Below, in pieces: positions 1 through 64,000 of a stretch of 64,000 bases of DNA (position 1 is its first letter; each line of letters starts with the position of its first letter). A program made the translations under genes and the position numbers. The notes beneath the pieces were generated by a model. That model was not told the origin of the DNA, did not search any database, and was given only the letters and a program-made list of their open reading frames with translations. Where the stretch lies: the NCBI RefSeq assembly GCF_009914755.1, contig NC_060942.1, one strand, 5' to 3'. Source of the stretch: the human T2T-CHM13v2.0 reference genome, Homo sapiens.

Positions 1-432
1 GTTATAAACAAAATATTCAAACATGGAAAGCTCAAGTATAATCTAAACTAATCTAATTCTAACATGATCTATTGTAATCCTTTATGTAGGTTACTAGGGA
101 ACCAGAGTCTTCCCTGGTATTGAATAGTTAAAGGAAAGGGGAAATGGCGGCCAAAGATAAAAAAAGCACTGGGGTGGAGGATTGGAGTTACTGGGGGCAG
201 GAGGAGCAACAAGGCAAATTGGGAGATAGGAAGGCAAAGAAGCTCTTTCCATTTTTTTCTTTGTTACAGAAAATAACCTTTGCTTTAAAGGAGTTACTGC
301 ATATTCTCTTCCCCTTGCCACCTCCATTTTCACCAGCATAATCACTACCATATTTATAAAGTTCTAAAAATGAGCAATGGACAGAAACATTGTAATGCGA
401 CCTACTACTTTCTACTGTTTTAAAAAGCAAAC

Positions 433-1384
433 CATCTTCTTGGTTAAATTAATTAGTATTTTATTCGTTTTGATGCTATCATAAATGGGATATTTTTCTT
501 GATTTTTGGACAGATTATTATTGGTATACAGAAATGTAACTTTTTTCAGGTTGATTTTGTATACTATAAATTTGTATCCTATGAATGGTTGAATTCATTT
601 ATTACTTCTAAGAGTTTTTTGGTAGAGTCTTTAGGGTTTTCTACACATAGGATCATATTGTCTGCAAATAGGAATAATTTTAGTTTTTCATTTCTGGTGT
701 GAGTGCTTTTTATTTCTTTTCCTTGTCTGATTGCTTTTGATAGTACTTCCAGTACTATGTTGAATAGAAGTGGTGAGAGTAGGCAACCTTTCCTTGTAGC
801 AGATCTTAGAAGAAAAGCTATTGGTTTTCCCCCATTGATTATGATGTTATCTGTGGACTTTTCATAATTGATCTTTATTATGTAGACAAAATTTCATTCT
901 ATACTCGAATTGGTGAGAGGTTTTTTAATCAAGAAAGAATGTTGAACTTTGTCAAATGCTTTTTCTGCATCAATTGAGATGATCATGTGGTTTTTATTTT
1001 TCACTTTGTTAATGTAATATATCACACTGGTTTGCATACGTTAAATCAACTTTGCATCTCAGAGATAAAGTCAACTTAGTCATGATGCATAATCTTTTTG
1101 ATGTGTTGTTGAATTCAGTTTGCAAGTATTCCACTGAAGAATTTTGCATCTATGTTCATCAGAGACATTGGCCTATAGGTTTCTTTTCTTGCAGTATCTT
1201 TGTCAGGCTTTGGGACCAGGGTGACACTGACCTAATAAATTGGGTTTGAAAGTATTTCTTCTGGTTCTATTCTTTGGAAGAGTTTAAGAGGGATTTATTT
1301 GATTCTTGTTTGAATGTTTGGTAGAATTTAGCCATGAAGCCCTCTGGTCCTGGCCCTTTTTGTTGTTGTTGGAGATTTTTAGTT
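433..1384 (-). mobile_element. LINE-1 ORF2 fragment, inverted 5' portion of an L1MA-type insertion
   Basis: Antisense L1 RT-region sequence (tacttccagtactatgttgaatagaagtggtgagagt; ttttgcatctatgttcatcagagacattggcc). Confidence 0.85.
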
Positions 1385-3240
1385 ACTACTTCACAGAAAA
1401 GTATAGAATATTGGTGAAAGAAATTGAAGAAGATACCAATAAAAAATATATTCCATATTCATGGAGTGGGAGAATTAGTATTGTTAAAATTTTTGTACTA
1501 CCTAAAGCAATATTCAGATTCAACATTATCTCTATAAAAATTCCAAAGCTATGCTTCATAAACACAGAAAAAAAATTCTAAAATTTGTATTGAACCACCA
1601 ACAACCCCAAATAGAGGAATCGTGAAAAAGAACAACACAGCCGGAGGCACCACACTTCTTGATTTCAAAATATACTACAAAGCTGTAGTAACCAAAATAT
1701 TATGATATTGGTATAATAACAGACAAATAGACTCATGGAGCAGAATAGAGGACCCAAAAATAAACCCAAGCATATACAGTCAACTAATTTTCAACAAGCC
1801 CATCAAGAAGACACAGTTGGGAAAGAATAGTCTCTTCAATAAATGATGTATGGAAAACCAGATATCCACATGCGAAGAATAAAATGGGAACCTTATTTTA
1901 CACCACACACAAAAATCAACTCAAAATGGATTAAAGACCTAAATGCAAGACCTGAAACCATAAAAATCCTAGAAGAAAACATGGGAAAAGCTCTTTAACA
2001 TTGTTCTGGGCAATAATTTTTTGACTATCATACCAAAAAATCGAGCAACAAAAGCAAAAATAAACAAGTAGGACTACAAACTGAAAAATTTTCTGTTCAG
2101 CAAAGGAAATAATAAAAAAAATGAAAAGGCAGCCTAAAGATGGTTGCAAATCCTACATCTGATATGGAGTGGGTATCCAAAATATATAAGGAATACACAC
2201 AACTCAATAGCAAAAAATGAAAAAAATTTTAAATATTCTAAAAATTAGATAAAAAGTGGGCAAAAGATATGAATAGACATTTCTCCAAAGAAGACATAAA
2301 AATGGCCAATATGTATCTGAAAATGTACTCAACCTCACTAATCATCAGGGAAATGCAAATCAAAACCATTATAAGATATCACCTCACATCTGTCAATATG
2401 ACTATTATAAAAAATAAAGAGAACAAGTGTTGGTAACAGTGTGGAGAAAAGAACCTTTATATAGTGTTGGTGGGAATATAAATTAGTGTAACTGTTATGG
2501 AAAGCAGTATGGAGGTTCTTCAAAAAATTGAAAATAGAACTACCTTAAGATCTAGCAAGTCCTCTACTGGGTGTATACCCAAGGAAGATGAAAATAGCAT
2601 CTTGTAGAGATATTTGCATTCTCATGTTCACCACAGCTTTATTGACAATAGCTGAGACAGAGAAACAACCTAGGTGTACATCAACAGATGAATGGATTAA
2701 AAATTATAGGGGGATGTATGTGTATGTATATGTATATACATATATGAATATTATTCAGCCTAAAATCGAGATCCTGACATTTGTGACAATATGAATGGAT
2801 CTGTATTACATTATGCTAAGTAAAATAGGCCAGGCACAGAAAGAAAAATGTTGCATGATCTCACCTTTATGTGAAATCTAAAAAACAAAACTGGCAAATA
2901 TACAGAAACAGAGAATAGTCAGTGGTTACCAGGGGTGGAGAGGTGGAGAGAAAATAAGGAGATGTAAGTCAAAAGATACAAAGTTATAGTTATGTGGGAC
3001 GAATAAGTCTAGAGATCTAATGTACAACATGAAGACTAGAGTAATAATATTGTATACTGAAAATTTGCTCACAGAGTAGATTTTAGGTGCTCTAACTACA
3101 CACGTACACATGCATAGACACACAAATGAGTAACTATGTGAAGTACTGGACATGTCCATTTGCTGGGCTATGGTAACCATTACACTGTGTATAAGCACAG
3201 CATTATATTATACATCTTATTTATATACAGTTACAAAAAA
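1385..3240 (+). mobile_element. LINE-1 ORF2 3' part plus 3' UTR (L1MA9-like)
   Basis: ORF2 relic KEIEEDTNKKYIPYSWSGRISIVK; L1MA-type 3' UTR (aataagtctagagatctaatgtacaacatgaagactagag); A-rich end near 3235. Confidence 0.85.
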
Positions 3241-5119
3241 CACTGGTAAAGGGAGCTACCTGCTACATAGAAAATCTAGAATTTCTACATCTTTGGCTTA
3301 TTCCTTTTTTCCTGTGTGTTTTAAAAGACAGTGTTTAAAACAATAATTATAAGTCATAATTTGCACAAAAAGAGTAAAAGATAAACACAGGAAATGTAAT
3401 TATCTGGCTGTCTGTGATAGGCTTCTTGAAAGGTGGTTTTTAACTACCACTTAATAGATGTGACATATTTGAAACTTTGCTGATTGGTCAAAACTTCACA
3501 ATATTTCCTTCCACATTCGAACCTTGGTATTTTACTCCAGTGATTATCAATTTTTTTAAGGGAATCTAAGAATTATAAAGAATCTCTAGGTCTTCCTTTT
3601 TGAAACAGAGTTGATAACAGCAAGCCAAGGGTCTATCTCATTTTGTCATTGTTTATTTGTTTGTGTTGTCTTCGTGTGTGAAGTTTTATCTAGTATCTGA
3701 CAGTATGACAGGTACTTGGGCACAAAGACTTGCATCTTGCCTCTGAGTAGCTCACAAGCTATTCAACCCTAAAGCCCAAGTTGTGATTCCGTGACAAAAA
3801 TATATTTTTAAAGTCGGCCTTCTTTCCCATTTGGAAAAATTCCAAGCTGAACTACTGGGCTGTACAATGATTATACTGTGCTCTTCAGTAAATTACTTGT
3901 GGCCTCTGTATTGAAGACATCACGATTAAATTAAGCAGAGAACATTCACTATTCATCTACTTTTCAGTGTAGAGGGAAAGATTCATTAGATCATATCTAT
4001 GTCATGCTTTAAACAATTCAGTAGCCAAGAAATATATTATTACAATTTCATTAATCATTCATCTCTGTTCACATTGCAATGTCCATATAAACTTGATATC
4101 CAAATATAACTTGATGTCAACACCATTCTGGCCTCATTCTGGTGCAAACATCAAGTCACATACACTGTCATGTACATTTATTCTGAGGCAAATTCTGTTG
4201 GATATTCTGAAGCAAAGTAACTTCTGCTGATCACAGCAGTATAACTTAAAATATACAGAATTTCACTACAGTTTTTCCTCTCTCAAGTTCATTTTTGAGC
4301 CCAAACTAAGCAAGATAAATTATATAACTAAATGTATTTTTCTGGAGAAATGATTAGAGAATGAAAAATAGAGGTTAGTTCACTGTGGCCTCAGCAACCT
4401 TAGCTGGAGCATCGCTATTGCTGTCCCGTAAATTAGATTTTCAGTGAGATCTGCTACTGCTATTCAGGGCTTAGCCTCGGTCTATTCCATGTCCCAGAAT
4501 TGCAGACAACAGAACAAGCAATTAGGTCAGCTCAGGTCAACGCATGATTCAGCTCTAAATTTGTTAAGGGTTCGCGCTGCAAATAATATTAAATAGTAGA
4601 TCATAGGTTGATCCTAAATTTGGCTTCTTTAAGGTACTCTTTTCCTGTGATTGGGAGGGAATATCACATCTAAGGAGAGGCTTCTGGGAGATTGGGAATT
4701 GGGTCAAATAAAAATCACCTAGGGAGTTTTTAAAGTATATTAATACTCATATTTTTGAGTCAGTCCCCCAGTCCAGTTCTTTAACTTTCTCTACTGTTAG
4801 ATGTATATAATTGGGAAAATGATCTGATATTTTTGGTACGCAGCACCTTCTAATATCAGAGATTACAGAGATGGTTGGGCAGGGTTTTATATTGCCAAGC
4901 TTGGAGCTAAAATAATAGGGGCTTTCTCACTTAGCCAAAACAAACAAGAAAGGAAAATGTTTTTGCTCCCAACTACAGAAGAGAAAATCAAAGGAATGTG
5001 GGACACCAGGAGTCCTAGCAATTACGGTTGCTGTCCATAGCAGAATTCACACTCCAGAGATTAGCCTGGAGATGAATATGCTTTCAAGGGTGGAAGGTAT
5101 CATTGGCTTCCCATATATG

Positions 5120-5457
5120 CAGTTGGGGCTTGGTATCTGTGGAGGATTGGTTCCAGGAACACCTGAAGATACCAAAATCCAGGGATACTCAAGTTCTTGA
5201 TATAAAATGATGTGGTATATTTGCATATAACCTACACACATCCTCCCAAGTACTTCAAGTCATCTCTAGATTACTTATAATACCTAATACAATATAAATG
5301 CTATGTAAATTGTTGTTATATTCTATTGTTTAGGGAATAATGCCAAGAAAAAAAGTTTGTACATGTTCAGTCCAGACACAATTTTTTTTCTGAGTATTTT
5401 CAATTCAAGTTAGTTGAATCCATGGATGTGGAACCTGCGGATGCCAAGGGCCTACTG
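5120..5457. mobile_element. MER2 non-autonomous TcMar-Tigger DNA transposon
   Basis: TIRs cagttggggcttggtatctgtgg / cctgcggatgccaagggcctactg; body catctctagattacttataatacctaatacaat; ~340 bp. Confidence 0.85.
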
Positions 5458-5888
5458 TGTCAATCATCACTGTTCTCTCAAACTACATCCAAGAAAAACT
5501 AGCACAAATGTTACCCACAAAAGTTTTTCTTTACAGTATTGTATCATTGGATTCTTTTCTGTTGGAAAACAGGAAAATGTGAGCCAGTATGGATACATTC
5601 TCATGTTCTTAAAAGATTGTTTACTAAAATAGAGAAAGACCTAGAAAATGATCAGACCTGAAATGCTAATCTAAAACTGAGATGCAGCCATCCAGTTACC
5701 AGCATCTGGCCTTTGGTTGTATTTATTTAATGTTATGAATACATGATGATCATTCTTTCACTGATATTTTTTATTACACCTGCATATTTAGGATACAGTT
5801 TAGTGATGGAAACTGGAGAAGACAAAAGGAGAACATTGAACATTGAAGACAAGAAAGACAAGAGAAAGAAGGTGCTGATGGAAGGTTC

Positions 5889-6698
<810 letters not shown>

Positions 6699-6739
6699 AA
6701 GTATAGATGATTATTGCACCTCAACAGTAATAGTTGATA

Positions 6740-6960
6740 AGAGTAAATCTATAATACAGAGAGCACTTGTCATATAGCAAGCACTGCTAATCACTTTATG
6801 AGTACTATTTCATTTAATCTTCCAAACAACTCTATACAGTATTACTCTACTTGTCCTCATTTGTCACGTAAGAAACTGAGTCATCGAGAGCTTGAGATCC
6901 TTGTCCAGAGTCTCCTAGGTTGTAGAGCTGACCTGTCCGACTTCAAAGCCCAGGTTCTCA
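6740..6960 (-). mobile_element. MIR SINE
   Basis: Antisense core tcatttaatcttccaaacaactct...aagaaactgagtc. Confidence 0.7.
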
Positions 6961-7212
6961 AAAGTGTCACTCTCCCACAAACAAACAAGTGAATAAATAC
7001 TTCTGTTCTCATACTGTGAACAGATAATTTGTTGTGGTTAATTATTATCATCCAAGGGTGCCTTATTCTCCTTCCTGATGCTTTTCTGAGTTCTTATCTA
7101 TTTATCTTCCTGTCTAAAGCATTTTACAACTTGTCCCATCTTCACAGTGTGCAAGGTGCAAAATGGGAAACCAATTTGAACAATTCTGCTATGTAAAAAG
7201 TGGCCTAAAATG

Positions 7213-7412
7213 TAGGGTTGCCACATTTAGTGAGCACACATATACACAAATACAGGATGACTAGTTCAATTTGAAATTCAGATAGACAATACCATATTTG
7301 GGATAGGTATGCTCCAAATACTGCGCGGGATATACTTACCTTTAAAAATTATTTATTGCTTATCTGAAATTCAAATTTAAATAAGTGTCCTGTATTTTAC
7401 CTAGCAAACCTA
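7213..7412. mobile_element. MER53 palindromic hAT-type MITE
   Basis: tagggttgcc...aaatacaggatg...tttgaaattcagata / tatctgaaattcaaattt...tcctgtatttt...gcaaaccta; long internal inverted repeat. Confidence 0.85.
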
Positions 7413-9489
7413 CTCTGAAAGTTTAGTGAAACTTTTAAAGTTTTTAACCATGAAATTAATTTCTTTTTGCTATCTTCCTGGCCATTAGAAGAGAGATCAG
7501 TTACCTACTCTTTGAAAACTGAATATTCTACCATATTTATTTCTGTATCCCACACAATTAACATAGGTAGTCTGTAGATATTTTGGAAGTAAAGGAACGG
7601 CTACATTTAGTCTTCATACACATACACATCAACATACCTATTTCACAGACAAAGATGGACACATGAGTATAATAAATTACAAAAAGAAACCCTGCATTAT
7701 ATTTTTTATGAGTAAGGATGGGCTGTCCCTCATTAACTCAATGGTCCTTTATGGAGCCTCTACTATGTCGTACGCTCTTTTAAACACACAGGATACAAGG
7801 AGAATCTCACAATTTAATGAAAACTAAAGTAAAGAGAAAAATGATAAGATAATCTGGTGAATATTTGCCAATCCTCTTTATTTATCTTAAATATTCTTAG
7901 AACATTTATTCTTTGGTTTTGCGAAATAAATACACTTTAGCAATTTGTTACAGACAACCTGTGATTAATTTTCTCCTTGGCCTCTGCTAAACTCATCAGA
8001 TGTCTGGACTATTGACTGGTGCCTGTTGTGAGAGTTTAGTACTAATTTAGCAAGCCAGCTTTTCCTAATTATTACTGCATCTCACACAGACTTGAGTCAC
8101 AGTTTGGGTTTATAAAGCTTTTGACTTCTCTCTATCACGAGAGACTATTTACTATAACAAATAGTACTTTAAGGTTTGGTCATCACAGAATAGACTAAGA
8201 ACCTTAACACTGAGAAAGTAGATGATTTGAAATCATTGATCAACAAAGAGAATAGATGTGTTCTGTAAGGAATAGTTTCATTAGCAACTTTATGCTTAAA
8301 ACAAAAGCTAGAATCTACTGTTAAAAAGAAACAAAACAGAAAAATAGTCCTACATACAACCCACTAATTATTTTCCCAGAAAGCACTAACTGCATGTAAT
8401 AAAGTCTAACTAAGATTTATTTTCCTAGTTTATGGCACATATGTGCAATATCATTCTATGAATACTGAATACTGTTTGATTGCCTGGAACATCTTTGATT
8501 AATTAAAGAACAAAAACTTCTAACAATTGCTTTTTATGGAGTTTAAGGAATACCTAAAAGATTACCCTGAGCAACAAAAGCACATGAGGTAATGATCTGA
8601 AATTTGAGGGAAATTGCAGCCCATGGTGAGAAACTCAGATGGAACTATCTAGCACCACACACCTTCTAGCATGTGGGAAAAGAACAATAAACACTGACTG
8701 AACAATATAATTATATAAGAAGCCACAGATATTCTGCAGTGTTTTTGACAAGAAGGAATGCAACGGGATGAAAAAGTTAGAGGCGATATGCTCAAATATC
8801 TGCAGGCTGGTTTTAAGATCTGCTATACCATTTGGTGATTGGGCAATCTGCTCAGAGTGACTTCACTGGGAAACGAAAGACCTATCCAAGGACACACAAC
8901 AGTTTTGCTATCCTCAAAATTTCCACAGTCAGTTTTATATCTTCCCTGTTTAATCTTGTTTGCTCATCTTACTAGCCTGGAATTGTTGTATGGGCCCTCC
9001 CAGTGATGTTTACAAACACGGTCACACCCTGGGAGGTACTGCTATCTCTCTTGAAAGGCTCATAATGACCGTATGTCTTTGACATTGTGCCCTTTGGTAA
9101 ACAAACTAAACCAGGATTTTAAAGTGTGGTCAGCTTAAAAAGCCAGTGCTTGTCCATATGCTCAGATCACATGGGGGAACTAGAAATACTAGTGTCACCA
9201 TTTGTTGTGGCTCTTTTACCAACAGGCTCGTGAAATAACTTGGCCAAATGTTTTCTTGTCTATTCACCATCTTCATATGGCAGAAATTTTAAGGTCTCCC
9301 CAGGCTCAAACACTACTAGAATTCAAATTATACAAGCAATCTAGTAATACTCAGTGTGTCCTGTAATGACTTTGTCAATATTTTTCCATTATTTATCATG
9401 CCTTCCCCTCACAATAATTTTGTGAGGCAGGTCATATAAACAATTCCAGTTTGCAGTATAATAAATTAAGGTACAGAAAATAGAAGTGA

Positions 9490-9655
9490 AGATTATAGTT
9501 TATATGCTAGGCGCTATGCTTTGCATTTAAATATATTCAGTAATTTAATATTCCTAACAGTCAAGAAAGTTAGGAATTATTATGCCCACTTTAAAGGTGA
9601 AGAAACTCAGTCCCAAAAAGATGATGCAACTTGTCCCAATAACACAGTTGGGAGC
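9490..9655 (-). mobile_element. MIR SINE fragment
   Basis: ttattatgcccactttaaaggtgaagaaactcag...aacttgtcccaataacacag. Confidence 0.65.
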
Positions 9656-11562
9656 TGTACTTTGAAATTATTAAAAATAAAGGCCCAAATAAAATTCCTC
9701 TATACAATTGTCTTTGAAATTGTGACATTTTGTTTTGTGTTTTGTTGTTGTTCATTTTGTTTGGCATCTACTTCGTGCTACATTATTTACCTAACTTACA
9801 TTTTTTAAGTAGATTTCACTAAAATTGACTGCCTTCAAAAATCCCATGAAAGCAAATCTAAGGATTATATCACGAATCACTTTGTTTTAAAAATGCAAGA
9901 GAAGTGTACTTGCTGGATAAAGTACAAGATTTTGGCTTCACATCTGTAGGTCCAGGGGCATGGCGAGGATGTTTAATCTTAGGTTTTAAGTCCTGCACTA
10001 TCGGTAAGATTTACACATTAGCTCTAAAGGGGGAGATAAAATGAATGAATCAAGTTGCTCACAGCCTGAGGACAGTCTTTTTATCTACACATCAATGCTA
10101 CTGAAGCCCTTCAGGAAGTTTACAGTTCTTCCTTTTTTTCTTGCAGGAACTTCTCTCTTAAGTGTAACTCCTTGATTGAACCCAGTACTCTGTCCATGCC
10201 ATTTCTTTTTTCTATTATTAAAAGAAGAAGAAAATCTTCCATTCGCATTCTTCTGTGAACATAACAGAACCTAACAGGGTTTATCTGGGCAGACCATTAA
10301 AAGTATGGCAAGCAGGCCTATGCATCAGCCATTTGGAGAGTGGCTCGCTGCCCCCTAAGGAAGAATTTAGCAAAATCATAAGAATCTCTTTGCCCTTTGC
10401 CCCTTTTGTCTGAATGGAATAAATCAATTTGAATGTAATCATTTCAGTTACTCTTTCCTGCATAACTTGCTTTGTTGCATGGATGTAAACCATATCAGGT
10501 TAACCCCAAATGCTTCATGGGTACTTGTGCTGTAATGCCAAACTGCCAGAAATGATTTGCTCAGCCAGGATTACACAGAGAAGGACAGTAAACCCGGAAT
10601 GAATTTCCTCATTCCTAAAACAGTATTCTTTTCTCTCTCACTGCCTTTTTTTTTTTTCCTTAATAAAATTGTTCTAGCTAATTACAGGATTAAAGAACCT
10701 AAACCCACATGAAAACCTCTCCAATGGCAACAAAGGTTAAAGCAACGATACATTTGTGTGCTGATTACCAGTGGGGGAAAAAAGTCTTTTTGAAAATCAT
10801 GTCCTTTTCAAGCAATAAACCCTTAACAATAGATACCCACCCTTGGAGAGTAAAAGGCTTCAGGGCTGTACAAATAACAATAATCAGATGAGAAACTGTT
10901 GAAAGCATAAGACAAATAAACCCAATGAGAAACCTTCAGAGGGGAGTAGATAAGCATTGCATCAAAGGGAAAATGTCAGTGAAGCTATTTCACTCTGGAA
11001 GCTATGTTTTTTTCTCTTGAGAGGAAAAAGCACTGATTAGAAGTAGAAAATGTGTGTGCATTTTAAACAGAGAGATGAGTCCTGTCGAACGCCTATCTTC
11101 CTGGTAGCCTCTTGCCTTCTTTGCTTCTAACCCTATGCTGTGATGGTTTGCCAATATCTTTTTTTTTTTTAAGTTGGGCCAAAAAATATTTGTCAGTCAG
11201 GTAGAAAAGTAAATGTTAAATGCACATGCAAATTGAAAATGAGAGAAAATCCATGGTTGAGACACACTCAGATTCAAAGTTGGGCTGTTGAACGCAACAG
11301 ATACAGTGCTGATTTATTCACATTGCCTCATGCAGATGAAAGAAGTTACCAAATAGAAAACGCATAGTGATGTCAAGAATTTCTACTCAGTAAGCCACCT
11401 GTCCCAGAACCTCGCAAGGACTTGGCCTCTGTTTTTAACTTACCTCTTGGGAGTCTTGATTGCTTAGGAAAAATATGAATGATTCTTTGATGTAGATAAA
11501 TGTTTTTCTACCTGATACCAGCACTTACTTTTAATGCTTCTCGGAGTCACTGACTCATTTGT

Positions 11563-11670
11563 TAAGCAGCTTTATTGAAGTAGAATTTACATAACATAAA
11601 TGCACTCATTTTAATTAGACAATTCAGTGATATCTAGTAAATTAATAGAGTTGTACAACCATCACCACCA
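11563..11670 (-). mobile_element. L1MB-type 3' end fragment (continues at ~14045-14073 and ~16332-16510)
   Basis: cagctttattgaagtagaatttacat...gagttgtacaaccatcacca, typical antisense L1MB 3' terminus. Confidence 0.65.
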
Positions 11671-12898
11671 TATTTTCTCTTTCTCTTTGGCTTTCTGCAG
11701 TTTGAATGTCATATGCCTTGGTGTGTTTTATTTCTTATTTATCCTGCCTGATATTCTGAGTTTCCTGGATCTGTGACTTCTTGTCTACCATTAATTTTGG
11801 AATTCTTTTGGCCTTTATTGCTTCAAATATTTATTCCACTCCATTCTCTGTCTCTTATTCTGATATTCCAATTCTGCATATAGTACACCTTTTGCAACTG
11901 TTCCAATAGTTGTTGGATGTTCTGCTCTGTTGTTGTTGTTTTCTTTTTTCTCTCTGCATTGACGTTTGGGACACTTCTATTGACCTTCTTCAAGCTCATG
12001 GGTTCTGTCTTTAGCAGTGTCAAGTCTACTGATGAGCCTCTTAAAGGCACTCTTCATTTCTTTTACTAGGGTTTTGCTTGCTAGAATTTCCTTCTGGTTC
12101 TTTTTTAAAGTTTCAAAATCTTACTCATCTTTTTGCATGTTGTCTTATTTCTTCATTAAAGACTTTAACATGTTAATCCTAGTTATTTTAACTCTGTCTG
12201 ATAATTCCAATATCAATGCCACATTCCAATCTTATTCTTAACAATTGCTTTGTCTCTTCAGACGGTTTTTCTTTTGTTTCATTTTGTTTTTGACTTTTGG
12301 CATGCCTTGTAATTATTTTTTAAAGCAGGACATGTTTTACTGGGTAACAAATCTGAGGTTATATAGGCCCTAAGTGTAAGGATTTACAGTAACCTGGCTA
12401 CAGTACTCACTATGTTTAATAATTTCTGTAACTACAGGTGACAGAGTCTTCAGATTCTCTAGCACCCTATTTTTTGTCTTTCCTCTTGACCTTGGGCTTC
12501 CCAACATATTAATCTTCAGAGAGAAACTGTGTCCTGCAGCTCTTTCAGCTGTCTTCTGTGATTTTCCTGGAGCCTTGTTGGGGTAATGACCAGGTGTTGG
12601 GGAAGGGAAGCATTCTACAATCCTATGATTTAATCTCAGTCTTTTAGTGAGCTTACGCCTTGGAAAATTTTTTCTGCATCCTCTACTTCCTTTTCTGGCC
12701 ACAGCATTCCCAATCTATTTCTTCGAAGCCCTGACTTCTGTTGACTGTGTTTTTTGTTTTTTCCATGAAATAAAACAGGAGTGCAAATGGGGGTTGAAGT
12801 AGGATCCTGTATAACCTTTACCCAACTCGGTTAAGACTCTTAGTTTCTAGAGCATAAGCCTGTTTATGAAGGTGCTGAGCATATTTCACAATGGTTAC

Positions 12899-13271
12899 CG
12901 TGTCAGTCTGCTCAAGCTGGTATAACAAAATACCACAGACTGGGTGGCTTAAAAAGCAGATATTTATTTCTCATGGTTCTGGAGGCTAAAAAACCCAAGA
13001 TCAAGATGATGCCAGCTGATTCCATTCCTAGCGAGTTCTCTCTTCTGTCCTGCTGATAGCTATCTTCCTGCTGTGTCCTCCTGTGGCACAGTCAGAGCTA
13101 TCTCTCTCTTTCTCTTCTGAGAATTTCACTGATTCACCATAAGGGCTCTACCTTCGTGATATCATCTAATCCTGATGACCTCCTGAAGGCCTCATCTCCA
13201 CTGAGGGTCAGGGCTTCAACATACATATTTGGTGGCAGTGGAGTAGGCGGGACAGAATGCAATCCGTAGCA
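12899..13271 (-). mobile_element. MLT1A-type MaLR solo LTR
   Basis: ataacaaaataccacagactgggtggcttaaa...atttatttctcatggttctggaggct...gggcttcaacatac. Confidence 0.85.
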
Positions 13272-13435
13272 ATTATTCTTCTCCTATTTTTGTCAGAACC
13301 ATGAGGCAATGTTTTTCAGATCTTCACCATGAGAATCTGGTGGAGTTCCTGGAGGAAAAGCCAAAAAAAAGTGTGGAGCATCCCTAAAACAGTGATTCCC
13401 AGGAGTTTCTCACCATCGTAATACTTCACATTCAG

Positions 13436-13676
13436 TGTGATGGTTAATTTTATGTGTCAACTTGACTAGGCTGTGACGCCCAGTTGTTTGTTCAAATGTT
13501 AGTTGAAATGTTGCTATAAAGGTATATTTTTAGATGTGATTAACATTTAAATCAGTAAACTGTAAACAAACAGATTACTCTTCACTGTGTGTGTGAACCT
13601 CATCCAATCAGTTGAAAGCTTTAGGAGGAATGATTGAGGTCTGCCGAGGAGAAAGGAATCCTGTCTCCAGACTACC

Positions 13677-13727
<51 letters not shown>

Positions 13728-13760
13728 GTTCTGTTTCTCTGGAGAATCCTGACTATTACA
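13436..13760 (+). mobile_element. MLT2 (ERVL) solo LTR with internal (TG)n
   Basis: Starts tgtgatggttaattttatgtgtcaacttgactaggc; ends ggttctgtttctctggagaatcctgactattaca. Confidence 0.85.
13679..13724. repeat. (TG)23 microsatellite
   Basis: Uninterrupted TG run. Confidence 0.95.
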
Positions 13761-14073
13761 ACTGCCAGCAATTTATCAAAATCATGGTTTTTTTTTTTTA
13801 GTGGTTTTACCAGCTTATGGCAGCTCCAGCAGCTTTCTGTTAGATAAGAAGGCCTTGATTGTATTTCTCTGGATGAGACTGTCTTTCCAAATGTCAAATT
13901 GGAGATTTTCCCTGCAACATCAGTTTTCTGATAAATCTAGGAAAAGTCATCTTTTTTGTTCAGTTTTTTTTTTTTTTTTTCTGTTGTAAGGGTAAGTGTG
14001 ATGACTTCCAAGGTCTTTACATGTTGGAAGTGAAACCTAAAGTCTCATTTGTATAAATGGAATCATAAAATAG

Positions 14074-16331
14074 TGTATTATTTTTCATTCTGCTGATAAA
14101 GACATACCCAAGACTGGAAAGAAAAAGAGGTTTAATTGGACTTACAGTTCCACATGTCTAGGGAGGCCTCAGAATCATGGCAGGAGGTAAAAGGCACTTC
14201 CTACATGGCAGCGGCAAGAGAAAAATGAGGAAGAGGCAAAAGCGGAAACCCCTGATAAACCCATCACATCTCATGAGACTTATTCACTATTAGGAGAATA
14301 GCACGGGAAAGACTGGCCCCCATGATTTAATTACCTCCCTCTGGATCCTTCCCACAACATGTGGGAATTATGGGAGTACAATTCAAGTTGAGATTTGGGT
14401 GGGAACACAGCCAAACCGTATCATTTCACCCCTGGCCCCTCCAAATCTTATATTCTCACATTTCAAAACCAATCATGCCTTCCCTACAGTCCCCCAAAGT
14501 CTTAACTCATTTCAGCATTAACCCAAAAGCCCACAGTCCAAAGTCTCATCTGAGACACAGCAAGTCCCTTCTATCTATGAGCCTGTAAAATCAAAAGCAA
14601 GCTAATTACTTCCTAAATACAATGGGGGTACAGGTATTGGGTAAATACAGCTGTTCCAAATGGGAGAAATTGGCCACAACAAAGGGGTTACAGGGCCCAT
14701 GCAAGTCTGAAATACAGCAGGGCTGTCAAATTTTAAAGCTCCAAAATGATCTCCTTTGACTCTAGGTCTCACATGCAGGTCACACTGATGCAAGAGATGG
14801 GTTCCCATGGTCTTGGGCACCTCTGCCCCTGTGGCTTTGCAGGGTACAGCCTTCCTCCCAGCTGCTTTCACAGGCTGGCATTGAGTGTCTGCGACTTTTC
14901 CAGGCGCACTGTGCAAGCTGTCGGTGGAACTACCATTCTGGGGTCTGGAGGAGGATGGCCCTCTTCTCACAGCTCCATTAGGCGGTGCCTCAGTAGGGAT
15001 TCTGTGTGGGGGCTCCAACCCCACATTTCCCTTCCTCACTACCCTAGCAGAGGTTCTTCATGAGTGCCCTGCCCCTGCAGCAAGCTTTTGCCTGGGCATT
15101 GAGGTGTTTCCATACATCTTCTGAAATCTAGGCTGAGGTTCCCAAACCTCATTTCTTGACTTCTGTGCACCCTCAGGCTCAATACCACATGAAAGCTGCC
15201 AAGGCTTGGGGCTTCTACCCTCTGAAGCCACAGCCTGAGCTACACATTGGCCTGTTTCAGCCATGGCCAGAGTGACTGGGAAACAGGGCACAAGTCCCTA
15301 GGCTGCACACAGCACAGGAACCCTGGGCCCAGCCCACAAAACCACTTTTTCCTCCTGGGCCTCCAGGCCTGTGATGGGAGGGGCTGCTGTGAAGGTCTCT
15401 GATGTGACCTGGAGACATTTTCCCCATGGTCTTGGGGATTAACGTTAGGCTCCTTGCTACTACATATGTAGATTTCTGCAGCAGCTTGGATTTCTCCGCA
15501 AAAAATGGGTTTTTCTTTTCTACTGCATCATCAGGCTGCAAATTATCAAACTTTTATGCTCTGTTTCCCTTTTAAAATGGAATGCCTTTAACAGCACCCA
15601 AGTCACCTCTTGAATGCTTTTCTGCCTAGAAATTTCTTCTGCTAGACACCCTAAATCATTTCTCTCAAGTTCAAAGTTCCACAAATCTCTAGGGCAGGGG
15701 CAAAATGCGACCAGTCTCTCTGCTAAAACATAACAAAAGTTACCTTTTCTCCAGTTCCCAACAAGTTCCTCATCTCCATCTGAGACCACCTCAGCCTGGA
15801 TCTTATTGTTCATATGACTATCAGCATTTTTGCCAAAGCCATTCGACAAATCTCTAGGAGGTCCCAAACTTTCCCACATTTTCCTGTCTTCTAAGCCCTC
15901 TAAACTGTCCCAACCTCTGCCTGTTACCCAGTTCTAAAGTCACTTCCACATTTTTGGCTATCTTTTCAGCAACACCCCACTCTAATGGTACCAATTTACT
16001 GTATTAGTTTTTATGCTGCTGATAAAGACATACCTGAGACTGGGAAGAAAAAGAGGTTTAATTGGACTTATAGTTCCACATGGCTTGGGAGGCCTCAGAA
16101 TCATGGTGGGAGGCAAAAGGCACTTCTTACATGGTGGCGGCAAGAGAAAAATGAGGAAGAAGCAAAAGTGGAAACTCCCGATAAACCCATCAGACCCATG
16201 AGACTTATTCACTATAACGAGAATAGCTCAGGAAAGACCCGCCCCCATGATTAAACTACCTCCCCCTGGGTCCCTCCCACAACATGTGGGAATTATGGGA
16301 GTACAATTCAAGTTGAGATTTGGGTGGGGAC
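14074..16331 (-). mobile_element. Near full-length THE1C MaLR element: 3' LTR 14074-14423, internal 14424-15999, 5' LTR 16000-16331
   Basis: Two direct-repeat LTRs (gaaaaagaggtttaattggactta...gaaacccctgataaacccatca); on minus, internal starts gtaaattggtacc and ends in purine tract ggggccaggggtgaaa; track ORFs 14602-15879 are THE1-int relics. Confidence 0.92.
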
Positions 16332-16900
16332 CTTCTGTTTGGCATCTTGCTTCTTTCACATAGTGTCATGTTTTTGAGGTTCATTCGTGTTGTAGTATGT
16401 TTTAGTAGATTCTTGCTTTTTATTGCTAAATAGCATTTTATATAGTGTTACGCCACATTTGATTTATACCTTCACCAGTTAATGAATACTTGGATTCCAA
16501 TTTAGGGGTATATAAATCTAATCTTCTAAACAACAGAAAACAAAGTATACTATTTTCCTTTTAATATACAGTTGTACTTTAACACATGTACAGATTCATG
16601 TTATTCTTACAACAAACAAGATACAAGACAGTTCCATCACCACAAAAACTCCCTTTGGATGTCCCTTTCTATTCTTTCTATATCTGCTCCTAACTCTTAA
16701 CCCTGCCAGCTTCTCATCTATTCTCCAACACTATAGTTTTGTCTTTTCAAGAAGGTCATACACATGGAATTATATAATATAAAAGCTTTTGAAACTGGCC
16801 TTTTAATTCAGCATAATGCTCTTGAAATTCATTCAAGTTGTTGTGGGTATCAATTGTGAGCTCCTATGTTATTGCTGACCAATATGCCATTTTATAAGGA

Positions 16901-17737
16901 TATAGGAAAAACCAAAGTGTTTTTCCAACTCTATACTCACACAATTTAGCACAATAAATACTCCTGACACTGATGTGTTGAAATTTCTTCCTACACTCTG
17001 AGCAATTCATCAGCAAGCACCAGCTGATTGTCCTTCAATTCAATGCTGACATTCTCTACCTGGAGATAGTGTCGATCCCACAGGTTGAGGGCTCAGTTCC
17101 ACAAGACTACCTCCCACTTCAAATACCAGTTGCAAGTAGTAGATTATCACTTAGAGTTGTAACGCACCAGCTTTAAATCTGGGTTCCCATGATCCCCTCC
17201 TTGCTTCAATTAGTTTGCTATAGCAGCTCACAGAACCTAGGGAAACACTTATGTTGGCCCAGTTATTATACAGGGTGTTATAAATGATATAGATAAACGG
17301 CTAGATGGAAGAGATACTTAGGGTATGGGAGAAAGGGTATGGAGCTTCCATGCTTTCTCCAAGCACACCATCCCCTGGCCCATCTCCATGTTCAGCTATC
17401 CAGAAGCTCCATGAACCCAGTACTTTTGGGATTTTATAGAGGCTCCATTATGTAGGCATGATTGATTCAATCAGTGGCTATTGGTAATCAACCCAATCTT
17501 CAGCCCATCTCCCTTCCCCAGAAGTTGGGCAATAAAAATCTAAGTGCCAATGCGCTAATCATATTGTGGTCTTTCTGGCAACCAGCCCCATCCTGAAGCA
17601 AAGAAGGGGCCTCCAATCATCAGTCATCTTATTTAGCATACGGAAGATACTCATCACTTTAGCGATTCCAAGAATTTTAGGAGCTGTATGCCAGGAAATG
17701 GGAAGAAAGAACAAATATATATTTCACAGTATCATAC
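16901..17737. mobile_element. MER21-type LTR
   Basis: ctacctggagatagtgtcgatcccacaggttgagggctcagttccacaagact...gcagctcacagaacctagggaaacac. Confidence 0.8.
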
Positions 17738-18635
17738 ATTATATGACTATAGAACAATTTGTTGGCCCATTTTTCCAAGGAAGGACATTGAGGTTAATTC
17801 CAGTTATGGGAAATTATTAACAGAGCTGGTATAAACATTTGTGTGAACATCAGTTCACTTTTCTCAAGTAAAAACCCAAGAATAGGATAAAGTAGTGTAT
17901 ATTTAACTATAAAAATCTTCCAAAGTATTTTTCAAAGTTGATACACCATTTTTCATTTTCACCAGTAAGGTATGAGAGTTTTAATTGCTCTGTACCTTTA
18001 CCAACACTTGGTATTGTCAGGATTGTTTATTTTAGCTACTATAATAAACTAAATTACTCAGTTGAGTTTAAACTAAGCTACTAAACTTAGCTACTTAAGT
18101 GTGTAATTGTATCCCATCATAGTTTTAATTTGCATGTCTGTAGTGGCTAATGATGTTGAACACCTTTTCATGTCCTTATTTCTCAAACTCATACCCTCTT
18201 TTCAAGTTCTTTCTCCATTTTTAACTTTGTTGTCTTTTTAATTTTTCTTGCTTTCTTGTTGAGTTTGGCAGTTCTTTTTATATTCTGCATACAAGCTTTT
18301 TGTTAAATATGTGATTTGCAAATATTATCTCCCAGTTTGGAACTTGTTTTTCATTCTCTTACAGACCTTGTAAAACTTACTTACCAGTCCTAATACTATT
18401 TTTCTATGAAGACTCCTTGAGATTTTCTATGAAGACCATTATGCCATCTGTAAATAGAGATAGTATTACTTCTCCCTTTGCAACCCTCTGTATGATATTC
18501 ATTTTTTCTTCTTGTCTTATTTCATTGGTCAGGATTTTCATTATTATGTTGACTAGTAGTGGTATGAACATTCTTGCCTTGTCCCAATTTTAGAAAGAAC
18601 ACATTTAGACTTTCACCATTAAAAATAAGGAGATT

Positions 18636-19200
<565 letters not shown>

Positions 19201-19284
19201 AGAATCTGTAAAGATAATAAGAAAATAATCTAGGTTTTTTTTTTTTTTTCAGATATTCTCTGTTGGGTGGAGGAAATACCATTC

Positions 19285-19638
19285 TGACTTAGTCTATTTG
19301 TGCTGCTACAACAGAATACCTGAGACTGGGTAATTTATAAAGAAAAGAAATTTATTTCTCACAGTTTTGGAGGTGGGGAAGTCCAAGATAAAGATGCCAG
19401 CATCTGGTGAGGGTCTTTTTGCTGTGTCCTCACATAGCAGAAGGCGGAAGCGCTGAATGTTGCACGAAACCTCTTTTATAAGAGTCTTAGTACCATGAAT
19501 AAGGGAGGAGCACTCATGGTGTAATCATCTCTTAAAGACCTCACTTCTTAAAGTATCACATTGGCCACAATTGGATTTTGGAAGGGACTAATACTGAGCA
19601 TGAATTTTGGAGGCAACAAAAATAATCAAACTATAGCA
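19285..19638 (-). mobile_element. MSTD/MLT1A-type MaLR solo LTR
   Basis: ttagtctatttgtgctgctacaacagaatacctgagactgggtaatttataaag...aaactatagca; imperfect 5-bp TSD cattc/ccttc. Confidence 0.85.
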
Positions 19639-22600
19639 CCTTCCATTTGTTTTTTCTTGAGAGTTGTTATCATGAGTGGGTGCTGAATTTTGTCTAATAG
19701 TTTTTGTGTATTATTTGATATGATAACGTGGTGTTTCTTCTTTAGACTGCTAATATAATACATTGCATTGATTCATTTTTTAATATTGAACCAGCCTTGC
19801 ATTCCTGGAATAATCGTCATTTGTCCATAGTGTATTGTTATTTCTATATATTTCTGTTATTAAATTTACAAGTGTTTTTGAGGATTTTTGCATCAATGTT
19901 CATGAGGAATATTTCTTTATTTGTACTATCTTTGTCTGATTTGGTACCAGGGTAATGTTAACCTTGTAAAATGCATTGAGAAGTGTTTCCTCCCCTAGCA
20001 TTTTCTGGAAGAGACGTCTTTTTTTTTTTTTTGTATAATTTGCCTGTGAAACCATCTAGGACATAAGACTTCTTTTTCAGAAAGTTTTCAACTGTGGCTT
20101 TAATTTTCTTAAGTGTCAAAGGACTATTCAGTTTATTTAGGTTATCTTTCATCTACAAGGAGTTTTGGTAGCTTATGGTTTCAAGAAATGAATCCAGTTC
20201 ATCTAAGTTGTTAAATTTATGTATGTAGATTTGTTTATATTACACTTTTATTGTCCTTTTAATGTTGTAGGATATATGGTGATATGCCTTCTTTAATACT
20301 GATATTGGTAATTTGTATCTTCTCTCTCTCTCTTCTGATTTATTAGAGGTTTGTCAATTTTTCCCCTAAAGAAAAGATTATATACAGATTTTTAATTCAT
20401 TTTTTTCCATGTTACTTTTAAGCATTATGTTTCATTTTTGTATGACTAACACATGTAACTTATACCACCCATATCTTAATTTTATGACAGTAAAGGATGC
20501 ACATAATGTTATAAAAGAAAGCATTGCACCTAAGGTTAAGAATCACTAATAGAAATCATGTTGCACTATGGAAGGCAGCCACTTAGAGAATCACATGGAC
20601 TACCACAACTACTGGCCTTTCCTGAGAGCAAGCATCTGAAGTAGGCTTGGGCCAAGGTCTTTAAGAAAGACCCACAAGGGTGATGTGTGACTCAGCATGA
20701 TCTGCCATTTATTGATCTTTTCAAAGAACCAACTTTTGGTTTCATCGATTAGCTCTATTTTTTTTCTGTGTTCAATTTCTTTACTATTTATTCATTATCT
20801 ATTCTAATAGATAACTGTTTCTTCCTTTTTCTGCTTGACTTGGATTTATTTTGCTCTTCCTTTTCTACTTTCTTAAGGTGTAAACCTAAATTATATATTT
20901 TAGTTCATTTTCTTCTCTAATCTAAACATATAATGCTACACATTTCTTTCTAAACACAGCTTAAGCTATATTCCACAAATTTGCATATGTTGTATTTTTA
21001 TTTTCATTCAGTTCAAGATAGTTTCAAATTTTTTTTGAGACTTTCATTTGCCTGTGGATTATTTAGCCGTATATTGTTTACTTTATACATTTTAGAGATT
21101 TTCCTCTTATTCTTCTGTTATTTATTTTTAATTTTATTTTAGTATGATCAGAGAACATGCTTTGCATGATTTGAATTTTTCTAAAAATGTAAAGATTTAA
21201 TTTATGACCCAGCTTATGGTTCACCTTGGTGAATATTCTATGTAAAATTGAAAAGTTTATTTTTCTGCTATTAAGTGGAGTGTTCTATTATTTTTTTCTA
21301 ACCTCTTTCAGTATCTTTTTCTTTGTGTTTAACTTTTAGAAATTTGATTATGGTGCATCTGGGAATTATTATTTGAGTTTTATTCTTTTTGGGGGCTAAT
21401 TCAGCTTCTTCAATTTGTAGGCATATGCCTTTCACCAAATTTAAGAACTTTTTGGCAAATGTTTCTTCAAATATTTTCCTTTAGCACCTCATTCATTCTC
21501 CTTTTTCTACAATGCTGATGACACATGTGTTAGACTTTTTGTTGGTCCCTGAAACTCTTATTTTTTTCTGTTTTCCAATTAGATAATTTCTATTCATTTA
21601 CCTTTAGGTTCACCATCTTTCCTCTGTCACTTTCATTTAAGTCCAGTCAGTGAGTTTTTCTTTCTAGTTATTGTGTTTTTAATTTCTAAAATTTGTATTT
21701 GATTCTTCCTTGTATCTGCTATTTTGTTGTGAAAAGTTTCTCTTTTAAGTTTTGTTTCGAAGATCTGTCAGATAATTAAAACATCATGTCATCTCATCAT
21801 CGGAATCACTTGTCTTTTCCCATACAAGTTGCAATTTCATAATTCTTGCTATGCCAAGTACTTCCAGATTGTAGCCAAGGATAGCCTGAATATTATGTTC
21901 TGAGACTACGGGTCTCATTTAAATCCCATGGAGGATGTTGATGTTTTGTTTTAAGAGGCACTACCTGATTCAGTTCAACAGGCAAGTTTCCACCAGCCTT
22001 CTGTGGGCTATGGTTCCATTATCAGTTCAGTTTTCAAAACCTTTGCAGTGTTATCTAGATCCATGCCACCCAAGTCGCTTTGTCCTGGTTGGAGGTTTAT
22101 CTCTTAGATTCATTCTCAAAGTCTTTGGATGCCAATTAGTATCAAAAACATTCATTCCTATATTGGAGTGAGTTCAAAAGTTTACAAGTGGAGTTGTTTT
22201 CTCTAACTTCTTCACCTCTGCTATATATCCAGTACTCTTTGATTTCCTGAAGCTCTTCTATTTAGTTCTCTGACTAGAAATCTGACGTTTCCACTATTTC
22301 ACTATAGCAATTGAAGACAGAAAGAGAAAGAAAAAAGCAATAGAGTTTGGCCTCATCATCTTGGAACTGCAGCTTTACTGTTAGAAGTTTTTCCTCTTTC
22401 AGAGTTTGGGCTCTCATAATCTCCTCTTGCTGGTTTATTTTTGCTGTGGCTACTACTGTAGAATGGTTGGAATCTGAACTGCGAAAGACTGGAGAAAAAG
22501 GAGATGAAAAACTAGTGGGATTTCTGACACTTTCTCTGCTTTAAGAACTCCATTGTCTGTTCCTCAATTTATAACTAGAAAGTTTGCCAGGCTATCCCTC

Positions 22601-22639
22601 TGAAGCACAGTGCCGACCTCCAGGTTTTCATTCTAAAAG

Positions 22640-23750
<1,111 letters not shown>

Positions 23751-24403
23751 AAAACAAAACAAAAAATCAACAGTAAAAGTCAATATAATACTAAAGTTCA
23801 TATGGAAAAACATATATGCAAGAGTAGTTGGAAAAACACAAGAAATAAAAACTATGAGGAAGATTAGCTCTACTGGACATTGTAACATATTATAAAGATA
23901 CTAATTAAATCAGTGCGGTACTGGAGTGTGGCTAGATAAATAAACCAGTGGAATAAAATATAAAGCCCTGATATTGACTCACGTACATATAAAAATATGT
24001 ATATTCAATGTATGATAAAGGTGGTATCTCAAATCACTGGGACAAAGATTGACTTTATAATAAATGATGCTGAGACAACCATTTAGCCACTTGGAAAAAG
24101 GTGAAGGTAGATCTATATTTCACACCATACACAAAGGAAACTCAGTGGTTTAGGGATCTGCATGTAAAATAAACCCTTTAAATACTAGTAGGAAACATGG
24201 GTAAGCTAGTAACCTACTCTAATTTCAGTGTAGATAAAGGCTTTTTAACTATGACTCCAAATCTAGAGGCAATGAAAATGATAAATTTGGCCATAAAAAT
24301 TATAATTTTGTATGACAGAAAATACCAGAAATGAAGTCAACAAACAAGTGATAACTGGCAGAAAATATTTGCAACATATATACAGAGGGCTAAATCCCTA
24401 ATA

Positions 24404-25664
24404 CAGTCATGTGCCACATAATGACATGTCAGTCAACAATGGTGGTCCCATATGATTATAGGAGCTAAAAAATTTCTATTTCCTAGTGACACGGTGGCCA
24501 TCATAACCTTGTAGCACAATGCATTACTTTTTGTTTGTGACGATGCTAGTGTAAGCAGTATGTGTGCATTACTTTTTTGTTTATGGTGATGCTAATGTTT
24601 GTGCATTATTGTTTTGTTTGTGGTGATGCTACTGAAAGCAAACACACTGTGCTGTTAGCTATATAAAAGTATAGCACATACAATTATGTGCAGTATATAA
24701 TACTAGATAATGATAAATAATTATGTTACTGGTTTATGTATTTATTATAATTTACTATTATTTTAGAGTGTATACCATCTACTTATAAAAAAAAAAGTTA
24801 AACTGTGAAACAGGCTCAGGCAGATCCTTCAGGAGGTATTACAGAAGAAGGCACTGTTATCATAGGAGACGACAGCTCCATATGTGTTCTTGCCCCTGAA
24901 GACCTTCCAGTGGGACAAGATGTAGAGATGAAAAACAGTGATATTAATGATCCTGACCCTGGGTAGGCCTAGGCTAATGTGTGTTTGTGTCTTATTTTTT
25001 AACCAAAAGGTTTAAAAAGTTCAAAAAAATGCAATAGAAAAAAGATTGTAGAATACGGATATAAAAAATATTTTTGTATAGCTGTACAATGTGCTTGTGT
25101 TTTAAGCTAAATGTTATTTCAAAAGAGTCAAAAAAATTAAAAAATTAAGTTTGTAAATTTTAAAAGTTACAGTAAGCTAAGGTTAATTTATTATTAAAAA
25201 ATATTTTATATAAATTTAGTGTAGTCTAAGTGTACAGTGTTTATAAATCTATAGTAGTCTACAGTAACGTCATAGACCTTCACATTCACTCACTGCTAAC
25301 TCACTGACTCAACCAGAGCAACTTCCAGTCCTGCAAGCTTTATTCATGATAAGTGAATATACGGATGTACCATTTTTTATCTTTTACACCATATTTTTAA
25401 GGTACCTTTTCTATGTTTAGGTATGTTTAGATAAACTCATATTTACCATTGAGTTACAATTGCCTACAGTATTCATAACTGTAACATGCTATACAGGTTT
25501 GCAGCCTAGGAACAATAGGTTATACTATGTACCCTAGGTTTGTAGTAGGCTATATGTATCATCTAGGTTTGTGTAAGTACACACTATGATATTCACATAA
25601 TGACAAAATCTCCTAAAGATGCATTACTTAGAATGTATTCCTGTTGTTAAATGATGCGTGACTG
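24404..25664. mobile_element. Tigger3b-like DNA transposon, both TIRs and TA TSDs intact
   Basis: TA|cagtcatgtgccacataatgac ... gttaaatgatgcgtgactg|TA; ~1.26 kb. Confidence 0.88.
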
Positions 25665-26936
25665 TAATTTAAGAACTCTTACAAATTGAGGGACAAAGGA
25701 TCAAAATCCTGATAGAAAACTCTGAAAAGGACATAAATAAACAATTCACACACAAAACAATATTAAAAAGCCCTGAAACATATGGAAAAATGTTAATTTG
25801 ATCATAATGATATGCAAATTAGACAACACTGAGCTACCATATTTCACTTAACAAATTGGCAAAAATTAAAAGTATGGCAACACATTCTGTTGACTAGCTG
25901 TGGGTAAACAAGCACTCTCATATATTGCTGATGGAAATGCAAACTGCTACAATCCTTCTGGTGGGAAATTTGGCAACCTACGTATACATTTACCTTTCAA
26001 CCAGCAATCACTTTCTAGCTGAATCTACCCTGAAGATACACCTCTAACACTACAAAAATACATATGCACAAGGTTATTGATTGCAGCATTGTTTATAATT
26101 GCAACATATTAGAAACAATCTAAATGTACACGCTTAAGTGTATGGTTGAATAAACTACAGTACATCCACTCAATGGAATAATATACAGTGGTAAAAGGGA
26201 TGCAAATGATCACTGAGTATTGCTATTAAGTGATTTCCAGATTATACTGCTAAGTGTAAACAGCAAAGTACAAAACAAACAAACAAACATGTCTATACTA
26301 TCCTTCAACTGTAAAAACAGAGGATATAAGAAAAGATATATGAATCCGCTTTTGTGCGTAAAAGAAAATTACCTACGGGGGACGAATGAGAAAGATGTTC
26401 AAAGAAGTGGAAGTGGAGCTGGACTAGCATGAGAAAGATGTAACACTTCTCTAAGTCCCCTATTTATGTAGCCCTGACTCTAAGCTTCAAAGTCATGTTT
26501 CAAATGCCCCAATAACAAACAGATAATTAAAATCATACAGCATTTGGGAAACCCAAGAGGAATACAAACAGTAACCAATGCACCCAACCGTACTACAAAT
26601 AAACAACTTTACCTCACTGAAGGGAGCAGAGAAGACAATTAATCTAAGTAACTTATAAAAGCTGTATTTTGACGGTATACTGTCACACTAATGACAAATG
26701 GAATTGTACACAAATACTTTACTTTTGTTGACAGATTCGCTTCTCAGGTATGGACTGACAATTCATAATTTATGTTTATACTAGGATTAAACAAATAGGT
26801 AAATATATTATAAATAACGAGAGTCGGGTTTTTCATTTTTAGAGAAATTAGCCACTAATAAGGAAATGAGGGAAGACTAGAATGAGCCCTGTGGTGTTGG
26901 ACTGGAATCAGAAGTATCAGTATGAGCTAATGGTTT

Positions 26937-26974
26937 TGTGTGTGTGTGTGTGTGTGAGAGAGAGTGTGTGTGTG
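26937..26974. repeat. Compound (TG)n(AG)n(TG)n microsatellite
   Basis: Direct reading. Confidence 0.85.
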
Positions 26975-28056
26975 CACATGTTTTTTGGGTCTATTGCCTA
27001 GAAGTAATACCAATCCCAAGCAATGAACACACCTAGTATCTGGATTTTAGTTTCCAAAATCCAAATATCATTCCTCAGTAGAATGAACCAAAACTCCTTG
27101 GATAAATGATTGATTCCACAACTGAGCAAGAAATGTACAAGATAACAACCTGGACCATCCTGCTGTGCCAGAAGGTAAGAAGTTGCTGAAAGGGAGTTGG
27201 GAGCTTGTTAAAAGAACACAGAAGCCATCCTGAAGAAACTCTTAATAACCAAAACTGGAACAATTTGAAGAAAACAATGAACAATGCATTGGAATATATA
27301 GAATAAAATAAATATTCAGAGTGAATACTAATATAAATAATTAAATACATGTATAGAAGGAGAAGAAAGGATTTACAGAAGAATTCTAATTAGTAAATGT
27401 AGAAGAACAAAGGGAATGGAAAGAGTATCATTTGTCAAACACCACATTGAATAGGTGTTATTGCATGCAAGATTAACCAATGGATGCAAAAATTAGTGGG
27501 TAAAAGTTTGAGGAAAACAAGATATTCTCATAGTCTCAAAATGCCTTCCCAAAGAGATTTACTAATTACAAAGGAAAAATAGTAACTTTATGTTAATACT
27601 AGAGAACCTGACAGATACCACCTTAACCAAGTAAGTAGACATACTGGCATCATAACCCCTGTGATATAATGAACAAAATTACTTCTGTGGCATTCTTACC
27701 AAAGTAATCTCAATCTCATGATAAGTAAATATTTAAACATCAAAATGAAGAGATATCCTACCGAATAACTGACCAGTACTCTTCAAAAGAAATTCATGCC
27801 TCTGAATTGGAATCAGGAACAGAATTAAAAAGTGCACCACTTAAAAAAATGATGAAATTCGGAAAGGTCTGTAGTTCAGTTTAGTAGAATTTCTCTAATG
27901 CTATTTTCCTGGTTTTGGTAACTGAACTATACAAGACGGTAACTTTAGGGGAAGCTAGGTTAAGATCCTACTATAAACAGGAGCTCTTTGTATTATTTTT
28001 GTAACATCACTGTAAGTCTAAAATCATTTCTAAATAAAAAACTTTAAAAAAAAATA

Positions 28057-28406
<350 letters not shown>

Positions 28407-29134
28407 TCAGTAACACTATTAGATACCATGAAGGAATAATAAGCATAAAATATAGGCTAGTGGTGACATTTGAGAGTGACAGCATGGGAACTGGATTAGG
28501 GAGGGGCACACAGGAAGCTTCAAAGGTAATTTTAATATAACTGTTTTTAGAATGGCTGTGAATACATGAATGTTCATTGTTAACATGATTATTTTATATC
28601 TTCCATATATTTGATAATTTTTGAATCAATGGAATAGATTTAATAAATACAAATATGTGAGATTCTGACATAAAGAGTTTACATTAGAAATAGGCTCATT
28701 TGTAGCCATTTGAAATTGCATTGCATTAAATCAGAATACTCCTAAAAAGACCTTTCCATGTTACAATTTAAAGTGTTAGGTTTACTTATTCCTCCCTTTG
28801 GGGATTCCTAATGTGAGTTGGCTTGCATTTGAGCATAGTAAAACCTTGGCAATAATGCAGTTTAATCCTGAGTGTGGTATCAATGGAGAAAGGGGAGCAG
28901 TTGGATTTTTTTTTTTTTCTGCCTGTGGATACAATCTTAAGAAGAACAAATGGGAAAGAGTACTTCTTGGCACATATTGAGAAAAAAAAAAAACCTGCAG
29001 TGAGTCTCAAGATACCCAATTAAGATAAAATTAAATCATGCAAATATTGATCCAGTTAAATTTGCCATGGGTAAGCCTTATTATCAATCAAAATTTTTAT
29101 ATCAAATAGCAAAGAACTATAGAAAAGCCAAAAT

Positions 29135-29241
29135 TATATATATATATAAAGAAATGAATGATATATATATATATATGTATATATATATCAGGGTATATAT
29201 ATATGTATATATATATCAGGGTATATATATATATATCAGGG
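29135..29241. repeat. (TA)n-derived compound repeat with ~3 copies of a unit ending tatatatcaggg
   Basis: tatatatatatgtatatatatatcaggg repeated. Confidence 0.85.
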
Positions 29242-29819
29242 GAACAGTAATAATAAAGAAAAACATATTTTATTTCACTTTTATTACTTGTGTTGGTAAT
29301 TGACTCATAGTTTTGCTTTTGACTAATTATGCTTAAAATTTCAGACTCCTTCCCAGATGATTAGCATTCGTAGATAATGCGATACTCTCAAAAAACTAAC
29401 ATATTGCTTAAATAAGATGCACACAATTTTAGTCAACGTGCATATAACTAAATGCACAAAATGGACCACAGAATATCCACGAGCAACACAATGGCTCATG
29501 GCTCTGGATGTCCCTAGAAAATGACTACACATGAGTTCATGGATCAAAGTAATTGATGACAGTTTTATCACTGAAGTTATTCCTTGAGGAATTTAATACT
29601 GATTGATGTAGGCAAACATGTTTAATTCCACAAGTATGTTTGAATGAATGCAAGTCTGAATTTTCTTTGTAAGTTTTTTTCTTCAATAATATGGTTTCCA
29701 AAAGCAAAGTCTCCATTGAAAAGTTTGCATTAAAGCAAACTCACAAAAAAACTCTTCCACAAGAAAAGTACAATTAGCCATGAATTTGCTTTATATTGTT
29801 TTCATTATTTAGGACATTA

Positions 29820-30310
29820 TTCCAAGAGAGTTGATTGCTTTTAAGTCTACCAAATTATACACGCCCGTGTGAGTACAGACTGCATTAAAGCAGTCCTCTT
29901 TAGAGGTCACATTTCCCATTGATGCTGACCCTTCATCAAATGCTTTTGGAGTTCCTCTTTTGGAATTGTACTCAGAGCTTACAACACATTCAGGAAAATC
30001 CTCAGAGAATAACCTTAGTTCTTTGACAGTGGGTTTGATTTTCAAAAAGAAAGTTACGTAGCATTTGGTATAGTGATTAAAATGGGTGCTGAATCTGGTT
30101 AATGGAATTCTGAGCTAAACATGAGGCATGATTACAAATGATTGCTACTGCTCCACAGGACATTTAAGAAGGACTTTGCACCAATGGGACCTTTGTTAAA
30201 ATGAGCATATAAACTTCCAAAGAACCTATCTTGAGGGACAATATTCATTTGTCTGCATAAGTTATGGCATTGACATTTTAACAAACAACACTTTATAATT
30301 CCTAGCAGTA
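29820..30310. mobile_element. MARNA-like ancient mariner-derived element
   Basis: ttttggagttcctcttttggaattgtactcagagc...ctttgacagtgggtttgatttt...gagggacaatattcatttg match recalled consensus. Confidence 0.6.
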
Positions 30311-31044
30311 CAACGTTGAAGGCTGGTTAAGGTTTGCTGTCCCGAATGTGTCTCTGAGAGCCATTCTGTTTCTGCTAAGCTAGGGCTCTTTTCTGAGTCC
30401 TCTCAGCCACAGGGCGGGGCCGAGCCTCACGGTAGGCCCGCCTTTTTCAGCACCATCTCCCAAAATCTGCCCTGAGTTCCCACCTTTCTTCTAGCCTGCG
30501 TGGAAGGCTTCCTATGAAAGCTTCCCCTTTCTTCACACAGCCAGCAGCCTAGAGGCAGCAGGAAATCAAGACTGCTTCAAACAGGTGAAGAAGATGGCCG
30601 TGAAAGCCACAAGGTCATCCCCCTGAAGGTACTAATTTGTTGAAATTTTACTAAAATGAAATGGCTAACAAGTTCACTAAAGAAGACGTATAGCTGAGAG
30701 TCAACAGGAGCAGAGCCAGTGCTACTTTCACCCAAATAAACAAATGATATGCACACACCCCTCAGTTTCAGTAAAGAATCGGTTGGCAGAAGCTTTTCCT
30801 CTCCTGCCCTGACGGCGAGTTTTCTCCATAACTTGCTCCCGGGGTTCCCCTGCGGGTGTCCTCTCCCATCCAGACTGGCTGGCCATTCCCGGGACTAGAC
30901 GGTGCTTAGGGCGATCAGGAGCTCTGATCCGGCCTCATTTTTCTGATCATCAGCTTCCTTTCTTTTTCATACTCTGATTCTAAAGATAAAGATAGAGCCA
31001 GTTTCTCCCCCTTTGGTGTTTCAAATTCCTTTCTCATGACTCTT

Positions 31045-31225
31045 CAGGCAGTACAGTGAAGAGATTAAGTGCACGACGTGGAATTCCGGCCTGTCTCCTT
31101 AATAGCCTTACGATCTACCTCACGGAAGTGTTATGAGGGTGGAATGAGTTAGTGCACATAAAGCCTGTAGCATGGTGCTTGGCCCAGAATAGGCCCTCAG
31201 CGAATGTTAGTTATTATGGTGATGA
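31045..31225 (+). mobile_element. MIR SINE with central deletion
   Basis: atctacctcacggaagtgttatgagggtggaatgagttagtgcacataaagcctgtagcatggtgcttggc. Confidence 0.7.
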
Positions 31226-32059
31226 TTAATACTTCAGTTTCTCTGTGCTCAGCAAACACCACCTCCCTGTGTGGGCACTGCATAATCCCCTCGCCACATA
31301 TATTCAAGGTCCTACCCCTGTCTGCTTATGCTATGGTCTCTAAGGAGGAGCAATGGGGGATGCCTGTCACCTTCCAAGACTTTTATCTGAAACAGGCTTT
31401 ATCTCGTTCTCTTTGGAGATTTTTCCCCGAGGCTCTTTTGTCCCCTATTTCAGAGCTTATTTTGCCTCCCTTTTGTGTTACATTTGCTTCTATAGGGGGG
31501 TAGAGTTGCCCTATTTACAAGAGTAGCTATCACCATGGTAACTTGGTATTTTGATACAGGCATGAAGCATTTCTGAGGGAAAAATAGGTCCCTTATTTTT
31601 CAGCTTTGGCATGTAGATGTATGGGAATCAAAATACTTGCCCAACATTATATATCTGGTTCAAATGTCAAAGCAAAGAAGCAAGTTTTGTGGATATTTTA
31701 AATAAGTATTGAGCAACCACAGCATGGTATCAATTGGGCAGAACATTCTCACAATTAATTCCTGCCGCTTAGGCATGAATGCCTGAAGGCAGCGTGGCGT
31801 ATACTTTGGTGAACTCGTTCTCTGAATGAAAAAAATAATGGTACACATGGTTGGACAATAAAACATTGTGTTCACTCACATTGCAAAACGTGTCAGAGAT
31901 GCCAGGTTGGAGTTTCTGAAATATTTTGATTGTTTTTTGAGAACAAACAAGACAGAACATTCTAAAATCAGCCTGCTGTTTAATGATCAGGGGAATGTGT
32001 TTACTGTATATGTCACTTACTTATACACTGGGCATGGAGTAAGGGAAAGACTGGTATTG

Positions 32060-32840
32060 GGTGTTGAGTGCCTACTGTGGGCCAGGTTCCCTGCTATGAG
32101 CTGCTAACATAGATGAATGAACTGTAATTCCTACCTTTGAGACTTTGCATTTGGTGAGGAAACAAATAATTATAATACAGTGTAATGTGTCTTGATAAAG
32201 ATAGCTACAGAAATGATATGAGGGACAAGGAGGAAATAAGGCCTCATAGAGATGTACTCTGAACTGTTTTAAGGGTGAGCAGATGGTGAAATTAGAGGGT
32301 GTGGACTCTACCCCAGACTACTATAGAGTATCTTTCCAGAGCATGGACTTATTTTACTCTGCCAAACAAGGGCAACAGTAGTTTCTACTTTGGCATGTTC
32401 CGACAACCTAGGGATTCCGGGGACTGGGCTTGGAACTATTTTCAGTTCACTAAATGTGCCATATTTTTGCTTACCTTTGCTCATCTTGTTCCACCTACCT
32501 GAATTCTTCCTGTAGTACCACACCTCCTCTCCATCTGTCTTGTTGGTACATATCCTCTTACCCACTTTTGTGTCCTTCAGGCTTTGGCTGTGGTGTTTCT
32601 TCCTGGGGTAACCTTTGCAGACCCTCACAGAGGGCTTCGTTACTCCTATTTGCTCCTACAATATCCTCTACTTACCTTTCTATTAGTGCTTATAAACATT
32701 TTTTTTTCATTGCCTGTTTTCTGGCTTGGCTCATTCAATTCACTCACCCCGTTCAGTAGGAAACAATGCATATCATTCCGTTTTGTACTCCCAGAGCCTA
32801 ACTTCATGCTTATTAAACAGATGTGTAAATGAATCAATGG
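32060..32840. mobile_element. L2 3' fragments in both orientations
   Basis: ttgagtgcctactgtgggccagg (antisense end); tgcttattaaacagatgtgtaaatgaat (sense end). Confidence 0.5.
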
Positions 32841-33167
32841 AGAGACTTACTATTACAACTGCCCTTCAAGGGAAAGAACTACCTTGTCCCATAATGATGT
32901 TCTCTTGGATTTGTTATAGTCAGTCTTCTGCAAGGTATGGATGGCTAAACAAGATAGATGAAAATCCATGTTTATTTCACTTTGGGGGTAACATTTTATA
33001 ATTTCGAACTTGTAGAAAATTTGCAAGTTTAGTATACGCAAAACCATAAATGTTTATGTGGATTTTAAAAATGGTTTTTATTTTATCCCAATTGCTTTAC
33101 CATCTCTTTGTTCTTCCATTTCTCTGTACATATATGAACTTTTTTTTAAAGTCAATTCATCAATTAT

Positions 33168-33382
33168 CTTTCTTTTTTTTATTATACTTTAAGTTCTAGG
33201 GTACATGTGCACAATGTGCAGGTTTGTTACATATGTATACATGTGCCATGTTGGTGTGTGGCACCCATTAACTCGTCATTTACATTGGGTATATCTCCTA
33301 ATGCTATCCCTCCCCCCTCCCCCCACCCCACAACAGGCCCCGGTGTGTGATGTTCCCCTTCCTGTGTCCAAGTGTTCTCACT
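33168..33382 (-). mobile_element. Short 5'-truncated L1PA 3' end
   Basis: ttattatactttaagttctagggtacatgtgcacaatgtgcagg...cctgtgtccaagtgttctca. Confidence 0.92.
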
Positions 33383-34426
33383 GACAAACGTTTTTTTAAC
33401 CATTTGAGAGTAAATTAGAGACATCATGCCTTTTAACTTCTACATACTTTAGTGTGAATTTCCCATCAAAAAGACGTTCTTTTACTTTAAATCACAGTAA
33501 GATGATCAAAATCTGGAAATTTAATATTGATACAATATGAACAAATAATTAATAGTTTATACTTAAATTTCATCAATTGTACCAATAATGTTCTTTACAG
33601 CTATTTTCCCCAGTCCAGAATCCAATCAAGGATCACATGTTGCACATAGTTATCATGTCACCTTGAGTGTCCTTTAACGTGGAGCTATTTCTCAGCCTTT
33701 CTTTGTCCTTCTTGATCTTCATAGTTTGAAGAATACAGGAAAGTTATTTTGCAAAAAATCCTTCCACATTTGGCTTAGTCTAATGTTTTCTTGTAATTAA
33801 GCACAGGTTATGCTTTTTTTTTTTTTTTTGCCAGGAATACTACAAAAATGAGGCTGCTGTATCTTTTCTGGTGCAGCATGTCAGGAAGCATACGACTTCA
33901 GGTTGTCCCAATATTGGTAATGTTAATTTTGACCACTTGGTTAAGGTGGTGTCTGCAAGCTTTCTCCACTGTAAAGTTTCTATATTTTCTTTGTAGGTAA
34001 CAAGTGATTATACACACATATGTATATAAAGATGTTGTTAGATAGCAAGGTAGGAAGACAGATTATAAACAGATAGCCAGCCATGGACATAGAAGTAGAT
34101 GTAGAGATGTACGTAGACATAGACATGGAAGTATAATTTCTGGATTTTATGTTGAAATGAATGTTTAGGTTTATGAGAAATTGCCACAGTGTTTTCCAAA
34201 GTAGCTGCACCATTTTGTATTCCCACAAGCAATGTATTAGACTTTGAGTTACTCCACATCCTCACCAACATTTTCAATATTTTGTTTTATTATTGTTAGT
34301 TATTTTAAAAGAAATGTAATAGTATCCCATTATTGTTTTCATTTTCATTTGCCTGAAGACTAATGAAATTAAATACAAAACTCCTTTATTACTTTTAGTT
34401 TTTTCACCATTTGGCTGTCCTCTTTT

Positions 34427-35654
34427 TCTTTTTCTTTTTTCTATTTTTATTATACTTTAAGTTCTGGGTACATGTGCAGAACGTGCAGGTTTCTTACATA
34501 GATATACACATGCCATGGTGGTGTGCTGCACCCTTCACCCCATCATCTACATTAGGTATTTCTTCTAATATTATCCCTCCCCTAACCCCCCACCCCCGGC
34601 AGGCCCTGGTGGGTGCTGTTCCCCCTCCCTGTGTCCATGTGTTTTCATTGTTCAACTCCCACTTATGAGTGAGAACATGCAGTGTTTGGTTTTCTCTTCT
34701 TGTGTTAGTTTGCTGAGAATGACAGTTTTCAGCTTCATCCATATCCCTGCAAAGGATATGAACTCATCCTTTTTTATGGTTGTGTACTATTCCATGATGT
34801 AAATGTGCCACATTTTCTTTATCCAGTCTATCATTGATGGGCATTTGGGTTGGTTCCAAGTCTTTGCTATTGTGAACAGTGCTGCAATAAACATACATGT
34901 GCATGTGTCTTTATGGTAGAATGATTTATAATCCTTTGGGTATATACTCAGTAATGGGATTGCTGGGTCAAATGGTATTTCTAGTTCTAGATCCTTGAGG
35001 AGTCGCCACACTGTCTTCCACAATGGTTGAACTAATTTACACTCCCACCAACAGTGTAAAAGCATTCCTATTTCTCCACATCCTCTCCAGCATGTTTTTT
35101 CCTGACTTTTTAATGATCGCTGTTCTAACTGGCGTGAGATGGTATCTCATTGTGGTTTTGATTTGCATTTCTCTAATGACCAGTAATGATGAGCTTTTTT
35201 TCATATTTGTTGACCGCATAAATGTCTTCTTTTGAGAAGTGTCTGTTAATATCCTTCACCCACTTTTTGATGGGGTTGTTTTTTTCTTGCAAATTTGATT
35301 AAGTTCCTTGTAGATTCTGGGTATTAGCCCTTTGTCAGATGGATAGATTGCAAAATTTTTCTCCCATTCTGTATGTTGCCTGTTCACACTTACGATAGTT
35401 TATTTTGCTGTGCAGAAGCTCGTTAGTTTAATTAGATCCCATTTGTCAATTTTGGCTTTTGTTGCCATTGCTTTTGGTGTTTTAGTCATGAAGTCTTTGC
35501 CCATGCCTATGTCCCGAATGGTATTGCCTAGGTTTTCTTCTAGGGTTTTTATGGTTTTAGTCTTACATTGAAGTTTTTAATCCATCTTGAGTTAATTTTT
35601 GTATAAGATGTAAGGAAGGGGTCCAGTTTCAGTTATCTGCATATGGCTAGCCAG
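34427..35654 (-). mobile_element. 5'-truncated L1PA (L1PA6/7-like) with 14-bp TSD
   Basis: ORF2 C-terminus LLHCWWECKLVQPLWKTVWR; TSD GGCTGTCCTCTTTT at 34413-34426 and 35655-35668. Confidence 0.95.
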
Positions 35655-36009
35655 GGCTGTCCTCTTTTGTGAATTGTCTATTCATAATTTTTGCCCATTT
35701 GGATTTTTTTCTGGTCATTTAATTATTGAGTTGTGAGAGTTATCTACTCTGTGTACAAGTTATTTGTTCACATATTTTGAAAATATTTTCTTCTGGGCTG
35801 GTATGCCCATTCATTTTCTTCACAATCTTCTGATGAGTAGAAAATTTTAATTTTGATGTAGCTTGCTTGTCATTTTTTTCCTTTTGTGGTTATTGCTTTC
35901 TGTATCTAAGAAGTATTTTCCTGCCTACTGTAAAGCTATTCTCATATGTTGCTTTCTAGAATATGCATAGTTTTATCTTTTCCATTTAACTCTATGATCA
36001 ATATAGTGT

Positions 36010-36160
36010 TTACGTTATACTGTAGCCTATTAAGTGTGTAGTAACATTATGTCTAAAAATCAATGTACATACTTTAATTTTAAAATATTTAATTGCAAAA
36101 AATGCTAACGATCATCTAAGCCTTCAGCAAGCCATACTTTTTCTGTAGGTAGAGGGTCTT
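36010..36160. mobile_element. Tigger2 fragment
   Basis: tatactgtagcctattaagtgtg...aaatgctaacgatcatctaagccttcagc. Confidence 0.7.
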
Positions 36161-38439
36161 TTGTTTAACTTAAAGTGGAAACCTCCATTTTTAAAGAATA
36201 TTTCAACTGGATATAGAATTCTGGATTGCCAGATTGCAGTTTTCTGCAGTTTGAAGATGTTCCATTGTCTTTGGCTCACATTGTTCCTGAAGGAAAGTTG
36301 ACCTTAATTTATATCTTTGTATACAATGTGTCATTTTAATCTACCTGTTTTCAAAATGTTTCTCCTTATTGTTGGTTTTCAAAAGTTTTATTACAATGTG
36401 TCTAGGTGCAATTTTATGTTCTTAAACTTCTTAGGGGTCACTGAGTTTCCTGGATCTGCAAGTTACATATTTCACAAAACTTGGAAAATATCCTGACCCT
36501 TTCTGTCTCTCCTCTCTAGGACTTCAGTGACATATATGTTAGACCACTTGATGTCCCACATGCCACGGAGAATCTTCTTAAATTTTTTTCTCTCTGTTCT
36601 TCAAATTATATACTCCCTATTGATTTATATTTAAGCGTATTGACTCTTCTACCATCTCTAATATGCTATTAAGCCAATCAGGACATTTTTTATTTCAGAT
36701 ACTGTATCTTTAATTCTAAAATTTCTATCTGCTTCTTTCTCATACTTTCCATCTGTTAATGTATTACTCCACATTTTTCCTTAAAAACATTAACATATTT
36801 ATAATAGCTACTTTAAGGTCCTTGTTCAATAATTCCAATATCTCATTTCTGTGAGAGTTGAGTACTATTAATTGCTTTTTTCTGGGCTATGTGACACATT
36901 TTTTCTGTTTTGGGGGCATATCTAGTAATTTGTTATTATATACTGAGCATTGTGGACGATACGTGGTAGAGATTCTGGATTCTGTTATACTCTTCTGAAT
37001 GTATTTATTTTTGTTCTAGCAAGCAATTTATTATACTCTAAATTCCCTTCTTCCTGTGATGAACAATAGCTGAAACAAAACTTTCTCTCATTCTTCCAGT
37101 TCTTAATTCTAGTTAATCTTTTAGAGACTCCCTGTGTATGTTTAGATCAGCAAAGTTTATTCACACATTTTTGTGACATGTTCCTCTGACCTGGGACTTC
37201 TCAGTATTCTACCATCTGGCAGTCCTGATTCCTAACCTCTGACTTCTTGAATAAGACCAAGGCTTTCTGCTTATGCTTAAGTGGCTCCAGGCATGGGACT
37301 GGATGTGTCCTCAAGCAAAATGCTACATAAACAAAATCTCACCTAGTGCTCTTCTTTTTCAAAGACCAATCCTTCTCCAGTTTTTGCTTGCTTTTGATTT
37401 GTCCCCAGTGCTGATAGTTGCCTATAGTTTAGAATCATTATATAAAGGAAAGTTAGTCCTATATTAACTACTTTGCAGTTACCAAAAGTGAAATCTGCCA
37501 AAATGAACCTTATTATGCACTCAGGTCCTCTGCATGAAATAAGACAAAGATCCATTAATCAATTTATACCAGATATTAGGGATTCTGTCTAGATTTATTC
37601 TTTGTTTTCTAATATATCTTTGGGTAATTTTATCTGTAGCCATGACCTCCACTGACCCCTATTATCTCCTATATTAATGTCTTTTAAATCTTTAGCTTTA
37701 GACTTTATCATTCTTCTGTGATCCAAGTCTTGATTTCCAATTATCCTCCCATTCATATCCATAAGACAGCATTTTCTTTGTAAAATTTTGTCCATCCATG
37801 ACCAGCAGAGACTGATACCCCAACTGTGTGTTCCTGAAGCAATGTATTTCTGCTTCGATCTAATCACTTGTCAATATCTAATTTCGATTTTAGGTAGTTT
37901 CATACACTCGTTTCCCCAAATATACTGTAAACTCCTTGATGCCATATGCCATGCCTTATTTATCTTCCTATCATTAGTGCCCAGATCAGTTATTTTATTC
38001 AAAAATGTTTGTTGAAAACAGATTTCAAAAGGAGCAAATATTTGCATCATTTTTGGCAATATAAAAGGATGCTATTGTCTCCCCCAAAAAAGCCGTTTGT
38101 TTCCTACAAAGTTAAAATGCTTAGATTTTCAGTAGGCCTCTCCAGGAGGCTTTGAGGAATATGAGAGAAGTGACACACTATGACCCACTGCTTGTAAGGA
38201 CACTTTTAAAGACAAATATTTAATTTTGAATTTGATTAGATATTGATATTTACCTAACTCTTAGTAAAGGGGAAGTAAGCCTTTCTTTAAAAAAAGAAGT
38301 AATTCAATACATTCAAATTGTGAGTCGTATACACTCTTGGAAGTGTTGTATAATATGTTATCACTTTTTGATATAAATGTAAGGGGCTGCTCATGTGGAA
38401 AGTGGTCATTTTCCAAGCTCTCTCTTTCTCATAAAGAAG

Positions 38440-38615
38440 TAGTATAATAATAATAAAAATAGCACATGCTATATTTGTTGAATTCTTACTGTATATTTGA
38501 GGCATTGTCCAAAATGCTTCACCTATATTAACTCATCTAATACTCAGAACAATGCTACAGAAATGTATGGTTATTATTATTATTTCCTCAGTTGAAGAAA
38601 TTGTGACTTAAGCAG
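38440..38615 (-). mobile_element. MIR SINE fragment
   Basis: ataatagcacat...tattaactcatctaatactcagaacaa...cagttgaagaaattg. Confidence 0.6.
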
Positions 38616-41600
38616 TAGTAAGCTGAAGATATTTTACAGTCTTAGCTTTTGTGATCAAGAACAAACTCTATGGGTATAGAATATAATCCCTCTGCATACT
38701 TATTTCTGATACCTTTATTTTACCAACTCATTGCTCCTTCAATACCTTGTGTTTGCCTTTCAGCCATATCATGCATCATCATTTTACCAGTGACAAGTTA
38801 CCTAAAATCCAATTTTTCTTTATGCTTACAAATACTCCCCAATTTCAGCAAATATTCTCTTTTCTCCATCACTGCAGTGAGCTTCTGTTTTGTCCTTTTA
38901 ACTGTTGCACTTGCCTGTCATTAATACTCCTTTTGACTTGAAGAAATCATCTTTTTCAATCATAAGAACCTGATGAAGCAATTTATGTCCCCAAAACAAC
39001 AATCCTCAAGTTGTTTTTAGTTGGCTGTTCTTCGTGTGAATTATGTGTAATGGTATATTGATGTTAGCTGATATCTAATAGGGATTGGTTTGACACTACC
39101 AATCTCATTTCTTTTAGGTACTTAGGTCCTTAGGTCCTAAGACCTGAGTGGAGATGATAGGACCTTTGTTTTTTTGGTTTATCGTGTCACCAGTTGCTTA
39201 ATATTTGAGGTTTACTTTTTATAAAAAATACAGTAAAAAATTTTTGCAGCTTATAAGATATTCTTTACTTGGTTATAGGGAAGTGGTACTATTGCTGAGC
39301 TCATGAAGAGCAATTAAATAACAATAATTCACTAACATTTCAAAATTAGGCATCATCGTTTTTCTCACATTAAAACTAGTATAGTTAGTCTTAAGTAGCT
39401 CATCATTTTGTTATGGGGAGATTTGTACACATTTAAATCAGTGTTTTAGTTAAATGTAAATTAGTATTTTTATTTTAAACTGCAAAGAGCTGGCACTCAC
39501 TCAGAAATATGGAAATGGCAACCAATAAAAGGAAAATGGTTTTCTTCTCTGAGATACCTATATGAGAAAATATTGTTAACAATAATGGGAGTGAGTTGTT
39601 CACATGGAGAGGGCATTATGCCCACAAGTACTCTTGAGGCAACATGACAAACTTGCCTGTTTCTAAAGTTCTGATTTATGTAGTGCCTTATTCACTGTGC
39701 AACAATATCAGTCTCTGAAGTGCATCCTATAATTATACCAGCAATAACCATTTCTTTTTGTTTATAAAAATAACAGTGAGTGAAGAGCTGAGATGTAATT
39801 TCCTGAAGCAAAGATCTTGAAAATTGATAACATCTTTGTAACTCTTCATGTATCATTTTCAAATTCAGTTCATAAGGTCAATATTTGTTTGTTAATGAGT
39901 TCTCAACAATGTCAGCCCAGAAAGTGACAGAAAATCACACGTATATCTAATGAATATGTAAAAATATCAAAATATAATGTCAATTCAATTATTCACAGTA
40001 ATTGAAGGATTAAGATGTCCTATTTCATTGTGTTTTCTGGTTACATGAAACTTGATCCATTTGTGCTAGATGTATGAACCAGTTAACTTACTATGTCTCA
40101 TTGAGTTACTTACTATGTCACTGAGTAGACATTAACCAACCACAAGTCTTCAATTTAGAAATCAAAATATCCATTGTACGGTCAATATTCTTTGAGAAAG
40201 TATGACAAAAACAGAAACGTAAAGATTCTACCAAATACCATAAGTATAAAAGAGTAATGGCCCAGAAAAATGATTTTCATTATTTCAAATATAAATTTAA
40301 CTCAAAATTTGATGCAAAAAAGTTTTGGAAAACAACTAGATAATTTTGAATTTATGTAATCTTATTTAAAGAGGTGGTGATAAAAATGCAAATATGAAAT
40401 TGGCTCTAGCTCTCTTTAGCTAACAGAATAAATCTTAGTTGAATCATTTATCCCCCTTTATACATATTCATATTCTTGCTGTAGCCTGAAAACTCAGAGG
40501 TAAAAAAGTAAGGCCTTTAGAGGTATCTAGGACACAATTGGCAAACAGATTAAAAGTCATAATAGTTGGCAAAGTGCCTTCTTCACGTCTCTTTCTCATT
40601 GCCTATGCTTATCTCCATATGGTGCCTCTGTTTCAAGCTAGGCACTATCTCGTCTTCCCCAAATGAAGCAGAATCAAATTTATATTTCATTTTAATCTGC
40701 TTATTCTAAGAAATTAATGCCACCTGCCCCACATGCAGACTGACATGCCTTCGTTTGGGTGAACTGTTAACATAATATCTGACTTTCCCTTGTCAGATGA
40801 CATATTTATTTTTTGGTTTTCTTATGTAAGAGAGACTATGTTTACTAGAAACTTTTCTACCATCCCTTTATGACAGTTGACTGGTATTATGTACATAAAT
40901 CAAACATTTAAATTAAATTTACTTTTCATTTTGCAAGAAATTCCTATGCCAGACTCTGGGGATTATGAACCAATTAACCTTTCTTGATTTCTCTTGAATA
41001 CTTCTTGGTTCCTATTTATATTTCTTAGCACTCCTGTGGTCATAGGTTTAAAAAAATCACCTGAATAGTTTTAAGCAAAGAGTCCAATTTAGTGCAAGGA
41101 CTTAGAGTTCTCTTTTGTAAGCTATACACAGCAATGGGGTTGGCACTGAGGAATGTCTGAGAAAGAGGCACTGGACTGCCTGCCTTGAAAAACTCAGCTG
41201 TCTCCTATCATTTCTGCGTCTCTGTGCAGTTGCTGAGTCTCCAGTTGCAGACCAGCTCTTTTTGTTCAGTTCATATGATGGAAAATGGCTATTGAATAAC
41301 TCCATGTTCGTGTTGCCTTCATTAAGAGATGAGCATGACAGAGTTGAAGCCTTGCTTGCAACTACATATTTTCAGAGTCAAACTAGGATCAGCTGCATAT
41401 ACTTTGGCCTGAAAGCTGAATCATGTCAGACAAACATAGCTGTTGCTGTGGTAAACCATGTAAATGGTGGGAGGACCTTTGAAAGCAATACAAGATGCCT
41501 TGATTTTAACTCTTATATTAATTATATGAAGTTTTGACTTACCAAAGAGATAAATTAGGTTGATCACTTCTATTCATCAATTTTTAGTATCTATCAATGA

Positions 41601-41756
41601 TCAATTAAATATCATTCAAATAAATCTAGAGCTGTATTTAAGGGAAAGTTAGATTTGGCTTTGGCTTGTAATCATGCCTTTTAAATCCTACTGCTTATGA
41701 TCCAGATATATTAATAATATTTGCCCACTTGGAATCATATTTACTAGGAAGCCAGA

Positions 41757-42005
41757 TAATATATTCATGCATTTTTTATTTTAGAGATAAATAATACTAT
41801 GCTGCAATATTGCTGAAAATGCAAGTACATAGGTTCACATGTAGTTGTAACTCTAAAATATTAATTGTTGACCCTGGCACTCTTCTCTGATGTAATGTGG
41901 TTCATACTCATTAGGTCCAAAGGCAGGCATGATAGATGCATTGCTGAGATCATGGTGCCCACGAAGCCAAGGTCATAGGTGTAAGCTCTGTATGGGCCAG
42001 GTTTT
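41757..42005 (-). other. CDH2: Candidate alternative terminal exon of CDH2 (coding 42005-41973, KTWPIQSLHL*)
   Basis: Acceptor cttttcattttttttctacag|AAAACC; in-frame TGA; AATAAA 41780-41775; use of the exon is inferred, not shown. Confidence 0.45.
41925..42005 (+). mobile_element. MamSINE1-like tRNA-derived SINE head
   Basis: gaagccaaggtcataggtgtaagctctgtatgggccag resembles recalled gaggccaaggtcgtgggttcaatccccgtatgggccag. Confidence 0.5.
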
Positions 42006-44028
42006 CTGTAGAAAAAAAATGAAAAGCCAGCATCTCAAGTCTTATCTCTTTTTTGGATTAACACATACCATTAAACAGGAGGTATACTGATGGTAATATT
42101 AAATAAACCAAACCAAAATGCATGTCCTCCTTATTGTACCTAAGATCAACTTCATATATAAAGGGAATTTATTTATTTAATCAAAAGAATATCTTGGTTC
42201 AAGAGCATATTCAGCAAAATCATATACTCCGGCCTTTATGGAAATAGGTCCTCTTTACTTTCAACTATTCATCTATAAAATGTATAGGTATGTTGTGAAA
42301 TAATTGTTTAGTCATCAACATGACCAATATAAATCATAATATGTATTATTCCTGAACCCCTATAGCATGTCCTGAATATTATGATTTTGCTACAATAAGT
42401 AGCTCTCTGTTTGAATATACTTAATTCCAGTTCTTAGGTTGGAAAAAAAGAAAGAGAGAAAAGGAGGGAGAGAGAGAAATATTGACTATGTTAGAAGAAA
42501 AGTAGTCTTGAGGCCCAACATTGTGGCTTTTACTTTGAGAGATTAAACATCTTGTAATTCTAACCCGTTTCGGATGCCCGAAGTCACTAAGCTATGAAAC
42601 TGACTGATGAATCAATGATTGTTTCAGGAAAAGCAAGCTTCACGTATTTGGGATTTAAACAAAATGGCATGACACCTCAATGCATATTTTCTAAGAAATT
42701 TGAAATTATACCTAACTAAGACTTTCCAAACCCGATAAGTATTTATCAGAACTTGTTGACTTGAAGGCCATGGTATATTAGCAAATGGTGATAATTTTAG
42801 GTAGCTTTGATTGAAGAGCTTATTTGAGATCCATGTGAACAGTCTCACTGAAATAACATAAATTAAAGAAAGAAAATATGTTATCAGCCAGTAAATACAG
42901 TTTTTCTCTCACAACTGTGAAATAGTGAGATGACTGGCCTGTTTATATTCTTTTCATTCTAACAAATACACGTAGGATAAAATACACCAAATACTATTAT
43001 GATTCCTCTATTAATACCATTTTCTTTACTTATATCAGTTGTGCTGAAGCACACACATTCACATGCATATGGTCATTCTAAGGTCTGTTTTCCTTCCTGG
43101 TTCTGTCGGCTTCCATTTTAGGTCGTTTATGCTGCTGTCTGTATCGATGTCTGTCAAACTAGCCAGTAGGTTGTGTCAGTTAACTCCATATTGCCTTCTG
43201 AAATGATTCTGAGAGCAATCTGAGTGCCATTTTTGCTTTGAGGTACAGATTTCTTTTCAAACCAATGAAGGTTCCATTACTGCAAGGAATAGATTTCTTT
43301 CTCTATCAGAATCAGAGTGGTTTATTGTCTCTTTGATACTGCAGGATTTTCTTTCAGAGAACTTTTTCTATTTTAGCAGGATATCCCTTTCTTGCCCTAA
43401 AGATCAGCTATTTTCTAAACCAGCATCTCCCTTAAAGGGCAATATACTAATTTTAATAATACATTTATTAGATAAAACATCATCTCTGTAAGCATTGAAA
43501 CATCCTATTAATATTAACATACAATGAAATAGTCACACAGCTGTGTTTTCTTTGGTCCTTGACCCCAGGATTTTTGGAACCAGTAATTAATTAAATTAAC
43601 TAATCAATTAACTAATTTGGTACAAGAGTCTGGAACAGAGTCGTGTCTGCACTGGAAGCAAGTGGAAGATTTTATTTGGGCCCGGCAGACTCCATAGAAC
43701 TACCACTGTGACTACTCAAGAATGTCAATTGATGATATCTTTCCTTTATTTCAAATTCCTACTCAGCTTTTTATAACCCAAGACATAAAAATCTAAATTC
43801 TTTAGCATACTACACAGGTCTGAGTATGATCTGAAACTGCCCCAACTTCCAGCAAACTTCATTCCTTGCTGCTCTACCCTCCAGTGCTTTACTTGACCAT
43901 TCCCAGAACATGCCTTGAGATCACACCTTGATGTTTTTGTATTATGCTGTTCCCTTTGTGAATGTTCCTTTTTTCCCCCTTGGGTTTGGGAAACTTAGCC
44001 TTCCACACTCATAGTAAGTATTGCCATG

Positions 44029-44428
44029 TGTATTAGTCCATTCTCACACTGCTATAACGATACACCTGAGACTGGGTGATTGATAAAGAAAAGAGGCTTA
44101 ATTGGCTCACAGTTCTTCAGGCTGTAGAGGCTTCTGCTTCTGGGGAGGCCTCAGGAAACTTCTAGTTATAGAGGAAAGCAAAGGGGAAGCAGACACATGT
44201 TCACATGGCTGGAAGGAGAGACAGAGAGAGAGTGAAGTGGGAGGTGCTACATACTTTCACATAACCAGATCTTATGAGAACTCTATCACAAGACAGCATA
44301 GGGGGATAGTGCTAAACCACTGGAAACCACCCTCATGATACAATCATCTCCCACTAGGCCTACTTCCAACGCTGGGGATTACAATTTGACATGAGATTTG
44401 GGTGGGGACATAGAGCCAAACCATATCA
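44029..44428 (-). mobile_element. MSTA MaLR solo LTR with perfect TSD, within L2 remnants
   Basis: tgtattagtccattctcacactgctata...ccaaaccatatca; TSD CCATG at 44024-44028 and 44429-44433. Confidence 0.92.
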
Positions 44429-45420
44429 CCATGACAAGGGGGTAGGCCAGATGAAGTCAGATATTCATTTCAATAGCTCCAGTAGAATTGGGTCCATTCC
44501 ACTATGGTACTGCCTTGTGTAGTGTCTGGCCACATGACTTATCTCTACATTAGACCAGAAAGTCTTTGAGGGCAGACTACAAGTCTTAATGACCTTTATA
44601 GACTTGTGCTTAGCATGGTGCTTGGCACACAACAGATGTCCAATCAGTCTCTATTGTTCAATGGCTATCTTTCTGGGCTAAAGTACAATGTGAAATACAT
44701 TTTCTTTATTCATTATAGTTTCTTATGCAACTAAATTTGTCTCTTAAGAATTAAAAAGCAAGTTATTTTTTCATTTCACATTTAAAGGATTAAACTTAAC
44801 AAAGCCCTTTTAAGAAGGCTTCACTAAAACTTGCACTCATTGATTTATGTGAATTGCTATATTATTCTGTTGCACTATAAACACAACTGTAATATTGACA
44901 GAAAATAGATCATCAAGGGAAGTCCAGATGTGTTTGGTTTTATGTTTTTCATTTCACTTCTTCTTGACAATAGAAGACAGAGTTGAAGGGATAGACTCAA
45001 TGCTTAGACTTACACTAATGAACAATTGCTGTGATAACCATCAGTCAAGGTTAGAAGATCAAAATTAATATCTATATACATTTACATTCTACAAAGGTCT
45101 TTTATATACCTTTTCCTTTTTGCCTCTCATAATAGCCTTTTAAATTAAATAGACAAGCAGACATTGTTATATGCTCATTGTACAGATAAGGATGCGGATG
45201 CCATGGTGCATATTCATGAGTAACTGACGATTCTGGGACACAAATGCAGGGCTCCTGGCTGAAAACCTTTCTCTTTCACTACACTGCACAGCATCCTTTA
45301 TTCTGTGAATCTGACTACCTACAGATTCCTTTTAATAAGTAAAACCATCTATTTCTCACTCACACTTTCATAGCTGATGTATTTTTCTTTCTTATACTGT
45401 TTTCCCCTCCCTCCCTTTTG

Positions 45421-45715
45421 TTTTCTCCAAGACAGAATCTCACTCTGTCACCCAGCCCAGAGTGCAGTGGTGCTATCACAGCTCCCTGCAGCCTCAATGT
45501 CCCAGGCTCAAGCCACTGTCCCACCTCAGCATCCTGAGTAGCTGAGACTTCAGACATGTGTCATCATGTTCTGCTAATTATTTTATGCTATTTTTTGTAG
45601 AGATGGGGTCCCACTGTGTTGTCCAGACTGGTCTCAAACTCCTGGGCTCAAGTGATCCTCCTGCCTTGGCTCCCAAAGTGCTGGGATTGGCATTACAGGC
45701 TGAGCCACTGTGCCG
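45421..45715 (-). mobile_element. AluJ
   Basis: ctgcagcctcaatgtcccaggctcaag...cctgggctcaagtgatcctcctgcc; flanking near-TSD cccctccctcccttttg. Confidence 0.9.
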
Positions 45716-46149
45716 CCCCTCTCCTCCCTTTTGAATTACTTCAGTTATTTCTGCCTGGGCTCAAAAAAACTTGAGGTAGGAGACTGGCATTTTGTTATGA
45801 AAGTAAAACACTCTCAAGTTTTAGAGATATTCTAATTCAAAAGGAAACTTTAGTAATGCCAACTGAATGTGCTGGTAAAAAGATGTGCAAGCAAAATAGT
45901 TACATTCATTCATATTCAAAATATGAGTAAACTTCATATGAGGATAGCCAACATCCTCAAATTTCATTTTATTTCTCTTTTCTGGGAACATTAACAGAAT
46001 TGAAATTGTGGGGTCAACTTTCAAATACATTAAAAGCTTGAAATTTTACCAAAACATGCAAAATTTACAACTGAAGTTTGAAATTTTGCTATATTAGAGG
46101 TAAAAATCCATCTTTATGAACATTTTATTATAATTAAAATAAAGACATT

Positions 46150-46380
46150 TAAAAGAAAATGTAGCGGTTCAAAATCTGGATCGTAGAATTAGACATGACT
46201 AAGTTTTTTTTCCAAACTCTGTAATTTACTATGTGATTTTAGGCAACTTACATATATACTTTTTGAACCTTAGTTTACTCACCGGTAAGACAGGTTGAGG
46301 TTTGGATCATATTAGATAATTTCTGTAAAGCATATCAGTAACAAAAACATGTGCAAAATAAAAGATTGTTATTGTTATGA
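46150..46380 (+). mobile_element. MIR SINE (degraded)
   Basis: ctatgtgattttaggcaacttac...gaaccttagtttactcaccggtaa. Confidence 0.55.
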
Positions 46381-46802
46381 CATTAGGCTAATTTATCCCT
46401 TTGTTCGTTTTAATACACCATTTTAGGGTCTCAGGTACCATTGATATGCACCTCTGAATAACATGAAAATAACCTACACACTCAATCTTCTAATCTAACT
46501 TTCTTTTCTAAATTCTCTTCCCTATTTCTCTCAAAGGCCTGTGAGCTGCACAACACAATGGTAGGATTATAAGTGAGCCAAGGATGTAGGAACTACATTT
46601 CAAGCTTTCTTCGACATAAATTGAACTAATGGTCAATTATTTTAGGTTCTCAAGAAAATCAATAATTTATTTTTCATTCCAGAAAGATTTTATGCAGCTC
46701 CAGATAGTCAGAAAATCATCCGCTATGAATGGTGAGGCAAGTTTTTATTTAATTTTGAAAACACCAAAATATTTTTTTAACTTCTTTAAAAATATAGGCA
46801 TA

Positions 46803-47218
46803 TGATATGGTTTGAATATGTGTCTCCATACAAATATAATATTAAGTAATTTCCAATGCTGCAGGTGGGGTCTGGTGGGAGGTGATTGGATCGTGGGGGT
46901 GGTTTCTCATGGCTTAACATCACCTCCCTTTTTGCTGTCCTCGCGATAGTGAGTTCTTGTGAGATCTGCTTGTTTGAAAATGTGTGGCACCGCCCCCATC
47001 TCTCTCTTCCTTGTGCTCCGGTCATGTGAAGTGCTGGCTCCCCCTTCGCCTTCCACCAAGATTGTAAGTTTTCTGAGGCCTCCCCGGAAGCCAAACAGAT
47101 GCCAGCATTATGCTTCCTGTACAACCTGCAGAACCGTGAACCAGTTAAACTTGTTTTCTTAATAAATTACCCAGTCTCAGGTATTTCTTTATAGGCAATG
47201 TGAGAATGGGCTTATACA
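46803..47218 (+). mobile_element. MSTA MaLR solo LTR with perfect TSD
   Basis: tgatatggtttg...aaattacccagtctcaggtatttctttata...taca; TSD GCATA at 46798-46802 and 47219-47223. Confidence 0.92.
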
Positions 47219-48666
47219 GCATACCTTTTGAAAACCACCCACATAGTATTCATAAATTGAATATATAATTTGAATATATTATCCATATTTATAGACCATG
47301 TTTGTCCTCATACACTTGTATCATTGTGAATTATAATAGATAATTCTTATCTCTGACATCAACATTTTAAGGTGATAAAATGTTATGGGAAAACAAAATG
47401 AATCAACCTTTGGATTATCTTTTTCAATCAAAAGCATTTTTGAGAGCACTGAAATTAAAGCAAGTTTTAAAAGATGCTACTTGTGACTATTAAGTAGGAA
47501 TTATTAATAATTATACTATACCCTTTCACTCTAGTAAGTTATACTTGATTATGTTCTAGATATTTCCCTTATCTTGAGAAAGTGAAACCTCTACATTTTT
47601 TTTAAATCACCTCACCATCAAGTACTGAACAGCACAGTGTTATAGCATCGCTTAATTTCTGTGTGTGTAATCTAGCAGAATTTAAGACAATACACGCCAA
47701 TTAACTGGTATAGAAGCATGCAGGTATAAGCAAATCGTGCCTGCTAAATTGGGATATTCGAAGGAAAGCAAAAGTATTTTTAGCAAGGAATTCAAATGTT
47801 CAAATGGTATAATATTTACAGTCTAGGTAGAAAGAATGCTATCACATTTTAAAAATATATCCCTAGAAGTTTATACAAAGTACCTATCTCTATCTGTCAG
47901 GAGAATGTTTGTGGGCCTTCTGGATCAGATGAATTTTCTTTCTTCCTGTGTGTTTTTGGGAATGCATTCTGCATTTCCCATGTCTTTTATTTCTTGGGCT
48001 CCTTCCTCTCAATTTGGCTCTACATGATGGCCTAGTGAGTTTCCCCACGTTTTCTTCCTTGCAGCTACCAAATCAAGCACACATGTTCTTCCATAGATGA
48101 ACTAATCACTGTGGGTAAACCCTGGGAGTCATAAAAATAACTGCAATTTCAGATAGCCTGGGGTCTTGGTGTCCTTAAGAGCTACATTACTTCTATTTCA
48201 ATCTGTCACTCCCCACTGCACTAATATTCCTGCTGAATCTCTACCTGATTTCTACAATGCACTAGAAACACACGAAAGGAGAAACAGCAAAACAAAACCC
48301 CCAAAACCTCCTACGTGACCTTTATAGTAGAAATGGAGGGGGTGGTTTTTATCCAGCACTGCAGACACATTGAAAGTGAGTGTAAAATGGCCTGATGTCG
48401 AACTTTCCCATGCTGTTATTTAGGCATCACTGCTTTCATTCACCTCCACACTCTTCCTGTGCGTTGCAGATGTGGCCCTTGAGCTCACCTCTTTTCACAT
48501 TGCCTCATTCCCAATAAGTCAAGGACTTCTTTGTCTAGTCATTCCCTAGACAAAGACTTCCTTCCTGGGAGTTCTTATACTATGTGGTTTAATTTTGTTT
48601 TTACTATACTGCAACATTAAATGGCTAAGTTACCAAAGTTAAAAACAGATTAATAAGCATGCACTA

Positions 48667-49088
48667 TGGTGTGCCTCTCAGGACCTTCTGGAAAACTGAA
48701 AAATGTGCTTTCCCATTTCTGATAGTACTGCTGGCAGATGGCCCTCAGTTGTCAGCCCTCTTCTAGGGTTGCCTCCCAAGGCTAAAACCTTCCTAGGGCT
48801 GCACACATCCAGTGGCATATCTATACTGGGCTATATAGGCGTGTCTGCAACCCCACCCTTGGGCTTCAATTTGGGACCACCCTGAAGGACCAATATAGTT
48901 TTCTAGTTTCCTCAGGTATCAGTTGAGAACCTTTGTTGACACTTCATGGCAGCCCAACTTCTCCCTCTACCTAATCTGGCTTCTTTCCCTTTCTTTCCAC
49001 AAACATAAATCCTTAAATTATTCATGATAAACTTTCTGCACGCTAATCTCAATCTCAGTATGCTTCCTTTGGAGCCCATCCTGGGACA
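48667..49088 (+). mobile_element. LTR16-type ERVL solo LTR
   Basis: gcccaacttctccctctacctaatctggcttc...ataaactttctgcacgctaatctcaatctcag...gaca. Confidence 0.65.
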
Positions 49089-49893
49089 GGTTCTTAATTA
49101 GTGTTCCTCCATATGGTTACCAACTGTCTAAATCAGATGAGACCCCAACAATACTTTTAGGCAAATCCAGACTCGCTCTTCTCTTGGGTAATCCTGCATG
49201 GCGGGTTCAGTTGCTCAGACTGTGGTCTTGGGTATATTGGTGTGGGAGCCAGGCAGTATTTTCAAAAGGTCCCTAGAAATTCTAATATGTAGTAAGTTTA
49301 GGGATCACTGGCCAATAAGCTCAACCATTATCCATCAAGTCCTTCCACCTTCCTGGATGCCTCTTATTGTAAAGAACCCTTGCCAACTCTTTGGAGCTTT
49401 TTCTTGTGCTTTATTTGGACAATAGTTTTGTTTTATGCTCATTTGAGGAGCCATGTTTTTTCCACCCTGAGACTAATGAGTGACTTCAGTCTCCTTGGCT
49501 CCCATTATAGTTCCTCCATTCTTCAAGGTCACTACATGATTTATTCACATATTGCATCTTTCCTAGAGGACTAGTCACGTGAGAAATAAGGTTTGACAAT
49601 AGAAGAATCAATTTAACATGCAAAAACAGTAAAAGACAGTATCCTTCAAAGGACAAAATAGCAGTTTGTCACACCATTTAATAATTTTGTCTCACCATTA
49701 AGAAGTCATAATTACAATAAATTATTGCAACTGCAAGAAAAACAAAATCAACAAGCAAACATATCCTGGAACAAAAGAACAAATGAATAGCTCCATCTCT
49801 GACCTGTTTCTCTGGGTTGTGCCATCAGTACATTCTGAGATAGCTAAGTATTGGCTTTTAGTTTGTAGGAGAGATACATACATACATAGCTGA

Positions 49894-50215
<322 letters not shown>

Positions 50216-52129
50216 AAGTCCCACCTTTTTTATGATACATATGCCATTTTTCCAAGTTATTGATTTAATATTTAAAACCTAACATTTATACAGCCTTTTC
50301 CAGTTTATAAAATACCTTCACATCAATGGTCTCATTTCACATTCTTCAGTTGTGCTAAATGATTTCATAAACTTGATGATACTGGTATTAAGTTCTTGTA
50401 AAGAATGTGATTCTGATTAACGAAAGCAATTAGATATATTTGCTTCTATGCCCTGTATATCCAGTTATTAAAGTTTAATGTTGCATGATGACCTAATTTC
50501 TGAAAGATTCCTATACATGCAGCCAAAGGGTTTAAGAGGAATGATACTATTAAGAAGGGAAATATTAGAAAGTAGATATAGAATTAGGTGAGCCAGGCTA
50601 AAATAGATGGTTCTGCTAACATAGCTGAGTTATTAAATCTGCACTTTTTATGCCAAAGTCCACAAGGAAAATCTCCAGAGTAATAAAGTTTGATCTCTTT
50701 AGGATCTATCACTTCCAGGCAATTTAATCGATTTTCAGAATTTCTGTGTTTCCAAGTTTCCTGGATGTACTTGGATATTCTTCCAGAGCTGGCAATTAAG
50801 GAAACAAAGTTAACAGGTGCTGAAGCATTCTGGAAACTGGGACCAGAAATCAAGTACAATTCTACTTCCATAAACTTGACTATAAGGGCCAAATAAATTA
50901 TATAAAACATATTTAATGCTGCTTTTAATAATGGTAAAAAGTTCAAAACCTGGAATGCAGAAAACTTAGATTTTTTATTTTTTATGAGGTAGGATAAACT
51001 CTCTTACCCACATAAGTGTGTATACTGGAAGGGCAAAAAGAATATGTATGTTAGAATTACAAAGTTCTTATGGAAGTTCTGTCTGAAGTCTTTTCAAATA
51101 ATGTTTGAAAAAATATGAGAATAACCTGAAACTTAAAAAGCTTTTTGAGAGTGAAACATTTTCTTTCTTTGTAAATTATAAAAGGCTATAGTGTAACAAT
51201 TATAGGTAGGTAGATAAACATGAACATGTCTTCCTAATAATAGATAACAATAGCTAACTTGTAATGGTGTGGTTACAATGCTCCAGGTGTCCCCTATTCC
51301 ACAGACAAGGACACAGAGAGAATGAACAAATTATCTGAAGTTATGCAGCCATTAAAGGGCACAGGTGGGATTTGAACCTAGGGAGAATCATACCAGTCTG
51401 TACCTCTGGCCATGTTTAATTTCTTCTCAAGGCACTTGAGGATGTTGCAGTGCTCTGGAAGGCCAAGAGTTAGTATATTAGAAAAACAAATGTTTTTTAT
51501 CCAAGCTATGCTGCATAAAGAAACAGAAGAAAAGATTCATCTTTCTTAGTGGAGAAGAAAATGAGTTTCTGCTAGCAGACTACATGTTCCCCCAGAGCCC
51601 GGAAATGTTACTTTGATTTCCAAAATTGTTCAGCTTACAACTGGAAAATGAAACATGTCGGCCAGAGATGGTAGGTAGGTCTTGTTTTGTGTATGAACGA
51701 GATTGTCCATAGTGGCTGTGTGAGTGCGCCTGGCAGCTTTCTAGGCCCTGGAGAGACTGATGAGTAAGAACGCTAGGAATGTGTCAGTCTTGGTGCAAGC
51801 AGTCAAGGAACTTAGTGAGTATAATAAACCATTATGTTTTCTAAAAGTTTCCTCTTGTCCTGAGGTCTCCCATTCATCTCCTTCCCCACCACACACCCAC
51901 ACTTCTATGCTTGTGTTTCACAGGGTATTATGGTTCCTTGTAAATTATGTGATTCATTCGTAGAGTTTAGAATGAACTAAATTAAAGATTTAATTTAGGT
52001 ATATAAATATTTGACTATCTGAACACCCCAAAATGGCGATCCTATGTGGTTCAACTAATACACACGTGGTACTATGCAAAAGAGCCACTCTTTCTTTTAT
52101 TCACTCAGCCCTCTGTCTTTTCACTCAGT

Positions 52130-52575
52130 GTCTTCTAGAGATAAGTAAGTGTGAGCTCTGGAGCTAGACAGTTGGGCTTAATAAATCATGGCTCTGCCAC
52201 TGACTAGCTCAGTGTCAGTGGACAAGCCACATAACTTCTCCTAATAGAGCTTCTCCATCTCAAGAAATCAGGAAAAATAAAAGTGACCTTATATACCTTA
52301 ATATGTATTTCATAGACTCAGACACTCTGATGCTAGTGCTTTACTGATGTTACCAAAAAGCATCAACGTAAAGTTTTCACACAACTACAGCACCTTGCTG
52401 GGGTAACGCTATTAACTGTATGCAGCTTCTTGATCTTAGAATTGTTAAAATGTGGGAAGTAATGATGAGTCTATAAGACGTGATGAAGTAATTACTATAA
52501 ATATTAAATGAATTAATATGCCAAGTCCACAGCCCAGTATCTATGCACCTGGAAAGAACTCAGTATTAATAAAAT
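52130..52575 (+). mobile_element. MIR SINE split by ~200 bp of other sequence
   Basis: gagctctggagctagacag...ggctctgccactgactagct; tail attaaatgaattaatatg at ~52500. Confidence 0.6.
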
Positions 52576-53516
52576 CCATCCATGTTGTTGGATGGGTTTC
52601 TGTGTAGGGGTTTACACAAGACTGGCAATAGTTTTGGTTCAACGCAGTCTCTGAGGCCATGTTTTCTACAACCACAAAAGAGGTCCACTTTAATTTATAT
52701 TGTTCACATGAGGCCTGAAGAGATGAGGCTTTGATTTAGTTTTATTTATTCCAAAGGTTGCAGAGTTACTAGTGCAGTGGTATGAAACTAGGTATTCCAG
52801 GTGAAAAAACTGTGGGACAAAAGGAAAACATTTCCGTCAGTCTGTGGTGGTTGATGCTTTTTTAGATACCTAAAGATTAAGATGGAGATAAAACAGGAGA
52901 AAATGAAACAAAAAAATTATTACAATAGTATCAGCCTCTGAATATAAAAGCGATTTAAAATGAAAATAAAAATATTCTCATTCAATGTTTTGCTGCTGAC
53001 CACGGATGTTAACAAAATGTCTTTACCATATATAATAAAAAACTATTAGAAAAAAGCAGCAAACTCTAAAATTTCAATATGCAAACTACCTTTCTCACAA
53101 AGTAGAAACTAGAAAAATAAGCTGTCACTGATAAATATATATGTATTAACCTACAAGATAAAGGTCAACATTCTTAAACTTGCAGTTTTTTATTCAATGT
53201 TCCTTAGTTGCAGAGAAAGATCAAGTAAATTACTGTAGAAGCTGACATCCATTTCATAATTAAGTTAGCCATTAATTCCTGAATTCCTGAATATATGAAT
53301 ACTTTTTTGAATTACTCGAGGTCAGCATGTCCAAAGTTTAAAACCTGATTAAATGAATCTAATATATCAAATATATGTTGGCTTACAGTAACAGAATACC
53401 TCAAAGGATGTCTGTCTCCCATCATGTTTCTGATTCACAAACATGTTCTAATCAACAGGCTTCACCTCTTCTCCTCCTTCTGCCTCCTCATCCAAGAGTG
53501 GGCACTTAAAATATCA

Positions 53517-53803
53517 GGTCAGGTGTGGTGGCTCATGTTGCATGTAATCCCAGTGATTTGAGAGGCTGAAGTGGAGGATCACTTCAGGCTAGGAGTTCAA
53601 GACCAGCTTTGGCAACATAGTGAGACTTCCTTTCTAAAAAAAAAAAAAAAAAAAAAAGGCCAGGCACACCCTAGTCCCAGCTACTCAGGAGCCTGAGGTA
53701 TGAGGATGTCTTGAGCCCAAGAAGTTTGAGGCGGCTGCAGTGAGCTATGATCATGCCACCGCACTCCAGATTGGGTGCCACAGCAAGACCCTGTCTAAAA
53801 AAA
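53517..53803 (+). mobile_element. AluJ
   Basis: ggaggatcacttcaggctaggagttcaagaccag; ctgcagtgagctatgatcatgccacc. Confidence 0.9.
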
Positions 53804-54204
53804 CTGTAATTCTCATGTAGGCTTAGTTTTTGCTAAAACAATCATAAAATATATATTCTCAGATTTTAAGTTGTACCTATCGTTAGCATATCCATTTGTT
53901 GTACTAGAAATTGAAGGTACTGGAATTGCTTTAAATATACAAATAATCTCTCTCAAACTTGTTTTAGCTGCTGTAGCATCATCTTTTTCCACCCACCCAG
54001 TGCTTAATTAGGCTAAGAAGCAGAAAAAATGGTGATGTGTGAGTTCTTACTACAAACCTTACAGAAGTACTGACGATCAATGAAAAAGCAAGACCCGTAA
54101 GACTGAATTTGCTGCATGAAAAAAAAGAGAAGTGCTCTTGCTTTCTCCCCTCTGAGTCCTTTCATAATGGGGGTCAATCAACTGATACTTTCCAGGAAGG
54201 AAGA

Positions 54205-54236
<32 letters not shown>

Positions 54237-56515
54237 TGCTTGTTGTTGCTAAGGATATGGTGATAATAACTGTCAGGTAGTTTATATTTGTATGATCTCA
54301 AAGTCATCTTGTATGAGTCAAAAAAGTGACAGTTCAGGATCACATGAACTCTAAGGTCTTCCAGTTTTCCTTATGAGTTAGTCTTCCAACTTTTCCTTTG
54401 AATATGAAAAATGATACTTTCTCCCCCCAGTAAGGAAAAAACTTTTAAATCAAAACATAAAGCTACAATGCGGTAAACATGAGAGGGAAAAGGAGCCTGG
54501 TTGTTGAATGTCTCTTCTTTTTAATACCATCAGGGTCCATTAACACGCTGGTGACCTGGAGATACCCTGAAGAGCTGTGGGAACAACCAGTGAGAGCCTA
54601 GTTTATTGAGGTCACAACTCAAAATGCAGGATTGTTATTGGCTTAAAAGGAGGTAAACTGCAAAAATCAAATCATTGTCTGGACTGATGTTTTACCAATC
54701 CACTGTTACAGTGTCTGTTTGAAAATGGCATTGAAATGAAAGTTTTAGGACATACATGTTGTTTAAAATGTAGAAGGAAAAATTATTCAAGTTATTAACA
54801 ATGAAGAGATGGACATGCTACATCAGACTAAAATCACACACATATTTGGCTAAACAAACAAAAAATCAGCAAAAGAAAGCAGGTATGGCTATATTAATAT
54901 GGAATAATGTGGAATTTAGAACTGAAGGTACTGAAAGTTACTGAGCAAGGACTGGTAAAAGTTACAATCCAAGTTTTAAGCACATATCATCATGGTCTGG
55001 AAATACATCCAAAAAGCTCATGGGAAATGTTAATAAATCCCTTTCAAGAACTGATAAACCAAATGGAAGTAAAACATTAGTATCTGAAAAACAAATTAAT
55101 AGGCTTGGAGAAATGTGTACCCAATAACCAAATGAATAAATATTCTGTATCGATAAATATAAAGCTGGTTCTCTTAATAGAATAATAATATTTGACTACC
55201 CTGATGAAGAAAAAAGTAAAAAAGAAAAAAGGGAGAAAGAAAACATAACCTAAGGTATGATACAGATTTTATGAAGATAATACTGTATGGAATTTTCTAT
55301 TGATACATTTTTTAAAAGCTAGATTCTGCAAGAGACTTTTCAGGAAAATGTAAATTGTGAAACATGTTCAAAAATAAGTGCAATATCAGAATTATACCTA
55401 TTCCTACTGAAGAAAACCTATCCCCAAAATGATAAAATTGTAGGAGAATTTGAGCATTTTTAATGGAGAGTTCATTGTGATGTATATAATCCAGAGCATA
55501 GGAAAAATGGCAATCTTCCTAATTACTTATTGTAGGCTAGCATAAGCCTAAGACTAACGTTGAGCAAAATATTGAAAAAACAAAGTATAAGATAACCACA
55601 TATAACTTAAAATTCCTGAGTAATATAGCAGCAAATAAAATATATCAACCCATTAAAAGAATAACATTATGACCAAGTAGGTTTATTCCAGGAAAGTTCA
55701 ATTCAATATTAGAAAATCTAATGGCATTAATGATGTAATTCACTCTTATTAATGGGCTAATACACAATCATCTATGTAGATGAAGAAAGTGTTATAAAAT
55801 TCAACATGTACATACAAAATTTCAAGGTAAGTGAAGTATAAACTGGTATCTATACTAAATGCTATGCATAATCGTGAAACATACAAAGCCTTCCTATTAT
55901 AGTCAGGAATAATAAAACAATGCTTGTAATGATCACTGCTACTAATGGTACAGAAAAAAAAAATACTATTCATCTTGGAAAAGGGAAAAAACTGTCATTA
56001 ATTGCCGTTATGATTGTTTGTCAGGAAAATCCAAGAGAATCGCCAAAAAGCTATTAAAAGTAATACAACAGTAAAATAAGACAGTAACAGGAGAAATAAA
56101 AGTTGATAAATCTCCAACAGAGCAGTAAAGTATCACTAGAAAAAATGCTATAAAAAGTAGAGCCCACTCATAATAGCAATGAAAATTATTAGAGTGTAAT
56201 AAAATGAGATGTTTAGTGAAATTCCATGAAAGTATATACAATGTGAAAAGTGAGAATATTATAGTATTGGATAGAATAGTAAATGAAACTGTTAGCTTTT
56301 CACAATTCAATCAAATTTTGAATAAAATTTGTTATGGAACTTCACAAAATAATTCTACAATTTATGCACAAGAGAAAATGCGAAAAAAAGAACGTAAGAA
56401 ATTTTAAGAGGCTTCTTCAGAACTGATAATTTAGTGTAAAAATTGAGTATTGTACAGGAATTTAAAGGTCAATGGAATAGAAGATCCGGAAACAAACACA
56501 TGCTTATATGACAAC

Positions 56516-56730
56516 TGTGATGTAAGTATGTGATATAAGTATATGTGATATAAGTATATGTGATATAAGTGTATATGATGTAAGTATATGTGATTATGTG
56601 ATGTAAGCATATGTGATATAAGTGTATATGATGTAAGTATATGTGATATAAGTATGTGATGTAAGTATATGTGATATAAGTATATGTGATGTAAGTATAT
56701 GTGATATAAGTGTATGTGATATAAGTGTGT
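56516..56730. repeat. Minisatellite, ~15-bp unit TGTGATATAAGTATA, ~14-15 copies
   Basis: Direct reading; produces YITYT/HIYLY repeats in the ORF track. Confidence 0.92.
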
Positions 56731-57223
56731 ATACGGTAAAGAATGCATTCCACATGGTTGGGTTTATATTGAAGTTTTTAACAAGTAGTGTTTGGAAAAC
56801 AGATATAAGTGATATAACTTTGATATAAGTGTGTATACGGTAAAGAATGCATTCCACATGGTTGGGTTTATATTGAAGTTTTTAACAAGCGGTGTTTGGA
56901 AAACAGATATAAGTGATATAACTTTGATATAAGTGTGTATACGGTAAAGAATGCATTCCACATGGTTGGGTTTATACTGAAGTTTTTAACAAGCGGTGTT
57001 TGGAAAACAGATATAAGTGATATAACTTTGATATAAGTGTGTATACGGTAAAGAATGCATTCCACATGGTTGGGTTTATATTGAAGTTTTTAACAAGTGG
57101 TGTTTGGAAAACAGATATAAGTGATATAAGTGTATGTGATATAAGTGTGTATATGGCAAAGAATGCATTCCACATGGTTGGGTTTAGACTGAAGTTTTTA
57201 ACAAGTAGTGTTTGGAAAACAGA
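56716..57223. repeat. Tandem repeat, 104-bp unit, ~5 near-identical copies
   Basis: GAATGCATTCCACATGG recurs at 56741, 56845, 56949, 57053 and 57161. Confidence 0.95.
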
Positions 57224-59872
57224 CCTTTATCTAGAAATGTTTTAGAAAGTTAGATTTCTGCATCACACAAAATCATTTCTAGGTGGATTAAAGAGATAAA
57301 TGCAAAATAATGGGAACAATACAGAATAATCATCTTATAATTTAAAGGTGTTAAGACCTTCTCAAAAATCTAGTCAAACATAGTGAGAACCACATAAAAA
57401 TGAAACTTGCTATACATTTCTGTAAGAAAATTTACTAGATTAGCAAAAGATCATGAAAAAATGCATATAAGCTCTAATTAGAAAAACACAAATAACTCAA
57501 CAGGGAAAATAAAATACGTAATTCAAAGAAACACAAATGGCTAATGAGCATAAGAAAAAAATCTCCAATCCCCTCATTAGTAATCAGAAAAGTCTAATTG
57601 TTAACATGAGGTATCTTTTGTTGCCTATCATAATGGCAAAACTTTTAAATGTGTGTGATGTCCAGGACTGTTGAGGATGAGTGTAAATATATTTTTGTAC
57701 ACAGGCTGGTAGGAGTGTACATTGGCATAGTTTTTAGAGAAATTTGGCAACGTCTTACTAAAATTTAAACTACACATACTTTTATCATTGAAAATAACCA
57801 TTTCAAAGGGGTACTAACACTCTGTATGCATGTTTTTTTATTAGCAATATTGCAGAAGAGATCCAAATTACCAGGAATGGCCTAGAAAAACATGTTTCTG
57901 GATGGGATCCATAAACCATGTTGATAAATGTATAGTTTTCAGGTTTTAGTACGTCACATGGTTACAGTCATTTTACAGAATACTTTAAACTAGTATTGTG
58001 GCCTGACTCAAAAGCTAACTTCCAAAGAAAAAAGAAGGCGGCCCTGGCTGGATTGTCTTACATTTTGTGGTTACTATTTTGAGCTGCACAAAATCCTTTT
58101 GCCAGAGGAGGAAGTTACTGGCTTTTAGAAAGCCTTGTCTTCTTTCAGCTAAAAGGCACTTTTAAGCATGCTAAAACACTTATTATTTCAGCCATATTTA
58201 ACTTATCTCCACATTCTTTAATCCAGCAATTCCATCTCCAAGACTCTACTAGTACTAGAAAAATATTCCCATGCAAAGAGACATGCACAAGGATGTTTAC
58301 TGTGGCATTGTTTTTAATAGCAAAAAAATTGGGAACAACAAATTAATTAGGAAATGGTTCAATAAAACTATTATGTTCATATTATGGAATAATATGTAGC
58401 AGTTAAAAAGAGGTAGGTGTACATATATACTAATATGGAAAAATTACCAAGATACACTCAGTGAAAAAAGGCAACTTACAGAATAATACATAATGTACAA
58501 TCTCATTTTCATAAAAACAAAAGAAAATCATTATGGACATGTGTGTGTAAAAATGCTTTTTGGAAGGACTAGAAACTAGATCAACCAGCTAAACAGAAGT
58601 TCCTTCTGTAGCATGGCAGCGGGTTTCCATTTTTTATTAGTTTCCTAGTTTTTTTAATATAAAAAGAATGTTTTTACAAAGAAAATAGTTGTTTATTATG
58701 CCTACAAAAATTAATATTTATATTTATTGTGTATATATATAAAACCTTACAAACACTTAAAGTTTATACATATACACACTAGATATGGCCTGTGAATTGT
58801 ACATCAACCATAAGAAAATCATTTAAACAGTGTTTATCTAAATGGTGTGAGCATTAAGTGTTATGATGTGTGAATCTGAAAATATAGTTTCATTTGGATG
58901 TACAACAGCATGGAGGCACAGTCTAAGAATCAATTTTAGAAAAGACTATTCCGATTAGCAAATTTAGTAAAAGTTTCATTATGGAAATTCCCAGAGGCAA
59001 GCTCTGGCATTTAATGATTAGAAAAGTAACAAGAAAGTATTGCCTACAAAGTGAATCAATAGAAAAGTAAATTTCACGGTCTAATATAAAATAACCTTTA
59101 TGTTAAGCAAAAAATATAGTTAGAGGAGGTATATTATATAAGTGTTTTCAATGTGTACAGTATAAGACTATATGGTGTGATGATTAAGAAACAAACAGAT
59201 AAATACAAGTGGAGAATTCCTTTGCCTCTTAAAATTCAGAATGAATCATAGTAAGATACATAAACAATTTTACAAAATTTAGCAAGACTGTTTCCTTTTG
59301 TTGCCCTCTGCAACCATTACTATATCAAACTGAAGCAAATGATCAAGTCAATGGATAAAGGCCAGTCAAATCTAAGTGTGTTTCACTAAGTACATAAAAC
59401 GATGGCTTCAATGAATTGCACAAGAATTCCAGGTGTCCACTGCAGTTTCCAGGTTCAGTCCTATAACCCACTTTACTGAAGTTTCCCTTATGGTGGTGGC
59501 TCTAATGGGAAAGGCCTGTCAGTCAACAGAACAATTAACTTGAGCAGAAACAAATTAAAACATGAGTTATATTAAGAATTAACACCGAAGTTCACTGAAG
59601 GTAAAGGATGTGATTTTTCTATCACCACCAGTAGGGTCTATTCCTGAATCACTTGATGTTTTTCTTCTATGATGATGGGAAGGTCCAAAATGATTCTCTC
59701 TGCTGCACACCGTACATGGTTGCCATGCTACGCGTTTCAATGGTGAATAGTGCAAGAACAAATACATACTTTTTGTACTGTTGTTCCCAGTACTTGGGAT
59801 TTTTGCAACATTCAAAGCAGCTCAAGTAGAAAAGAAAAAGTTCAAACCAGTCACCAGATCCAAAATTAGCAT

Positions 59873-59878
59873 TTTATT
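59873..59878 (-). terminator. CDH2: Main polyadenylation signal AATAAA
   Basis: Minus strand gAATAAAatgct; upstream UGUA motifs at ~59918-59928; downstream U-rich tttttcttttct. Confidence 0.8.
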
Positions 59879-60469
59879 CAGAACGCTGGGGTCAGAGGTG
59901 TATCATTTATATTCTGGTACACAATACAGAGGCAAAGCTGTTGTCAGAAGTCTCTCCAGTTTAAAAGCTTTTTTTTTTCCATTTTTTTTTTAAAAAAACA
60001 CACACTTAGTAGTGCCACCAGTGTCAGGCCACCCCTTTCTTTCCTTTCCTTTTTTTTTTTTTTGGTACAAATTATGTAAAACATTTGTGCTAAGAACTTT
60101 TCTCCCTCCCCAAACCAAAAAGAAAATAAAAAATAAAAAAATTAAAAAAATTAAAAATTGAGTATTCTAACTACAGCTCAACAATTGAATCAAATGTCAC
60201 TGTTTTGTAAATACTTTATCCATAACGAAAGATATAAACATGCAAAAAACCTGAATCCATAGTCCAAATAATACATACACATGTTCTGAAGTTTCTGCAC
60301 TTCTCCATAGACTATGCCAATAAAACATTATGTACACATACTATTTTTACAGTGAAGTGGAAAAATACAGAAATAAAAAAGTGTACATGGATTAAGACCA
60401 AAATGTGTCTAACATTCTAGTTTATGAAAAAATTCAATTTTGCTACAAATTGGTGATATGAAAACTCCC

Positions 60470-60475
60470 TTTATT
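60470..60475 (-). terminator. CDH2: Possible proximal polyadenylation signal AATAAA
   Basis: Minus strand gcaAATAAAgggag; upstream UGUA at ~60553; downstream attttttc. Confidence 0.55.
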
Positions 60476-61039
60476 TGCAACCAGCTGAGTAAGTTTTAAG
60501 ATTTTAGTGAAAAAAAAAAAAACAAACTAAAGTCTAAAACTAGAAGTAATGTACATTTTCCAATCTCATGGTCTCATCCCCCAAGATAATAAAATCGCTC
60601 CATGAGTTTTTTTGTTTGTTTAATTTTGTATTTTAATAAAAGCAAATGCAATGTAACAAAAGCGTGTTGAAGCATATCATGGTTTAACTTACTGCTCCCA
60701 CCACAAAATATTTTGTCTTTTACTTATCGTTTCAGAAATCAGTACCATTAAAGCCTTAAACAGAAAACTAATTCCAATCTGAAAAAGGTACAAAAAGGCA
60801 CATAAAATCCCAGTGCTTCTGTACTGTAAAATTCAAGTGTAACTGAGCTCAGTGTTTTTCCAAACAGTATGGATCACTGATATTCCCTCTGAGCCCAAAT
60901 TGGTTTGCAGCCTATGCCAAAGCCTCCAGCAAGCACTGTGCTAGTAGACTACAAAGTTAAAGCCTAGCTTCTGAATGCTTTTTGGGAATATCAGTTGAAA
61001 TTATTTGTACTTGTCCAAAAACCAAGTTCACCCTGAAGT

Positions 61040-61288
<249 letters not shown>

Positions 61289-62547
61289 TTACACTTTACA
61301 AAACCACAAGCAGATCCTAATGAATTCACGGGATCAAACAAACACTTGTTTGTAAATTTCCATTTACATACCATATTTTCAACACATGGAAAAGGGAGAT
61401 ATAACCATTTGAAAGTTGGACAAAAATTAACTTATATCTTTCCGGTGCAAAGAAACAACCCTAAGCAGTCAAGCTCAGGGAGGCCAAGGCTTATGAAGGG
61501 AGGGGGTTAACTGGGTAATAAGTTGGACAGGTGGCAGAAATGAATGGCCCTGCTTGAGGCAGAGAAGAAAGGATCTTAAATAACATAATATATAGAGCAG
61601 CATTGCTAGATTAAATTTAAAAAAAGCACCTCACTGAAATACAAGAGACACACAAATGAGTACCATGTGGTCCATGTCCCTCCACAGGCTTACAGTCTAG
61701 CATAACAGGTATTACTACTGTGTGAAGCAAATGACAAGTGACAAAACTATGAAGTCAAAGCAAAAGCCATCAGGTTGTGGGGGAAAAAAATTCACATCAG
61801 CATTAAGAGCTAGGAGTTCAAAGAGAAAGTAGCATTGTATTTGACCTCATTTTGGAAGGACATCAAAGGAAGACTGAAGACAGGTCAGATGTGATTACTA
61901 CATAAAGGGAGGTACTCAGAAAATCATTTATGTGACTAACATAGCATAAAATGTGGAATTAATTAATTGTAAACTGGTATTTTAAAAAATAGGGTATCTT
62001 CTAACTTCCAAAAAATCCTAGAAATGTCATAATCCAATATCTGTACACGGTATAAATATTGAAAAGAGGAGGACTCCTGTCAATCTAAAATAACATGCGT
62101 TATCTGGTTCTTATAAAGAATTTTAAGAAAAAAGAAACAAGGAAATAACTACTATCTATATTTGTAACTTTTGTAAGCAGATGCTTTTTAATATACAATT
62201 AGAGTCTCTATGCTCTGCAAAACTTCTAAGGATTTAGTATTAGGTCCTCTGGTATATTTTCTACTTAATTTTTTCCCCCAATTCCATTCTAGTACTCCTA
62301 GATACACTAACATTAGTCTCCAAACAATCGTTTGCTTTTTCCACACTCTACTTGTCAAATGCTAGTTGGCTTATATGGCCTCACCTATCTAAGACGTGTC
62401 ACAGACAGTCCTACCCTTGAGAGATCAAGCCTGCCAATACACATGCATTTTATGAGCGCATACATGGGTTTTTATGAGCATGTGTTCACCTATCCTTTCA
62501 AGGTTACAAAGGAGAAACAGGGAAGAAGAGCAAAAAAATTAAGGTCA

Positions 62548-62755
62548 GAATCAGTATGGTGTAGTGGTTAAGAGATCAGACTGTGAGATGACACCTTAGC
62601 TCTCCCCAGTACTAGCTGTGGGACCTCCGCTTAACCTCATCTACAACTGTAATCATAATAATAGGACTATTATAAAGACCAAATGCAATAAAGGGACCCG
62701 AGGGCTCACCACAGTGACTGGCACATGTAGAGCTCAATGAATATTAGTTAGTATT
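62548..62755 (+). mobile_element. MIR SINE
   Basis: cagtatggtgtagtggttaagag...tactagctgtgggacct...cacagtgactggcacatgtagagctcaatgaatattag. Confidence 0.8.
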
Positions 62756-63161
62756 TTTAAAAAATTTAAGTTTTGAGAAAAATGTCCTGCCTTGGGATTT
62801 GAAAAAATAAGAAACGATGAAGATATATTTTAAGAAACAAAATGGCAGCTGCTTGACTCACGTCAAAAATCAGAGAAAAAAGTACACATGACCAGTTTTC
62901 TCATCTCCAGGTACCTCTTTACTAACAATCCATGAAATTTAGCAGTACTTTACTACTTTTCGTCATGTCATTTTATACTGTTTATACTCCAGAAAAGCCT
63001 GTGTAAAATAAAATAAAGCAGGTTTCAGCAAAATACTTTGATATATACAACATAAATAACTTTAGATAGGATTTTATCTTATTTTTAGACTAAGCTACAA
63101 GGCAATTCTGCTAAGACTGAGAACCACAACCTACAATTTCTCAAAACTTGTAACTCCCTTC

Positions 63162-63586
63162 TGTGGTAGATTGTGTTACTGCCCTCAGTGATTCACTGCT
63201 CTTTTTCTGAAGGCAGAACACACACCCACACTCCCACAGAGCCTCTCTGGGGTCAGGGTTTACTTTCCCAACCACACTGTAAGGCTTGGCTGTCTGACTG
63301 GCTTTGGCCAATGCAATGTAAGTAGCTGTGAAAAGTACCCGCTTCAAGAACTCTATCTAATGTGTTTCCACCCTTCCACTAATCCCCCTTTCCCCCTCTG
63401 CCAGGAGAATGGCCTGCTCCAGATGGGAAGTTTATCTGCCTGGATCCTGAAACGAAGACGACATATGGATCAGGAACTGAGTCACTGACAGACTACAGCT
63501 GACTTACAACTTAAGTAAGAAGTAAACCTTCATTATTATAAGCAGCAATATTTTGGAGTGGTCAGTGATTGGTACCTTAGCTAACA
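63162..63586 (+). mobile_element. MLT1H/I-type MaLR LTR
   Basis: tgtggtagattg...gactggctttggccaatgcaatgtaag...agtaagaagtaaaccttcattattataagc. Confidence 0.65.
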
Positions 63587-63604
63587 AAAGCCGAAGAATG
63601 CACC

Positions 63605-63750
63605 TTCATTCATTTTGTTTGTGTTTATTCATTAGATTCAAGATGTATTTGTTGATTATCTATTAATATTATTGCAATGTATTCTGCTAACTGGTAGAGA
63701 CACAGCTACTAATGAGCTAGATCCAATGGCTGCCCTCGTGGAGTTAATAT
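63605..63750 (-). mobile_element. L2 3' end
   Basis: ttcattcatt...tatttgttgattatcta...ctgccctcgtggagtt. Confidence 0.55.
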
Positions 63751-64000
63751 TCACATATTAGCCTACACTCCTCTTCCCTACAAGATCTAGCAACTGCAAA
63801 TTTAACCAACAGCGGATTGCCTTAGTTCAGCATTGTCTGACTTGGGGTCATACAAGTAGGCCCAAGAAGGATCTGAAGAAAAAACAAGAAAAATCAGGGA
63901 AATTCCTGATAAGGAGAATGGGTCCCTGAAAACAAATATTAAATTTTCATTATGACAATTGCTTTATAATACAGACAACAGAGACAATGGCTAAGATCAC

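What the first reader, a model, noticed from the sequence alone, without database searches (positions are those of the whole stretch)
41757..42026. Candidate SINE-derived alternative last exon giving an N-cadherin with a replaced C-terminal tail
Seen: on the CDH2 strand, ~18 kb past the canonical poly(A) site, is a strong acceptor (cttttcattttttttctacag|, exon start 42005). It is followed by AAA ACC TGG CCC ATA CAG AGC TTA CAC CTA TGA (KTWPIQSLHL*), a UGUA at 41829-41826 and AATAAA at 41780-41775. The canonical last exon starts in phase 0, so splicing the penultimate exon here would be read in this frame. Known: the canonical last 68 aa contain most of the beta-catenin-binding region, while the p120 juxtamembrane site is encoded upstream. 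Inference: the isoform would keep the ectodomain, TM and p120 site but lose beta-catenin coupling, possibly acting as a dominant-negative modulator, and would drop the whole canonical 3' UTR. The new end -S-L-H-L fits a class II PDZ-ligand pattern. The coding part appears to be antisense MamSINE1, i.e. exonisation. I have an unverified recollection that annotated CDH2 gene spans extend well beyond the canonical end, so the exon may already be annotated.
Basis: partly seen in the sequence, partly recalled or inferred. Interest (0 to 1): 0.8.

Follow-up and report, generated by a model that had tools for sequence, protein, structure and literature searches.

The report
Annotated alternative last exon of N-cadherin
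This is a real, already annotated alternative final exon of the human N-cadherin gene that would swap the beta-catenin-binding tail for ten unrelated residues, but nothing shows that the resulting protein is made or used.

Summary
These are the acceptor ending at 42006, exon start 42005, phase-0 reading KTWPIQSLHL-stop, TGTA at 41829-41826 and AATAAA at 41780-41775. They coincide exactly with the RefSeq "exon of other transcripts" 41759-42005 given in the hub table, so the exon is already annotated.

The frame logic holds. The canonical last exon encodes 68 aa in phase 0. Exon 15, found outside the window, ends on a complete codod boundary before a GT. The product would be 838 + 10 = 848 aa and would lose the serine cluster and core catenin-binding stretch.

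Sequence alone is not distinctive. Five comparably strong acceptor-plus-poly(A)-signal pairs occur in the window. A 10-codon tail is the median expectation for non-coding sequence, and 18% of random tails fit the PDZ class II pattern.

The MamSINE1 claim found no support and could not be properly tested. [quoted passage not shown] That argues against a simple surface dominant-negative. No paper found describes this isoform.

The parts
42006..42026 (-). 3' splice site: polypyrimidine tract (15 of 16 pyrimidines at -20..-5), CAG acceptor with AG at 42007-42006, and a possible branch point TTCAT about 15 nt upstream
   Evidence: It ranks among the best 7 of 4191 AG sites on this strand. The canonical exon-16 acceptor scores 11 of 16 on the same metric.
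41759..42005 (-). Alternative terminal exon of CDH2 (247 nt), annotated in RefSeq as an exon of a non-selected CDH2 transcript
   Evidence: Hub annotation table. The sequence features fit both ends exactly.
41973..42005 (-). Phase-0 reading: ten codons (KTWPIQSLHL) and a TGA stop at 41975-41973
   Evidence: This length is typical of non-coding sequence: the median is 11 codons to the first stop, and 49% of 9058 sampled positions have 10 or fewer.
41826..41829 (-). TGTA motif about 70 nt upstream of the annotated 3' end
   Evidence: Its reading as a CFIm-type upstream element is from general knowledge and was not tested.
41775..41780 (-). AATAAA poly(A) signal, 16 nt before the annotated transcript end at 41759
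   Evidence: and the hub table.
59854..61246 (-). Canonical last exon (exon 16) of CDH2, which must be skipped and whose poly(A) site must be read through. CDS 61246-61040 encodes 68 aa plus stop in phase 0
   Evidence: and the hub table. maps residues 838-906 of a 906-aa CDH2 protein here. One search finds the last 68 aa identical. The two bases after 59854 are TG, not GT, so exon 16 cannot serve as an internal exon with these boundaries.

Best explanation
The feature is a genuine, already annotated distal alternative last exon of CDH2 (N-cadherin).

How it would form (inferred). RNA polymerase must read about 18 kb past the canonical poly(A) site. The exon-16 acceptor must be skipped. A phase-0 upstream donor, most simply exon 15 at window-equivalent 72291, is then spliced to the very pyrimidine-rich acceptor at 42006. 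The transcript is cleaved 16 nt after AATAAA, at 41759.

What it would encode. Read in phase 0, the exon adds ten residues and stops inside the last exon, so the mRNA would escape nonsense-mediated decay. The product would be an 848-aa N-cadherin that keeps the ectodomain, the transmembrane segment, the juxtamembrane GGGEED region and the first 92 of about 160 cytoplasmic residues. It would lack the last 68 aa, which carry the core beta-catenin-binding stretch and the serine cluster.

Most likely status. This is a minor by-product isoform. The ten-residue tail looks like unselected non-coding sequence. The protein, if made, would not bind beta-catenin and would probably mature and reach the surface poorly. 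It is unlikely to act as a dedicated surface modulator.

Shown: the sequence signals, the frame, and the annotation of the exon. Inferred: the exon-15 junction, low abundance and protein behaviour.
For: - Exon boundaries in the hub RefSeq table equal the acceptor and poly(A) geometry read.
- Phase 0 is shown (68 codons plus stop from the first base of exon 16) and. Exon 15, at L002 8291-8455 on the minus strand, begins after ...ttgcag and ends ...GDIGDFINE, followed by gtacag.
- Exon 15 is 165 nt long, so it starts in phase 0 too. A junction from the preceding exon would therefore give the same tail.
- In the hub table no other non-canonical CDH2 exon lies in the window. Exon 16 has no GT after 59854. 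The preceding exon of that transcript must therefore lie upstream of the window.
- The alternative acceptor has 15 of 16 pyrimidines, against 11 of 16 for the canonical one.
- Residue map: GGGEED 777-782, exon 15 = 784-838, last exon = 839-906, serine cluster 869-878.
- The tail looks unselected. The median random tail is 11 codons, and 49% of 9058 sampled positions have 10 or fewer.
- 0 of the 120 listed CDH2-like cluster representatives carry the tail. 99 of 120 continue with the canonical tail, and 96 of 120 have its first 30 aa identical from sharks to human.
- Papers that distinguish CDH2 isoforms use only NM_001792.5 and NM_001308176.2 (PMC12064536 passages).
Against: - I saw no expression data, so 'minor' is inference from gene architecture: the canonical exon and poly(A) site come first.
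- The alternative acceptor is stronger than the canonical one on my crude metric. That could allow appreciable use wherever read-through occurs.
- I could not see the accession, exon chain or coding status of the RefSeq transcript that holds the exon.
- The protein database is clustered at 90% identity and only 120 of 742 hits were listed. A human or primate 848-aa model hidden inside the 458-member cluster of P0011 would not have been seen.
- The deletion boundaries of the mutant in PMC8097490 were not given in the passages I read, and that construct is chicken N-cadherin.
Confidence: 0.72

Rival explanations
1. One reading: a regulated, functional isoform. A tail-swapped N-cadherin reaches the surface, keeps p120 binding, is uncoupled from beta-catenin, gains a class II PDZ ligand (-L-H-L) and modulates adhesion in a dominant-negative way.
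For: - The frame and the loss of the last 68 aa are correct.
- The stop lies in the last exon, so the mRNA should be stable.
- The acceptor is very strong.
- The last three residues fit hydrophobic-X-hydrophobic (the class definition is recalled).
- A natural precedent exists in another classical cadherin: CDH11 has a C-terminally truncated alternatively spliced variant described as dominant-negative (PMC3426851 passages).
Against: - 18% of random tails on this strand fit the same PDZ pattern (1361 of 7486).
- The 10-codon tail length is what non-coding sequence gives by chance.
- Engineered N-cadherin without the beta-catenin domain stays intracellular as pro-form (PMC8097490).
- No paper was found for the isoform or its peptide.
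- 0 of 120 listed cluster representatives carry the tail.
Confidence: 0.1
2. The exon belongs to a transcript that does not yield the tail-swapped protein. Examples are a non-coding or partial model, or a transcript that starts downstream of the coding exons or joins from a donor in another phase.
For: - The hub table gives neither accession, type nor coding parts for the transcript that holds 41759-42005.
- The two curated mRNAs named in the literature (NM_001792.5 and NM_001308176.2) account for two of the three RefSeq transcripts. The third is therefore probably a predicted model (inference).
Against: - The exon is filed under CDH2 on the CDH2 strand.
- No other non-canonical exon lies in the window.
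- Exon 15 both starts and ends in phase 0, so a junction from exon 15 or from the preceding exon gives the same tail.
Confidence: 0.18
3. Origin claim, independent of function: the acceptor and coding part were exonised from an antisense MamSINE1 element.
For: MamSINE1 exists as a human tRNA-derived SINE family (PMC5753468 passage).
Against: - ARAGORN found 0 tRNA-like genes in 41000-43000.
- Rfam found no tRNA-like match in 41300-42500. It gave 5 matches, all with E of 1.1 or more.
- The whole-genome DNA search with 401 nt found 1 place, the locus itself.
- The translated search with 39 aa found the locus itself plus one E = 1.48 hit.
- The 28-mer with up to 3 mismatches found 1 place, the locus itself, and 0 for the reversed control.
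- Local blastn against the rest of the window and 23 kb of loci gave only short A/T-rich hits with E of 0.046 or more.
- None of these searches can detect a copy about 30% diverged from its relatives, so this is absence of support, not refutation.
Confidence: 0.2

Closest known systems
CDH11 (cadherin-11) alternatively spliced C-terminally truncated variant
   Same: A classical cadherin gene that produces a second mRNA whose product lacks the normal catenin-binding C-terminus. It is described as co-expressed at low level with the intact form and as dominant-negative (PMC3426851 passages).
   Different: A different gene and a different splicing event. The CDH11 variant has protein-level evidence (a western band in that paper). 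Here there is only an annotated exon. I did not compare the sequences.
[quoted passage not shown]
   Same: The same protein with the same functional loss, so it is the best available proxy for how the predicted 848-aa product would behave. It showed no beta-catenin or aPKC copurification, retention in internal membranes and poor propeptide cleavage.
   Different: It is an artificial chicken construct with a Strep tag. Its deletion boundaries were not given in the passages read, and it has no added 10-residue tail.
CDH2 isoform 2 (NM_001308176.2)
   Same: It is the other non-canonical CDH2 transcript in RefSeq and the only alternative isoform assayed in the papers found (PMC12064536).
   Different: From recollection it differs at the 5' end. 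Within the window it shares the canonical last exon (hub table), so it keeps the catenin-binding tail.

Membership tests
Alternative last exon (ALE) of a protein-coding gene | Functional-looking 3' splice site at the exon start | tested here: met
   CAG acceptor, 15 of 16 pyrimidines, among the best 7 of 4191 AG sites on the strand.
Alternative last exon (ALE) of a protein-coding gene | Its own poly(A) signal and cleavage site, with no downstream donor | tested here: met
   AATAAA at 41780-41775, 16 nt before the annotated end at 41759 (hub table). No GTRAG occurs in the 450 nt from the exon start.
Alternative last exon (ALE) of a protein-coding gene | Transcript evidence or annotation | tested here: met
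   The hub RefSeq table lists 41759-42005 as an exon of another CDH2 transcript. I saw no reads, accession or exon chain myself.
Alternative last exon (ALE) of a protein-coding gene | Spliced from an upstream coding exon so that the C-terminus changes | tested here: inconclusive
   Phase compatibility is shown. The actual junction is not visible with these tools.
MamSINE1-derived (exonised) sequence | Alignment to the MamSINE1 consensus in antisense orientation | not testable with these tools
   No Dfam or Repbase library was available, and a consensus from memory may not be used.
MamSINE1-derived (exonised) sequence | tRNA-related head, or other copies in the genome | tested here: not met
   Searches found nothing beyond the locus itself. 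Sensitivity is low for ancient, diverged copies.
Class II PDZ-binding C-terminus | Hydrophobic residue at positions 0 and -2 (definition recalled) | tested here: met
   -L-H-L. However, 18% of random tails also meet the pattern.
Class II PDZ-binding C-terminus | Binding to a PDZ domain | not tested
   No partner was proposed, and no complex prediction was run because the claim is too open.
Classical cadherin with intact catenin-binding domain | The conserved C-terminal 68 aa (GLKAADNDP...serine cluster...) | tested here: not met
   The predicted isoform replaces residues 839-906. The canonical tail is 88-100% identical in 99 of 120 representatives.

The most novel reading that the evidence does not exclude
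In some tissue or state with weakened use of the canonical CDH2 poly(A) site, this exon is used at an appreciable level. It would then yield a beta-catenin-uncoupled, p120-competent N-cadherin. Its new -S-L-H-L end might recruit a PDZ scaffold, or it might hold partner N-cadherin in the secretory pathway. Either would give cells a splicing-level switch for N-cadherin adhesion strength and for the beta-catenin pool.
Probability: 0.08. Interest if true: 0.6.

Novelty: already known. Interest (0 to 1): 0.22.

Why it matters
N-cadherin adhesion depends on its beta-catenin link. A natural isoform without that link would be a built-in regulator relevant to synapses, heart intercalated discs and tumour invasion. 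At present the exon is only an annotation entry with no functional study found.

Tried and rejected
- SINE origin: ARAGORN, Rfam at E up to 10, whole-genome DNA search, translated search, 28-mer with up to 3 mismatches and local blastn with word size 7 all found nothing beyond the locus itself. window.fa carries no soft-masking, so the repeat mask could not be read.
- Protein database: I searched with the exon-15 peptide for longer proteins. 0 of the 120 listed representatives carry the alternative tail. Of the 21 non-canonical continuations, 17 begin with V, which I read as read-through into the intron from unspliced gene calls. Two are Camelus models, one is a Ranitomeya fragment, and one is a Scleropages model with a 23-aa insert.
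- Looking for the GGGEED motif in the 20 kb upstream of the window found nothing. It was located on the protein instead.
- Literature searches of main texts only: 'CDH2' + 'alternative last exon' gave 6 papers, none on this exon; the two opened concern rat Cdh2 tandem poly(A) choice and marker qPCR. Six terms on N-cadherin isoforms lacking beta-catenin binding gave 13 papers, none relevant. Recalled transcript IDs gave 1 paper, a primer table naming XM_017025514.2 as N-cadherin. 'CDH2' + 'intronic polyadenylation' gave 5 papers, none relevant. The tail peptide gave 0 papers. Six phrases for N-cadherin or CDH2 isoforms or splice variants gave 3 papers, none on this exon.
- Recalled GRCh38/GRCh37 coordinates for the extended gene end matched only PubMed IDs in the 10 papers listed of 63. 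My recollection that GENCODE also extends CDH2 about 18 kb remains unverified.
- Supplementary tables and figures were not examined.

Full report
**1. Observation**

On the minus strand the sequence cttttcattttttttctacag ends at 42006. The next bases, from 42005, read AAA ACC TGG CCC ATA CAG AGC TTA CAC CTA TGA. One search translates the stretch 42005-41759 in frame 1 as KTWPIQSLHL followed by a stop. TGTA lies at 41829-41826 and AATAAA at 41780-41775. The hub's RefSeq table lists 41759-42005 as an exon of a non-selected CDH2 transcript. The acceptor therefore marks the annotated exon start exactly, and the annotated end falls 16 nt after the hexamer. The distance from the canonical poly(A) site (59854) is 17,849 nt.

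**2. Is it more than chance?**

I used a crude acceptor metric: at least 15 of 16 pyrimidines at -20..-5, a pyrimidine at -3, and no AG in -20..-3. AG sites within 25 nt of the start or about 500 nt of the end of the scanned strand were excluded.
- 7 of 4191 AG sites on the minus strand and 5 of 3987 on the plus strand score as well as this site.
- 3 of those 7 and 2 of those 5 also have AATAAA or ATTAAA 60-400 nt downstream.
- The two other minus-strand sites (63872 and 5812) carry no annotated exon in the hub table.

The motif combination is uncommon but recurs in this AT-rich window (36% G+C). The annotation is what identifies this site as real. On the same metric the alternative acceptor (15 of 16) is stronger than the canonical exon-16 acceptor (11 of 16).

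**3. Frame and protein consequence**

- One search shows that 61246-61040 is 68 codons plus a stop read from the first base (GLKAADNDP...GGGDD*), so exon 16 starts in phase 0.
- I fetched 20 kb beyond the window and located exon 15 at L002 8291-8455 on the minus strand, equivalent to window 72291-72455. It follows ...ttgcag, encodes 55 residues ending GDIGDFINE, and is followed by gtacag.
- Exon 15 begins and ends in phase 0.
- The landmarks on a 906-aa CDH2 protein (P0011, whose last 68 aa are identical to the window's translation) are given. A transmembrane-like run spans 715-746. GGGEED lies at 777-782; its role as the p120 core is recalled. PMC4890775 passages say p120 binds about 40 juxtamembrane residues. 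Exon 15 is 784-838, the last exon is 839-906, and the serine cluster is 869-878.
- The predicted product is 838 + 10 = 848 aa. It keeps 92 of about 160 cytoplasmic residues and loses the segment that is 88-100% identical (median 96%) in the 99 canonical tails among 120 listed relatives. The first 30 residues of that segment are identical in 96 of 120.
- That the lost segment contains the core beta-catenin contacts is established knowledge, recalled from cadherin deletion studies and the E-cadherin/beta-catenin structure.

**4. Which transcript?**

The hub table lists no other non-canonical CDH2 exon in the window. The bases after 59854 are TG, not GT, so exon 16 cannot be an internal exon with those boundaries. 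The exon preceding 42005 therefore lies upstream of the window. I could not see the accession, the exon chain or the coding status. Papers that separate CDH2 isoforms use only NM_001792.5 and NM_001308176.2 (PMC12064536 passages). The third RefSeq transcript is therefore probably a predicted model; this is inference.

**5. How it most likely works**

- Use of this exon requires skipping the exon-16 acceptor, which is transcribed first and lies 11 kb from exon 15.
- It also requires reading 18 kb past the canonical poly(A) site before the distal acceptor appears, making a 30-kb intron. I infer from this that the isoform is minor.
- The stop lies in the terminal exon, so the mRNA should not be a target of nonsense-mediated decay. 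Its 3' UTR would be about 214 nt.
- The ten-residue tail shows no sign of selection. On this strand the median distance to the first stop is 11 codons, and 49% of 9058 sampled positions have 10 or fewer.
- The hydrophobic-X-hydrophobic ending is met by 1361 of 7486 random tails (18%).
[quoted passage not shown] It copurified neither beta-catenin nor aPKC. It stayed mainly in internal membranes even when beta-catenin was supplied. Furin cleaved it only weakly, and it accumulated as pro-N-cadherin.
- That result predicts an immature, largely intracellular product rather than a surface dominant-negative. The deletion boundaries of that chicken construct were not in the passages I read.

**6. SINE origin**

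MamSINE1 is listed as a tRNA-derived human SINE (PMC5753468 passage). I found no support for it here:
- ARAGORN found 0 genes in 41000-43000.
- Rfam gave 5 matches in 41300-42500, all with E of 1.1 or more and none tRNA-like.
- The genome DNA search found 1 place, the locus itself.
- The translated search found the locus itself plus one hit at E = 1.48.
- The 28-mer with up to 3 mismatches found only the locus itself, with 0 for the reversed control.
- Local blastn gave only short A/T-rich hits.

These tools cannot detect copies as diverged as an ancient SINE, and no repeat library was available. The claim stays untested.

**7. Relatives and print**

The exon-15 peptide search returned 742 proteins at E of 1e-10 or better among 754 candidates, with 120 listed. 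None of the 120 carries the alternative tail. Clustering at 90% identity could hide a human model inside the 458-member cluster of P0011.

None of the ten literature searches (main texts only) turned up a paper on this exon or its isoform. Supplements were not examined and could hold isoform or junction tables.

The nearest natural precedent is the C-terminally truncated splice variant of CDH11 (PMC3426851 passages).

**8. Verdict**

However, the exon is already annotated, and its coding tail looks like chance sequence. The SINE and PDZ claims are unsupported or weak. The functional proposal is untested and partly contradicted by the available proxy. Novelty: already known. Interest is low to modest.

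Noticed in passing
window 63872 (minus strand), inside CDH2 intron 15: An acceptor as pyrimidine-rich as the annotated one (15 of 16), with AATAAA 243 nt downstream and a phase-0 tail of 16 codons. It lies between exon 15 and exon 16 and has no exon in the hub table. It could be a cryptic intronic terminal exon.
   Followed up: partly
window 5812 (minus strand), about 54 kb past the canonical CDH2 3' end: Another 15-of-16 pyrimidine acceptor, with AATAAA and ATTAAA 37 and 81 nt downstream. It is not annotated.
   Followed up: no
proteins P0024 and P0040 (Camelus CDH2 models) and P0081 (Scleropages): After the exon-15 end ...DFINE, the two camel models continue with an unrelated 158-aa tail. 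A Scleropages model has a 23-aa insert before the canonical GLKAAD. Other gene models therefore also vary at this same exon junction. These may be model errors or real alternative exons.
   Followed up: no
window 59852-59855 (minus strand): The canonical CDH2 transcript end (59854) sits one base away from a GT that would make a CTG|GTGACT donor-like site. No annotated transcript uses it.
   Followed up: no
window 30541 (plus strand), within CDH2-AS1 exon 1 (30474-30628): One of the five strong acceptor-plus-poly(A)-signal combinations falls on the plus strand inside the annotated first exon of the antisense lncRNA.
   Followed up: no
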